From Spirochaetia bacterium (GTDB lineage Bacteria > Spirochaetota > Spirochaetia > DSM-2461): a stretch of DNA of 64,000 bases. A program made the translations under genes and the position numbers. The notes beneath the pieces were generated by a model that saw only the letters and a program-made list of their open reading frames with translations, ran no database searches and was not told the origin of the DNA. This document shows, piece after piece, positions 1 through 64,000 of this stretch (position 1 is its first letter; each line of letters opens with the position of its first letter). The stretch spans positions 192,001-256,000 of the forward strand of contig OY764216.1 of assembly GCA_963668315.1 (NCBI GenBank). Reading direction: 5' to 3'.

Positions 1-2
1 AC

Positions 3-1376
3 CAACGGGAGTCATGGTTCGGCGATATTTCCTATGAGGGGCTTCAGAGACGGGGCATCATGTACCGAATTGATCATACCGGATGGTATGTGGGCCTGAC
101 GCAGGAGAATCGAACCGCCGACTGGTCTCTCCGCCATATCCGCAGGATCCTCATCATAAGCAACGGGAGTCTTATCCTGTTCATCACGGCGATCATAATG
201 ATCTTTCTACGGATCAGATTGATCGGCAAGGTAAGGAAACTGGTAGATCTGATCGACCAGGCTTCCGAAGGTCTGCTTATGAACAGAGGACATCAGGAAG
301 GTTCCGACGAGATTTCCCATATGACAGGGAGAATCAACATGCACCTGGACTCGCTCAGCCGTTTCTTTATCAGCCTGGGAGAGAATCTGGAAAATCTGGA
401 GTTCGTGGGCAGCGATCTCGTGTCCAATATGGAAGAGACCGCCGCCTCCCTTATTCAGATAAAAACAAGCGTCAACCATACTCTGGCCAGCATTGAGAAG
501 CAGGAGAACACCCTGGTGTCCACAGCTTCGGCCATTGAGGAATCGGACCGCAACATACAGTCTCTGGAGAAAAACATAGAGAGGCAGCAGGAAAATATTG
601 CCAGGGGCACCTCTGCCGTGGAAGAGATGGTAGCCCAAATCAATACGGTCAAAGACTCCACAGGAGAGGCGAAAAGATTAATGAATGATCTTTCGGCCCA
701 CTCCCTGGAAGGCAAAGAAAGGCTTTCCCATGTTTCGGAAGTTGTCCTTAGCATATCCGGGAAATCCCAGGAGCTGGAAAGAGCCAATGAGCTGATATCC
801 GGAATTGCCGCCCGGACGAATCTGCTGGCCATGAACGCCGCCATTGAAGCCGCCCACGCCGGAGATGCCGGAAGGGGTTTTACTGTAGTGTCCGAAGAGA
901 TCCGCAAGCTGGCCGAGCAGGCTTCCCGGCAGTCGGTTCAGGTAAAAAACGCGATCAGCGATATCAAATCCTCCATAGACGAAGCCGTCAGCAGTTCTGA
1001 AAATTCGAACAGTTCCTTCGGAAAAATAAGAGAGCAGATTATAAATATGGAAAGGATAATCGGAGAAATACGATATACTATGGAAGAGCAGGCCGCGGGG
1101 GGAACCCAGATTCTGGAATCCTTTGTCGAACTCAGGGATTCGGGGATGGAGGTCAACGCCGGCTCCCGGGAGATGGCCGAAGGGAACCGACAAATACTGC
1201 AGGGGGCACGGGAACTGACCTGCGTATGCGGCGATGTGACCATGGCCATGAAAGAGATCGGCGAAGGCATGCATGAGATAAATGCGGCTGTGGAGAATAT
1301 CTCTTCCCTGAGCCACAGGAACAAGGAAAACATCAAGGACGTAAGGGATCATGCATCCCTCTACAAAATATCATAA
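3..1376 (+). CDS. Methyl-accepting chemotaxis protein (5' end probably lies before the window)
   Basis: TM helix, HAMP-like segment and MCP signalling motif [38 protein letters not shown]; the frame is open from position 3. Confidence 0.92.
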
Positions 1377-1406
1377 GAGGGTTAAATAGGCCTCGTCGGG
1401 GAAATT

Positions 1407-2123
1407 ATGGAAACGATGAAAGACAGGGACCTCCAGAGAGAGGGAAAACTGATCACCGAGGGGGCCTTTCTTTTCGAAAGGCTCCTCGCCTCAAACCTGA
1501 CTATCGAGAATATCTGGTGCTCCCCTGCGGCCCATGAGAAGTACCGCCGGCCGGATCTCCCCTTTACCGTGCTCGATGGGGAGGAGCTCTCCCGTCTGGC
1601 CGGCTACCATTTCCATCGCGGCATCATAGCCCAGGCCAGGGCGCCGGAGCTCCCTCAGCTTCCCGAAAAGTCCCTTCAGGACAGGGGTATCCTGGTCCTG
1701 CCCCGTTTGGGAGACCCGGAAAACCTGGGGGGAATTCTTCGTACGGCTCTGGCCCTGGGAATTAAATCGGTCTTTCTGGGTCCGGGGAATCCCTGGGTGT
1801 TCGGGCGTAAAGCCCTGCGGAGCGCCATGGGAGCTCAGTTTCGTCTGAACCTATACCGATTTGAATCAGCCGGGGAGCTGGCTTTATGGAACGGGGGGAC
1901 CAGAAAGACGATCGCCGCCGCTCTGGACGAAAGGGCTGTCAGCCTGGGGGCCTTAACCCCTCCCGGGAAGTGGCTTCTCCTGATGGGCCACGAAGGACAT
2001 GGACTGGATCGGGAGTATCTGGAACAGGCCGATATCAGGGTGATGATTCCCCAATCCCCGGAAGTGGACAGCCTTAACGTAAACGTGGCGACAGGAATTA
2101 TCCTCAGCCACCTAAGAGAATAA
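1407..2123 (+). CDS. TrmH/SpoU family RNA 2'-O-methyltransferase
   Basis: SPOUT motifs DPENLGGILRTA, MGHEGHGL, IPQSPEVDSLNVNVA. Confidence 0.88.
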   Translation: METMKDRDLQREGKLITEGAFLFERLLASNLTIENIWCSPAAHEKYRRPDLPFTVLDGEELSRLAGYHFHRGIIAQARAPELPQLPEKSLQDRGILVLPRLGDPENLGGILRTALALGIKSVFLGPGNPWVFGRKALRSAMGAQFRLNLYRFESAGELALWNGGTRKTIAAALDERAVSLGALTPPGKWLLLMGHEGHGLDREYLEQADIRVMIPQSPEVDSLNVNVATGIILSHLRE

Positions 2124-2149
2124 AAAACCCGGTCCTTCCGGGCCGGGTT
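2122..2149 (-). terminator. Intrinsic terminator downstream of pheT, between convergent genes
   Basis: Hairpin aacccggtcc-ttcc-gggccgggtt preceded by an A-run on the plus strand (U-tract on the minus strand). Confidence 0.7.
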
Positions 2150-2171
2150 AAAACTAAAATAGTAAATAAGC

Positions 2172-4595
2172 TTACATTTTCAGGGGAAAGCCGCCCTTTT
2201 CCAGAGTGGCCACAACCCTATCCTCCGCCTGTCTCAGGAACTCGGGGGTCAGGGTCTTCTCCCTGTCCAGGAAGGTGGTCCGCAGGGTAACGGCCTTCTG
2301 TTCTTCACTCATCTTGAAAATATCCACGATCTTCACGCTCTCCGCCTCTTTGATCTTCAGCTTCCTCATAACGGCGAGAATATCTCCCGCCGGCGTATGG
2401 GCATCGGCAACGACGGTGCAGTCAAAGTCGCTGGAGGGGAACTTGGGCAGAGGCTGATACCGGGTTTTGTCCTTGATCTCCCTGTCCATGAAGTCGGTGA
2501 TATCGAAAACGGCCACAGCCACATTACCCTTGATCTTGAACTGCCTGGCCATCACGGGGTGAACCGTATTGATAAAACCGCAGTTCTTGCCCATGACCCG
2601 AATATTCAGGAACTCATTGGGATGAACGCCGGGCCAGTCGGCGGGGATGAGAGAGTTGGGAAACTTCTCATCCGCCGGAGTAAACTGGGCGTTCAGATTC
2701 AGATAATTCATCAGAGGCTGCATCACATTCTGAAGGTCCATAAAGGGGGAATCCTTCCTGTCGAAGAACACCACACCGAGCTGGTAGCGGTCCTTGCTGA
2801 ACGCCTTTCCCTCCCCCTCATCATAGGAGCGGGCCAGCTCGAAGAACCGGAAGGAGGAGAAGTTTTTCTGATTCTGGGCGGCCTTTTCCAGAAGACTGGG
2901 CACCATGCTGGGACGCATGCGGCTCAGTTCGGGGGAAAGGGCGTTGACCAGGGTCAGCTTTTCGTTCTTAACCGGCCAGGAGGCCTGTTCCAGAAGCTTC
3001 TCGCCTATCATGGGATAGGTCATGATCTCCAGAGCCCGGCCGTTGAATACCATGAAATCCTGTATCTTCCGCTGCAACAGCTTGGCATCGGAAAGACGGG
3101 TGGTTTCGGCCAGGTTAACCGGAGAGACGGGAGTGATATTGTCGTAGCCGATAACCCGTCCGATCTCCTCGATGATATCCGCCTCGAACTCGATATCCTT
3201 GGTGGCCCGGTAGCTGGGCACTTCCACATTCAGCATATCCCCGTCGACACCCACCTTGAAATCGAGGGATTCCAGGATAGCCACAATCCGCTCAAGGGAG
3301 ACATCCGTTCCCAAAACCCGTGCGATCTTGGAGGCGGAACAGGAAATCCTCAGCTCCGCCGTGGGCTGAATACCGTCTTCCTGCATGGTTCCCACGACAA
3401 CGGCCTCGGGGCAGCTCTCCCTGACCAGCTCGACCAGCCTCAAGATCGTCTGCTCCAGCATATTGGTATCCAGGCACTTCTCATACCTCTGGGATGCATC
3501 GGTACGAAGTCCCAGTCTCACGCTGGTTTTTCTGATATCCGCATCCTGCCAGTTGGCCGATTCGAGGAAGATCTTCGTGGTGGAATCCTTGATGGAACTG
3601 TCCAGGCCGCCCATGATGCCGCCGATACCGGACATACGTTCCTTGTCGCAGACCATGGTGTCCGTGGCGATCATCTTCCGTTCCTGCTCATCCAGGGTCA
3701 CGAAAACACCCTCTTCGCCCATGCGCCGCACGATAATCTCTCCGCCCTTGATGGTGTCCCGGTCGTAGATATGGTTGGGCATGCCCGTTTCGAGCATGAC
3801 GTAGTTGGAAATGTCCACGATATTATTGATAGGCCTCATACCGCAGGCGTTCAGCCGGTCCTGCATCCACTGGGGACTGGGTTTGATCGTGATGTTATCC
3901 ATGGAAATACCCTTGAATCCCAGGCAGCAGGAGTCCTTGTCCACATGAATGGTCACCGGGGGCTTCTCATCGGTATAAAGCGTCTTCAGCCCCGCTTTCC
4001 ACTCGTCGGAAAAAACATTCTTGAGGGGCTTGCCGAATACGGCGGCGAACTCCCGGGCCATGCCGTAGTGTCCCCACAGATCGGGCCGGTGGGTGATGGA
4101 CTTGTTGTCTATGTCAAAGATAATATCGCTCGCGGCTCCCAGATACTCGGCCAGGCTCATGCCCACCGCCGCGTCATCGGAGAGAATCATCAGCCCCTCA
4201 TGGTCGTCGCTCAGGCCCAGCTCGTCCTCGGCGCAGAGCATCCCCTCCGATTCGATGCCCCGGATCTTCTTGGGCACCAGGGTAAAACCGCCGGGAAGAG
4301 TCGTGCCGATGCAGGCGAAGGGAACTTTTTTCCCCACTTCCACGTTGGGAGCGCCGCAGACAACCCGCCTCTCCCCCTCGCCGGTCATAAAGGTGACCAG
4401 ATTCAGCTTATCCGCATCGGGATGCTTCTCAATGGCGGTAATCTCGACAACCTTGACGGCCCGCAGATGCTCGCCGGACGTCTCCACCCCTTCCACCTCG
4501 CAGGTGGCCAGGGTAAAGCGAATGCCCAGTTCCTGGGGGGTAATATCCTCGGGGAGATCCACGTAATCCTTAATCCAATTAATGCTTATATTCAT
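2172..4595 (-). CDS. pheT: Phenylalanine--tRNA ligase beta subunit
   Basis: 807 aa; HPDADKL, VVCGAPNV, SEGMLCAEDEL, B3/B4 domain, FDX-ACB C-terminus; follows pheS. Confidence 0.97.
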   Translation of the reverse strand: MNISINWIKDYVDLPEDITPQELGIRFTLATCEVEGVETSGEHLRAVKVVEITAIEKHPDADKLNLVTFMTGEGERRVVCGAPNVEVGKKVPFACIGTTLPGGFTLVPKKIRGIESEGMLCAEDELGLSDDHEGLMILSDDAAVGMSLAEYLGAASDIIFDIDNKSITHRPDLWGHYGMAREFAAVFGKPLKNVFSDEWKAGLKTLYTDEKPPVTIHVDKDSCCLGFKGISMDNITIKPSPQWMQDRLNACGMRPINNIVDISNYVMLETGMPNHIYDRDTIKGGEIIVRRMGEEGVFVTLDEQERKMIATDTMVCDKERMSGIGGIMGGLDSSIKDSTTKIFLESANWQDADIRKTSVRLGLRTDASQRYEKCLDTNMLEQTILRLVELVRESCPEAVVVGTMQEDGIQPTAELRISCSASKIARVLGTDVSLERIVAILESLDFKVGVDGDMLNVEVPSYRATKDIEFEADIIEEIGRVIGYDNITPVSPVNLAETTRLSDAKLLQRKIQDFMVFNGRALEIMTYPMIGEKLLEQASWPVKNEKLTLVNALSPELSRMRPSMVPSLLEKAAQNQKNFSSFRFFELARSYDEGEGKAFSKDRYQLGVVFFDRKDSPFMDLQNVMQPLMNYLNLNAQFTPADEKFPNSLIPADWPGVHPNEFLNIRVMGKNCGFINTVHPVMARQFKIKGNVAVAVFDITDFMDREIKDKTRYQPLPKFPSSDFDCTVVADAHTPAGDILAVMRKLKIKEAESVKIVDIFKMSEEQKAVTLRTTFLDREKTLTPEFLRQAEDRVVATLEKGGFPLKM

Positions 4596-4606
4596 TTCCT
4601 CTCCCC

Positions 4607-5650
4607 CTAGTACGCCTTGAACTGCTCATAGAACCGCAAATCCCCGCCGTGCAAATGGCGGATATCGTCAATCTGATAACGCATCATGACCAGCCGGTCC
4701 AGCCCCAGCCCGAAGGCGAAACCGTTCCACTCGGCCGGATCGATACCGCCGGCACGCAGGACGTTGGGATGGACCATACCGCAGGGCAGGAGCTCCACCC
4801 ATCCGCTTCCCTTGCACACCTTGCAGCCCTTGCCGCCGCAGATCAGGCACTCGATATCCAGCTCGAAGCCGGGCTCCACAAAGGGGAAAAATCCCGGACG
4901 CAGGCGAATGTTCATATCCTTGTGGAAAACTTCCGAAAGGAGAGTCTTCATAAAGTAAATCAGGTTGGCCACGGAAATATCCTTGCCCACCATCATGCCC
5001 TCCAGCTGGTGGAAAGCCATCTCATGGCTGGCGTCGGTGGCCTCGCAGCGGAAAACCTTTCCCGGGCCCACGAACTTCAAAGGCGGCTCGTTGGCCTCCA
5101 TGCCCCTAATCTGGATACAGGAGGTATGGGTTCTGAGAAGGTGCTCCATGTCGGCGAACCAGAACGTATCCTGCATATCCCGGGCCGGATGGGTGGCGGG
5201 AATATTCAAAGCCTCGAAGTTGTGAAAATCATCCTCGATGTGGGGACCGTCCAGAATATCGAAACCCATGGAAATAAAAATATCCTCGATCTCCCTCTGT
5301 ATAATCGTAACCGGATGGAATCCGGCGGCCTGGAGTCCCTTATCGAGAACATCGTCGGTCAGGGTGATATCCTGCCAGCTTTTCTCCAGCTTGGCGTTCA
5401 CCTCGGCCTTCTCAATTTTGGCCAGCTGCTTCGCCAGGGTATCCAGAATCTCCTGTTTGAACTCGTTCGCCCTGGCGCCCACGCTTTTTCTCACGTCGCC
5501 GCTGGCCTCGCGCATACCCCCCAGGATATCGTTCAGCTTACCCTTTTTCCCCAGATAATCCGCCTTGAACTCGGCCAGACTATTCTGATCCTTCAGGTCC
5601 TCCACGGACTCACGGAATTCTTTCTTCAGTTCTTCCAGCTTCTGCAGCAT
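4607..5650 (-). CDS. pheS: Phenylalanine--tRNA ligase alpha subunit
   Basis: HPARDMQDTF, LLRTHTS, FHQLEG, FPFVEP, GFAFGLGLDRL; RBS GGAGGAG. Confidence 0.97.
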   Translation of the reverse strand: MLQKLEELKKEFRESVEDLKDQNSLAEFKADYLGKKGKLNDILGGMREASGDVRKSVGARANEFKQEILDTLAKQLAKIEKAEVNAKLEKSWQDITLTDDVLDKGLQAAGFHPVTIIQREIEDIFISMGFDILDGPHIEDDFHNFEALNIPATHPARDMQDTFWFADMEHLLRTHTSCIQIRGMEANEPPLKFVGPGKVFRCEATDASHEMAFHQLEGMMVGKDISVANLIYFMKTLLSEVFHKDMNIRLRPGFFPFVEPGFELDIECLICGGKGCKVCKGSGWVELLPCGMVHPNVLRAGGIDPAEWNGFAFGLGLDRLVMMRYQIDDIRHLHGGDLRFYEQFKAY

Positions 5651-5666
5651 GGTCTCCTCCAGACAT

Positions 5667-5721
5667 AAAAAAAGCTCCCCTGAGGGAGCCGCTCGTTCAC
5701 TTTAAAAACAGGACTCCCTCA
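5667..5721 (-). promoter_or_regulatory. pheST transcription attenuator (terminator/antiterminator)
   Basis: Terminator GCTCCC-TCAG-GGGAGC-T7 (5689-5667); competing 10-bp antiterminator TGAGGGAGTC (5721-5712) pairing with GGCTCCCTCA (5690-5681). Confidence 0.85.
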
Positions 5722-5784
5722 TTCACCTTTTCCAAAAAAGAAAAAAGAGATAAAAAAGCTGAAAAAGAAGGCTTTTCCCGTCAT
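5719..5784 (-). CDS. Phe-rich leader peptide MTGKAFFFSFFISFFFFGKGE (PheM analogue)
   Basis: 9 Phe in 21 codons, between a consensus promoter and the attenuator hairpins upstream of pheS. Confidence 0.87.
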   Translation of the reverse strand: MTGKAFFFSFFISFFFFGKGE

Positions 5785-5794
5785 ATTGCTATTC

Positions 5795-5822
5795 ATTATA
5801 GGCAAATATGATTTTGTGTCAA
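5795..5822 (-). promoter_or_regulatory. Sigma70-type promoter of the leader-pheST transcript
   Basis: TTGACA (5822-5817), 16-bp spacer, TATAAT (5800-5795). Confidence 0.75.
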
Positions 5823-5876
5823 TTCCCGCCGGGGATAAGTCACCTATTTTGGCAAACACCGGAACGAAACGTCCCG

Positions 5877-5975
5877 GTCCGGGCTTTCCATGGCTCCGCT
5901 CCCGCTCCGGCCGCCTCCGGCGTCGGCTCCGCCCCATTCCAATCCCTGTTTGTGTCCCGAACAGGGATTGGAGCC
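5877..5975. repeat. GC-rich REP-like intergenic element, copy 1
   Basis: Shares tccgctNNcgctcc and ccgcctccggcg with 30318-30428; ends in hairpin tccaatccctgtt/aacagggattgga. Confidence 0.45.
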
Positions 5976-6010
5976 ACCGCTTTCAGCCATAAAAACAGCC
6001 CGAAAAATTG

Positions 6011-6084
6011 TTCACACCGGTTTCACATTCCTTTCACCGAGAGGGAAAAAAGGATTGACAGTTCATGAAAATGACCTTTAAAAT
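6011..6084 (+). promoter_or_regulatory. Promoter with three 11-bp-spaced TTCAC(A/C) repeats upstream
   Basis: TTCACA 6011, TTCACA 6022, TTCACC 6033; TTGACA 6055-6060, 18-bp spacer, TAAAAT 6079-6084. Confidence 0.5.
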
Positions 6085-6093
6085 GAACGCCTT

Positions 6094-8538
6094 ATGAAAA
6101 ATACACTACTGTTCTTATTGTCAATCACCCTTATATTGACAGGATGTCCCGGACCTAGCGATACCTCATCGCCAGTCATTACTCCCGATCCCCAGGACCC
6201 GGCGAAAACGGGAAACAGCATAACTCTGTTCGAATTCAGACAGACGGACAATTCCTTCCTGGCCGAGGACTACTCCTGTCTTATCGACGATTCGGCCCAC
6301 ACCGTGACCTGTGAGCTGCCCGAGAGCTACTCGGACCACCTGAACTCCCTTATCCCCTATATCGAAATAAGCGACGGAGCCACCATCTCCCCCGCTTCGG
6401 GAACGGCGGCGGACTTTACTTCCTCCCTGGTCTTTACGGTCACTGCCGAAGACGGCACCGCTCAGACCTATACGACTACAGTCACGACCTACAGCGAAGC
6501 GGATCGACAGGACAGCAGCCTGTCCAATATTATTATGTACAAGGAAGGCGGTTTCGACCTGGATATGGACTTCAACACCTCAACCACGATCTACGAAGTC
6601 AACACCACCTCTTCTGTGGAATCGGTTCGTTTTAAATGCACAACAACATCATCCCTGGCCACCGTTAAAGCCTGGAAAGAGGGAGAATCCCCGGAAACCC
6701 CCAATTCCTACGGCTACACCTCTTACTTGAATCTGGACGACGGCCTGAATACCTTCAATATAGAAGTGACATCCTATGACCAGTCGTCCACGACTACCTA
6801 TGTAATAAAAGTAACCAAGGGAGACGATCTAACTGTTTCTGTCGGGGAAGGCTGGACCACGGGACTTCTCACTGACGACGAGGAGCTCACGGAAAACGGT
6901 TTTCTCTGGTACTCCTTTCCCGCCGAAGTGGGCCACTACTATCAGATTGCCGTCGACGGAGACAACGAATCGACCTATTCCGATTGCTGGACTCCGGATA
7001 ACGGCGGCTGGGAAGACTCTTCCGGAAATGGCCCCACCGCCCATCCTTACTATAATGTCTACCGGGAAGACGGGACGACCCTTTACGAGACCCCCGAACA
7101 GGATGAGACGACCATACCCATAGATAGCACAGTTTATTCAGAGTACATGAGCGGAGATTACAAATATTACGTAACCATACAAGCCCTGGATGAAAATGTT
7201 AAGATAAAGATTACTCAGCATGAATCTTCCAATGTCACATATGCCCACACATTCGCCATCCAGGTCAGGGAGCGAACAGACTTCCCCGAACCGATTGAAG
7301 TGAGCGAAGGCGCGTGGTTTGAAACGTCCGTACCGGAAGTGACCGATCTCTGGACCTACTACGATGTGCCAACCTACCACCTCACCATGACGGAGGGTGT
7401 CCGCTACCGCGTCGGCATCGATGACGGGACGAACACCTGGGACGACGACGGCGGCTGGAACACGGCGGGCGTCGGAGTGTCTACAACCCCCACTGCCAGC
7501 CAGGTTAAAATGCAGCTTCTCACGCCCGCAGGAGACAACTACGACTACGAAGAGGGCGATTCCGGATGGGTTGATACGGACAGAAGCGGCACCAGTGAAA
7601 GACGTTTCGCCACCATAACAGCCCTCGATTCGGACGTGTACATGGAGGTCGATCCCAGTTCCTCGGGGACTTTCGCCATTCAGTACAGGCCGGTCGTACT
7701 CTCGGTGACAGCCATCGCCACTTCAACGGAGTGGCTCGATGTGGTTCAGACTGAAACACCAGGCTACTGGGGACAGGAGTGGCATTTTTCCTTTCCCGTC
7801 GAGGCAGGTAAAACCTACCGTATGGCCGTGGACGACCGGGGCGACGATGACGATGTCAACTGGACGGTTGATAAGGGTGGTTCGGCCAATACGGAGGAGA
7901 CCTACCTGGTATACCGCATCCTGAAAAGCGACGGAACCAGTGCTGAGTTCAAAGAGGACTGGAGAGAGGCCTATTATGACGGGAACTGGTACAGAGCGGA
8001 TGAGAGCGATACTATCCCTCCCAGCGATGATCAGAGGCGTTATCTAACCTTCACAGCAGAGGAGACCTCGGTTATGACCATGGAAGTTAAAAATGTCCTC
8101 TATTATGTTTCGGGAACATTCGCCGTGCAACTGAGGGAACTTCCTGAGCCAACAGAAATACCAGTTGACAACGACTGGCACGGACAGACCTTTGCCCAGG
8201 AAGGTGATCCCTGGGATATGGGAAATTACTCAGCCTTCAGCTTTCCATCCACTGCGGGAACGACCTATTACATTTCGGTCGACGGAGCTGCCGGCGGATG
8301 GACTCCGTCCAACGGGGGCATGTCCACTGTGCCTACGGCATATGTATATTATGTGGATGCACCGGGCCCCTATTATACGACTAGAGAAAACTTCAATTCC
8401 AGCAACGATTATTATCTCACAATTGAAGCGGATTCAGATAGGGAAGCTATTTACTTCTGGACCTGGGATTCTACGGGTAATACGGGCCTCACCTATGGAA
8501 TAAGAATAAGCACCACGGAGCCTATTATAGAAGAATAA
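6094..8538 (+). CDS. Large acidic surface lipoprotein: Ig-like/cadherin-like beta-sandwich domains plus four internal repeats
   Basis: Lipobox LILTGC; ATISPASG..DFT..VFTVTAEDGT..TY Ig-like motif; cadherin-like segment; four repeats containing SFP...G..Y.I.VD and W...GG. Confidence 0.7.
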   Translation: MKNTLLFLLSITLILTGCPGPSDTSSPVITPDPQDPAKTGNSITLFEFRQTDNSFLAEDYSCLIDDSAHTVTCELPESYSDHLNSLIPYIEISDGATISPASGTAADFTSSLVFTVTAEDGTAQTYTTTVTTYSEADRQDSSLSNIIMYKEGGFDLDMDFNTSTTIYEVNTTSSVESVRFKCTTTSSLATVKAWKEGESPETPNSYGYTSYLNLDDGLNTFNIEVTSYDQSSTTTYVIKVTKGDDLTVSVGEGWTTGLLTDDEELTENGFLWYSFPAEVGHYYQIAVDGDNESTYSDCWTPDNGGWEDSSGNGPTAHPYYNVYREDGTTLYETPEQDETTIPIDSTVYSEYMSGDYKYYVTIQALDENVKIKITQHESSNVTYAHTFAIQVRERTDFPEPIEVSEGAWFETSVPEVTDLWTYYDVPTYHLTMTEGVRYRVGIDDGTNTWDDDGGWNTAGVGVSTTPTASQVKMQLLTPAGDNYDYEEGDSGWVDTDRSGTSERRFATITALDSDVYMEVDPSSSGTFAIQYRPVVLSVTAIATSTEWLDVVQTETPGYWGQEWHFSFPVEAGKTYRMAVDDRGDDDDVNWTVDKGGSANTEETYLVYRILKSDGTSAEFKEDWREAYYDGNWYRADESDTIPPSDDQRRYLTFTAEETSVMTMEVKNVLYYVSGTFAVQLRELPEPTEIPVDNDWHGQTFAQEGDPWDMGNYSAFSFPSTAGTTYYISVDGAAGGWTPSNGGMSTVPTAYVYYVDAPGPYYTTRENFNSSNDYYLTIEADSDREAIYFWTWDSTGNTGLTYGIRISTTEPIIEE

Positions 8539-8560
8539 TAAGCACCCGCGGCGGGGAGAC

Positions 8561-11500
8561 CTAAGCGAGTTCCCTCACCGACTCGTTCTCCCCGTCCAGA
8601 GCCTCCCGGACAGCGGCGGCCAGATCGGCCGTGCCTATCGGCTTGCGGATAAGCCCGTCAAGGCCCAGCTCCTCCGCCTTGTCCTCGTCCATCCTTTCAT
8701 TATAGCCGGTACAGATAATGACGGGGATCTCAGGCCTGATACTTTTAAGTTTTCCGGCCAGCTCAACTCCGGTCAATCCGGGCATAGCCATATCGGCGAT
8801 AACCAGATCTACTCCGTGGGGATCTTTCCGGTAAGCCTCCAGGGCCTCATTACTGCTGAGGCAGGAAGTAACCCGATAACCCAGCCGCGTCAGGATCAGT
8901 TCTTCCAGCTTCAGAACGGCACTGTCATCGTCCACAATCAGGAGCCGTTCAGATCCCAGAAGAAGGGGTTCTGAGGATTTCTCGGCGGGAAGAGTCTCTT
9001 CCTCCATAATGGAGAGATATATGTGAAAGGCTGTCCCCCGGCCCTCATCGCTCTCCACGAAGATTTCTCCGTGATGCTCTTTAATAATACCGTAGACCAC
9101 AGCCAGGCCCAGCCCCGTGCCCTTACCCAGCGGCTTTGTCGTAAAGTAGGGCTCAAAGATCTTTCCTATCACGTCCCGGGGGATCCCTTCTCCGTCATCG
9201 GAGATACACAGATGGGCATAGCGCCCCGGCGTCATGGATGGTTCGGGTAGCTCAGCCCCCTCAAGAGTCCTCTCTTCCAGAAGGATGCGGATCTCTCCCC
9301 CCGCCGCTTCCACCGCATGGGAAGCGTTGGTGATAATATTCAGGACGACCTGATGGAACTGATTCGGATCAATCCTGACCGGACCGCACAGGGGATCTAT
9401 CGTCTGAACGATATCAACACCGGCGGGAACCGTCGCCTGGATCAGCTTACCTACCTCTTCTATGACCTGCTGCAGCCGTACGGTTTCCGCCTGATGCACA
9501 CTTTTTCGGCTGAACGCCAGGATCTGCTGAACGAGATGGGCCGCCCTCTTTCCCGCCTTCAAGATTTCCCGGACCATGCAATAACCGTCGCTTCCGGGCA
9601 GAAGATCTTCCATCAGAAGTTCCGCCATCCCCGTGACAGGGGTCAGAATATTATTGAAATCGTGGGCGATTCCTCCCGCCAGGCTGCCTATGGCTTCCAG
9701 TTTCTGGGACTCCTCCATCCTTTCGGCCATGCGCTTTTTCTCCGTGACATCGGTGCCTATCGCCACAAGAGAAAAGGGGATTCCCCGGTCATCCCGTACC
9801 AGCCTGGTACGACAGGCAAGGGTTATTTCCTCACCCTTGCCGGAATGGCTGACGACTTCCCCCTCCCACTGGCCCATTTCCAGAACCTGGGACAGGATCT
9901 CCCTCTGGGAAGCTCCCCCTATCTGGGCCTCTCCGTAGATATCAACAGATCGTCCGACCAGTTCCTCCCGCCTGTAATCCAGGGTCCGGCATTCCGTCTC
10001 ATTCACATAGGTGATATTTCCCTCAAGGTCGGTTGCAACGATATGATCCTGTATCTGATCCAGAAGCAGAGCCTGGAATTTCAGGTCCATCTCCTGCTTT
10101 TTCCTTGTGGTAATATCCTTGATAAAACTGACGAACTCCTTTTCGTTTCTCCTTAACTGGATGATGACTTCAAGATCCACAGGGGAACCGTCTTTCTTCC
10201 GCTGAACCGTTTCGAACTGAACATGCCCTGTCTCCAGCAGCTTCCGCAGCCGTTCCGTTTCCTCTCCAGGGGTATCTTCCCTTTCAATATCCTCTATTCC
10301 CATGGTCAGAAGTTCTTCCTCTCCGTATCCCACCATGCGGCAATAGGCCTGGTTGACTTCAAGGATCCGCCCATTAATATCCATACGGACAAAACCGTCC
10401 AGAGAAGTCTGGATAATAGACCGGTACCGGTCTTCCAGCTCTTTCTTTTCCGTTATATCCTCACCGGAGCAGAGAAGTCTTGTGATATCCCCCTGGTTGT
10501 TCGTGATGTACGTATTGTACCAGACGATGTTTCTGATATTTCCGGTACGGGTTTGTATCCGGTTTTCGAAGGATTCGGGGAGCTCTATCTCCCTCCGGAT
10601 AAAGCGGGAAAAGACTGATCTCACCTCCTCCCTGCAGTCATCGGGAAGAAATTCGCCGAACCAGTCTCTCCCCATCAGATTCTCCCTGCTCCATTCCAGA
10701 ACTCTGCAGGCATAGTCGTTGACCAGAGTAATTTTACCGGAGGGATCCATTCCGATAAAAACGACCTCGGACATGTTAAGATATCGGTCGGCCAGCTTCT
10801 TCTGCTTCAGAATCTCCTCTTCCGCTTCCTTCCGCCTGTCTATGTCCCCATGAGTCCCCACCAGACGGGACGCCCGGCCTTCGCTGTCCCACTCTACGGC
10901 TTTCCCCCTGGTTAAAACCCATTTCCAGTGACCTTCCTCAGTTTTTACCCGGAACTCCGTCTCGAAGGGTTCACCCGATTTCATACTCTCCGAAATGATT
11001 CCATAGGTTTTATCCAGATCTTCGGGATGAACCAGCTCAAGGCAGGAAGCCAGATTCAGAGGAATTTCCTTAACTTCATACCCCAGCATGGTGTAGCATT
11101 TGGAGCTCAGAAACAGTTCGTCCTTGCCGGGCTGCCACTCCCAGATCCCGTCTGAGACGGCTTCCACAGCCCGGGAATAGCGGGTTTCGCTTCTCTTCAG
11201 CGCCTGCCTTATGAGGTACGGTTCGGTGATATCATGCTGAATTCCCACGACATGACTGGCTTTCCCCTTTTTATCATACTTGACGATCGCCCGGGCATGA
11301 TGCAGCCTTTCCGAGCCGTCGGGGAGGATGACCCGGTAGGTCTGATCATAGGTCCCCCCTTCCCGGACAAGATCCTTCATAGCCCTGTCCACCGGCTCCC
11401 TTTCATCGGGATGAATAAAACGGAGGAATTCTTCATGGGGAAATCCCGAAGTTCTGTAGGGCAGGCCGAAAAGGGAAAAGTACTCCTCGGAGCACTGGGA

Positions 11501-12010
11501 CGTATTCTCCGCAATATTCCAGCTCCAGCTCCCCAGGCTGGCGATTCGCTGTGCTTCCAGCAAATGGTTCCGGCTTATCCGGGCTTCCTCCAAAGTATAT
11601 TCCAGCTGGTCACGGGTCATTCTGTTATCCTGCTCCAGAGAACGGAGATCAGTGATATCATCCAAAATGACGATTGCCCCCGTAAAAGCCTCTCCTCCTT
11701 CAAGGGGGCTGACCGAGGATCTCACTCTTCTTCTCTCCCCCTTCCGGGTCAGGATTTCCCACTCTCCGTGCCGGTCAGAAGAATTCTCCTGAAAAAACCG
11801 GTCGACAGGACAGTCTCTGCAGCATCGCTGTCCTTCATCGCCGAATACTTCATAACACTTCCTGCCGGAGATCTCATCCCTCTTCCATCCGGTCAGTTTT
11901 TCCGACGCCCGGTTGACATAGAGAAGGTTCTTGTCCATATCACGGATATAAACCGATTCGTTCATACTCTCAAGAATGGCTTGGTGAAAATCGGGAGATT
12001 TCAATATCAC
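8561..12010 (-). CDS. Multi-PAS hybrid sensor histidine kinase with receiver domain
   Basis: Several PAS/PAC units, H-box LAGGIAHDFNNIL, FTTK..GKGTGLGL, C-terminal REC (LLIVDDD, DMAMP). Confidence 0.93.
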   Translation of the reverse strand: MILKSPDFHQAILESMNESVYIRDMDKNLLYVNRASEKLTGWKRDEISGRKCYEVFGDEGQRCCRDCPVDRFFQENSSDRHGEWEILTRKGERRRVRSSVSPLEGGEAFTGAIVILDDITDLRSLEQDNRMTRDQLEYTLEEARISRNHLLEAQRIASLGSWSWNIAENTSQCSEEYFSLFGLPYRTSGFPHEEFLRFIHPDEREPVDRAMKDLVREGGTYDQTYRVILPDGSERLHHARAIVKYDKKGKASHVVGIQHDITEPYLIRQALKRSETRYSRAVEAVSDGIWEWQPGKDELFLSSKCYTMLGYEVKEIPLNLASCLELVHPEDLDKTYGIISESMKSGEPFETEFRVKTEEGHWKWVLTRGKAVEWDSEGRASRLVGTHGDIDRRKEAEEEILKQKKLADRYLNMSEVVFIGMDPSGKITLVNDYACRVLEWSRENLMGRDWFGEFLPDDCREEVRSVFSRFIRREIELPESFENRIQTRTGNIRNIVWYNTYITNNQGDITRLLCSGEDITEKKELEDRYRSIIQTSLDGFVRMDINGRILEVNQAYCRMVGYGEEELLTMGIEDIEREDTPGEETERLRKLLETGHVQFETVQRKKDGSPVDLEVIIQLRRNEKEFVSFIKDITTRKKQEMDLKFQALLLDQIQDHIVATDLEGNITYVNETECRTLDYRREELVGRSVDIYGEAQIGGASQREILSQVLEMGQWEGEVVSHSGKGEEITLACRTRLVRDDRGIPFSLVAIGTDVTEKKRMAERMEESQKLEAIGSLAGGIAHDFNNILTPVTGMAELLMEDLLPGSDGYCMVREILKAGKRAAHLVQQILAFSRKSVHQAETVRLQQVIEEVGKLIQATVPAGVDIVQTIDPLCGPVRIDPNQFHQVVLNIITNASHAVEAAGGEIRILLEERTLEGAELPEPSMTPGRYAHLCISDDGEGIPRDVIGKIFEPYFTTKPLGKGTGLGLAVVYGIIKEHHGEIFVESDEGRGTAFHIYLSIMEEETLPAEKSSEPLLLGSERLLIVDDDSAVLKLEELILTRLGYRVTSCLSSNEALEAYRKDPHGVDLVIADMAMPGLTGVELAGKLKSIRPEIPVIICTGYNERMDEDKAEELGLDGLIRKPIGTADLAAAVREALDGENESVRELA

Positions 12011-12111
12011 AGGCAGTCCTCTTTACCGGGGAGAAACCGATATCAAATGTTAATTATTCTTAATCTTAGTTGATTACACACCCTGTGTCAAATAAAAAGC
12101 TGATGCTTTGC

Positions 12112-14487
12112 TTACTCAATAACCGGCAGATAAATACGGAATGTAGCTCCCCTTCCCACTTCACTCTCCACGGCGATCTCTCCCTTATGTTCCTTGACAA
12201 TTCCGTAAACCACAGCCAGCCCCAGACCGGTGCCCTTTCCCAGTTCCTTCGTGGTGAAATAGGGCTCGAAAATCCTTTCGCTCACCTCACGGGAGATACC
12301 GCAGCCCTCGTCGGATATGGAAAGGACCGCATACCTCCCTTCCGGCAGGGAAGCCAGCTTCCCCTTATCCTCACCCAGACGTTCCTCACCCAGAAAAATG
12401 CGGATTTCCCCTTTTCTCCGTTCCATGGCATGGCCCGCATTGGTCAGGATGTTAAGAATGACCTGATGCAGCTGGGTAGGATCGGCCTTGACCAGACCGC
12501 AGGGTCGGTCTATATCCATCACGATCTTGACTCCAGCGGGAACGGCCGCCTTGAAAAGGCCATGGGTTTCCCGGATAATCGGCGCCAGCGCCACATCGGA
12601 GTAACGGCGGGGGCTTCTCCTGCTGAAGGCGAGAATCTGCCTGACCAGATCGGCCCCCCTCTCGCTTGCCTCGAAGATATCCCGTACTTTCCCGTAAGAG
12701 ACGTGCTCCCGGGGAATTTCCTGCATGATCAGTTCGGACAATCCCATTACCGGAGTCAGGATATTGTTGAAATCGTGGGCGATTCCCCCGGCCAGACTGC
12801 CAATGGACTCCAGCTTCTGGGATTGTCTCAGCTGGTCGGCGATACGTCTTTTTTCCGTTATATCCTCTCCCGCACTCAGAATACTCACGGGACGGCCTTC
12901 CCCGTCGGTAATCAGACTGTTGTGCCAGGCCACGATAATCTCCCGTCCCGAAGCGGTTCGGATAGAGTTCTCATGATACTCCATAGGAGCCGTCATCTCA
13001 CCCCGAGCCACCATTCGAAGCAGCTTTCTCACGCTCTCCTGCTGGGAACAGGGAATGAAAGAGTCCACCCAGTCCCGGCCGATAATCATGCACTCCTCCG
13101 GGCATTCCAGAACCCGCCGGGCATAGCGGTTCGCCAGGAGGACCTTCCCTTCAAGGTCAACCCCGATAAAAATGACATTCGCCATATTCAGGTACTTCTC
13201 GGCTGTTCGCTTCTGGTTAAGGATCTCCGCTTCATACTCCTTGCGCCTGTCCAGATCCATATGGGTCCCCAGCATACGGAGAGCCCGCCCCCGGTCATCC
13301 TTTCCCACGGTTCGGCCCCGGGCCAGAATCCATTTCCACATTCCCGCCTTCGTGCGCAGCCTGTACTCTATTTCAAAGGAGCTCCCCGATTCCCGGCTTT
13401 CCCCGACGGCTTTGAGAAAATCGTCCCTGTCCTCGGGATGGATGAGATCCCTCCAGAAAGCCATATCGGGGTCCATCGTCTCCGGGCCGTAACCCAGCAT
13501 GGAAAACCATTTACCGCTGAGATAGAGCTTATCATCGGAGATCTGCCAGTCCCAGACACCGTCGGAAACGGCATCCAGGGCCAGGGACAAGCGCTCCCGG
13601 CTCTCCACCAGAGCCCTTTCGGTCAGATAAAGATCGGTAATATCATGAACAATTCCGACATTGATGTCCGGAAGTCCCCCCTCCCCTCTTTTCACCTCGG
13701 CCCGGGCGTTATGAACCCTCTCCGAGCCGTCGTGAAGAATCACCCGGTAGGTTTCGTGAAAAACGGAGTGTTCCCTTACCGATTTATCCATGGCTAAATG
13801 GATTCTCTCCCGGTCTTCGGGATGCATGATATTATAAATATAGTTCCTTGAGAGCCCCTCCGGACTATAGGGCAGATGAAAAAGCTGGAAATATCCCTTG
13901 GAACCGTAGAAGATATCGTCGCCCACCACCCGGCGCCAGCTTCCGACCCGGCCGATCTCCTGAGCTTCCTCCAGCTCCCTCTGCTTGGCGGCCAGCTCCC
14001 TCTCCATCTTCTTGCGCTCGCTGATATCCACATGGGTCCCCACGAGCCGGACGGCCCTTCCTGAATCATCGAAAAGGACATTGGCCCGTGAAAGAATATC
14101 CACCCAATGGCCCATTTTGTGGCGCATCCGGAATTCCACCTCTAAACGGTCACGCGTTCCGGTCAAAACCTCGTTCAGGAATTTCTTGACAAGAACAAGA
14201 TCCCCCGATTCCGTCAGCCTCTCCCATTGGCTTATTTCATTCTCGATTTCATCATCCTCGTATCCGATAAGCCTTTTCCAGGCGGGAGAATAGTAGATCT
14301 CTTCAGTCAGAAGGTTCCAGTCATAAAGACCGTCCCGGGTAAAATCCAGGGCCAGCTGAAGTCTTTCGGCGTTTTTTGCCATGTCGTGGGTCGGTGTTTC
14401 TTTGCGTTCCATAGAATATAAGGCCTTGCTCCCCCGGGAAGGAGATGGATCTATTGGAATTATAACCCCTCTTTGCCCATGTATCAA
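12112..14487 (-). CDS. Multi-PAS sensor histidine kinase without receiver; true start probably downstream (about 14380-14410)
   Basis: PAS units, AHDFNNIL, HATPase motifs; ends at IYLPVIE. Confidence 0.9.
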   Translation of the reverse strand: MIHGQRGVIIPIDPSPSRGSKALYSMERKETPTHDMAKNAERLQLALDFTRDGLYDWNLLTEEIYYSPAWKRLIGYEDDEIENEISQWERLTESGDLVLVKKFLNEVLTGTRDRLEVEFRMRHKMGHWVDILSRANVLFDDSGRAVRLVGTHVDISERKKMERELAAKQRELEEAQEIGRVGSWRRVVGDDIFYGSKGYFQLFHLPYSPEGLSRNYIYNIMHPEDRERIHLAMDKSVREHSVFHETYRVILHDGSERVHNARAEVKRGEGGLPDINVGIVHDITDLYLTERALVESRERLSLALDAVSDGVWDWQISDDKLYLSGKWFSMLGYGPETMDPDMAFWRDLIHPEDRDDFLKAVGESRESGSSFEIEYRLRTKAGMWKWILARGRTVGKDDRGRALRMLGTHMDLDRRKEYEAEILNQKRTAEKYLNMANVIFIGVDLEGKVLLANRYARRVLECPEECMIIGRDWVDSFIPCSQQESVRKLLRMVARGEMTAPMEYHENSIRTASGREIIVAWHNSLITDGEGRPVSILSAGEDITEKRRIADQLRQSQKLESIGSLAGGIAHDFNNILTPVMGLSELIMQEIPREHVSYGKVRDIFEASERGADLVRQILAFSRRSPRRYSDVALAPIIRETHGLFKAAVPAGVKIVMDIDRPCGLVKADPTQLHQVILNILTNAGHAMERRKGEIRIFLGEERLGEDKGKLASLPEGRYAVLSISDEGCGISREVSERIFEPYFTTKELGKGTGLGLAVVYGIVKEHKGEIAVESEVGRGATFRIYLPVIE

Positions 14488-14592
14488 CTTCCATTCTTAT
14501 CGATTTTCCCTTCCCCCATGGAAGAAAGGTCGTACGGCCGTACACGTCAAAAGAAATTTGACAATATATATTTCTCCGAATATAACTGAATT

Positions 14593-15822
14593 ATGGACAG
14601 GGATAAAAGAAATATGGCGGCCTTTCTCTGGCACGCCGTTCTTCTCGCGGTAACAGTGACCTTTACCGATATCAATACGGTTTTCCCGGCGATGATTCTG
14701 GGAATGGGGGGCAGCAAATTCCATGTGGGAATCCTCACGGGCATCATGGTGGGAGTTCCCCTGGCCGGCCAGCTCCTCTTTGCCGGATTTCTCCATACCC
14801 GGCCCCGTAAAAAGCCCTATCTGCTCATCGGAATCTACCTGCGGGTTCTCTCCCTGTCTCTCCTGGCCCTTTTCCTCCTGAGGAGCGGATCGTGGGCCCT
14901 GGAACCGCTCCTGGGGGGAATCTATCTTACCCTCCTCCTTTTTACCCTGGGAGGGGCTTTTGCCGGAATAAGCTATATGGACCTGGTGGGAAAATCCTTT
15001 CCCGGAGAAAAGCGGAAGCTCTTTGTTCTGCGCCGCCAGACGGTCATGTCCTCGGGCATGCTCGTTTCCGCCCTTCTGACCCGCCTGATCATGGGACGGC
15101 TGGAACAGAGCTATCCCCTCCTCTTCGGGCTTTCCGCCGCGGCTCTCCTTCTGGCCAGTATAGGATTTCTGAATATCAGCGAAATGACCCACCCGGCCCG
15201 CAGACAGAATCTATCGGCGGGGGAGATAATCCGCCTGATACCCTCTTATCTTAAGTCCGATCCCACCCTGGCCCGCTACATTGCCGCTTCGAATCTTCTG
15301 GGGCTGGGAACGGTGCTCCTGCCCTTCTATATGGCACTGGCCAGGGATACCTACAGGCTGGACAACACCATGGTGGGCAATCTGATCCTCATACAGTTCG
15401 CCGGGATGATCCTGAGCAATATCCTGTGGCGCCGTATTGTCTCCCGTAAGAGCTTTAAGGGGATGCTGAAAGTCTGGAGCCTTTTGGGCTTTATCATGCC
15501 CCCCGTCGCCCTGGCAGCCTCCCGTTTCCTGCCCCTGGGAGGGTTCGTTCCGGTTTTTCTTTTTACCGGATTCTACCTGGGCGCCCAGAAAGTAACTTCC
15601 GACGCGGTTCTCATGGAAATCAGCAATGAGGAAAACCGGGCTCTCTACACGGGGATTTTCGGAACCTTTAACATAAGTCTGGCCCTGTTCCCCATCATTA
15701 TCGGCTCTCTCATCGGATTCACCGGGTTCGCCCCTCTTTTCCTGCTCACATCTCTGGCCGCCGGAGCCTCATCCTTTTTCATCGGAAAAATGATCTGCCC
15801 CGTAGATAAAATACAAATGTAG
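14593..15822 (+). CDS. MFS transporter
   Basis: 409 aa hydrophobic protein with about 12 TM segments in two halves. Confidence 0.8.
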   Translation: MDRDKRNMAAFLWHAVLLAVTVTFTDINTVFPAMILGMGGSKFHVGILTGIMVGVPLAGQLLFAGFLHTRPRKKPYLLIGIYLRVLSLSLLALFLLRSGSWALEPLLGGIYLTLLLFTLGGAFAGISYMDLVGKSFPGEKRKLFVLRRQTVMSSGMLVSALLTRLIMGRLEQSYPLLFGLSAAALLLASIGFLNISEMTHPARRQNLSAGEIIRLIPSYLKSDPTLARYIAASNLLGLGTVLLPFYMALARDTYRLDNTMVGNLILIQFAGMILSNILWRRIVSRKSFKGMLKVWSLLGFIMPPVALAASRFLPLGGFVPVFLFTGFYLGAQKVTSDAVLMEISNEENRALYTGIFGTFNISLALFPIIIGSLIGFTGFAPLFLLTSLAAGASSFFIGKMICPVDKIQM

Positions 15823-15911
15823 AACCGCTTTGAAAGCGGCTCTGTAATCTTTATGGGTTGATCTTCTTTCCAAAACGTTCCATCATCCAGGAAAAAGCCA
15901 GGAGAATTACC

Positions 15912-17057
15912 ATGTCTGACCGCCGATACTGGATTGATACGCTCGTGAAAACAGCAACCCCTGTTTTCTCCGCCCTTGCCCGTGACGAACTGCGCCGAAC
16001 CATGCCCGTGGAAACAACGGGAGATCCCGGACAAAGAGCCCTCTATACCCACCTGGAGGCGGTAGGCCGCTGCCTGACCGGCATTGGTCCCTGGCTTGAA
16101 CTGACAGGGACCGGGGAGGTTGAGAAGAAACAGCAGGAAACCCTCGCCGAGCTGGTGAGAAAGGGTCTTGCCACAGGAGTGGACCCGGACAAGGCCGATT
16201 ACCTGAACTTCAGCCGGGGAGACCAGCCGGTGGTGGACGCGGCCTTCCTGGCCCAGGGCCTGCTCCGTTCCTGGAACTCCGTCTGGCTCAAGCTGGACGC
16301 TCAGACACAGGCCGGAACCATATCTCTCCTTGAATCAAGCCGGAAAATCAAACCCTATTACAGCAACTGGCTGCTCTTTTCCGCCATGATCGAAACCTTT
16401 CTCTGCAGGGCGGGACAGGAGTGGGACCGAATGCGGATCGACTACGCCCTGAAACAGCATGAGCAGTGGTACAAGGGGGACGGCCACTACGGGGACGGTC
16501 CGGAATTTCACTGGGACTACTACAACAGCTTCGTGATTCAGCCCATGATATACGATATTCTTCATTCGGAGCCGTCGATCGGGAAAGAATGGAAGGAGAT
16601 GGTTGAACCGTCCCGCGAAAGGCTCTCCCGATACGCCGGAATCCAGGAAAGGCTTATCTCCCCCGAAGGAACTTTCCCCCCCATAGGCCGCTCCCTGACC
16701 TACCGGTACGGAGCGTTTCATGCTCTTTCCATGGCGGCGGCAAAGGAGATTCTTCCCGAAGGCGTCTCGCCGGCTTCCGTCCGCTGTGCCCTCACAAAGG
16801 TCATCCGGAGGCAGATGGAAGCTCCCGGAACCTTCGACGCCGATGGCTGGCTGACCGTCGGATATGCCGGGCATCAGCCCTCCCTGGGAGAACCCTACAT
16901 TTCCACCGGAAGCCTTTACCTCTGTCTCGCCGGAATGCAGTGCCTCGGCCTGCCCGAGAGCCATGAGTTCTGGGCGGCACCGGATGAACCGTGGACCGCG
17001 GTGAAAATATGGGGAGGAGAAGACGCCCCCTGCGACCATGCCCTGGGCAAGAATTAG
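15912..17057 (+). CDS. DUF2264 family protein
   Basis: YTHLEAVGR, SNWLLFSAMIE, GDGHYGDGPEFHWDYYNSFVIQP, GRSLTYR, YISTGSLYLC; RBS AGGAG before ATG 15912. Confidence 0.8.
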   Translation: MSDRRYWIDTLVKTATPVFSALARDELRRTMPVETTGDPGQRALYTHLEAVGRCLTGIGPWLELTGTGEVEKKQQETLAELVRKGLATGVDPDKADYLNFSRGDQPVVDAAFLAQGLLRSWNSVWLKLDAQTQAGTISLLESSRKIKPYYSNWLLFSAMIETFLCRAGQEWDRMRIDYALKQHEQWYKGDGHYGDGPEFHWDYYNSFVIQPMIYDILHSEPSIGKEWKEMVEPSRERLSRYAGIQERLISPEGTFPPIGRSLTYRYGAFHALSMAAAKEILPEGVSPASVRCALTKVIRRQMEAPGTFDADGWLTVGYAGHQPSLGEPYISTGSLYLCLAGMQCLGLPESHEFWAAPDEPWTAVKIWGGEDAPCDHALGKN

Positions 17058-19090
17058 CCGCTTCCGATCAGTTCATGGACGATCCGGCTTATCTCGATAT
17101 CCCTGAAAGGCTTTTTCAGAAATCCGGACAGATTTACATCATGGAGGATCTCTTCATTGCTATCCTTTGAAAAACCGGAGGACAGAAGAATGGGGAGATC
17201 CCTCCTGATCGCTTTAATCTCGGCCGCGGTCTCCCTTCCGTTCATGCCGGTCATCGTCATATCCATAATAACCAGATCGAAGTAATTTTTATTCTCCCTT
17301 ATAATCTCCAGAGCTTCCAGCCCGTCGCCGGCGGGAGTCACCTTATAGCCCAGATTCGTCAATAGGGACTCGGTCGTGATCCTTACGAGATATTCATCAT
17401 CCACCAGCAGAATGCGGCCCGAACCGGTCTGCAGCTTATCCTCCCCTACATTGGAAATCCCGTTCCGGACACAGGGAATGTAGATATGAAAGATGGTGCC
17501 CACATACTCCTCGCTGTATACATGGATGGCCCCTCCGTGATGCTCGATAATACCGAAAGAGCTGGACAGACCGAGCCCGGCCCCCTTCCCGAACTCTTTG
17601 GTCGTGAAAAAGGGATCAAAAATTCTGTGAAGCTTATCCCGGGGAATCCCCACGCCGCTGTCTTCGATCTCTATCTTGCAGTACTCTCCGGGATGAAGAT
17701 CGTGGGGACAGAGAGCGCAGTACTGTTCGTTCAGGTGAATATTCTGCAGGCGGTAGGTCAGGGTCCCCCCGTCGGGCATAGCCTGGTTGGCGTTAATACC
17801 CATATTGAGAAAAATTCTCTGCAGCCCCCCCCGGTCTCCTTTGACATAGGGATTCCATGATTCGTTGGTGAATTGAAGGCTTATTTTCTTATTAACCGAT
17901 CTTTTCAGTATGGTAATCGTGCTCTCCAGTATCTCTCCCAGATCCAGAATCTTCATAACCGGACTTTCCACCCTGCTGAAATCCAGAAGTTTCCTTGTCA
18001 GGTCGGCGGCATGGTCGGACGCCTCCAGTATCATATTGGAATAGTCGACAATATTATCCTGATTTTCCGGATCCTCAAGAATGATCAGCTGTGCCGCATT
18101 CATGATGCTCGTCAGAAGATTATTGAAATCATGGGCGATTCCCCCGGCGAGCAGCCCCAGTGATTCCATTCGCTGCTTATGCTGCATCTCATTCTGAAGC
18201 CGGCGCAGGTCGGTGATATTGCCGGCATAAAGGTTCAGGTAGTCCTTGTCGTAAATATAGACAAGGGCGATCCGGTAGATCTTCTCCCCCACATCTTCCT
18301 CGATATACTTTATACTCTTCTCTTCTATCGCCTGGCGGGCTGTCGCGGCAATGTGATCGGGTATCTTATTTCCTATGGCGGACTGCCATTTCCTCAAGAG
18401 CGAGAGGGAAGCGGAATTGGCGATTGTGATAGTCATGGAATAGCTGATGCGCATGACAGGATCGGGATTCTCCCGCATAAACCGGGAGAGGTTCTCTATG
18501 AGTTCATTGGTTCTTCTTATCCGGTAATAGTGATAGAAGGAGTAGCAGATAACGGTGAGGAAGATAAGGGCGATAAAATAGTTCCTCACCTTCCTCAAAT
18601 GAGCTTTTCTGCGGGTCAAATCGCGGGAGAGGGATTCATAATCCCCAAGCAAGGCCGCCTCCCGGGATTTCAGCTTAGCGATAACCGCTTCCCGTGCCGC
18701 CCCGTAGTCCGCGAAACCGGCGGACATAATCCCGTCGGTAAGCTCCTTGAGCTTTACCGCATAGGGGGAAAGCCCTTTTCCCTCTCCTCCCGATTCATGA
18801 TCTCTCCCCAAGGGATTAAACAGAAAAAACGGCAAATCGCTGTCAATAATCTCCAGGTACTCACTGGCGGAGCAGCCGGCTCTCAGTTCATCATCCCACG
18901 TCCCCTCCATCGGGGCGATCTCCATTCTCAGCCATGACTGAACCAAGTCCTGGTTTGCTCGGCCCAGCATTTCAATTCTCAGGATAGAGGCATTCAGGGA
19001 GAAAATGGTGATAATCACCGAGATGCAGAAAAGCCCCACTGCCCCATTCAGAAAGAGAGAGAGATTGATCCTTTCCTTCTCCGCAGACAT
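17054..19090 (-). CDS. Membrane-bound hybrid sensor histidine kinase
   Basis: Two TM segments, AHDFNNLL, FTTKEFGKGAGLGL, REC domain (ILLVDDE). Confidence 0.9.
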   Translation of the reverse strand: MSAEKERINLSLFLNGAVGLFCISVIITIFSLNASILRIEMLGRANQDLVQSWLRMEIAPMEGTWDDELRAGCSASEYLEIIDSDLPFFLFNPLGRDHESGGEGKGLSPYAVKLKELTDGIMSAGFADYGAAREAVIAKLKSREAALLGDYESLSRDLTRRKAHLRKVRNYFIALIFLTVICYSFYHYYRIRRTNELIENLSRFMRENPDPVMRISYSMTITIANSASLSLLRKWQSAIGNKIPDHIAATARQAIEEKSIKYIEEDVGEKIYRIALVYIYDKDYLNLYAGNITDLRRLQNEMQHKQRMESLGLLAGGIAHDFNNLLTSIMNAAQLIILEDPENQDNIVDYSNMILEASDHAADLTRKLLDFSRVESPVMKILDLGEILESTITILKRSVNKKISLQFTNESWNPYVKGDRGGLQRIFLNMGINANQAMPDGGTLTYRLQNIHLNEQYCALCPHDLHPGEYCKIEIEDSGVGIPRDKLHRIFDPFFTTKEFGKGAGLGLSSSFGIIEHHGGAIHVYSEEYVGTIFHIYIPCVRNGISNVGEDKLQTGSGRILLVDDEYLVRITTESLLTNLGYKVTPAGDGLEALEIIRENKNYFDLVIMDMTMTGMNGRETAAEIKAIRRDLPILLSSGFSKDSNEEILHDVNLSGFLKKPFRDIEISRIVHELIGSG

Positions 19091-19310
19091 AGAAGACCCC
19101 GCTAATCAGCGTCAAAGTCACAGGAACACAACAGTCCCCATTCAAACTACTTGATAGGACCATGCGTTTCATTTCTTAATTTCCCGGATTTTTTACATTG
19201 ATGAAACAGAAGGAGAACGGCTTTTTAAATTATCCCCCATTTTTAGGCAGAAATCAACTTCCCCGACAGAATTCTCCTCAGGAACATCCTAAATCGTGTA
19301 TAATATGTCC

Positions 19311-20522
19311 ATGGAAGGAAGAAAAATCAGAGAGTCGGGCTTCAGAGAAGCCGTGCTAATGGATAACGATCAGATCCGCGTCGTCATCGATGCCGAAAAG
19401 GGCATGGTTCCCGAGTTGAGCATGCCCCGGGGAACAGGCCGTCTCAACGCCCATTGGCAGCCCTGGTTCAGAGCCAATTCGGGAGACCCCTGGGATGAAG
19501 CGAAACATGCCCCCTTCTGGGGAGCTCCCCTTCTCTACGACATAGGGGGCAATTTCCCCTGCGTTCCCAACTTCGGCCCGGGCAACAGAGCCGGCAGTTA
19601 CGACCTGCCCCCCCACGGCCATACGGCCCGGCTCGCCTGGAGCCAGGAGCCCCCGGCAGTCACCGATGATGAAATCAGCCTTGTCAGCACCCTGGAACCC
19701 GGGGATCACCCTTTCCGCTATACCAAAAAAGATCTTCTGATCAAAAACCATCCCGTTCACTACACCGCCCTGACCATAGAAAATCGGGGAGATGCTCCCC
19801 TGCCCTACAACTGCGGATGGCACAATACGGTGGGGGCCCCTTTTCTGGAAACGGGCTGCCTGATTGACAATAACGCCCGTGCCTTCGCCGTACCGGACAG
19901 GGGAACGGAATTCGATGAAACGGGCCGGCTCGCCTTCGGAGGTGAATCGGATTCTATGGAGCGCATGCCGACCCGGGACGGGGGTTATGCCGATATGCAT
20001 CGGGTGGAAGGAATCACCGGCTATACCGATTTTATTACCGGGGCGGTACCGGCAGATTCTCCTCTCGGATGGAGCAGCCTGGTCAATCCACGACTCAGGG
20101 CCGTCTATCTGACGTTCTTTACCGGTCCCGCCTCAATAGGGGAGGAGGAGATTCCCCTTTACTTTTATGACTACTGGCTGAACTATGGCGGCCGCTCCTA
20201 TACGCCCTGGGCGGCGGAGAAGGGACTGACCGACCAGACATTCTGCCTGGGAACGGAGAACAGCACAGGCTGCTTTGCCAACGGATTATCCCATTGCCTG
20301 AAGTCACCCGCGCTTCTGGGACATCCCACGTACCTGACTCTGAGAGGAAAGGAAAAGAAAACCCTTTACTACGGAACCCTGTTCGCATCCTATGATACGG
20401 ACGTACTTGACAGGGGCGTGGCCGATGTGACCTCCGACGGGAGAGACCTTCTGATCAGGGGAAAATCAGGAGGTACCCTGGCGATATCGTGCGATACGCC
20501 CTTCTCCCGTCTGGGCCGTTAA
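19311..20522 (+). CDS. Hypothetical protein, possible galactose-mutarotase/aldose-epimerase-like fold
   Basis: Long ORF with LPPHG and GWHNT histidine motifs; TATAAT ends 6 nt before ATG 19311. Confidence 0.5.
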   Translation: MEGRKIRESGFREAVLMDNDQIRVVIDAEKGMVPELSMPRGTGRLNAHWQPWFRANSGDPWDEAKHAPFWGAPLLYDIGGNFPCVPNFGPGNRAGSYDLPPHGHTARLAWSQEPPAVTDDEISLVSTLEPGDHPFRYTKKDLLIKNHPVHYTALTIENRGDAPLPYNCGWHNTVGAPFLETGCLIDNNARAFAVPDRGTEFDETGRLAFGGESDSMERMPTRDGGYADMHRVEGITGYTDFITGAVPADSPLGWSSLVNPRLRAVYLTFFTGPASIGEEEIPLYFYDYWLNYGGRSYTPWAAEKGLTDQTFCLGTENSTGCFANGLSHCLKSPALLGHPTYLTLRGKEKKTLYYGTLFASYDTDVLDRGVADVTSDGRDLLIRGKSGGTLAISCDTPFSRLGR

Positions 20523-22537
20523 AATATGTCGTCTCCTATGTACAGAACATAACCGTTCAAATCGATATTCTCCCCGCCTCCCGCAAGGGAGGAGATATGG
20601 GAATCGCCCGTTAAAATCCAGCGGCTGCTCCCATCCAGAGAGACGGATACTATCCCATCCTCCCCTTCTCCGTTCACAACTCCCCGGAAGATGGTTCCTT
20701 CGGAAAGGACCATCTCCAGAGTGGAAATTCCGTCGACCATAATGCTTCCGCCCATAGGCTGATCAACAGCGAGGAGATGACAATCCCCGCCGTTCTCTCC
20801 GGCGACACCCCAGCCGTTACGGGCATCATTGCCGGCAACCTTGAGAAGAACATCATCGGACAGAGTAAGCTCCACATTCTCCAGGGTGATATCGCACGCC
20901 GTATTGGTTACGTAGATCATATCACCGTTGTGAGACGTCAGGCTGCCTCCCTTCATAGTAAATGAGCTGCGTCCCGTCTCCGCATCGCCGGACATACTCT
21001 GATAAATCATGACGTTCTGATAATTTTCCACGTTCTGCTTCTGCATATTCCCCTGGGCATCACAATCGATTACCCTCAGGGAATTCTTTCCTTCCACCAC
21101 AAAAGCTTCCGATGATGTCGCCGTCAAATCGGCCCCTTCCACGGTAATAGCGGCGGTACAGTAAACGGCGGGAGAACCTTCGCCATGAGCCTTATAAGTT
21201 CCCTCTTTTACGGTCAGCGTTCCGCCTCCCCGATCCGTACGAAGCGCGGCGGAGGAGCGGCCCTGTGTCTCCACATCGCAGTTATCCACCGTCATGGCTC
21301 CGCCGCCGGTTACCATGACACCCCCCGAATTATTCCCGCTCGTCCTGATGACAGACTGAGTCAGGGTCACATCCGTGCCTTCCCCGTAGGAGAAAACGCC
21401 GTTTCCCCCGTCGGCCGTACTATCAACAGTAATATGACTCAAGGTCACCCCGGCCCCGTTCAAAGCCAGAAAAGCGGCATTACTCCCGTAGAAATTGCTC
21501 GAATCTCCCGCGGCTGCGTCTCCCCCGTTTTTTTCAATGGTTATATCCTTAAGAAGCAGCCCGGTTTCACCATCCACACGGACCGCATTTTCCTGATCTC
21601 CCGCTGAAATGAAAACTTCTCCGGTAATATCGGTATCCGCCGTATACGCGGCCGATCCATGATCCACGCCGTTCCCGGAACCGCCGGGACCGCCCATCAT
21701 GCCGGGAGCTCCCCCCGGGCCGCCGCCGGGGCCGCCAATCATGCCGGGGCCTCCCCCGATAAAGGAGAGCTTGTAGAGAATAGAAACAATCTCTGTCCGG
21801 GTCATCTCCCGGTCCGGAGAAAAGAGCCCCTCTCCGTCAGGCTCAAAGAATCCCATACGGCTTAAGGTTCCCACGGCCGTCTGCCCCTCTTCACTCATGG
21901 TATCTCCATCGGTATAAGCCGAAACATCATGGGAAACCATTTCACCGGGCATTCCATTGGCAAGCTCGCTGCGATAAATCCACAACGCCGCCTGTTCCCT
22001 GGTCACCCCTTCATCGGCGGTAAAGTACTTGGTATCCTCAAACACACCGGAGGCTTTTCCCCTCATGACCGCCTGATAATAATACTCAGTTGTCGGAACA
22101 TCCCCGTAACTGAATCCTTCGGCGGGATACCGGTATTTGCCGTAAAGCATGAAGGCCAATTCCCCTCTCGTCAGAATATCCTCAGGGCGGAAAAGGCCGG
22201 AGCCATCGGGATCGGCAAGCAGTCCCTTTTCATAAAGGTAATCCACATAGGCATTGATAGAGACGGTGGATTCATCCAGATCACCGAAATGTACCGAGTG
22301 GCTCTGCCGTTCCAGATCGGCGGCATCCATTCCCATAGGCATGCCCTGGGGAGGGTTTCCCCGGGGGGGAGCGCCTTCCGGCCGGCCCATCGGTCCGTTC
22401 CCGGGACCGGGAGTCACGTCTGTACTGTTGACAGAACCGGTACTATCCTCGGATTTTCCACTGGCCGTCAGAGGGAAAATCGCCGAAAAAGTCAGTAAGA
22501 ACAGGATCAGTCCCTTATAGGTACGGGAACTATTCAT
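20519..22537 (-). CDS. Secreted protein with S-layer homology (SLH) domains and a C-terminal beta-helix-like region
   Basis: Signal peptide; SLH-like motifs FRPEDILTRGE, VTREQAA, FSPDREMTRTE; Gly/Pro/Met linkers; repetitive beta-helix-like C-half. Confidence 0.7.
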   Translation of the reverse strand: MNSSRTYKGLILFLLTFSAIFPLTASGKSEDSTGSVNSTDVTPGPGNGPMGRPEGAPPRGNPPQGMPMGMDAADLERQSHSVHFGDLDESTVSINAYVDYLYEKGLLADPDGSGLFRPEDILTRGELAFMLYGKYRYPAEGFSYGDVPTTEYYYQAVMRGKASGVFEDTKYFTADEGVTREQAALWIYRSELANGMPGEMVSHDVSAYTDGDTMSEEGQTAVGTLSRMGFFEPDGEGLFSPDREMTRTEIVSILYKLSFIGGGPGMIGGPGGGPGGAPGMMGGPGGSGNGVDHGSAAYTADTDITGEVFISAGDQENAVRVDGETGLLLKDITIEKNGGDAAAGDSSNFYGSNAAFLALNGAGVTLSHITVDSTADGGNGVFSYGEGTDVTLTQSVIRTSGNNSGGVMVTGGGAMTVDNCDVETQGRSSAALRTDRGGGTLTVKEGTYKAHGEGSPAVYCTAAITVEGADLTATSSEAFVVEGKNSLRVIDCDAQGNMQKQNVENYQNVMIYQSMSGDAETGRSSFTMKGGSLTSHNGDMIYVTNTACDITLENVELTLSDDVLLKVAGNDARNGWGVAGENGGDCHLLAVDQPMGGSIMVDGISTLEMVLSEGTIFRGVVNGEGEDGIVSVSLDGSSRWILTGDSHISSLAGGGENIDLNGYVLYIGDDIF

Positions 22538-22677
22538 ATGTTTATAACCTCGCTTCTGAATTCATTAGTCTTGCGTTTATAAGATAGGGAAACAAGGGGG
22601 ACAGAGGATTAATACAAAGTTAAAGAAATGTAAAAAATGTCAAATGTCCCTCTTCGTGCTCCCGAAGATCAGGCCGG

Positions 22678-24354
22678 TCACCGGATATTATGATCATTCC
22701 CCCCGGAACCAACCGTCGTAACCGCAGAATTCACAGTAAAATCGTCCTGTTCGGAGCCATCTGAATAGGCAAGATTCTCCAGACACAGCCCATAAAAATC
22801 ATTATCGCCGCTGCCGGTGCCCCCGGTGTAGACGATATATGTCGATCCCGTTTCAATTCCGGGAGAGGAGAGAATCATCTTGCTGTAATCGGAGGGGATG
22901 GAATAGACAAATACCCTATCTCCCCCGCTCGAAACTATTCCCAGAACATCATCAGCCGCACCGCTGCCCAGGAGTACCACATTCTGGGTACAGGAAGAAG
23001 ACGTCGGTGTACTGTACGATCCGCCTATTCCTACAAATGTCCCGCCCGAAACAGCAAAGGTATTCTGATCACAGTCAAAGGACCCCTCCGGAGACGATGC
23101 GCCGACGGCAACAATCACCCCTCCGTTAATCGTCAAAGTCCCGTTGGAATCGACCGCATCATTCTCCGAACTGACGGCATAGATATATCCATCATTGATT
23201 TCGATGGACTCCCCCGCGTTAAGGCAGTCGTCGGCCGTCCGGATGGTAAGGTAACCATCATTAATCTCCACAAAGGATTTTCCTTCGATCCCCTCAGGGC
23301 TGCAGCTTTCTCCTGTGGAGTACTCATAGGGCGTCCCGGTGGTGACAACCGAGATGATGCCGTTATTTATCTGCACATAAGGATCGGGATCATCGGCAGT
23401 ATCAGCGGTCTCGCAGTCATCTTCCACATCCCAGGAAGCGGTCATTCCCTTACTGACCGATGTGATATCCAGAGTTCCCCCGTTGATAACGATAAAACCT
23501 TCTCCCGGATTATCCTCGGACCCTTCCACTTTAATGCCTTTGCTCTCGTCATCGGACACATTGCCGACAGCATTGATGGCCAGAGTCCCGTCGTCAAAGA
23601 TGAAACCGTTTTTCGAGCGGATCCCATCCCGCGCCGTTACGTTGACATTCAGAGTTCCTTCCCTGATGCGGATATAATCCTTTGAGTAAATCCCATGCTT
23701 ATAGCCGCCCTCGACAGTCAGCTCTCCCCCTCCCGAAAAAACAAGAGGACCTGCTCCGTATAAGGAAGCTTTCATATCCATTTCATCAGATCTGTCTTCG
23801 TCATCGGACAGAACATTCTCCGAACCGTCGGCAGTCACAATGAACGTCTTCTCAGAAGAGGCAATATCCAGAGCGGGTCCGGAGAGGCCGTTGATCGTCA
23901 CGTCCTTCAGATATAGTTCGCAGGGAGTATCACTTTCAATGATCAGCGAATCATCCAGTGTTCCCGTCAAGGTATACCGAATCCTTCCGGAAACGGATGA
24001 AGCAACGTCCACACCGTTATCCGTCCAGGACACCGTCAGGGTACCTGCCTCATCGGTCAGAAGGGAAACAACCGCAGAACTCAATGCCTGGGGCTGGCCG
24101 GAATCAATCTGCACAGATCCATTCGTAAAATCCAGCATGACATCATAATCAAAGCTGATATTGGATACGATATCAGCCTCATCATAGGTATCAGCCTCTT
24201 CCGCTACGGACACCGCATAGATCTGGGTATCGATGGTGCTGCTTCCGCCGCTTCCCGAATCGTTCCCCGCGGAAGAGGAATAATCCCCCGCCGTACACCC
24301 GGTCAGAAAACAGTATGCCAGAATCATGGGAATGGATATTGGTAGATTTTTCAT
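22678..24354 (-). CDS. Cthe_2159/DUF4353-type carbohydrate-binding beta-helix lipoprotein
   Basis: Lipobox FLTGC; motifs KHGIYSKDY, DGIRSK, EGIEGK, DDCLNAG, DAVDSNG. Confidence 0.8.
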   Translation of the reverse strand: MKNLPISIPMILAYCFLTGCTAGDYSSSAGNDSGSGGSSTIDTQIYAVSVAEEADTYDEADIVSNISFDYDVMLDFTNGSVQIDSGQPQALSSAVVSLLTDEAGTLTVSWTDNGVDVASSVSGRIRYTLTGTLDDSLIIESDTPCELYLKDVTINGLSGPALDIASSEKTFIVTADGSENVLSDDEDRSDEMDMKASLYGAGPLVFSGGGELTVEGGYKHGIYSKDYIRIREGTLNVNVTARDGIRSKNGFIFDDGTLAINAVGNVSDDESKGIKVEGSEDNPGEGFIVINGGTLDITSVSKGMTASWDVEDDCETADTADDPDPYVQINNGIISVVTTGTPYEYSTGESCSPEGIEGKSFVEINDGYLTIRTADDCLNAGESIEINDGYIYAVSSENDAVDSNGTLTINGGVIVAVGASSPEGSFDCDQNTFAVSGGTFVGIGGSYSTPTSSSCTQNVVLLGSGAADDVLGIVSSGGDRVFVYSIPSDYSKMILSSPGIETGSTYIVYTGGTGSGDNDFYGLCLENLAYSDGSEQDDFTVNSAVTTVGSGGNDHNIR

Positions 24355-24440
24355 TATATTCCTCCGGAAGAAGAATATAACCCGCCTGTGTGTCCGGCGG
24401 GTGAACAAGGGGGGAATTGTGGGAAAACTGTCAGCCCCTA

Positions 24441-26120
24441 TTATCCGAGCTTCTTGAAGAGGTCCTCTGCCCGCTTAATAGCCTGATAGGTCGACTGGTG
24501 GAGCTGCATGCCGGAGAAGAACAGATCCTCGTCTTTGACGCCTTCCAGAAGACCGGACTCGATAAGGATCTCGCCCATGCCCTGGGAAATCCCGCAGAAC
24601 AGGACATGCCCTCCCCGGGCCCGGATTCCCTTCAGAAAGCGCCTCAGGACCTCCACGCAGGTCAGGTCGATGCTGCTCACCCTTTTAAACCGAATGACGA
24701 AGACCCGGCTTTTTTCGGAAAGGCGGCTCAGCTTCATCTCCAGATCCCCGGAGTTGCCGAAGAAGAGGATTCCCTCCAGCTGAACCACAAGGTAGGGTTC
24801 ATAAGACCGGGCATCCCTCAGCCTCTTCTCCTCGAGATTTCCTTCCTTCTCCTTCAGAATCCTGACCTGAGCTTCGCTGGAGCTCCGGAAATAGACGATA
24901 AAAGAGCTGATAACTCCCAGATAGATAGCCCAGTTGAGGCTGGGAAGGAAGATCGTCCCCAGCAGAGTGACAATCGCGACAATTCCCTCTGCCCGGGAAA
25001 GGGCGAAGGCTTTCTTCACCTCTTTGACTTTAAGCAGATTAATAGCGGTCATCATAATCAGAGTCGCCAGGGTGGCCGATGGGATCCAACGGGCGAAACG
25101 TCCGAAGAAAAGAAAAATCAGAGCCGTGAAAACACCTATGAGAATGCCGCTTATCCGGCTTTTGGCTCCCGAATAGTAATTCAGAAAACTCTGGGTGAAA
25201 GATCCCCCCGCGGGAAGGCACTGGAACTGGGCTCCCGCCATATTCAAAATCCCCTGGGAGATAAATTCTCTGTTGGCATTGATTTTATCTCCCGATTCCT
25301 GGGCCAGGGAGCGGGCAATGGAGGAGGATTGAACAAGGCCGATGATCGCAACAGCCAGAGCATCGGAAGAAACATGTCCCATAAGCTTAAGGCTCAGGGG
25401 GATCGGACGGAAAGCGGGAAGCCCCTGGGGTATATCCCCTGTCAGAGAGACGCCCCTTCCCTCCAGAGAAAAGAGGGCGCATAATCCCCCGGTTATCAGT
25501 ATGGCGATAAGAGGACCGGGAAGAAGCTTATTGATACGCCGGGCGATAAAAACGACGGCGAGGGTCAGCAGGGTCAGTCCCAGGGCATAGGGATTCATCT
25601 CCCCCAGGTGGGTCAGGGTGAAATAAACTTTATCCACCGGCGAGTGATTTCCCTCGGGCAGGGCCATCCCCAGAATCTTATAGAACTGCCCCATGGCGAT
25701 AAGGAGACCGGCGCCGGTCATGAAGCCCACCATGACGGAGTGGGAGATATAATTAACCACTTGCCCCAGCCGCAGAAGACCGCTCAGAGCCTGAATGCAC
25801 CCGGCGGTGAACGTAATGAGAAAAAGCATCGAAAGGGGGTCATCCACCCCGGCATGGGCCGCGAGGATACCCGCGGTCAGCACGCAGAGGGCATTGGTCG
25901 GACCGTTATACATGTAATTGGAGCTTCCCAGGAGGGAACCGAGAATCACGGGGATGATAGCCGTATACAAGCCGTAGACCGGATTGAGTCCGGCTATCAT
26001 GGCAAAAGCCATGGACTGGGGAATGGCCACAACCGCGACGGTAATCGCCGCTTTGGCGTCCTCCCCCAGCAGAAGGGTGCTGTAATTCTGAAGATGAAAA
26101 AACTTCAATACCCTGTTCAT
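24441..26120 (-). CDS. SulP family anion transporter with STAS domain
   Basis: AIPQSMAFAMIAGLNPVYGLY N-terminal motif; STAS LFFGN...SSIDLT. Confidence 0.92.
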   Translation of the reverse strand: MNRVLKFFHLQNYSTLLLGEDAKAAITVAVVAIPQSMAFAMIAGLNPVYGLYTAIIPVILGSLLGSSNYMYNGPTNALCVLTAGILAAHAGVDDPLSMLFLITFTAGCIQALSGLLRLGQVVNYISHSVMVGFMTGAGLLIAMGQFYKILGMALPEGNHSPVDKVYFTLTHLGEMNPYALGLTLLTLAVVFIARRINKLLPGPLIAILITGGLCALFSLEGRGVSLTGDIPQGLPAFRPIPLSLKLMGHVSSDALAVAIIGLVQSSSIARSLAQESGDKINANREFISQGILNMAGAQFQCLPAGGSFTQSFLNYYSGAKSRISGILIGVFTALIFLFFGRFARWIPSATLATLIMMTAINLLKVKEVKKAFALSRAEGIVAIVTLLGTIFLPSLNWAIYLGVISSFIVYFRSSSEAQVRILKEKEGNLEEKRLRDARSYEPYLVVQLEGILFFGNSGDLEMKLSRLSEKSRVFVIRFKRVSSIDLTCVEVLRRFLKGIRARGGHVLFCGISQGMGEILIESGLLEGVKDEDLFFSGMQLHQSTYQAIKRAEDLFKKLG

Positions 26121-26154
26121 ATCGTCTTAGTATAGATCGTATGACAAAGGGAGA

Positions 26155-26430
26155 TCAAGAACGGATTTTCAATGCTTTCTGATGCAGAAGGGAATCGACA
26201 ACCTTTTTTCGGCCCGAAGCGAGGAGCCGCTGAACCGTTCCCCGGGAGATTCCCATCGCCTCGGCCGCCTCGATCTGGCTCAGACCGTCATAGTCGCAGA
26301 GGCGCAGGGCTTCGAACTCATCGAGCATAAGTTCCTCGATCTGCAGTTCGCAGGCGGGAATTCCGGAGGGCTTGAAAAAACGGCCCTCCTCTAAACGGCG
26401 GCAGTTTCTCTGTTTATGTCGTCGTGGCAT
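26155..26430 (-). CDS. DUF134 family HTH protein
   Basis: MPR..K.R.C, FKPSG, DEFEALRLCDYDGLSQIEAAEAMGISRGT. Confidence 0.9.
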   Translation of the reverse strand: MPRRHKQRNCRRLEEGRFFKPSGIPACELQIEELMLDEFEALRLCDYDGLSQIEAAEAMGISRGTVQRLLASGRKKVVDSLLHQKALKIRS

Positions 26431-26433
26431 ACA

Positions 26434-27318
26434 CTAATGATTATAGGTGATTTTCTCTATCTTCTCAACCAGGTTCTCCCAGAACCGTACTTCGGGAAAA
26501 TCGGGCAGAGCCAGAGACGGGATCTCTCTTCTGTTGACCGCCCGCCTCACATCATCGGACAGGGGGATTTCGCCCAACAGGGGAATGTCATTCTCCCGGG
26601 CGAATTCCCGGATGGCTCCGCCCAGATCATGTTCCAGTCCGGCTTTATTTATCAGAACCGCCGTTCTCACACGGATTTTCCCCGCCGTTTCCCAGACCCT
26701 CTTCATATCGTGAAAACCGGAAAGTGTTGGTTCAGCCACAATCAGGGCCAGATCAGCCCCGGTGATGGAAGAGATGACATTGCAGGCCACCCCCGGAGGG
26801 CCGTCTATCAGTACCGTATTGCATCCGTCCGCCTCAGCCCTCTCCCTGGCTCGCTGCCGGACAAGAGAAACCAGCCGTCCGGACACCTCTTCCCCGGGGA
26901 CAAGGCGGGCATGTACCATGGGACCGTGGAGCGTCTCCGACTCATATAGATCCCCCGTCACCCACTCCTTGAGAGAGAGGGCATCCGCAGAACAGACGAG
27001 GGTACAGACCTTGCAGCCCTCACATTTCACCGGATCAATCTCTGCCTGACCACCTCTTAACTTTACGGCGGAAAAACGGCAGACCGAGAGACACGTCCCG
27101 CATCCGGTACATCTCGTCCCATCCGCGACCGCTTTACGGGAAGCCGAAACGGTTTCCTTCCTCGTGATCTGCGGCTCCAGAAGAATATCAAGATCGGGCG
27201 CATCCACATCGCAGTCAGCAAGAAGAGTATCCCTGAAATAGGGAATCAGAGAAGCGGTAACCGAGGTTTTTCCCGTTCCTCCCTTTCCGGAAATGACAAC
27301 AATCTCCCTAAGAGCCAT
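26434..27318 (-). CDS. MinD-superfamily P-loop ATPase with inserted 4Fe-4S ferredoxin domain
   Basis: SGKGGTGKT, DCDVDAPDL, two CxxCxxCxxxC motifs, DGPPG; RBS GGAGG. Confidence 0.9.
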   Translation of the reverse strand: MALREIVVISGKGGTGKTSVTASLIPYFRDTLLADCDVDAPDLDILLEPQITRKETVSASRKAVADGTRCTGCGTCLSVCRFSAVKLRGGQAEIDPVKCEGCKVCTLVCSADALSLKEWVTGDLYESETLHGPMVHARLVPGEEVSGRLVSLVRQRARERAEADGCNTVLIDGPPGVACNVISSITGADLALIVAEPTLSGFHDMKRVWETAGKIRVRTAVLINKAGLEHDLGGAIREFARENDIPLLGEIPLSDDVRRAVNRREIPSLALPDFPEVRFWENLVEKIEKITYNH

Positions 27319-28162
27319 AGGACAGTCCTCCCTGAGCCAGCAGACGGCTCCACAAATCGGCAAAAATCACCCCAGCCTCTTCATGCTTTTCCGCAAGCAG
27401 CAAACCTTCCACCAGAGTACCGGCGTACTTTCGTGAAAAAGGCAGTTTCCCCAGAATCGGCAGTCCCCTATCCCGGCAGTAAGCAAGGAGCTCCTCTTCA
27501 TTTTCGCCTGCCTTATTAATAAAGACACCCGAAGGGACCGAAAGTTTATCCAGCATCTCTACGACCATTTTCATATCGCTCAGGGCAAAAGGGGTCGGTT
27601 CTGTCACGATGAGAGCATAATCGGCGCCCTCCGCCGCCTTTACGGCCGAACAGGCGCAGCCGGGAGGTGCATCAATAATCCGATGGGACCCATTCCCCCT
27701 TTCGCTCAATACACTATCGATAATCTTCTCCGCCGAAAACTCTCCTGTATCAAGAAGACCGTCAATAAATAACTGACCGTTTCCGCGGAGAAATCGCCCG
27801 ACCCGGCCAATTTCTCTTTTCTCAAAGCGAATCGCCTTTTCGGGGCAGACAAGGGCGCATCCTCCGCAGTCATGGCAAAGCTCCGCCATGACGAGGTTGG
27901 TTTTCTCCGTACTCAAGAGGGCGTTGAACTGACAAAAGCGGGCGCAGGCGCCGCAATGGGTACAGAGTTCTTCATCAATCCGGGGGAAACCGGTATACAC
28001 GGGTACATCGCGCTTCATGGCGGGAGCCATGAAAAGATGACCGTTCGGTTCTTCCACATCGCAGTCAAGCAAAGCCGCCGCCGATCCGGCTATCACGGCC
28101 AGATTCGTAGAAACGGTGGTTTTTCCCGTCCCCCCTTTACCGCTTAATACTACAATATCCAG
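27308..28162 (-). CDS. MinD-superfamily P-loop ATPase with 4Fe-4S domain; apparent CTG start
   Basis: The frame extends 22 codons upstream of the tracked GTG to include the Walker A SGKGGTGKTT; DCDVEEPN; two ferredoxin motifs. Confidence 0.85.
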   Translation of the reverse strand: MDIVVLSGKGGTGKTTVSTNLAVIAGSAAALLDCDVEEPNGHLFMAPAMKRDVPVYTGFPRIDEELCTHCGACARFCQFNALLSTEKTNLVMAELCHDCGGCALVCPEKAIRFEKREIGRVGRFLRGNGQLFIDGLLDTGEFSAEKIIDSVLSERGNGSHRIIDAPPGCACSAVKAAEGADYALIVTEPTPFALSDMKMVVEMLDKLSVPSGVFINKAGENEEELLAYCRDRGLPILGKLPFSRKYAGTLVEGLLLAEKHEEAGVIFADLWSRLLAQGGLSYGS

Positions 28163-28163
28163 A

Positions 28164-28526
28164 TCAGGCTCTCCTTAATCCGCCCCCCGTCGAGGGGCTC
28201 TTTCGCTCTTCAAGCTTATTTTCTTTATATGAGGAGAGAACCTCCGAAACAGTCCGGGCCTCTCCGATATGGAAAACCCTTATTCCCAGAGGTTCCATGG
28301 CGGCCATGGCCTTGGGCCCCACTTCGGGGGAAAGGACAACGGTAACATCCTCATCGGCCAGAGTCTGAACCGCTTTTACTCCCGCACCGGAAGGGGACGA
28401 GGGAGCTTCGTTCTCCAGAAACGTCTGTTTTCCCTCTCCGTCGATGAGACAGAAAAAAGGGCACCGGCCGAACCGCTCATCAATCTGGGGGTCAGCTTCC
28501 CTGTCCTTAACAGGCACAGCAATCAT
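28164..28526 (-). CDS. NifB/NifX (dinitrogenase FeMo-cofactor-binding-like) family protein
   Basis: IAVP...RFGRCPFF...GAG...VGPKA pattern; RBS GGGAG. Confidence 0.85.
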   Translation of the reverse strand: MIAVPVKDREADPQIDERFGRCPFFCLIDGEGKQTFLENEAPSSPSGAGVKAVQTLADEDVTVVLSPEVGPKAMAAMEPLGIRVFHIGEARTVSEVLSSYKENKLEERKSPSTGGGLRRA

Positions 28527-28527
28527 A

Positions 28528-28851
28528 CTAGCAATCTCCCCTAGCGCCTGCCGGCTTCGTCCAGCCCTCGCCCGCTTCACCCGCACGGTAAAGACCGCCG
28601 GGCCTTCCCTGAACGGCGGCCCTGTTCCCGTATCCGGGCGCTCCGTTCCGGAAGCCCATCCCCCGGCCCGGGCCCATGCCGCGTCCCATTGCCGCGCCGA
28701 AACCACGGCCGGAACCGGCTCCTGCCAGGCCCCGTCCCCTACCTCTTCCACATCCATGCGCCGCTCTGCCGCGGCCTCCGAAGCCGGTATATTCGGGGTT
28801 GGAACACCAGCCCTTTCCATCGTTCATCGGACCTAATCCGTTTCTGTTCAT
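28528..28851 (-). CDS. Gly/Arg-rich small protein (DUF5320-like)
   Basis: G.GPM..G.G.C start and GRGMG repeats; located within the NifX/ATPase cluster; RBS GGAGG. Confidence 0.55.
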   Translation of the reverse strand: MNRNGLGPMNDGKGWCSNPEYTGFGGRGRAAHGCGRGRGRGLAGAGSGRGFGAAMGRGMGPGRGMGFRNGAPGYGNRAAVQGRPGGLYRAGEAGEGWTKPAGARGDC

Positions 28852-28861
28852 ATCATACCTC

Positions 28862-29206
28862 CTAATGGTTATGATCATGCTCGCAGGCGGATCCGGTCGA
28901 TTCCAGATTGCCGCTCAGAAAAACCCGAACGTTCTCATCTATCGAGCCGGAAGCGCCCAGAATTACGTCAATATCGTTCTGCTTGAACAAATTGACAGCC
29001 ATCTGCCCCATTCCGCCGGTAAGGATAACGTCGGCCTTCTTCTCAGCCAGAAACTTGGGCATGACACCCGGTTCATGGGGGGGAGGAGTGACGTAAGTCG
29101 TCTCTTTCACTTCCCCGTTCTCGCAATCGATCAGGGCGAATTCCTTACAGTGACCGAAGTGGGACTCCACATTGATTCTATCGTTGGTGGGTATACCAAT
29201 TCTCAT
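28862..29206 (-). CDS. NifB/NifX family protein
   Basis: HFGHCKEF, PPPHEPG..PKFL, GGMG, C-terminal CEHDHNH. Confidence 0.88.
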   Translation of the reverse strand: MRIGIPTNDRINVESHFGHCKEFALIDCENGEVKETTYVTPPPHEPGVMPKFLAEKKADVILTGGMGQMAVNLFKQNDIDVILGASGSIDENVRVFLSGNLESTGSACEHDHNH

Positions 29207-29288
29207 TTTTTTCTCCTTTCGACACTCGGAAAGCTCCGGCATCCGGCCGGTCCCGGGGTCTTATCATGTTGGGGCACAAAAAACATTT

Positions 29289-29330
29289 TGTGCATATGCA
29301 CATATTAAACCCGAAAAAAAGATAGGTCAA
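29289..29330 (-). promoter_or_regulatory. Operon promoter with palindromic operator TGTGCATATGCACA
   Basis: TTGACC (29330-29325), 17-bp spacer, TAATAT (29307-29302); perfect 14-bp palindrome 29289-29302 over the predicted TSS. Confidence 0.65.
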
Positions 29331-29511
29331 GGGAGAAACGGGAATTTTACGCTTCCCCCTATGCTCCCGGCCGTCTGTCTACCCTTCGGCCGGATTTTTC
29401 TCACCATGATTTATAGAACTTAAGTTCTATTTACCATATTCATATCCGCTCTATAATTATTGTTGCGTTAAGCATTCACTTCATTTCATCAAAGAACACG
29501 CGGGAGAACCT

Positions 29512-29646
29512 ATGAAAAAATTGTTTTACCTCGCCCTGACGATAGATCAGGGGACTCTGACACCGGTATTCTCTCCCCTATCGATAGCCGCCGAGAATCC
29601 CCAGATAGACTTCGCCTACGATGACACCGATCTCACGACCTACTAA
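29512..29646 (+). pseudogene. 44-aa ORF, possible deletion remnant of a secreted protein gene
   Basis: GGGAG RBS, MKKLFYLAL start, upstream TATAAT (29452), downstream hairpin cccggccc-tccg-gggccggg. Confidence 0.35.
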
Positions 29647-29686
29647 TTCCCGTCCCGGCCCTCCGGGGCCGGGCAACGCAGGCGCC

Positions 29687-30262
29687 CTATTCGCCCCCGA
29701 TCTCACCCTTCAGCCCGATCGCCTCGGCGGACTCCTTCATCCCGTCGATGCACTCCTGCATCAGCTCGCCGATCTCCAGGCCGATCATCTCCGCGCCCTT
29801 CAGCACCAGATCCCGGTCCACCCCGGCGGCGAACCCCTTGGACTTCCACTTCTTCTTCACCGACTTCACCGTCAGGTCCAGCACGCTCTTGCTCGGCCGC
29901 ATCAGGCAGGTGGCGTAAATCAGCCCGGTCAGCTCGTCGCAGGCATAAAGATACTTCTCCATAAACTCCGCCGGCTCCTCGTCGGAGCAAATCCCCCACC
30001 CGTGGGAACAGACCCCGTGGATATACTCCTCAGGCCAGCCCTCTCCCTCAAGGATCACCCGGGCCTTCACGCAGTGCTGTTCGGGAAACTTCTCATAATC
30101 GATATCGTGGACCAGCCCGATCACGCCCCATTTATCCCCGTCCTCGCCCCTTTTCAGGGCCGCATGGCGCATCACCGACTCCACCGTCAGGGCGTGAACG
30201 ATAAGATTCTCCGACTCATTGTACTTCTTAAGCAAAGTAAAAGCTTCCTCTCTCGTGGGCAT
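29687..30262 (-). CDS. HD-domain (HDIG-type) phosphohydrolase
   Basis: H..TVE, GLVHDIDYE, SH, DELTGLI, FAAGVDR. Confidence 0.88.
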   Translation of the reverse strand: MPTREEAFTLLKKYNESENLIVHALTVESVMRHAALKRGEDGDKWGVIGLVHDIDYEKFPEQHCVKARVILEGEGWPEEYIHGVCSHGWGICSDEEPAEFMEKYLYACDELTGLIYATCLMRPSKSVLDLTVKSVKKKWKSKGFAAGVDRDLVLKGAEMIGLEIGELMQECIDGMKESAEAIGLKGEIGGE

Positions 30263-30317
30263 AAATTCCTCCTGATGCCCCCCATCATATCACGATTGAC
30301 TTCTTTATGGGCCCCCC

Positions 30318-30428
30318 TGCGCGCCTCCGGCCCGCAGGCCGCTATGTCCGGGGGTCCGCTATCGCTCCCGTCCCGCCGGGCTCCCCCCGGCGCGACCGCC
30401 TCCGGCGCCCCTCCCAGCGCTGGGCCAT
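30318..30428. repeat. GC-rich REP-like intergenic element, copy 2
   Basis: Nested short hairpins; shares motifs with 5877-5975. Confidence 0.45.
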
Positions 30429-30562
30429 GGTGCGCAATATTTTCCCGTTTTTAAAGAAAATAACTGGAAATCCCCCTAAAGATGTACTAGACTTTGTAAC
30501 GCGACGCTTCGGCGTATGCGCTATTACAAAATACCCTCTTTGAAGAAAGGAGACCCAAACTT

Positions 30563-33196
30563 ATGAAAAAGAAACAATTGGCACTGCTCTCTACAGCAGT
30601 TGCTTTCGCTTTGCTGATGACAGGATGTAACCTGGGCATGGCAGACACAGTCAGGATCGTGACCGATCCCACATTCCAGGTAAATCTGGGTGAGCGGTTA
30701 AATGTCTTAACCGATACAATCAACCTGGACGAAGAGCTAAATGATGCCATCAGTGATAATGCAGATGTTCTTTCTATAAATGACGTTGGCATTCCATACG
30801 ATGTCGACGGTGATGCGGCCACTGATGATCAGACGGTCAAATCAATTCGCATGGAAATGGATCTTTTCAACTACTCCATAAACGACTTCGCCGGCGAAAA
30901 CCTGAATCTGGATTCGATATCCCAGGACATTGACCCTGTTGAATTCACCATCCCCGAAATCAACAGCAACCAGTCCTTCGCAACCGGCTTCGACCCCATC
31001 GCTTTACCTATCGACGCATCGATTCCCACCGTATCAATCCCCTCCATTCCCGAAGTGGATGGAACTGCGACTGTATCGACCCCCACAGCCATAACGGCCG
31101 AAGGTTTTGATTCCATGACCTTTGATTCGGGGACCCTGTCGATAGCTGTGGCTATTACCGGCGGCTCCGGCTCCCAGACTGTCACCATCAACTCAGCACA
31201 GATAATGAATGGGGCCACGGAAGTGACCAATACGTCCAATACCCCGGTAACTGCTGACGGAACGCTTACCTTTCCTCTGTCGGGAGTAACCCTCCCCTCC
31301 TCCTTTACCATTGATTTTTCCGTAACGGTTACAGATGCGGCTCCCATAAATACCTTCACCATGGATCTGACATCTACATTCTCCGGAGACACTACGGTTA
31401 CCGCCGCTACGGGCATAACAGTAGATGAAAGTCTTTCTGACACCGTAACGGTTCCCCTTGGGAATGCCGACTTGGTAAGTGCCGATATCGGAACCGGAGG
31501 AATAGATATAGACCTCAGCCTTGATCCTTCCTGGACAAACCTGGAAACAACCATGGATTGGACTCTGAGGCAGGGAGCCACGGTACTGGGCAGCGCGGCG
31601 GGCATTTCCGTAGACAACACGGACTCACTTCCCGGTACTGTTGAAATCGACCTTGCCGGAGTATCACTCACCGCCGCTGACCTGACTCTCGATTACACCG
31701 TATACGTTCAGACCGCCATCGACCAAACATCGGATTTCTCCGTTACATCGGGAGTGGATGAAGTTAGCGGAACAGCAACGGCAGGGATAACCTCTTTCAA
31801 TACCTTGGTTCTGACTGTCCCCGATATGGACTTTACCGATACTATCATTGAAAACCTATCCTCCGACGTTACAGACAATATTACCTCCATTACCTTCGCC
31901 GATACCGCGGCGGTAACGATGCAAATAGTCAACAATCTTCCCGGGTCCACCACGATTGACGTGACACTGAACTCTACGGAACTGGGCCTCAGCGGAACGA
32001 ACAGCTTCGCAAGCGGAACTAACAGTGACAGCTGGAGCATCCTCGATGGATCCTTCCCTAAAACCCTGACCATAGCATCTATCACCGACTCCGCAGATGA
32101 CGCCGACACCGATGTGGACCTGGATCTCGGGATTTCCGTATCTATCTCCGGTTACAACAGCACGAACAGCCAGCTGACTCTTAATAACGTTAACGCCAAA
32201 GCAACCTATGGAATATCCGGAACGGTTACTACCGATCTTTCCATACAACAGGTAGTCATAAGCGGCGTAAACCTCCAGGAAGAGTATCCCGACGTAACCG
32301 GCGGCGAAGATCCCATGGATTTGAGCATGCTCAGCGATTACCTGCCCGATACTATAACCTTCCCCGGAATCGCCCCCGAACTCCTTCTGAATCTGGATAC
32401 GTCCGAAACAATGAACTTGAAAGTATTCGTTCATGTTGATTACAAATACATGGATGCAACCGATACGGAACAGACCGTATCTCTCGACTTGATAGGAACG
32501 GACACCAATTCGGATGGAACTCCCGAAACGTACGGGGAGTATGATGAGGAAACTTCCTCCATTCCCCTTGATGAAGTCGGAACCATGATAAACCGGAGAG
32601 CCTACGATATTGTCTTCACCTATGACGTAATGCTTAACGGGGCGACGATAAATGTAAGCGGAAGCGACCAGAGAATGCAGACTGCCGTAGCTGCGGACAT
32701 CCCCCTGCTGCTCAACTCCTCGGGAGACACTAAATTGGTTGATGAAAATGACGAAGATATCATCCCGGCTATGGATGAGGATATTTTCGGAAGAACCGCC
32801 GAAGACGATGAGATGAGCACATTTATTGATTTCCTGAAATCGGCCAGCATCGATGTAACTTACAAAAATGCGATATCCAATGATCCCGACAACCAATTGG
32901 TCGGATTCAGGCTCGATGTCGTGGAAGATACCAATCCGGCAGGCGAAAGTGATTTCAATTTTTCCCAAACTTTCCAAATAACCGATGCCCCTTCGGGAAA
33001 CATATCACTTGCCCTGGATGAAAATGACTTTGACAGAATCGCTGCCGATTCGACGTTTATGCCCCGATTCGAACTATATCTCCTTGACGGGAATCACTAT
33101 TTGCCGCAGGGATTCGACTTTGATATTTCAGCTCAAATCAGCATCCAGTCGGAAGTTGACACGACACTTGACGAACTCATGGGAGAAGACGAGTAA
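30563..33196 (+). CDS. Large acidic beta-rich lipoprotein of unknown function
   Basis: Lipobox LLMTGC; 877 aa, D/T/S-rich; RBS AAGGAG. Confidence 0.7.
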   Translation: MKKKQLALLSTAVAFALLMTGCNLGMADTVRIVTDPTFQVNLGERLNVLTDTINLDEELNDAISDNADVLSINDVGIPYDVDGDAATDDQTVKSIRMEMDLFNYSINDFAGENLNLDSISQDIDPVEFTIPEINSNQSFATGFDPIALPIDASIPTVSIPSIPEVDGTATVSTPTAITAEGFDSMTFDSGTLSIAVAITGGSGSQTVTINSAQIMNGATEVTNTSNTPVTADGTLTFPLSGVTLPSSFTIDFSVTVTDAAPINTFTMDLTSTFSGDTTVTAATGITVDESLSDTVTVPLGNADLVSADIGTGGIDIDLSLDPSWTNLETTMDWTLRQGATVLGSAAGISVDNTDSLPGTVEIDLAGVSLTAADLTLDYTVYVQTAIDQTSDFSVTSGVDEVSGTATAGITSFNTLVLTVPDMDFTDTIIENLSSDVTDNITSITFADTAAVTMQIVNNLPGSTTIDVTLNSTELGLSGTNSFASGTNSDSWSILDGSFPKTLTIASITDSADDADTDVDLDLGISVSISGYNSTNSQLTLNNVNAKATYGISGTVTTDLSIQQVVISGVNLQEEYPDVTGGEDPMDLSMLSDYLPDTITFPGIAPELLLNLDTSETMNLKVFVHVDYKYMDATDTEQTVSLDLIGTDTNSDGTPETYGEYDEETSSIPLDEVGTMINRRAYDIVFTYDVMLNGATINVSGSDQRMQTAVAADIPLLLNSSGDTKLVDENDEDIIPAMDEDIFGRTAEDDEMSTFIDFLKSASIDVTYKNAISNDPDNQLVGFRLDVVEDTNPAGESDFNFSQTFQITDAPSGNISLALDENDFDRIAADSTFMPRFELYLLDGNHYLPQGFDFDISAQISIQSEVDTTLDELMGEDE

Positions 33197-34452
33197 TGAA
33201 AAATACAAATAAAAAAGGCTTATGCCTCCTATTGATGATATTAGTTACCGTGACCATGGGCCTGAGCGCCAACCCCATTCAGCCCTGGGATCACGAGTTC
33301 AACCCCGCTCTCCTGAGTACGGGAGAGAGAACTTTTCTGGAAGTGGGAACTTCCGCCAACGTGGCCGTTTCCAACAGCTATTTCACCATGCAGCAGCTTT
33401 TCCCCGCCGACGGGGTCCTTACCATAGACTTCAATGCCATGATGGATGATCTGGGAGACAAGGATCTCAAAGTAGCCCTCTCCGTTGAAGCCGAAGAGCA
33501 TGCGGTTCTGACTATCCTGGGCCTGAGCCTGGGTGAGTACTCCTCCGTCAGCGGAGCCGTCTCCACCGCCGTTCCCAACGGCGTAATTGAAGCAATTGCC
33601 GACGGCATCAGCATCGGGGAAACCAATGAGGGAACCGGTGAAGTTTACGCCAAGGTATTCGCCAAAGCCGGTATGTACCTCGGATTCCGCTGGAAGGACT
33701 GGCAGATCGGCACCAAAGCCGGCGCCTTTGCCCCCGTGGTCTACACCGACGGCGACGCCAGCTTCACCTATGACGTATCCAACGGTTCCGACGGCACCAT
33801 TAATGCCGAAGCTTCCGCGTCCATACCCTTCTACTCCATGCTGAATATCACCGATATGGGCGATACCGATTCTCAGACGATTATCAACTCTCTGGGATAC
33901 AGCCTGGACCTCGGTCTGGTCAAGATGAAGAACAAGAAGCCCCATTACGGCTTCAGCCTGACAGGGATTACCCTGGCTCCGGCCATGCTGCCCTACTCCA
34001 CCTTGGTTACGGCCAGTGCCACAATGAATGCCGCCGACCTCATCAGCTATGAGGATAACAATGAACCCTGGACGACCGACAGCAATGTGGAAGATGTGGA
34101 AACAGTGGAAGATCTCTATGAAGTGAGCATGCCCCTTTCCGTAGGCGGTTTCTATGTCCTTTCCGGCTACCCCGGATTTATTGACTGGATCGGCACTGCC
34201 GAAATCACACTGGATGACGGCGATGCCCTACTGGGCGCCGATATCACGGCCAAGGGCGCCGTATTCCCCCTGACGGCCCTGAGCCTCACCTTGGGATATG
34301 ACAAGTTCATGTGGGAATCTTCTCTGGGATTAAGATTCAGTCTTCATTTAATTGAAGTGGGACTTGATGTGGGTATGGCCAATACCCGCTTCGTCAACCT
34401 CTTCTCCCCCAGCGGCGTCAGTGCAGGTTTGAATGTGGCCGTAGGCCTCTAG
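33196..34452 (+). CDS. Putative outer-membrane beta-barrel protein
   Basis: Sec signal, amphipathic beta-strand pattern, C-terminal strand GLNVAVGL; TAATG overlap with the lipoprotein gene. Confidence 0.55.
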   Translation: MKNTNKKGLCLLLMILVTVTMGLSANPIQPWDHEFNPALLSTGERTFLEVGTSANVAVSNSYFTMQQLFPADGVLTIDFNAMMDDLGDKDLKVALSVEAEEHAVLTILGLSLGEYSSVSGAVSTAVPNGVIEAIADGISIGETNEGTGEVYAKVFAKAGMYLGFRWKDWQIGTKAGAFAPVVYTDGDASFTYDVSNGSDGTINAEASASIPFYSMLNITDMGDTDSQTIINSLGYSLDLGLVKMKNKKPHYGFSLTGITLAPAMLPYSTLVTASATMNAADLISYEDNNEPWTTDSNVEDVETVEDLYEVSMPLSVGGFYVLSGYPGFIDWIGTAEITLDDGDALLGADITAKGAVFPLTALSLTLGYDKFMWESSLGLRFSLHLIEVGLDVGMANTRFVNLFSPSGVSAGLNVAVGL

Positions 34453-34477
34453 AACCTCAGTCGTTTCAACAGCAATA

Positions 34478-34507
34478 AGCCGGTTCTCCAGGGGACCGGC
34501 TTTTTTT
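34478..34507 (+). terminator. Intrinsic terminator
   Basis: agccggttc...ggaccggc followed by T7. Confidence 0.75.
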
Positions 34508-34784
34508 AGAAGGTTATGGAAAAATCATAGTAGCGCCCCGTCGCCCGGGCGGGCCTGGATTCAACGGAGCGCACATAGGAACCGGATGGCCCGCGGCTTA
34601 CCGTTTCCTTCAAAGCTTCCAGATTCCGCTCAGAGCCTTCAGCCCATATCTCCACCGATCCGTCTCTGAGATTCCTTACCCAGCCGACCACCCCGATGCG
34701 GCGGGCCTGCCTTTCGGTAAACCACCGAAAGCCCACGCCCTGCACCTGACCTGTCACAATTAAATTCATTACGTCCATTGTCAT
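34506..34784 (-). CDS. acyP: Acylphosphatase
   Basis: VTGQVQGVGFR and GWVRNLRDGSVE signatures. Confidence 0.93.
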   Translation of the reverse strand: MTMDVMNLIVTGQVQGVGFRWFTERQARRIGVVGWVRNLRDGSVEIWAEGSERNLEALKETVSRGPSGSYVRSVESRPARATGRYYDFSITF

Positions 34785-34785
34785 C

Positions 34786-35418
34786 CTAAAAAGCCAGAAT
34801 CGAATCGATCAGCTTTACCTCTTCGGCCATATTGAAAGGAGTTCCTACCTCCGGCGGCTCTCCGGAAATCCGCTTAACCCTATAGTCGGACAGTCCTTCC
34901 CTTATGTAAAGGGGCGGGTCCAGCCCCAGATAAACCACAGAAAAATCGGTAAAGCCGTACTGCTTCATATAGGCGATCATCGTTCCGACGAATAATACCA
35001 TTCTTTCATCATTTCCCGGAATATCCTCCCCGACATCCAGGGGGATAAAATGGCGGACATCGGCAAAATCCATGATTACCAGACCGATATTCTCCCTGTA
35101 GGCTTCATAGAGGAGATGGCTGAAGTGCAGATAACGGTCATAACCGGGAAGAGCAACGAGTAGGACCATCTCTCCCGGCTTCTCAGATCCGACAGCACGG
35201 GTTCCCCTGTACTGGGTAAAAAGCTCCATCCGGTCAAAATAGGAAAAATAGGGGTTTTCCGAAGGATGGATTTTTTCCATCTCCACGACCGGACGGTCGT
35301 ACATTACCGGCGGCTCCCTGAAACGCATGTCATAAACGCGGAGAGAGAAAAAAAGAACTAATAGAACTAATATATTGATCCACAGGAACAGAAGCTGTTT
35401 TTTCCTTATCCTCTTCAT
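34786..35418 (-). CDS. Hypothetical membrane-anchored protein
   Basis: Basic N-terminus plus one TM helix; TATAAT ends 6 nt before ATG 35418. Confidence 0.6.
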   Translation of the reverse strand: MKRIRKKQLLFLWINILVLLVLFFSLRVYDMRFREPPVMYDRPVVEMEKIHPSENPYFSYFDRMELFTQYRGTRAVGSEKPGEMVLLVALPGYDRYLHFSHLLYEAYRENIGLVIMDFADVRHFIPLDVGEDIPGNDERMVLFVGTMIAYMKQYGFTDFSVVYLGLDPPLYIREGLSDYRVKRISGEPPEVGTPFNMAEEVKLIDSILAF

Positions 35419-35546
35419 GGGTAAATTATAAACCCTGCGCCGCCTGCGGTAAAGGACGGAGCGCAATGTTCGCCCTTTTTTCTCCCGATCCCTTCCTTGA
35501 CGCTTACGTCTCAGCGGTTATAATAGACCTGAATAAGGAGAAGATT

Positions 35547-36068
35547 ATGGAATTCTTTGAAACGATAAAGAGCCGATACAGCTACCGGGGAGCCTTCACC
35601 GAAAAGAAGATCCCCCGGACAGATCTGGAAAAAATCGTTCAGGCCGGGCTTGATGCTCCGTCGGGAAAAAATAGGCAGACCACCGATTTCATTGTTGTAG
35701 ACAGGGATGATATCGTCCGTAAAATCAGAGAAATACCCGGCGGCAACAAGGCTTTATCCGGAGGAATGGCCTATATTCTCTGCATTGTGGACAAGGCTCC
35801 CGAAGCCTCCTTTGAAGGAATGGATTTTCAGGTGGAAGACTGCGCCGCCGCCGTTGAGAATATGCTTCTGGCCATAACCGCTCTGGGTTATGCGGGGGTT
35901 TGGATCGACGGATGGATCCGCTCCCATAACCGGGCTCAGATTCTGGCGGACTTGACCGGCGTTCCCGAAGATAAAACGGTACGGGTCATCATTCCCCTGG
36001 GAGAACCGGCGGAGGAATTGAAGCGGGTGGAAAAGAAGAGCTTGGGCGAAAGGGTGAAATTCATCTAG
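35547..36068 (+). CDS. Nitroreductase family protein
   Basis: SRYSYR, APSGKNRQ, DCAAAVENMLLAITALG; TTGACG-16-TATAAT promoter and AAGGAG RBS. Confidence 0.9.
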   Translation: MEFFETIKSRYSYRGAFTEKKIPRTDLEKIVQAGLDAPSGKNRQTTDFIVVDRDDIVRKIREIPGGNKALSGGMAYILCIVDKAPEASFEGMDFQVEDCAAAVENMLLAITALGYAGVWIDGWIRSHNRAQILADLTGVPEDKTVRVIIPLGEPAEELKRVEKKSLGERVKFI

Positions 36069-36086
36069 ATTTCAGCATCTCCCCAT

Positions 36087-36180
36087 AAAAAAACCGGCCC
36101 CACGGGCCGGTTAAAAATAAGGAGGAGTCTTATGAAAAAAACGATCCTTGCTGCCACTCAGTTAACAACTTAGTTACATT
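36087..36180 (-). ncRNA. Candidate small RNA with anti-SD/anti-AUG tract and its own terminator (5' end uncertain)
   Basis: Minus-strand terminator ACCGGCCC-GTG-GGGCCGG-T7 between two plus-strand genes, preceded by TTTTTTTCATAAGACTCCTCCTT. Confidence 0.45.
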
Positions 36181-36284
36181 GAAAGGATAGATTTATCCAC
36201 TATATACTCCATAAACCACGTACTATGGGGACGGTTACATTTTTTTTATTTTTTTATTCGAATTTTATATGACAGGAAAAGATT

Positions 36285-36737
36285 ATGATAAATCTGAGAA
36301 ACGGCAGGCTGGATGATATTCCCCGGCTGCTGCAGCTTCTGGAAATTTTAACGGGAATCGAAGAGTCCTTTGATTTTGACCGGGAAGCCCACACGAGAGG
36401 TCTTTCCCTTCTTATAGAAGCTCAGCCCCGGACCTGCGTTGCCGTGGCTGAGGAGAGCGGAAAGGTAATCGGGATGTGTACGGGCCAGACGGTTATCTCC
36501 ACAGCCATGGGGGGGCCTTCGGTATGGGTGGAAGATGTGGTTGTTCACCCCGATTACCGCCGCCTGGGACTGGGAGCACAGCTCATGGATTACCTGTCGG
36601 ATTGGGCCGCAAGCTGCGGGGCGCTGCGCCAGCAGCTCCTGATAGATAACGACAACGGCTCCGCCTTGGAATTCTACAGAACTCAGAATTGGAAAAGAAC
36701 CAATTTCTCCTGTCTGAGAAAACTACGCCTCGAATAA
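36285..36737 (+). CDS. GNAT family N-acetyltransferase
   Basis: VEDVVVHPDYRRLGLG motif A; N..ALEFY motif B. Confidence 0.9.
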   Translation: MINLRNGRLDDIPRLLQLLEILTGIEESFDFDREAHTRGLSLLIEAQPRTCVAVAEESGKVIGMCTGQTVISTAMGGPSVWVEDVVVHPDYRRLGLGAQLMDYLSDWAASCGALRQQLLIDNDNGSALEFYRTQNWKRTNFSCLRKLRLE

Positions 36738-36882
36738 GCAACCTGATCTGAAAATTTCCCCGGGCCGGAGACCCGGCCTTCACCGATCCCGGCGGTATGG
36801 CCGATAAAAGAAATCCTGCCATGGAAAATATTTATTCCCTCCTCCTTGACCAGTCATACCTGTTGATCTATCATCAGAAAAC

Positions 36883-38085
36883 ATGGGAAAACGTAAAAAA
36901 CTGGACCCCGCCCTTCTGAAAATCCTGTTGGGAATCTATATTCCCGGTTTCTTCATTCAGCTGGGATCGGCACTGACGCAGCCTTTCAGCCCCCTTTACT
37001 CCCGGGAACTGGGAGCCGGACTGGCCATGGTGGGAGCCATAGCCGCGGCGCAGGGTATCGGCCTGGTCGTCTTCGATCTGCCCGGCGGTTGGCTGGGAGG
37101 GAAAATACGGGAGAGGACATTCATAAACATCAGCGTGATTCTTCTTTTTTTCTGCGCTTTGGGAAAAGGCTTTATCAGAACCCCTCTTCAGTTTCTCTTC
37201 CTCAACGTAGCTTCCGGCATGGCCACGGCCGCCTGGGGCATTGGCCGTCTGGCCTATTTCCGAAGAAGAATTCCCTCTCAGATACGGGGAAGAACTCTGT
37301 CCCTCATGGGGGGAGTCATGCGCGTCACCCGTATTATCACTCCCATCATGGGAGGATTTCTTGTCAAATACATGGGTTTCCGAATGATTTTCTTCATCCA
37401 GGCGGGTTTTACTCTGGCTGCCGTTCTTACTTCCTTTCTTATGATAGAAAAGGGAAGTGCGCCCCAGGAAGAGGGAACCCTCCCGGGAAAAGTACTGAAG
37501 GACTGCTTCAGCCAGAACGGGAAAAACATCATTATCGCCATGATCGGCATCACGGGGCTTCAGCTGATAAGAACATCCCGGAACCTGATATTCCCCCTGT
37601 GGGCCGATCATATCGGAACTTCCGTGGAGATGATAGGAACCCTGACCAGCGCGGGCGGACTCATTGAAACGGCCCTGGTACTTCCCGCAGGATATATTAT
37701 GGACCGTTTCGGCCGGAAGAAATCGGTTGTTCCCTGTACGATCGGTCTGGGGCTGGCGCTTATGGTTCTGCCCCTGGCGCAGAATTTTCGGGGGCTGATT
37801 ATCGTCATGGTTCTGATGGCTCTGACTAACGGCATTGGAAGCGGCATCAATATGACCATAAGCTCAGACCTGGCACCGCGCCGGGCGGCATCGGAGTTTC
37901 TGGGAGTCTGGCGCTTCATCACCGATTCAAGTCAGGTTGTCGGTCCGTCTCTGGCGGGGTTGATCGCCGGATTTTCCACCCTGGCACTTGCTCCCGTCAC
38001 GGCGGGGCTTATGGGACTGGCCGCCGGCCTTCTCATGCTTTTCGGGATGAAGGAAACGGGAGGCACCGACAGATCACAGACGTAG
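36883..38085 (+). CDS. MFS transporter
   Basis: About 12 TM segments, GYIMDRFGRK motif A. Confidence 0.88.
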   Translation: MGKRKKLDPALLKILLGIYIPGFFIQLGSALTQPFSPLYSRELGAGLAMVGAIAAAQGIGLVVFDLPGGWLGGKIRERTFINISVILLFFCALGKGFIRTPLQFLFLNVASGMATAAWGIGRLAYFRRRIPSQIRGRTLSLMGGVMRVTRIITPIMGGFLVKYMGFRMIFFIQAGFTLAAVLTSFLMIEKGSAPQEEGTLPGKVLKDCFSQNGKNIIIAMIGITGLQLIRTSRNLIFPLWADHIGTSVEMIGTLTSAGGLIETALVLPAGYIMDRFGRKKSVVPCTIGLGLALMVLPLAQNFRGLIIVMVLMALTNGIGSGINMTISSDLAPRRAASEFLGVWRFITDSSQVVGPSLAGLIAGFSTLALAPVTAGLMGLAAGLLMLFGMKETGGTDRSQT

Positions 38086-38235
38086 CAGTCTGTCCCGAAA
38101 AGCACAAAAAAAAGAAAAGGGAAATCATTTCCCACCTTTACGTACAAACTTTTAACGAAATAACGCTGTTTTCGTCATTTTACCGTATTGATTAATTACA
38201 CAAATAGGAATACAACCATTCTCAAGAGGTGATAT

Positions 38236-40083
38236 ATGATCCAAATGAAAACACAATCGGCCCCTCCTTCCTTCCCCCTGGTGGACAGGAAGGAACCCCA
38301 GCTCTACAGAGAGCAATTCCCCTATTCGGAAGTACCCCGTATCCTCTTTGAAAATAACTACCTCATGCCTGATCCTCCCGAAGAAATCTGGATAACCGAC
38401 ACCACGTTCCGAGACGGACAGCAGGCCAGGCCCCCCTACACCCCCCGGCAGATCGGGGATCTATACGCTTTCATGTCCCGTCTGGGCGGGCCCAACGGTA
38501 TAATCCGCCAGAGCGAATTCTTTATCTACAGCAAACGGGACCAGCAGGCTCTTGAGATATGCCAGAACATGAATCTTCCCTTTCCGGAGATAACCAGCTG
38601 GATCAGGGCAGACAGAAATGATCTGTCCCTGGTAAAAGAGAGGGGTTTGAAGGAGACGGGAATACTGACCTCCGTTTCGGACTACCATATATTCCTCAAA
38701 CTCAAGAAGAGCCGGCGCAAGGCCATGGATGATTACCTCGCTATCGTAAAAGATGCTCTGGATGAGGGGATCCTCCCCCGCTGCCATTTCGAGGATATAA
38801 CCCGGGCCGACGTTTACGGTTTCTGCCTTCCCTTTGCCCAGGAGCTCCTGAAACTGTCCCGGGAAGCGGGAATCCCCGTGAAGATCCGCCTGTGCGACAC
38901 CATGGGCTACGGCATATCCTATCCGGGCGCCGTCCTTCCCCGAAGCGTCCCCAAGCTTGTCCATGCCTTTCGCAATGAACTGGGTTATCCCGCCGAATGG
39001 CTGGAATGGCACGGCCATAATGACTTTCACAAGGTCCACATTAACGGCTCCACCGCCTGGCTCTACGGGCTGAGCGCTCTGAACGCCTCCCTGCTGGGCT
39101 ACGGGGAAAGAACGGGTAACCCCCCCCTGGAAAGCGCCGTCATAGAGTACATCGGGTTGACCGGCAGCGCCAACGGGATGGACACCACGGTCATAACGGA
39201 AATTGCCGAATACTTCACCCGGGAAATCAAGGCTTCCATTCCGGCAAATTACCCCTTTGTCGGTAAGGACTTTAACACGACCCGTGCGGGAATTCATGCG
39301 GACGGCATTCTCAAGAGCCCCGAGATTTACAACATATTCGATACGGACAAACTCCTCAACCGTCCCCTCAGAGTTACGGTCACCGACAAATCCGGGGCGG
39401 CCGGTATTGCCCGCTGGCTGAACGAAAACATAGAGACGGTAAAGAACGGCAAGAGAGAGCCCATCAACAAGCGGGATCCCGGAGTGTACCCCATCAACCT
39501 GTGGGTGCAGGAGCAGTATGCCAACGGACGGACCACCGCCATCTCACCCGACGAGCTCACGGCCCAGGCGAAGCACTATATTCCCAGTCTGTTCATCTCC
39601 GATTTCGAATCCATCCAGACCACGGCGAAAGACAAGGCCATGAGAATTTCCGAAGTAATAACGAAGTCCCGGGAAGTGCAGAGTCTGGATCCGCAGATCA
39701 TGGAGCCCTATCTGAAATCCGTTCTTAAAAGGGAGCCCTCCATCCAGCTGCTGGCCATTACCAATCTCAACGGATACCGTATCAGCCAGGTTCATACGCA
39801 GAGGGGAGACAAAAGTCTGTACCGCCGCCTGATGGATAAGGACTTCAATGAGCATAACTGGTTTATCCGGGTAAAGGAAACGGGCGAAGCTTACTGTTCG
39901 GAAATCTTCAATTCGGTCTTTACCGACAGAATGATTATTACCGTGGCCCTGCCCCTCCGCTCCCAAACGGGGGAAATCCGGGCTATCATCGACATTGACT
40001 TCACCTTCAATGAGCTGGTCAAACTGGAGTCGAACATACCCGACGAAATCCTGGCTCTGGGAGAGGAGATCTACCGTTCCTGA
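38236..40083 (+). CDS. Re-citrate synthase-like DRE-TIM metallolyase with C-terminal Cache/PDC-like domain
   Basis: ITDTTFRDGQQ, HFEDITRAD, EWHGHNDF, GERTGN, TRAGIHADG; C-terminal WF....TGE.Y.S.......IITVALP. Confidence 0.75.
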   Translation: MIQMKTQSAPPSFPLVDRKEPQLYREQFPYSEVPRILFENNYLMPDPPEEIWITDTTFRDGQQARPPYTPRQIGDLYAFMSRLGGPNGIIRQSEFFIYSKRDQQALEICQNMNLPFPEITSWIRADRNDLSLVKERGLKETGILTSVSDYHIFLKLKKSRRKAMDDYLAIVKDALDEGILPRCHFEDITRADVYGFCLPFAQELLKLSREAGIPVKIRLCDTMGYGISYPGAVLPRSVPKLVHAFRNELGYPAEWLEWHGHNDFHKVHINGSTAWLYGLSALNASLLGYGERTGNPPLESAVIEYIGLTGSANGMDTTVITEIAEYFTREIKASIPANYPFVGKDFNTTRAGIHADGILKSPEIYNIFDTDKLLNRPLRVTVTDKSGAAGIARWLNENIETVKNGKREPINKRDPGVYPINLWVQEQYANGRTTAISPDELTAQAKHYIPSLFISDFESIQTTAKDKAMRISEVITKSREVQSLDPQIMEPYLKSVLKREPSIQLLAITNLNGYRISQVHTQRGDKSLYRRLMDKDFNEHNWFIRVKETGEAYCSEIFNSVFTDRMIITVALPLRSQTGEIRAIIDIDFTFNELVKLESNIPDEILALGEEIYRS

Positions 40084-40300
40084 TACAGGTCGTCCCGCCT
40101 TCCGGGGAGACATCATCTTACCACGACGATACATAGGGCGTAATAAGTTTTTCCTATTACGCCATATGTATTATTAATGCACTTATCGTATATTTGATAA
40201 TCCGATTTATTGCTTTTCTCTTTCTTCTCTCATAAACTTTATATAATCTCTGATACGGATTCTCCCCCTCGGCGGAATCACCAAAATAAGGAAATAGAGT

Positions 40301-42388
40301 ATGAATAAGCGCAACTCGATACAAATAGTCATTACCGGAGCGGTTCTTCTGGGGCTGGCCGTGATCTTTGTCACCCTGACACTGATCAGCAGTCTGGTGG
40401 CGTCTCAGGTTATCGGTCAGATTGAGACCGAAAACCTGATCTCGGAAACGGAAGACCTCTCCATAAAACTTTCAGATCAGCTGGAACTGGAATCCACCAG
40501 GGTTGAACTTCTCAGCCACAGTCATGCCGTTATCAACAGCCTGGCAACCGACGACCCATCCCCATCCAATCAGATACTGACAAGGGAAGCGGAGAAAAAC
40601 CCCTACATTGACTCGATATTTCTCATTAAATCAGACGGTATCGTCTGGTCGAGCAACCAGCCGAAGGCCATCGGGATGGATCTGCATAACGAGCCTTTCT
40701 TCACCGACTTCATCAATATGCCCGAGGACATTTACATAGATCAGTCTCTTGTTCTCTCCCCCATAACCGGACATGTACTTACCAGTGCGGTCAAGGTAAT
40801 CCAGGAGAGTTCCGGCCGCAGGACGCTGCTTGTCAGCAGTCTGGATATGACGGTCCTCTTCGGAGAAAGGATTCTCAACAGGACGTATGGAGAGGAGGGA
40901 TATCCGCTTATCTTCACGGATAAGGGAGTTGTGGCCGGTCATCACGATGAAGATCTGATACTTACCGATCAGTCGGCCAACACAGAAAGCTTTATTTCCC
41001 AGGTTCTCAAGGAAAAACAGGCTGAGGGAAATCTGATATTCGACGGTCCCGACGGAGGAGAGTATGTGTTCTATCAGAAGCTTGATCTCGTTCCCTGGTT
41101 TGCCGCCGTGACCATTTCCGACCGGGATATGCACAGCCGGACGGCCTATCTGGTGAATCGCATGATAATAATAAGTGGCCTATCCTGCCTGATCCTCCTC
41201 CTGCTGCTTACCCAGATTATTCGGGGCTTCATCATCAAGAGGATAGCCAGACTGGATAATCACCTGAATGTGATTGCCCGGGGAGATCTAACCCAGCGGG
41301 TGCAGATACGAAGAAAAGATGAGATCGCCTCTATCTATAAAAGCACCAATTTCCTTCTGGAAAGCTTCTCTTCCTTTCTGATTAATTTGAAGAACCGAAT
41401 CAGCCGGATTGATGAATCGAGCCTGGAAATGAGTTCGGGAATCACCGAAACCGCCGCCTCGATAAACCAGATCACAAGCAATGTCCAAAGCATCCAGAAG
41501 CAGATGGAAGGCCAGTCGGCCAGCACCAGCCAGGCGGCCGCCGCCGTCGAAGAGCTTACCCGGAATATCGATCTCCTCAATAACGGGATACAGGAACAGT
41601 CCTCCAGCATCAGCCAGTCCTCCGCCGCCATTGAACAGATGATGGGTAATATCAATTCCGTGACAAATACCCTTAATCAGGCAGCAGACAAAGTGGGAAA
41701 TATGACGACGTCTTCCGCTAAAGGCAAAGATTCGATGGAGGAAGTCCTTTCTATTGTCAAAAGGATAGCAACCGACTCGGACCAGCTGGTCCAGGCCAAC
41801 AGCCTCATAAACAATATTGCCAGCCAGACCAATCTTCTCTCCATGAATGCCGCCATCGAAGCGGCCCACGCGGGGGAAGCGGGAAAAGGGTTTTCTGTCG
41901 TAGCCGATGAAATCAGGAAACTGGCAGAAGAATCCACAGCCCAGTCCAAGGAAGTCAGTTCAAATCTGAACCTTATCATCAGTTCGATAAACCGTGTCCT
42001 CGAGGCGACGGAGAATAATGTGGCCGAGTTTGAGTCAATGACTCAATCCGTGACGGAAGTGGAAGATATTTTCCGGATGATTGACGGCTCCATGAAGGAA
42101 CTCAACACCGGTTCGTCCCAGATCCTGGAAGGCCTGGCCCATATGAAGGATATCTCCTCCCACGTTACCACCGGGTCGGAGGAGATGAAAAACGGGAACC
42201 GACAGATTCTGGAAACGGTGGAACACCTCCAGGATATCAGCGGGCAGACCATATCTGCCATATCAGAGATATCCCTGGGCATCAAAGAGATTAATAACGC
42301 GATTGTGGAGCAGGAAGAATTAAGCAGAAACAACAGCGATCAGGTTTCTGAAATACTCAGGGAATCGGAACAGTTTAAAACGGAATAG
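40301..42388 (+). CDS. Methyl-accepting chemotaxis protein (Cache, HAMP, MCP signal domains)
   Basis: Two TMs; [38 protein letters not shown]. Confidence 0.94.
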
Positions 42389-42412
42389 CCGCCCGTTCCA
42401 GGCGGCCAGCTC

Positions 42413-44503
42413 CTACAGACCGGTCTCCCTCAGGAGGTACTCATAAACATCGTTCTGAGACCGGTTGGGGTCGTCATTATCCCTCCGGTAATCATTCTTA
42501 AGCTCCGGATCCAGTATCCGGGCTTTCTGATTATCCCTCCACTGGATATCGAAGATATCCTTGAGAAGCTTTTTCAGGTTATCCTGGTAAACGGGACAGG
42601 TGACTTCCACTCTGCGGTCGATATTCCGGCTCAGCCAGTCGGCCGACGTGATAAAGGTCACTCTCTCCCCCCCGTGGCGGAAGATGAAAAAGCGGGCGTG
42701 TTCCAGGTATTTGTCCACGATACTTATGGCCTTGATATTCTCGCTCCAGCCCTTCTGCCCGGGAATCAGGGAAAAACGTCCCCGGCCGATGATCTTGATT
42801 TTCACGCCTTCATTACTGGCCTCGTACAGCTTCTTGATCATTCCCTCGTCGCTGAGGTTATTTAGTTTCAGATGGATATAGGCCCTCTCCCCCTTCCTGG
42901 CGAATTCGATCTCATCATCTATCAGCTCACACATCCGCTGCCGGAAGTTATAGGGGCTCACCACAATATGGCGGTTCCTTCTGTGCCGGTAATTGTTCTC
43001 GAAGAAATCGAAAAGGGCCGCCACTTCATCGGTGATGCGGGAGTCGGCGGTCAGTAGGAAACAGTCGGTGTACAGGGCGGCGGTATTCTCATTCATGTTG
43101 CCCGTACCCACCCCGCAGTAACGTACCAGGGAACCCCTTTCCCATCGCTCTATGACAAAGGTCTTGGAATGAACTTTCAGCCCCTCCACACCGAATATGA
43201 CTTTGACGTCGTTCTCCCTCAGAATATTCGCCCAGTAGAGGTTGTTCTCTTCGTCAAACCGGGCCTGAAGCTCAAGGACGACAACCACTTCCTTGCGGTT
43301 CTTCCGGGCATTAATGAGGGCATTCACCACACTGGAGAAGTCGGCTACCCGGTAGAGGGTAATCTTAATGCTGTCCACATTGGAATCCATGGAGGCGGCA
43401 CGCAGAAGATCGATAATGATGCCGAAACTGTGATAGGGAAAGTACAGCAGGGAATCCTTTGACCGTATGGCGGAGAAAATGTTCTTTCCCCGGGGAAAGT
43501 TCCTGTGTTCAATCGAATCATTAGTCTCGGAACAGGGCAGGTTCAGAAGCTTCGGAAGGGCGCTCATGTCCCGCAGATAGTGGTATCTACCGCCGGAAGT
43601 GATGGTATCGTACTTGCGGAACCGCATCTTGCGTGTGAAAAAGGTCAGAAGCTCTTCGGGCATTTTTCTGTCATAGAGAAACCAGACGGCCCTCCCCTCT
43701 TTGCGCTTCTGGAGACTCTCGTTAATCTTGTTCATATAACTGGTTTCCAGGTCGGAGTCGTCTATATACAGCTCCGAATCCTGAACGACCTTGATATTCC
43801 AGGCCCGAAAGGTATTGTATTTCTTATCAAGATTGGAAAAAATGACCGGCAGCCCTTCCCGTACAATATCATCTATCCATATAACCCGGGTCGATTTTCC
43901 GGTGGAAGGTAAAACGACGAAACGGGGAAGCACCTTGGTCGGGATTTCGATAATGCTGTACTTGGGATTCTGCTTGGTCCTGTTTTTCCGGGAGAGCTCG
44001 ACGGTAAGATAGAGAGACTTGTCCTTGAGGTCGGGCAGACGGTAGCGGGCATCGAGCATGATAGGGAAAATCTTATTACGCACTTCCCTGTCAAAATAGT
44101 TCCTTACAAAGGCCCTCTCCTCGTCATTGAGCCTCGTCTCGTCCACCAGATAGATGCCCAGTTCTTCCAGCTCTTTCATAATGGCCAGGGAGATATCGTT
44201 GAACTTGCCCCTCTGAATCGCCACCATTTCCTGGATCTTTTCCATGGCCTTATCGGGGGATTCTTTCAGCAGTTCCTCTCCCATTTTCCCCATTTGACAG
44301 AAACGGCGCACCATGGCCACGCGTACGCGGAAGAACTCATCCAGATTGGATGAATAGATTCCCAGGAATTTAATCCGTTCTCCGATGGGATTTCTGAAGT
44401 CCTCCGCTTCCTGAAGAACCCGCTCATTGAAGCTCAGCCAGCTTACTTCTTTATTGATAAAAGGATATTTCCTCGTTTTTTCTTTTACTTTCTTATGATT
44501 CAC
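42413..44503 (-). CDS. ppk1: Polyphosphate kinase 1
   Basis: SWLSFNERVLQEA, SNLDEFFRVRVA, PYHSF, IKITLYR, ELQARFDEENN, KVHSK, RRVEV. Confidence 0.95.
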   Translation of the reverse strand: MNHKKVKEKTRKYPFINKEVSWLSFNERVLQEAEDFRNPIGERIKFLGIYSSNLDEFFRVRVAMVRRFCQMGKMGEELLKESPDKAMEKIQEMVAIQRGKFNDISLAIMKELEELGIYLVDETRLNDEERAFVRNYFDREVRNKIFPIMLDARYRLPDLKDKSLYLTVELSRKNRTKQNPKYSIIEIPTKVLPRFVVLPSTGKSTRVIWIDDIVREGLPVIFSNLDKKYNTFRAWNIKVVQDSELYIDDSDLETSYMNKINESLQKRKEGRAVWFLYDRKMPEELLTFFTRKMRFRKYDTITSGGRYHYLRDMSALPKLLNLPCSETNDSIEHRNFPRGKNIFSAIRSKDSLLYFPYHSFGIIIDLLRAASMDSNVDSIKITLYRVADFSSVVNALINARKNRKEVVVVLELQARFDEENNLYWANILRENDVKVIFGVEGLKVHSKTFVIERWERGSLVRYCGVGTGNMNENTAALYTDCFLLTADSRITDEVAALFDFFENNYRHRRNRHIVVSPYNFRQRMCELIDDEIEFARKGERAYIHLKLNNLSDEGMIKKLYEASNEGVKIKIIGRGRFSLIPGQKGWSENIKAISIVDKYLEHARFFIFRHGGERVTFITSADWLSRNIDRRVEVTCPVYQDNLKKLLKDIFDIQWRDNQKARILDPELKNDYRRDNDDPNRSQNDVYEYLLRETGL

Positions 44504-44719
44504 GAAACAGCTCCACTTCTATTGTAACATAATTCTCATCTCTGTGCCCGGTAAAACCGGGATTCCTCTCCGGATTTTTCCCGGAAACCGTTCATTAAAC
44601 GAGTAAGAATCTTAACGGAGCGCTGAAAAAATCCCGTCCACGTCAATCCCCTTGAAATATATGTACATATATGGCATAAGTATCAGATAAAGGCGATTTG
44701 CCGCAACAGGGGAAATGAG

Positions 44720-45823
44720 ATGAAATACGTGCAATACGGTAACAAGGGAATAGAAGTATCCCGCATTGGCTTCGGCGGAATGAGATTTGAAAATCCCGAA
44801 GATATCGACGGTTCGGCCGAGACGGTTCTCCATGCTTTTGAGAAGGGCATTACCTATTTTGATACGGCCCCGGGCTACTGCAACGACAAATCGGAAATCA
44901 TCGTGGGCACCGCCGTCAAAGAGATGAAAAAGACCGGAAAACCTTTTTACCTCTCCAGCAAAAGCAACAATCCCGACGGCAAGATCTTCCGGGAGGAACT
45001 GGAACGGACCTTGAAACGGCTGAATGTGGACCAGATCGACTTCTACAACATCTGGTATGTTAAATCCCTGGACGAATGGCGCGGACGGGTGGAAGGGGGC
45101 GCCGTCAGGGAAATCCTCAAAGCCAAGGAAGAGGGGCTGATCCGCTTTTCCAACTACACCTCCCACCAGCCCGGCTGGGAGATTGCCGAAATCATCAGGG
45201 AGAATCCCTGGCTGGACGGGATGACCCTGGGCTACAACGCCACCAACTTCGCCCACCGCCTGGAGGGTATCCGCGCCGCCCACGCCGCCGGCATGGGAAC
45301 CGCCCTGATGAATCCCCTGGGAGGGGGCATGATCCCCCAGAACCCCCAGGCCTTCGAATTCATCCGTGTCCACGAGAACCAGTCCATCGTGGAAGCGGCC
45401 ATCCACTTCTGCATGGCCACCGAAGAGGCTACCCTCCCCCTCATCGGCTTCCGCAACAAGTCCGACGTGGATGACGCCATCCGGGCCGAAGAATCCTTCA
45501 TCGACTATACGGCCGAAGAGATGGAAGAGATCAAGGGCCACATAGAGGAGAGCTTCGACGCCCTCTGCACCACCTGCGGATACTGCAAGAACTGTCCCGT
45601 GGACATCCCCGTGTGGGCCTTCATGGAGACGGCCAACGCCCTCTTTATCAAAACCGAAGGTCCCGCGGCGAACCGGCTCAAGTACCACTGGGCCACCTCC
45701 ATCGACCTGCTCGACACCTGTATCGAATGCCGCAAATGCGAGCGGGCCTGCACCCAGAAACTGCCCATTCTCGAACGGTTCGATAAACTCAGAGAACTGG
45801 TGGCATCGGAAGCCGCCGAATAA
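44720..45823 (+). CDS. Aldo/keto reductase with C-terminal 4Fe-4S dicluster
   Basis: IGFGGMRF, YFDTAPGY, CTTCGYCKNCP, CIECRKCERACTQ. Confidence 0.9.
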   Translation: MKYVQYGNKGIEVSRIGFGGMRFENPEDIDGSAETVLHAFEKGITYFDTAPGYCNDKSEIIVGTAVKEMKKTGKPFYLSSKSNNPDGKIFREELERTLKRLNVDQIDFYNIWYVKSLDEWRGRVEGGAVREILKAKEEGLIRFSNYTSHQPGWEIAEIIRENPWLDGMTLGYNATNFAHRLEGIRAAHAAGMGTALMNPLGGGMIPQNPQAFEFIRVHENQSIVEAAIHFCMATEEATLPLIGFRNKSDVDDAIRAEESFIDYTAEEMEEIKGHIEESFDALCTTCGYCKNCPVDIPVWAFMETANALFIKTEGPAANRLKYHWATSIDLLDTCIECRKCERACTQKLPILERFDKLRELVASEAAE

Positions 45824-45954
45824 GAGGAAAATCCCGTCTTTTAAAAAAGGCGGGACCGGCGCTCCAATCTCTTTTCCCTACGGATCAGCCCTTGAAAAAA
45901 ACCGGTAAATCCTCAATAATGCATTTTAACGTAACGAATACACAGGAGATACCC

Positions 45955-47265
45955 ATGTCCAAAAAAATCGGCATAGCCATCGTCGGCTGCGGTACCGTCG
46001 GAGGAGCCACGGCCAAACTGCTGACCGAAGATATCGACTTTATTAATAAAAGATCCGGACTGAATCTGGAGCTCACCGCCATTGTGGACCGGGATGCGGC
46101 TCCTCTTGCCAGAATGGGACTGGATACGGCTCTTTTCGAGCCGGAATTCCAGAAGGTACTGGATAATAACGAGATCAGAATCGTCGTGGAACTGGTCGGC
46201 GGTCTTACCATTGCCAAACAGTTTATCGAAAAGGCCCTGAAGGCAGGAAAGCACGTTGTCACGGCAAACAAGGCCCTTCTGGCCCACTACGGAAAGGAAC
46301 TTTTCGCCCTGGCCCGGGAAAAAAACGTTGCCATAGGCTTCGAAGCCAGCTGCGGCGGCGGAATCCCCATCATAAAAGCGCTGACCGACGGTCTTCTGGC
46401 GAACCGGATAGATGCTTTCTTCGGGATCGTCAACGGAACCTGTAACTATATCCTCACGGAAATGACCGAAAAGGGGCAATCCTACAAGGAAGCTCTGGGA
46501 GCGGCCCAGAAACAGGGCCTTGCCGAGGCCGATCCCACACTGGATGTAAACGGCATGGATTCCGCCCATAAACTGACGATCATGAGCAGCCTGTCCTACA
46601 GCGAGAATGTCTGTCTGGAAAACCTTTCCGTCCATGGTATCGACAAACTGGAAAAAGTCGATGTGGAGATGGGAAAAGACCTCGGCTACGTTGTGAAGCT
46701 CCTTGCCGCGGCAAGACAGACCCCGCAGGGGCTGGATCTTTCCGTATCGCCCTGTTTCATAAGCACGGACCACCCTCTGGCCAGAGTCTCCGGACCTTTC
46801 AATGCTATCAGCGTCTACGGACACGCCGTGGGCCACACCATGTATTACGGCCGCGGTGCGGGCGGTTCCCCCACGGCATCGGCCGTGTCCGCCGATATCC
46901 TCTCCCTGGCCCTGGGAATCACCCAGAAATCCTTTGAGAGCCTTACCTGCTGGCCCGACCTGACGCCCGAGGCAAAGCTGATAGACAGGAATGACTCGGT
47001 CAACCGTTACTACCTCAGACTGGTAACCGATGACAAGCCCGGAGTGGTTTCCCATATCTCCACCCTGCTCAGCGACAAGGGGATCAGCATCAGTTCCATG
47101 CTCCAGAAGGAAGCCAGAGAACCGGTTACCCTGGTCATAACAACACATGAGGCCCGGGAAGGAGACATCCTTGAAGTTCTGAAATCCCTGGAGCAGCTTT
47201 CCGAAATACGGGAAAAGCCGGTCTATATAAAGATTATAGAAGAGCATAAGGAAACAATCGCCTGA
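45955..47265 (+). CDS. hom: Homoserine dehydrogenase with ACT domain
   Basis: GCGTVGG, VVTANKA, FEASCGGGIP, GIVNGTCNYIL, AEADP..DV.G.D; ACT motif DKPGV. Confidence 0.93.
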   Translation: MSKKIGIAIVGCGTVGGATAKLLTEDIDFINKRSGLNLELTAIVDRDAAPLARMGLDTALFEPEFQKVLDNNEIRIVVELVGGLTIAKQFIEKALKAGKHVVTANKALLAHYGKELFALAREKNVAIGFEASCGGGIPIIKALTDGLLANRIDAFFGIVNGTCNYILTEMTEKGQSYKEALGAAQKQGLAEADPTLDVNGMDSAHKLTIMSSLSYSENVCLENLSVHGIDKLEKVDVEMGKDLGYVVKLLAAARQTPQGLDLSVSPCFISTDHPLARVSGPFNAISVYGHAVGHTMYYGRGAGGSPTASAVSADILSLALGITQKSFESLTCWPDLTPEAKLIDRNDSVNRYYLRLVTDDKPGVVSHISTLLSDKGISISSMLQKEAREPVTLVITTHEAREGDILEVLKSLEQLSEIREKPVYIKIIEEHKETIA

Positions 47266-47409
47266 TTTTTCGAGGCGGTTCTGGGCCTCTCGCGCTCCCT
47301 GAACCGCCTCTCAAGATTGTTCGTTCATGTTTCACTCAATTTTATCCCCCTATCTGCCGAAAAAAATAATGAGATAAAATGAATTACAAAAAGGGGGACT
47401 ATCTCAACT

Positions 47410-47703
47410 ATGGAAAATGATTTCGAACAGGAAAGCGGCAAAATATATTGCGCGAACTGTGTACATTGCAAGTTAATGAGGACGCCGACCGGGTCTAATC
47501 AGTATCAGCTCAGAGTCCGTTGTGCTGCGGGAATGTGGAAGAAGAAACTGGGAGAGGAGAAATTCTACAAGTATTTCACCGTGGCCAGAAGAAGTCTTAC
47601 CACCTGTGATGAATATGAGCCGATGGGCGACGCCAAGCACTTTATAAAAGAACTGAAGAAGACCCTTCCCATAAAGGATGAGGTTTACGCAGAAAATTAC
47701 TGA
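47410..47703 (+). CDS. Small Cys-containing hypothetical protein
   Basis: 97 aa, YCANCVHCK motif, GGGGGA RBS. Confidence 0.7.
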   Translation: MENDFEQESGKIYCANCVHCKLMRTPTGSNQYQLRVRCAAGMWKKKLGEEKFYKYFTVARRSLTTCDEYEPMGDAKHFIKELKKTLPIKDEVYAENY

Positions 47704-47786
47704 ACATTTCTTTCTTCCGTTTCTCCTCAAGTTCAACCAGCTTGAAGTAATTCAGCCTATGGTTTAGAATACCGGGAGAAACGGAA

Positions 47787-48272
47787 ATGAGGAATTCAAT
47801 GATAAAAAAGATTCTACTGTCTGCCGCAACAATTCTACTTCTCAATTCATGTATGTCCTACAATGCCAGTCTGCAGGAGGACTGGACGGAAGAACAGTTT
47901 TTTAAGACAGCCCAGCAGGCATATGATCAGGATCACCTTGATGAAGCTCTGTTTTATTATGAGGTTTATCTTCTCCGTTACCCCCAGAATTACCAGAAAG
48001 GGATAGCGGCAGAATACGAAAGGGCTTATATCCATTATAAAAAGAAGGATTATTCCCAGGCTCGGGCCTATCTGAAGGGCATACTTGATAAGTATGATTC
48101 CAGTCCCTATGCCTACCTTTATCCCCAGGCATACCGGGTTCTATCCGAAAAAGTCCTCCAGGAACTGGAAGAACGGGATGCGATAAGGGAGCTGCCCTTT
48201 TTCGAGAGGGGCCGTGCCAGAAAATTCGGCATTGAAAGCCTGGAAGGCAATACAGAAGACCAGCCATCCTGA
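47787..48272 (+). CDS. TPR-like lipoprotein (BamD-like fold possible)
   Basis: Lipobox LLNSC; FKTAQQAYD, AEYERAYIHYKKKDY helical repeats. Confidence 0.7.
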   Translation: MRNSMIKKILLSAATILLLNSCMSYNASLQEDWTEEQFFKTAQQAYDQDHLDEALFYYEVYLLRYPQNYQKGIAAEYERAYIHYKKKDYSQARAYLKGILDKYDSSPYAYLYPQAYRVLSEKVLQELEERDAIRELPFFERGRARKFGIESLEGNTEDQPS

Positions 48273-48353
48273 GAGGGACAGCGCGCTTATAACGGCAAAC
48301 CGGAGCCATTTCCCACGGGAAACGCTCCGGCAGTACCAAGGGACGTTCCCGTC

Positions 48354-49187
48354 CTATTTCAGTAAATCATCCAGTGCATTATGGCTCTTGTTAAGAACCT
48401 CGGTCATCGTATTGGAATCCTTCACCAGATTATCCACATTAATGAGTGAGTTCATTGCCATCTGAATGGCCTGGCTCTGTTCCTGGATGGATATGACAAT
48501 CTGGCCGACTTGAGAGGCCGTCTCATCGGCGGTAATTTTATTCTCGCCGAAGACTTTCTGCACCTCTTCCAAAGCCATTGAGAACTCTTTCATGTTCACC
48601 ATGAAGTTGTTCAGCTCCAGACTCATATCCTTGAGGGTGGACATAAAATCGCCCATATCGCTGGTAATCTGATCGGCAAAATTATGTGTCTTCTGGGCGA
48701 GATTTCTTACTTCTCCCGCCACGATTCGGAAACCCCGCCCCGCTTCTCCCGCCCGAGCGGCTTCTATGGAGGCATTAATGGCCAGAACGTTAGTTTCCTC
48801 AGCCACATCCTGAATGTCTCCTGAAATCGTCTTAATACTTTCCGACCGCTGCTGCAGGACGGTAAATCCCTTCTGAATATCTCCCGCTCTGGCCCTGGTG
48901 GCCTCCAGATTCTCCGTGGTACTGTCGATGGTCCCGCTGACCGTACTGGTTCGTTCCACCAGAGTACCCATGGATTTTTCGATGGCAGCCGTATTGTTGG
49001 AGGAGGACTGGGCCGTGGCGCTTATCTCTTCGACCGCAGCCAGAACGTCATCCAGGGAACCGGAAATATTATCCATATTCGTCCGGATGATCCCCATAGA
49101 AGACCGGGAAACCGTATTCAGGACCTGTCCTTTGTTGTAACCGATAACAAACCGGTCTATTACATTCTTGAGTTCCTGCTGTGTCAT
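48354..49187 (-). CDS. Soluble (cytoplasmic) chemoreceptor
   Basis: [22 protein letters not shown]; no TM helix. Confidence 0.88.
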
Positions 49188-49188
49188 A

Positions 49189-49956
49189 TTATGTCCGTCC
49201 GTACCATGAATCCAGCAGGTCCGTTCCGCATTCCAGATTTTCCAGCCAGCTCAGAAAAATCCGGGCACTTTCGTTCCTGAAGAGAGGACCATGCTGGGGG
49301 GCGATTATCGTCGGCTCGAGGGGCCTTACCATGTTTACCCAGCGGGCACAGACCTTACGGCTGTTCATATAGCGTTTGTGAAAACCGGTGAGAGCCCCCT
49401 TATGGGCTTCAAAATCATCGGCAAATAGGGTATCTCCGTCATAGGCCATATCGGCGGCACCGATGTCACCGGTAAAGACGATGGATGATTCGGGATCATA
49501 TAGGGAGTAACAGCCCACGGAATGCATAAAATGGGAGGGAATGACCTTCAGGGAGTATCCCCCTACTTCCAGTTTCATCCGCTCTTCTGAGATGGGGGTA
49601 ATCCTGCTGTTGTCCACGAGCCCGAAATGGGGTAGAAATCTTGTCCATAAATGGGATATATAGATCTGGGCTTTACAGATACCCATCCAGAGAGCGATAC
49701 CGGAAGAGACATCCGGATCCTGATGGGAATAGAAAATGGCTTCAATATTGTCCATGGGAATATGCTGGCTCACAGAGGAGACCACCCGTGAAAACAGATG
49801 TAATCCGCCCGGATCCAGCAATATTCCCTTACCGTTATGTATTATAAGAAACTGATTGGTGCGTATGACGCCTTTTTCTTCCTGCTCATCCGCGCCAAGC
49901 CAGATAAATTTATGGCTATCCGACTCAAATAGGACTTTTGAACTGCTTGAAGACAT
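49189..49956 (-). CDS. Metallo-beta-lactamase-fold oxygen-binding di-iron protein (ODP)-like
   Basis: LLDPGG, SHQDPDV, HFMHS, FTGDIG, FHKRYM, IAPQHG; directly upstream of the soluble MCP. Confidence 0.8.
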
Positions 49957-50059
49957 GATAATTCTCCTAGAATATTATGTCATTAAGTTTAGACTTTGGA
50001 AGTTTCCGTGTCAATCAAATAATTTTTCTATGCCAATCGGTATCTTCTGTTTTTGCCCT

Positions 50060-51352
50060 TCAGAATGTACGGCGCAGGAAAGATTCAACCTCTTCTACCC
50101 GATTCTCCACGAGAACGGCCTTCTTCTCCTTTTCCAGAAGACTGCTCAATGCGGGAGGAAGCTCCGGCTTGATTCCCAGTACCTTGTCCACCACTTCGGT
50201 AAACTTCCCGGGATGAGCCGTAGAGAGGGTGATAATCGGGGATTTCTCCCCCTTATCCCGGTATTTTTCAGCGGCAAGATAACCAACGGCCGTATGGGGA
50301 CACATCAGGTAGCCGTAATCCTTGTAGATACGTTTCATTGTTTCTTCCGTATCTGCGTCGGTAATCCAGTCCCCGCTGATCTGGCGCCTGAAATTTTCCA
50401 CATCCCTCTCATATAGGGTTTCCATGCGCTCATAATTGCTCGGGGCCCCCACATCCATGGCGTTGGAGTGGGTGGAGACGGAAGGTCGGGGCTTATAGAT
50501 TCCCGTTTCAAGGAATTCGGGGACTACACTATTCGCATTGGTGGCCGCTATAAATCTTTTTACCGGAAGCCCCCAGTCGGCAGCATAAAGTCCTGCGGTG
50601 ATATTTCCGAAATTCCCGCTGGGAACGCAAAAGACAGGGTTCTCAGAGCACTGCATCCGAGCCCAGACGTAATAGAATGACTGGGGAAAGAGCCGGCCGA
50701 TGTTAATGGAATTAGCCGATGACAGACCGAACTCTTTTTTAAGGGGGGCATTGTTAAAGGCTTCCTTAACCATCCGCTGGCAATCGTCAAATGATCCTTT
50801 TACCTCCAGGGCATGTATATTCCCCCCCAATGTGGTCAGCTGCTTCTCCTGAAGAGGACTGACCCGGCCGGAGGGGTAAAGAATAATGACGTCAATGTTT
50901 TCCTTGCCGTAGAAAGCACGGGCGACTGCACTGCCCGTGTCCCCCGAAGTGGCGGTCAGAATAATGGCCCGCTCTTTACCGTCCTTCAAAAACTCTTCCA
51001 TGGAAGAGGCCAGGAAGGAGGCACCGAAATCCTTAAACGCACAGGTGGGCCCGTGGAAGAGCTCCATAACCTTGATATTCTGCCCGACATCGGTCAGAAC
51101 CGGCTCAAAGTCGAAAGCGCGGGACACGATTCTTTCAGCGCCTTCCCTGTCTGTTTCATTCTTCAGAAAAGCGGCCGTCATCTCTGTTGCTATCGTATTA
51201 AAAGGAGTGGTAGTGTCAAACTGTTCATAAAGGCGGGTGAAGTCGATCGGTTCCGCGGGATAGTATAATCCCCCGTCCGGAGCCAACCCGATAAAGATGG
51301 CATCCTTGAAACTGGCCGATACATCGCTGCTTCTTGTACTCTTTAATAACAT
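50060..51352 (-). CDS. thrC: Threonine synthase
   Basis: GLAPDGGLY, ELFHGPTCAFKDFGA, ATSGDTG, SANSINIGRL, PSGNFGN, TAHPGKF. Confidence 0.95.
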   Translation of the reverse strand: MLLKSTRSSDVSASFKDAIFIGLAPDGGLYYPAEPIDFTRLYEQFDTTTPFNTIATEMTAAFLKNETDREGAERIVSRAFDFEPVLTDVGQNIKVMELFHGPTCAFKDFGASFLASSMEEFLKDGKERAIILTATSGDTGSAVARAFYGKENIDVIILYPSGRVSPLQEKQLTTLGGNIHALEVKGSFDDCQRMVKEAFNNAPLKKEFGLSSANSINIGRLFPQSFYYVWARMQCSENPVFCVPSGNFGNITAGLYAADWGLPVKRFIAATNANSVVPEFLETGIYKPRPSVSTHSNAMDVGAPSNYERMETLYERDVENFRRQISGDWITDADTEETMKRIYKDYGYLMCPHTAVGYLAAEKYRDKGEKSPIITLSTAHPGKFTEVVDKVLGIKPELPPALSSLLEKEKKAVLVENRVEEVESFLRRTF

Positions 51353-51598
51353 GTTTCACTAACTCCTTTTTCCGGGAATGCAATATCTCCGGAGTAAAGG
51401 AATTATCCCTATTTTACCTGATTTAATCAAGCCGATAGCTTATCCTTATGCAAAGGGCGGGAACGGAAAAAGAAGGAATATACCCGGGAATACATCACGG
51501 CATAGGCGATTATTCAAAGAAATGAAAAAACCCTTGTGATCTTTGGATTTCCCCGTTATTATGGAAAAAATCTGCAGTCAGATCAGAGGAGTACCATT

Positions 51599-53065
51599 GT
51601 GTTCTTTCTAATTCCATTCGCTGTAATTATTATCCTATTAGTCATCATCCTTCTACGGACTATCCGTTTCTCCATGAATCGCCAGGATTTAACCGGAATT
51701 CCCGCTGAGGTTTCAACGACAGACGGGGCAAGGGCTGCTGATAGTCTCTCCCGGGCTGTCCGGTTCAAGACGGTATCCTATAGTGATTACGCCCTGTTTA
51801 ACTACAGCGAATTTATTGCCTTTCTGGATTTTCTGAAAGAGCGGTACCCTCTGGTTAACAGCACGTTTGAATCGGAAGTTATCAACACATACAGCATTGT
51901 ATACAGATGGAAAGGAATCGATTCCACCCTCAACCCCCTGCTTCTTCTCGGACATTACGACGTCGTCCCCGTTGAAAAAGGAACAGAAGAGAAGTGGAAG
52001 TACCATCCCTTCGGCGGCATCATAGAGGAGGGAAAGCTCTGGGGCCGTGGAAGCCTGGATATGAAAGTGCAGATTATCTCCCATCTTGAAGCGGCGGAAG
52101 AGTTGCTCAAAGAAGGATTTACCCCGCTGAGAGATATTTGGTTTTCCTATAATTTCGATGAAGAACAGAGAGGAATGCGCGGAGCTTCCGAGGCGGAAAA
52201 ATACTTTAGGGACAGGGGAATCAGATTCGATACCGTGTTTGATGAAGGCGGATGTATCGTCCAGGGAGCGATGCCCGGCGTTGAGCCTCCCCTGGCTCTG
52301 ATAGGACTGGGAGAAAAGGGCTGTTCCAATATACGGATTCGTGTAAAAGGAACTGGAGGGCACTCCTCCATGCCTCCCCGTCATACGGCGCTGGGAAAAC
52401 TCAGCCGCATTATTACCGATCTTGAAAACAACCCCATGCCTTCCCGCCTTACCGCACCTGTCAGAGAAATGCTGGCGGAAACGGGTCCGGAGATGTCTCT
52501 TCCCACGAGAATTGTCCTTTCAAATCTTTTTCTGTTCAAACCGCTCCTTATGAAGATTTTTTCTGCCAATTCCAAGACAAATGCCATGATAAGGACCTCT
52601 CTATCAGCCACAATGTCCCATTCAGGCGATGCCCCGAATGTGCTTCCCCTGACGGCAGAAGCCGTTATCAATGCGCGCCTTTTACCGGGAGACAGCTACA
52701 ATGACGTTATTGAACATATCAAAAAAGTGGCAAGCAAGAGCTGCTTACCCGAAGAGATTGAATTTGAAGCCCTTCTCAAAGATGAAGCATCGGCCCTTTC
52801 CCCTTCCGATACGGAGCAGTACGGGAAGATAAAGCGAACCATAAACGAATTCTATCCCCAGGCACTTGTATCTCCCTATCTGATGATGGGGGGCAGTGAC
52901 TCGAGTAAATTTACCTCCCTGAGTGATCATGTGTACCGCTTTATGCCCATTCTCATAAACAATGAAGAACTGGGCACGATGCATAACAGCAATGAACACA
53001 TTTCTCTGGAAAATATTACCCGTTCCACGGCATTTTTCAAAAAATTCATTTCCGATTATTCCTGA
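51599..53065 (+). CDS. M20 family peptidase/amidohydrolase with N-terminal membrane anchor
   Basis: GHYDVVP, GRGSLDMK, DEE, DEGG, GGHSSMPP, HNSNE; GAGGAG RBS before GTG 51599. Confidence 0.88.
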   Translation: MFFLIPFAVIIILLVIILLRTIRFSMNRQDLTGIPAEVSTTDGARAADSLSRAVRFKTVSYSDYALFNYSEFIAFLDFLKERYPLVNSTFESEVINTYSIVYRWKGIDSTLNPLLLLGHYDVVPVEKGTEEKWKYHPFGGIIEEGKLWGRGSLDMKVQIISHLEAAEELLKEGFTPLRDIWFSYNFDEEQRGMRGASEAEKYFRDRGIRFDTVFDEGGCIVQGAMPGVEPPLALIGLGEKGCSNIRIRVKGTGGHSSMPPRHTALGKLSRIITDLENNPMPSRLTAPVREMLAETGPEMSLPTRIVLSNLFLFKPLLMKIFSANSKTNAMIRTSLSATMSHSGDAPNVLPLTAEAVINARLLPGDSYNDVIEHIKKVASKSCLPEEIEFEALLKDEASALSPSDTEQYGKIKRTINEFYPQALVSPYLMMGGSDSSKFTSLSDHVYRFMPILINNEELGTMHNSNEHISLENITRSTAFFKKFISDYS

Positions 53066-53066
53066 G

Positions 53067-53960
53067 ATGCAAAAAGTAAGAACATTTTTAATTAATAAAA
53101 TACCGGAAGACATCAGCTCAAAAAAAACAGTAACAGTAAAAACCGGGTTTCTGGTTAACAGTACTCATCGTGATGTCATCATCAGCCAAAGGGATAAACG
53201 TTATTCCCTCTCTGTTAACAATATGAAAAACGGCACAAAGGACAAGGAGTATGAGATTCCCCTTTCCCACAAAGACTTTCATACGCTCTGGCCCGCCACG
53301 ATCGACAGCAGGGTGGAATTCAAGCGCAGAACGATTCTGAGAGACGATATAATGCTGGAGATCCACACCTATTCAGGTCATCTATCAGGATTAATAACCG
53401 GAAAGATACGTGCCGTTAATCAGGCTGACTCCTCTCCATTGCCTATTCCTCGTTATTTCAATGAGGAACTGACCTTTGACTCAAGATTCACAACAAGAAA
53501 CCTATCCACTCTCGACTATGGTGATATCAGCGAAACACTTTCTCTGGGAGACATGAAGCATTATCCTCTGATGGGTACACTACCCTATATAATAGAAGAA
53601 GGAATGCTTAAGGTCATGGTTGTATCGACCCGATCCAATAATGGCTGGATTTTTCCCAAAGGACAGCCAATAATCGGAAAATCCGAAATGGAAGTTGCCC
53701 TCCTGGAAGCTTATGAAGAAGCGGGGATCAGGGGGACTATAACCGGAAACCCGATTGTTGTGCCCTATCTGAAGAAAACGGGTATTTACTCCATGATCCT
53801 CTACCCTATGGCCATAACATCCGTTCTGAAAAGATGGCCCGAAGAGAGCGAGCGAAGTCGAGCCCTTCTCACTCCCAGGGAAGCCGGGAAGAAAATGAAA
53901 CAACAGGGGATGAAGAGCGCCTTGGGCTGGCTGGAATATCTCCGGGAATATTCCTCATGA
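53067..53960 (+). CDS. Degenerate CYTH-like domain fused to a NUDIX hydrolase
   Basis: N-half EYEIPL...F..LWP...EELTFDSRF; C-half WIFPKG...EAYEEAGI. Confidence 0.65.
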   Translation: MQKVRTFLINKIPEDISSKKTVTVKTGFLVNSTHRDVIISQRDKRYSLSVNNMKNGTKDKEYEIPLSHKDFHTLWPATIDSRVEFKRRTILRDDIMLEIHTYSGHLSGLITGKIRAVNQADSSPLPIPRYFNEELTFDSRFTTRNLSTLDYGDISETLSLGDMKHYPLMGTLPYIIEEGMLKVMVVSTRSNNGWIFPKGQPIIGKSEMEVALLEAYEEAGIRGTITGNPIVVPYLKKTGIYSMILYPMAITSVLKRWPEESERSRALLTPREAGKKMKQQGMKSALGWLEYLREYSS

Positions 53961-53974
53961 AAGATACATTATCA

Positions 53975-54847
53975 TTAGTCTCCGAACTGTTTAGCCAGAT
54001 CATCTAAACTGTTCGTCAAGGAAGATATTTCTGCGGATTTTTCTCTGATTGTGTCAAGGAAACCGTAACTTGCCATTCCCGGTCCTACATAATATTCGGT
54101 GGACTCTCCTGCCTCTTTATTGAACAGATCCGCCAAAATCAGGAGTTCATCCCTTTTCCTCTCTATCTCACTTATTATGGCTCTCATACGAAGGAGGATG
54201 TCACGTTTTTCATTGATTCCATTGCTGTCAAAGCTGGCACTGCCGGCTGTATCAATCTGTGTCTCGGCCATATCTAACTCAACCAGGGCCTTTGAAATCT
54301 GACTATCGGAATGGATTTTATACTCCTGAAACGTTTTTTCAATGTCAGCTGTCAAAACACGGACGAGGGAGTAACTCTCTGCCATTTTATTAAATTTTTG
54401 AGATTCCTTCTCATAACGATCTGCCATTCCATTAAAGCCTTCAAATAGATCGGAAAACCTATCCTTCTCCCCTAAAAACTCCTCATATTTGTCTTCATCT
54501 GACTCAATTCTTTTCTGACCGTCTATGATCCTGTATACTGCTTCACGGGATTTCTCCATTAAGCCCAATTGAGCTTTCATCGAACGAAAAGAACTATTCA
54601 TTTCTTGCAGGATCAAATCAAAATCAGGATAGGGAACCATGGAAGGGTCGGAAATATTCTTTCTTATCCCGGCAATAACTTCGCTTTTATCATTGAAATC
54701 TTTTTCGGCAGCTGTTACCGCTTCTTCCGCCATAGAAAGACCGGAGTCAAAATATTTCTTAATATCCGAAGAATTGTAGTAGGTAACACATCCGGTAATG
54801 GATATCAATAAAACAGAAAATAACGGGATTAATATCATAGGTTTCAT
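53975..54847 (-). CDS. Hypothetical helical lipoprotein
   Basis: Lipobox ISITGC; coiled-coil-like composition. Confidence 0.65.
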   Translation of the reverse strand: MKPMILIPLFSVLLISITGCVTYYNSSDIKKYFDSGLSMAEEAVTAAEKDFNDKSEVIAGIRKNISDPSMVPYPDFDLILQEMNSSFRSMKAQLGLMEKSREAVYRIIDGQKRIESDEDKYEEFLGEKDRFSDLFEGFNGMADRYEKESQKFNKMAESYSLVRVLTADIEKTFQEYKIHSDSQISKALVELDMAETQIDTAGSASFDSNGINEKRDILLRMRAIISEIERKRDELLILADLFNKEAGESTEYYVGPGMASYGFLDTIREKSAEISSLTNSLDDLAKQFGD

Positions 54848-55030
54848 AGTGGCCTCTATGAATATTGTAAACAATGAAAAATATAACTTCCACTTAATGT
54901 TCCCATAAAAAACAGGCGAAAAGAGGCGGTAATCTTCGGAACATGGATGAGTATGTATTGATAGCCTAGGGAAGTATAAACGGTCGGTTCGAGTACAAGA
55001 ATTAAAAGAGGACGTTATAACAAAAAAAAG

Positions 55031-55141
55031 CCTGGCGACGACCTACTCTCCCACGGGAACCGCAGTACCATCGGCGCAATTGAGCTTGACTTCTGTGTTC
55101 GGTATGGGAACAGGTATAACCTCAACGCTATAATCACCAGA
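55031..55141 (-). rRNA. rrf: 5S rRNA
   Basis: Complement of conserved 5S segments (cctggcgacgacctactctccc...ttcggtatgggaacaggt). Confidence 0.95.
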
Positions 55142-55302
55142 CAAATTAACATTGTTATGGCGTACGAACGACCTAAGCCGATCCGTACTATTTCTGATAG
55201 AGCTTCTCAGACAAACATCATCTGAAAAAACTAAACTCTAATTTCTCATTTGAGCGGAGCTCAAAAGGGAAGTTACAGCTTCCATCAGGGATAAAGAATA
55301 AT

Positions 55303-58218
<2,916 letters not shown>

Positions 58219-58377
58219 ATTATCCTTTATCCCTTCTCTATCATCGCGATACCTACAAGCATTGAAACTGTACGCTTACCGGTATAACCCACACGGATTA
58301 GTAACCGAAAAACTTGGTATCTATCATCCTGCATATATCAGAATGTTTATTTAAAGATCAATGAGCTTATGCTCGTT

Positions 58378-58451
58378 TGGAGGTACAGGGACTCGAACCC
58401 TGGACCCCTAGAATGCAAATCTAGTGCTCTAGCCAACTGAGCTATACCCCC
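58378..58451 (-). tRNA. tRNA-Ala (TGC) in the 16S-23S spacer; CCA not encoded
   Basis: Cloverleaf GGGGGTA/TACCTCC with G3:U70, anticodon loop TT-TGC-AT, T-loop TTCGAGT. Confidence 0.96.
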
Positions 58452-58565
58452 AAATTATATAAAAAAGAGAAGCTTGAACAACGGGAACTTGTGCTGTTTC
58501 TGTCATGCCCAGTGTGTACAAATCACTGGGACTTTCGAATCAATTAAGATTCTGTACCTTTCTCA

Positions 58566-60108
<1,543 letters not shown>

Positions 60109-60419
60109 ATAATTAACTGTCCGAAGACAGTTACTAATCAATAGTTAAGTAGATCCACAACTAGGAATAGTTGCTTCTCAAAACAAAACATCAAAACAAT
60201 TTCTCATCTTGCTGACTTTGTTCGCCATTATATTAATAAATGGTCTTGGAATTGACAGAAACTATTTAAAAAACATTGCTATTCAAATTAAACAATACTC
60301 AAGTTCCCGTTATTCAAACTTCCCTTCTCTAAATCTTTTTCTAAGAACAAGTTGCCTTACCTCGGCAAGTACCGTGCCGCACCGCAGTGCTTCTGGACTT
60401 CCTCAGTGGCGCGAGCAGT

Positions 60420-60599
60420 AATTTACTACAACCCGCTTTTTTTGTCAACCGGCTTTCAAAACTTTTTGAAAAAGTTTTTCAGGCCGATCGGCTCAGGGTT
60501 CCAGGCTTTTCGGCCTTTATCCTCGGCTCTGTGCGGTGAGTTTCGTTCACCCCGTCAGAGCGCGAGGAGGAATATACAGGTTCAGCAGAAAACTGTCAA
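60420..60599 (-). promoter_or_regulatory. Tandem rRNA promoters P1 and P2
   Basis: TTGACA(60599-94)-17-TATATT(60576-71) and TTGACA(60448-43)-17-TAAATT(60425-20), each with an A/T-tract upstream. Confidence 0.75.
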
Positions 60600-60857
60600 C
60601 AGCAATTCTGAAAAAACTTTGAAAAATTGAAAGATGACCAGTTCTGGGGCGTTATGACCAGAGAGAAGGGGTATTTAAGAGCAAAAGGGGAATGATGGGG
60701 CCGGGACCTGGAGAAGAGGTTGACCGCGAAAGTCATGAAAAGCGCTAAGAAAATGAAGAAGTTGGGGATGAGCTCCCGGTCTTTCTCTTGTCAGCGGGAT
60801 CTGCGCTTTTCTTGCTCGGGAGCTGAGGGGTCAGGTCGTCTTTCTGCTGACATACGC

Positions 60858-61035
60858 TTTATGTGGTTAGATTGTTTTCGATATAACGGCTTCTTTGTCG
60901 TTATTAGATCGCTTTCAATATAACACCCTCCTTGTTGTTATTAGATCGTTTTCAATATAAGACCCTCCTTGTCGTTATTAGATCGTTTTCAATATAACGC
61001 CCTCCTTGTCGCTATTAGATCGTTTTCAATATAAC
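60858..61035. repeat. 37-bp tandem repeat, about 5 copies (first degenerate, last partial)
   Basis: Unit ttgtcgttattagatcgttttcaatataacgccctcc starting at 60858, 60895, 60932, 60969, 61006. Confidence 0.93.
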
Positions 61036-61143
61036 CCGGCCAGTCACCCTAAACGCCGCTCCATGTCCGCCTTCAGCGGGAGGGGCCGCCCAACCTCTTC
61101 CCATATACTGGTATATGACGGGGAAATTTCTTATATTGGAGGA

Positions 61144-62352
61144 ATGAAAGATTATGACTATTTGATTATCGGGGCTTCCAAGGCGGGAATGACGGCTGCG
61201 GAAACGCTGCGCGGGCATGACGGAGAGGCTTCGATAGTGATGATTAACGGGGAGGACAGGCTCCCTTATAAAAGAACGGGGCTGACGAAAAAGCTCGCGG
61301 CGGGATTTGACTGTGATGAGTTTGCCCTCCACCCTTTTGAATGGTACGGGGAGAACGGGATTGACCTGATAACCTCTCCCGCGGTGGTTCTGAACGGGAA
61401 AAACCGCACTGTGACGGTGGAGTCGGGGGAAGTTTTCAAGGCGGGGAAGATTCTGATTGCCACCGGGGCCGTTCCCAGGAAGATAGGTATTCCCGGAGAG
61501 GAGGAGATCTGCCATCTGCGAAGGGCCGATGAGACGGAAAAGATTCGCGCCGCTCTGAAGAAGGGCGACCGGGTTCTGGTCATCGGCCAGGGCGTGGAAG
61601 GGGTCGAGATGGCGGAGCAGCTCTCGCTGAGCGGACTGTCGGTGCTTTCCTTGAGCAGCAGTTCCCGGCTTATGTCCCGCTGGCTGGATCCTTTCCTTTC
61701 CCGGAGGCTGGCCGATCTGCTGGCGGCCCACGGGATAGAGCTTCTTTTCGACCGCACTCTCCTCTCCCTGACGCCGGGGGAGAAGAAGATCCTCGCGGTC
61801 CGGTCGCCGGAAGGGCCGGAAGAACATGCCGCCGATCTGGTTCTCGCGTCCATCGGCGTTCAGGCGGATACGGCGCTGCTGGCGACCCCGGAGGGGAAAA
61901 GTCTCCTCGGCAGGGGGGGCATTCGCTGTAATTCCTTTCTGCAGACGGACTGGGACGGGGTATTTGCCGCTGGCGATGTGGTGGATGTTCCCGGCGGATG
62001 GGCAACGGGACTTTGGCATTCGGCGGAGCACCAGGGCCGGATTGCCGCTTTGAATATGGCGGGGGTTCCCACGGAATGGACGAATCTTCCGGTCAGACTG
62101 AAGTGCGAGGTTTTCGGGGATTTCTACTTTTCCATGGCCTACGATCTGGTTCAGAGTGAAAAGGATGGGGAGGAAAAGACTCTCATCTGCGATGATGCCC
62201 GTTATCTCAGGGTTTTCTTCAGGGAAGGCCGCCTCAGGGGCGCCCTTATGCAGGGGATGAAGGCCTTTGCCAAGCCTCTGGCGAAGCTGGTCGTCGACGG
62301 TGGTACCGAAGAAGAACTCCGGGAGAGCCTCGGCAAAGGCGGTTTCTGCTAG
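61144..62352 (+). CDS. FAD-dependent NAD(P)H oxidoreductase (rubredoxin/ferredoxin reductase-like)
   Basis: IIGASKAG, LIATGA, IGQGVEGVE, QT....VFAAGDV. Confidence 0.85.
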   Translation: MKDYDYLIIGASKAGMTAAETLRGHDGEASIVMINGEDRLPYKRTGLTKKLAAGFDCDEFALHPFEWYGENGIDLITSPAVVLNGKNRTVTVESGEVFKAGKILIATGAVPRKIGIPGEEEICHLRRADETEKIRAALKKGDRVLVIGQGVEGVEMAEQLSLSGLSVLSLSSSSRLMSRWLDPFLSRRLADLLAAHGIELLFDRTLLSLTPGEKKILAVRSPEGPEEHAADLVLASIGVQADTALLATPEGKSLLGRGGIRCNSFLQTDWDGVFAAGDVVDVPGGWATGLWHSAEHQGRIAALNMAGVPTEWTNLPVRLKCEVFGDFYFSMAYDLVQSEKDGEEKTLICDDARYLRVFFREGRLRGALMQGMKAFAKPLAKLVVDGGTEEELRESLGKGGFC

Positions 62353-63644
62353 CGGTTCAGCATATAGGTCAGGGATTTTTTCAGGTTTTCCCAGATTGCC
62401 AGCCGTCTGGCATCATCGTTCTCCAGAAGGGTGACCCGGAACCCGGGAAGGTCGGAACAGAATCCGCTCAGGGGAACCGTGCAGAGCCCGGCTCCGCCCA
62501 GAAGGTTATACACCAGCTGTTTGTCCCGGGCGGCATCGGCGACCAGGGGGTCAAGATAGGAGGCGATCTCCGGCTTCAGGGGGAGAGGACGGAAATCGGC
62601 CAGCCTCTCCTGGTCCAGGAGCACGGTCAGATAGAAGGCGCCCTTGGGCAGATTGACCCGGACGCCGGGAATGGTATTGAGTATGTCAACCGCTTCCACG
62701 GCGCGGCGGCTGAACATGTCGGCCCGCCTGTCCAGGTGCTCCCGGTAGCGGGGATCGCCGAAGACGAGGGGGATGGACATCTGGGGAAGGCTCGTGGAAC
62801 AGACTTCCAGCCGCTTGGCATCGATAAGGGATTTAATGAAGCGGTCGAAGTTCGCATCCCGGCTCCGGTTGAAGATCTCCATCCAGCCGCAGCGGCCGCC
62901 GGGCCAGGGATACTCCTTGCTGATGCTGCGCATGGCGATTCCCGGAACTTCCCCGATAACTTCACTTAAATGGCAGGTTTCTGCGCCGTTGTAGACGATG
63001 TGGGCATAGGTTTCGTCGCACAGAACAAAAAGATCGTACCGGCGGGCGATATCCACGATGCCCAGAAGGACCTCCCGGGGATAAACGGCGCCGGTGGGAT
63101 TATCCGGATTGATGAGAAGAATGCCGGCGATGGCATCGTTATAGCGGACTTTATTTTCCAGGTCTTCCAGATCGGGCATCCAGTTGTTCTCGGGATCCAG
63201 CTTATAGGTGGTATGGTCGTATCCCGAATGGGCCGCTTCGGCACTGGACAGGGTGGAATAGGCGGGCGAGGGTCCGATAACCCGGGCTTCCCTTTTGAGA
63301 AAGGCGAACAGGGTGGATACGGCATCGCCCAGGCCGTTGAAAAAAATGATATCGTCCCCGGTGATTTCACAGCCGCCGCGCTGATTCACATGGTCGGCCA
63401 GAAAATCCCGGGTGTGGTAATCCCCTTCGGTTGCCGTGTAACCGTAACTGTGGCTCTGCGACGCCAGGTCGACAACGATATCGCGGATCCAGGGGGCCAC
63501 TTCCTCCCCCTTCTGGATGGGGTCGCCTATGTTTTCATAGGTCATTGCCACCCCCATGGCTTCCAGACGTCTGGCTGTGCCGACAATTTCCCGGATTTCA
63601 TAGCGGAGCCTGTCGGCCCCTTCCCATACGATGCTTCGTCTCAT
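62349..63644 (-). CDS. PLP-dependent class I/II aminotransferase, AlaA/AlaT (alanine transaminase)-like
   Basis: YEIR, ENIGDP, INPDNPTGAVY, DETY, SISK....PG.RCGW; RBS GGAGGAG before ATG 63644. Confidence 0.8.
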   Translation of the reverse strand: MRRSIVWEGADRLRYEIREIVGTARRLEAMGVAMTYENIGDPIQKGEEVAPWIRDIVVDLASQSHSYGYTATEGDYHTRDFLADHVNQRGGCEITGDDIIFFNGLGDAVSTLFAFLKREARVIGPSPAYSTLSSAEAAHSGYDHTTYKLDPENNWMPDLEDLENKVRYNDAIAGILLINPDNPTGAVYPREVLLGIVDIARRYDLFVLCDETYAHIVYNGAETCHLSEVIGEVPGIAMRSISKEYPWPGGRCGWMEIFNRSRDANFDRFIKSLIDAKRLEVCSTSLPQMSIPLVFGDPRYREHLDRRADMFSRRAVEAVDILNTIPGVRVNLPKGAFYLTVLLDQERLADFRPLPLKPEIASYLDPLVADAARDKQLVYNLLGGAGLCTVPLSGFCSDLPGFRVTLLENDDARRLAIWENLKKSLTYMLNR

Positions 63645-63683
63645 CTTCGTACTCCTCCGCCGTCTGTTCCGGGGCCGGGATAT

Positions 63684-63751
63684 AAAAAAACCGCGGTCCC
63701 CGATGGGAACCACGGCATGCTTTCATGTTAAACGGTCAGCCGTGCATTCCC
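63684..63751 (-). promoter_or_regulatory. Attenuator (terminator/antiterminator) upstream of the aminotransferase
   Basis: Terminator CCGTGGTTCCC-ATC-GGGGACCGCGG-T7 (63715-63684); antiterminator GGGAATGCACGGC (63751-63739) pairs with GCCGTGGTTCCC. Confidence 0.8.
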
Positions 63752-63819
63752 CTGAAAAGGGCCGCGGCCGCCTGGGCTGAGAGTTTACCGAATTGTGTAA
63801 TACGGATCATTTCTGCCAT
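63736..63819 (-). CDS. Ala-rich leader peptide MAEMIRITQFGKLSAQAAAALFRGMHG
   Basis: 5 Ala in 6 consecutive codons; ATG 6 nt after a TATTAT -10 box; stop adjoins the antiterminator strand. Confidence 0.75.
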   Translation of the reverse strand: MAEMIRITQFGKLSAQAAAALFRGMHG

Positions 63820-63825
63820 GGCCTC

Positions 63826-63854
63826 ATAATAACCGGAGCTTCGGGGCTGGTCAA
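63826..63854 (-). promoter_or_regulatory. Sigma70-type promoter of the leader-aminotransferase transcript
   Basis: TTGACC (63854-63849), 17-bp spacer, TATTAT (63831-63826). Confidence 0.75.
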
Positions 63855-63936
63855 GGGCGGAGAAAAGGCTATTTTATGGCGGTTCCGGAGTAAAACGGGC
63901 CTATGCGAAAAAAAAGAAGGGGTATATGATAGTCCT

Positions 63937-64000
63937 ATGCAAAATGTTCACACCACGGAAGAGAAACTTAACGCTCTCACCCATAATATCGGAGCGGGCC
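63937..64000 (+). CDS. Hemolysin III/PAQR family membrane protein, N-terminus only
   Basis: MQNVHTTEEKLNALTHNIGAG resembles the family start EE..N..TH..G. Confidence 0.6.
   Translation, partial: MQNVHTTEEKLNALTHNIGAG

Follow-up and report, generated by a model that had tools for sequence, protein, structure and literature searches.

Leader peptides that control transcription by classical attenuation include trpL, thrL, leuL and pheL of Escherichia coli and hisL of Salmonella, the last of which has six segments. Alanine is an abundant amino acid made by several redundant enzymes; an effect of alanine on the E. coli ilvB leader was reportedly described by Hauser and Hatfield in 1984, and a later paper is said to have disputed it. 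The architecture of the classical attenuators is summarised in bioRxiv 10.1101/834739. In Streptomyces lividans the leader alaL, located before alaS, has 22 residues with 6 Ala and is proposed to be an alanine-dependent attenuator; it was identified from RNA-seq, the accessible text presents no test of the mechanism, and its authors call it not described before (PMC8079986). In mycobacteria transcription of whiB7 is attenuated by an Ala-enriched uORF, termed an "Ala leader" by its authors, that responds to knockdown of the alanine aminotransferase aspC (PMC10274678). Mycobacteria also have leaderless polycysteine sORF attenuators (bioRxiv 10.1101/834739); leaderless leader peptides are known in both Streptomyces (PMC8079986) and mycobacteria (10.1101/834739).

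A candidate alanine attenuator lies before an aminotransferase gene on the minus strand of the window, by which is meant the whole 64,000-nucleotide stretch of Spirochaetia DNA analysed. Its features are as follows.

63826..63854, minus strand: sigma-70-type promoter; -35 box TTGACC at 63854-63849, 17 nt, -10 box TATTAT at 63831-63826
63736..63819, minus strand: leader ORF of 27 codons plus TGA; ATG at 63819, 6 nt past the -10 box
63760..63777, minus strand: putative sensor codons 15-20 (AQAAAA), doubling as strand 1 of a protector helix
63739..63751, minus strand: strand 2, the 5' arm of the antiterminator, overlapping the final codons of the leader ORF
63705..63716, minus strand: strand 3, common to antiterminator and terminator
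63690..63701, minus strand: strand 4, the 3' arm of the intrinsic terminator
63684..63690, minus strand: U tract of 7 T, 39 nt upstream of the aminotransferase ATG at 63644
63671..63679, minus strand: possible fifth strand past the U tract (tentative), a partner of strand 4 in read-through RNA
63652..63658, minus strand: Shine-Dalgarno site of the aminotransferase gene
62349..63644, minus strand: PLP-dependent aminotransferase of 431 aa, the putatively regulated gene; NCBIfam PRK06855 family, with an AlaA-like active site

Most of the architecture that an initial annotation had read from the letters was upheld, namely the minus-strand promoter (10 of 12 consensus matches), the 27-codon ORF with AQAAAA and the antiterminator of 12 bp with one bulge. 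The antiterminator pairs 63751-63739 with 63716-63705, leaves one G bulged and is computed at -19.2 kcal/mol including its extension; the terminator (63716-63690; -21.1 kcal/mol), given earlier as 11 bp with its T7 about 40 nt before the ATG, has 12 pairs when the closing G-U is counted. The leader mRNA appears to be leaderless, running from the ATG, and the terminated RNA is predicted to be ~136 nt long. The anti-antiterminator of the initial annotation, TCAGCC with GGCTGA, had to be given up: its pair probability is ~0, and forcing it to form raises the energy by 5.4 kcal/mol, from -24.7 to -19.3. By folding, the favoured partner of the same downstream strand is the stretch of Ala codons at 63772-63763, which forms the protector helix with strand 2.

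The layout is that of the classical attenuators in having a short ORF with tandem cognate codons, the 1:2, 2:3 and 3:4 pairings followed by a U tract, and a position directly before an amino-acid metabolic gene; as in hisL, some homologues are six-segmented. It differs in its Ala codons, in a leader ORF apparently lacking a Shine-Dalgarno site, in being absent from Rfam 15, and in a putative fifth strand that some family members have downstream of the U tract. A short Ala-enriched leader peptide is shared with alaL; however, alaL controls alanyl-tRNA synthetase rather than a biosynthetic enzyme, its Ala residues are partly scattered (longest run 3), and the Spirochaetia genome's own alaS has no upstream Ala run. 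Shared with whiB7 is an Ala-enriched uORF controlling an intrinsic terminator, with induction by alanine shortage predicted for the Spirochaetia leader as well, and with aspC as a feedback output of whiB7; the whiB7 uORF is longer and more diverse, senses many amino acids and antibiotics, and acts via a transcription factor, whereas the compact tandem run of the Spirochaetia leader adjoins the enzyme gene itself. The polycysteine sORFs, like the putatively leaderless Spirochaetia ORF, are leaderless and short, with a homopolymer run that senses its own amino acid, but they sense cysteine and act on translation initiation without an intrinsic terminator.

A literature search covering few subscription papers turned up no Ala-run leader upstream of an aminotransferase gene, and no Ala-run leader of any kind in spirochaetes; by term search the main texts of PMC4833913 and PMC2965389, as far as available, hold no mention of alanine or aminotransferase, and the available parts of PMC13236596 and PMC11857589 hold nothing relevant beyond whiB7 and ilvBNC. 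The mechanism is of the textbook type and Ala-rich leaders are already in print; the Spirochaetia family was not found in the literature. The earlier claim of a classical Ala attenuator before an AlaA-like gene stands in its main part, backed by comparative and folding tests, but neither in the register of its anti-antiterminator nor in its novelty, as the statement that no described attenuator senses Ala-tRNA was too strong in view of alaL and whiB7.

Taken singly, the promoter and the terminator are within chance expectation; in 62000-64000 there is one promoter-like site against 0.9 expected from shuffles, and one terminator-like site against 2.5. The combined arrangement exceeds chance, because the leader at 63736..63819 holds the sole Ala run of at least 3 among 93 promoter-led small ORFs and because it recurs in 56 of 70 orthologue loci. 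The 93 are those of 351 promoter-plus-start sites (TTGAC-type promoters) in the 5.6 Mb genome that open an ORF of 10-45 codons. An exact look-up of the enzyme and of the leader peptide found neither in the sequence collection searched.

Riboswitch, T-box and protein-bound leaders all combine an intrinsic terminator with a competing pairing, and to that extent the element resembles them. An Rfam check, suggested with the initial annotation, found no riboswitch family over the leader: a scan of 62000-64000 up to E 10 gave three matches, all far below the gathering score and none over the leader, and in 12 homologous loci no leader family was matched, the single match being a tRNA elsewhere. The element itself has no Rfam 15 entry. 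Furthermore, the first 40 nt of the leader vary freely in sequence among homologues yet keep the reading frame, which argues against a ligand-, tRNA- or protein-bound RNA; such a leader is exceedingly improbable.

Conservation was assessed in 70 orthologue loci of class Spirochaetia, a set from which 11 duplicates, the 5'-truncated L029 and L111 (62 nt of upstream sequence) had been removed. The leader is present in 56 of them, across 19 family labels; it occurs in Gracilinema caldarium, and the window's family groups with Oceanispirochaeta. A promoter similar to that at 63826..63854 precedes the leader start at 52 of the 70 loci, and four further leaders were missed by the promoter pattern (L027, L037, L100, L126). 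Three degenerate leaders (L028, L057, L058) still have promoter, ORF and terminator but just 2-3 Ala, and 11 loci have no leader. At five of these 11 (L002, L018, L020, L021, L110) the promoter lies immediately upstream of the aminotransferase ATG, which suggests leader loss; the closest tree relative of the window's gene is among the five. As controls, no leader was found at 15 loci of AlaA-like paralogues or, by the promoter rule, at 28 PRK06855 loci of other classes or phyla, one of which (L064) has an Ala4 ORF and no U tract. In a quick tree all leader-bearing genes fall in one 75-row group (support 87) that includes 16 rows labelled leader-free. The genomes are related, and the conservation counts are accordingly not independent of one another.

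The leaders were selected for having a run, so that presence of the run within the 56 is circular; the reading frame is informative in its own right. With the promoter-led start and the GCN run located independently of frame, both were found at 52 loci and are in frame at all 52, over nine distances of 30-54 nt. Ala-run conservation with synonymous variation, proposed earlier as a check, was observed: all four Ala codons are used in the 56 leaders (GCC 105, GCA 104, GCG 80, GCT 24), there are 45 distinct run strings, and third codon positions vary while first and second stay constant. Outside the run, the next-best conserved leader position is shared by at most 21 of the 56. Judged from these comparisons, the Ala run is under protein-level selection. 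Pairing with the anti-Shine-Dalgarno sequence of -5 kcal/mol or stronger is found at 4 of 60 leader starts, compared with 60 of 60 aminotransferase starts.

These data also bear on the reading that the GCN run is kept purely as an RNA strand pairing with strand 2, the ORF being incidental or serving to couple polymerase to ribosome. The 1:2 helix is indeed made by the Ala codons, GCT is rare (24 of 313 run codons), and the three degenerate leaders retain the rest of the apparatus with 2-3 Ala, all of which would suit a strand kept for its pairing. However, pairing alone leaves the constant frame (52 of 52) and the restriction of variation to third positions unexplained, and the modelled open window of strand 2 coincides with the run; the reading is highly improbable.

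The pairings of the proposed switch were examined across the family. A rule-based search located an intrinsic terminator in 57 of 60 leaders, three lacking a U-tract terminator; in four six-segment leaders the search chose the wrong hairpin, and these were reanalysed. Covarying stems, another check named at the outset, were found. In an alignment of 30 leaders, 94.8% of terminator cells are paired (39.5-51.2% for slid partners) and 10 of the 12 pairs have changed on both sides, with the reservation that the structure was derived from the same related sequences. Among 46 four-segment leaders strand 2 prefers the strand 3 of its own leader (-17.2 kcal/mol) to swapped ones (-13.7); the own partner is in the best tenth of swaps in 21 of the 46 (28 for the terminator control, 8 for the negative control), and the 2:3 pairing beats 95 of 100 shuffles in 39. 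The protector helix 1:2 is not partner-specific, as the own partner ranks in the top tenth of swaps in 4 of 46 leaders. Eleven leaders are six-segmented, with two hairpins relaying the signal; six of these switch in the model and five do so little or not at all.

Ribosome positions were modelled as a block extending to 13 nt past the P site (an assumed footprint; 16 nt was also tried for the window). In the window, the 2:3 pairing has a probability of 0.97-0.98 with the ribosome stalled at Ala17-20 and 0.09 with it at the stop codon. Over 57 leaders the terminator arm is sequestered with a median of 0.85 for a ribosome on the run, 0.20 at the stop and 0.55 for shuffled spacers. In a model of the early RNA, existing before strand 3 is transcribed, strand 2 (43 leaders) is free to a fraction of 0.24 when the stall precedes the run, 0.97 when it falls at the last Ala, and 0 when it comes five codons further on; in the window the openness of strand 2 peaks at codons 18-20. 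According to these models, strand 2 is free only while the ribosome occupies the Ala codons. The full RNA at equilibrium favours the terminator at nearly all ribosome positions (P 0.98-0.99 even at Ala17-20); because the terminator wins in this case, the switch would have to rely on the 2:3 antiterminator as a kinetic trap.

In the same models, window stalls at codons 10-13 also sequester strand 3 (0.92, pre-terminator RNA at equilibrium) through pairing of the Ala codons with strand 3. This behaviour, together with the response of the whiB7 uORF to many amino acids and drugs, would fit a general sensor of translation stress or antibiotics like the whiB7 or erm leaders, in which any stall within the ORF gives read-through. 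The 1:3 pairing is not conserved, however, and was rejected as a conserved antiterminator of the family, as it beats shuffles in 4 of 46 leaders and has no own-partner preference; strand 2 remains bound for stalls before the run in the early RNA (the 0.24 given above), and no residue besides Ala is conserved, leaving no arrest motif. A general stress sensor is therefore very unlikely.

The element is very probably a transcription attenuator of the classical, ribosome-mediated kind, reading the level of charged tRNA-Ala, as leader comparison and folding together suggest. Transcription would start at or beside the ATG at 63819, with the ribosome loading on leaderless RNA. When Ala-tRNA is ample the ribosome would reach the stop codon and cover strand 2; the 3:4 terminator, whose folding was computed, could then form and the ~136 nt RNA would be released. 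When Ala-tRNA is scarce the ribosome would pause on codons 17-20, covering strand 1 and not strand 2; in the modelled geometry the free strand 2 pairs with strand 3 ahead of strand 4, and polymerase would continue into the aminotransferase gene. Should the leader be untranslated or the stall fall before the run, the Ala codons would pair with strand 2 and favour termination, a prediction that applies to the early RNA, in which strand 2 is mostly bound in 41 of 43 leaders. In longer untranslated RNA at equilibrium strand 3 is sequestered at 0.92 in the window (median 0.75); as strand 3 is often sequestered in this state, shut-off without translation is not secure. If the enzyme forms L-alanine from pyruvate, as proposed, the feedback loop would be closed.

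The leader has counterparts for other amino acids in this genome and class. A scan of 126 terminators upstream of genes yielded 19 gene starts whose short ORFs contain a run, mostly with no evident match between run and gene; four leaders of the same genome are matched, with a Thr run before asd, Ile-Leu before leuA, Phe before pheS and Val before valS, and the starts of all four lie close behind TTGAC-type promoters. A covariance model built from 30 Ala leaders was searched against this genome and 151 class genomes, with 22 candidates scored per genome. Among the matches listed, 20 score at least 47 bits, comprising 19 aminotransferase leaders and L146, an Ala leader at a contig end; inspection of 29 further matches found an Ala leader in L146 only. 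Among the weaker matches in other genomes, hisG is preceded by a His run, an anthranilate synthase gene by a Trp run, and acetolactate-synthase-like genes by Ile/Val/Leu leaders. Because of these matched Thr, Ile-Leu, Phe, Val, His, Trp and Ile/Val/Leu leaders, class Spirochaetia is taken on sequence grounds to use codon-run attenuators, the run naming the pathway's amino acid in the matched cases. No Ala run was found upstream of alaS, the alanine dehydrogenase gene or the AlaA-like paralogue in the same genome.

The 431-aa aminotransferase is a member of NCBIfam PRK06855 (NF005334), scoring 616.5 bits over residues 1-429 (curated cut-off 443). Against the alanine aminotransferase family PRK08363 (NF006230) it scores 169.9 bits, below the cut-off of 534, which lowers the claim of membership in that family and not the claim that the protein works like an alanine aminotransferase; it is below the cut-off of every NCBIfam family with a named substrate. 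Its top PDB match is E. coli AlaA (4cvq, E 2e-41), with 28% identity. Like AlaA it is a fold-type I PLP enzyme; it differs in belonging to the separate PRK06855 family and in having Val at position 276. Of 14 AlaA active-site positions compared, the other 13 have the AlaA residue in the window protein and in each of the 97 aligned PRK06855 proteins. Four of the 13 are the active-site residues Asp207, Tyr210, Lys240 and Arg248. The remainder (Tyr15, Ile17, Arg18, Ile40, Gly41, Tyr68, Tyr129, Asn179, Arg378) are named in PMC4094517, which describes Tyr15, Ile17, Ile40 and position 276 as filtering sterically for alanine and assigns substrate binding to Arg18, Asn179 and Arg378, with glutamate binding among the roles named. 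Position 276, the fourteenth, is Leu276 in the E. coli AlaA sequence compared and is given as Ile276 in PMC4094517. The Pyrococcus transaminase 1xi9, named PfAlaAT in PMC4094517, is with AlaA one of the two best PDB matches, which lead by 13 orders of magnitude.

The enzyme probably produces L-alanine from pyruvate, judging from these residues and matches. The alternative is an attenuator that reads Ala-tRNA before an enzyme other than a glutamate:pyruvate transaminase, for instance one with another donor such as valine, or with alanine simply indicating pyruvate or nitrogen status; this is compatible with the attenuator mechanism. The modest identity to AlaA and the scores below all named-substrate cut-offs would agree with it, as would the position of the PRK06855 family on a long branch of a quick tree, apart from AlaA and from the same genome's AlaA-like paralogue; a literature search found no assayed or characterised PRK06855 member and no paper on one. 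It has to be set against the lead of AlaA and 1xi9 in the PDB, the plug residues that are invariant in the PRK06855 family, and the genome's other leaders, in which the run names the pathway's amino acid; the alternative is unlikely. The genome also encodes an alanine dehydrogenase and the AlaA-like paralogue, which is closer to AlaA. Downstream of the aminotransferase gene is an oxidoreductase gene on the plus strand (61006-62352); since the two meet head-on, the aminotransferase gene is probably transcribed alone.

That a classical attenuator, compact and specific for alanine, immediately precedes the gene of an enzyme that makes alanine, a combination not found in print, appears somewhat more probable than the contrary. 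If true, alanine synthesis would be assigned to the uncharacterised PRK06855 family, including its match in Methanocaldococcus jannaschii (the one among 14 control genomes to have a match), and Spirochaetia would have a set of attenuators, leaderless or nearly so, covering Ala, Thr, Leu/Ile/Val, Phe, His and Trp. An Ala-tRNA gauge of its own would single out one enzyme as the adjustable alanine supply, and the leader would amount to a sequence-based functional prediction for an aminotransferase family in which no assayed member was found in the literature. The mechanism itself would not surprise specialists. The system could be a cleaner model of alanine sensing than whiB7, with five to seven tandem codons in a leader of ~136 nt, and the losses, degenerate runs, and four- and six-segment forms are natural experiments on one gene.

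The candidate fifth strand, at 63671..63679, has two alternative partners by folding, strand 4 and the ribosome-binding region of the aminotransferase gene. Its pairing with strand 4 is computed at -16.3 kcal/mol in the window, where 1 of 100 shuffles is as good, and in 21 of 46 leaders it passes the shuffle test. Translational control as a further layer was not supported across the family: predicted Shine-Dalgarno accessibility rises by more than 0.2 in 10 of the 46 and falls in 2, with medians of 0.50 and 0.44. The fifth strand may nonetheless add a translational lock in part of the family, as modelled for the window, where it raises predicted access to the Shine-Dalgarno site from 0.49 to 0.81.

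The architecture of the Ala leader varies between the loci examined (L numbers, mostly regions upstream of aminotransferase genes). At L016, L056, L100, L105, L114, L115, L118, L119, L121, L123 and L124 the leader has six pairing segments, with an additional hairpin separating the leader ORF from the terminator. A short form is found at L015, L017, L019, L027, L103, L109, L112, L113 and L125, where the stop codon lies at most one codon after the Ala run; a stalled and a terminating ribosome would therefore stand only a few codons apart, and ribosome release may weigh more in these leaders. The Ala leaders at L064, L107 and L108 have the customary hairpin without a U tract, and at these three loci the ribosome site was not clearly controlled in the folding model. 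At L003, a 22-nt stretch 3' of the U tract, read by eye, repeats most of the terminator exactly in inverted orientation; positions 63679-63671 of the window hold a decayed form of this copy. Such an inverted copy after the U tract may lock the fold of the read-through RNA or the ribosome-binding site.

Degenerate and missing leaders are also seen. Within one genus, L028, L057 and L058 have only two to three Ala codons while keeping the promoter, ORF, antiterminator and terminator; the fourth member, L030, retains four Ala codons. The leader is missing altogether at L002, L018, L020, L021 and L110, where the promoter lies 6-7 nt upstream of the aminotransferase ATG, and the aminotransferase gene itself looks leaderless. 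Outside the class, a gene of PRK06855 (the NCBIfam family of the regulated aminotransferase) is present in all 75 of 75 genomes of family f41; the Ala leader was absent from the five of five f41 loci inspected (L090-L094). One assembly, G548, carries two differing Ala leaders: that at L101, upstream of its aminotransferase, is similar to the L059 leader, and that at L146, at a contig end, is near-identical to the leader at L047, whose enzyme is the closest relative of the L101 enzyme. This pairing could reflect binning noise or leader exchange.

Leaders with codon runs for other amino acids precede further genes in the window's own genome (G000, contig C1):

Window 5660-5822, minus strand: Phe-rich leader ORF (start near 5784-5796), terminator and U tract, upstream of pheS (5650, minus strand)
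L186, G000:C1:466043, minus strand: 24-codon leader with a five-Thr run, then a terminator, ahead of asd
L187, G000:C1:872797, minus strand: leader rich in Ile/Leu and terminator, upstream of leuA
L188, G000:C1:2931215, plus strand: leader rich in Val and terminator, upstream of valS
L189, G000:C1:4111466, minus strand: leader rich in Phe/Tyr and terminator, upstream of an HMGL-like gene (Pfam PF00682)

A pheM-like attenuator is predicted ahead of pheS, within the window itself, and valS is under predicted leader-peptide control; the L189 leader suggests a tie between the HMGL-like gene and aromatic amino-acid metabolism. In other Spirochaetia, weak matches of the Ala-leader covariance model include His, Trp and Ile/Val/Leu leaders (L160, L179, L166, L167, L169-L171) with hisG, anthranilate synthase and acetolactate-synthase-like genes downstream; of these loci, L160, L166, L169, L170 and L179 were scanned.

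The aminotransferase gene is flanked by two genes on the opposite strand:

Window 63937-64000, continuing in L001, plus strand: divergently oriented gene encoding a membrane protein related to haemolysin III (Pfam PF03006)
Window 61006-62352, plus strand: convergent FAD/NAD(P)H oxidoreductase-like gene

The start of the haemolysin-III-related gene is 118 nt from the leader ATG. The oxidoreductase-like gene, for which no NCBIfam model reached its cut-off, overlaps the aminotransferase gene by 4 nt at their ends. The region at about 55700-60300 (minus strand) resembles an rRNA operon, and the ORFs called within it look like spurious read-outs of rRNA. Elsewhere in the genome, alaS (L192, G000:C1:3050141, plus strand) lies in a short open frame of 604 aa, and the C-terminal part of the alaS model has a separate match at G000 C1:1862726.
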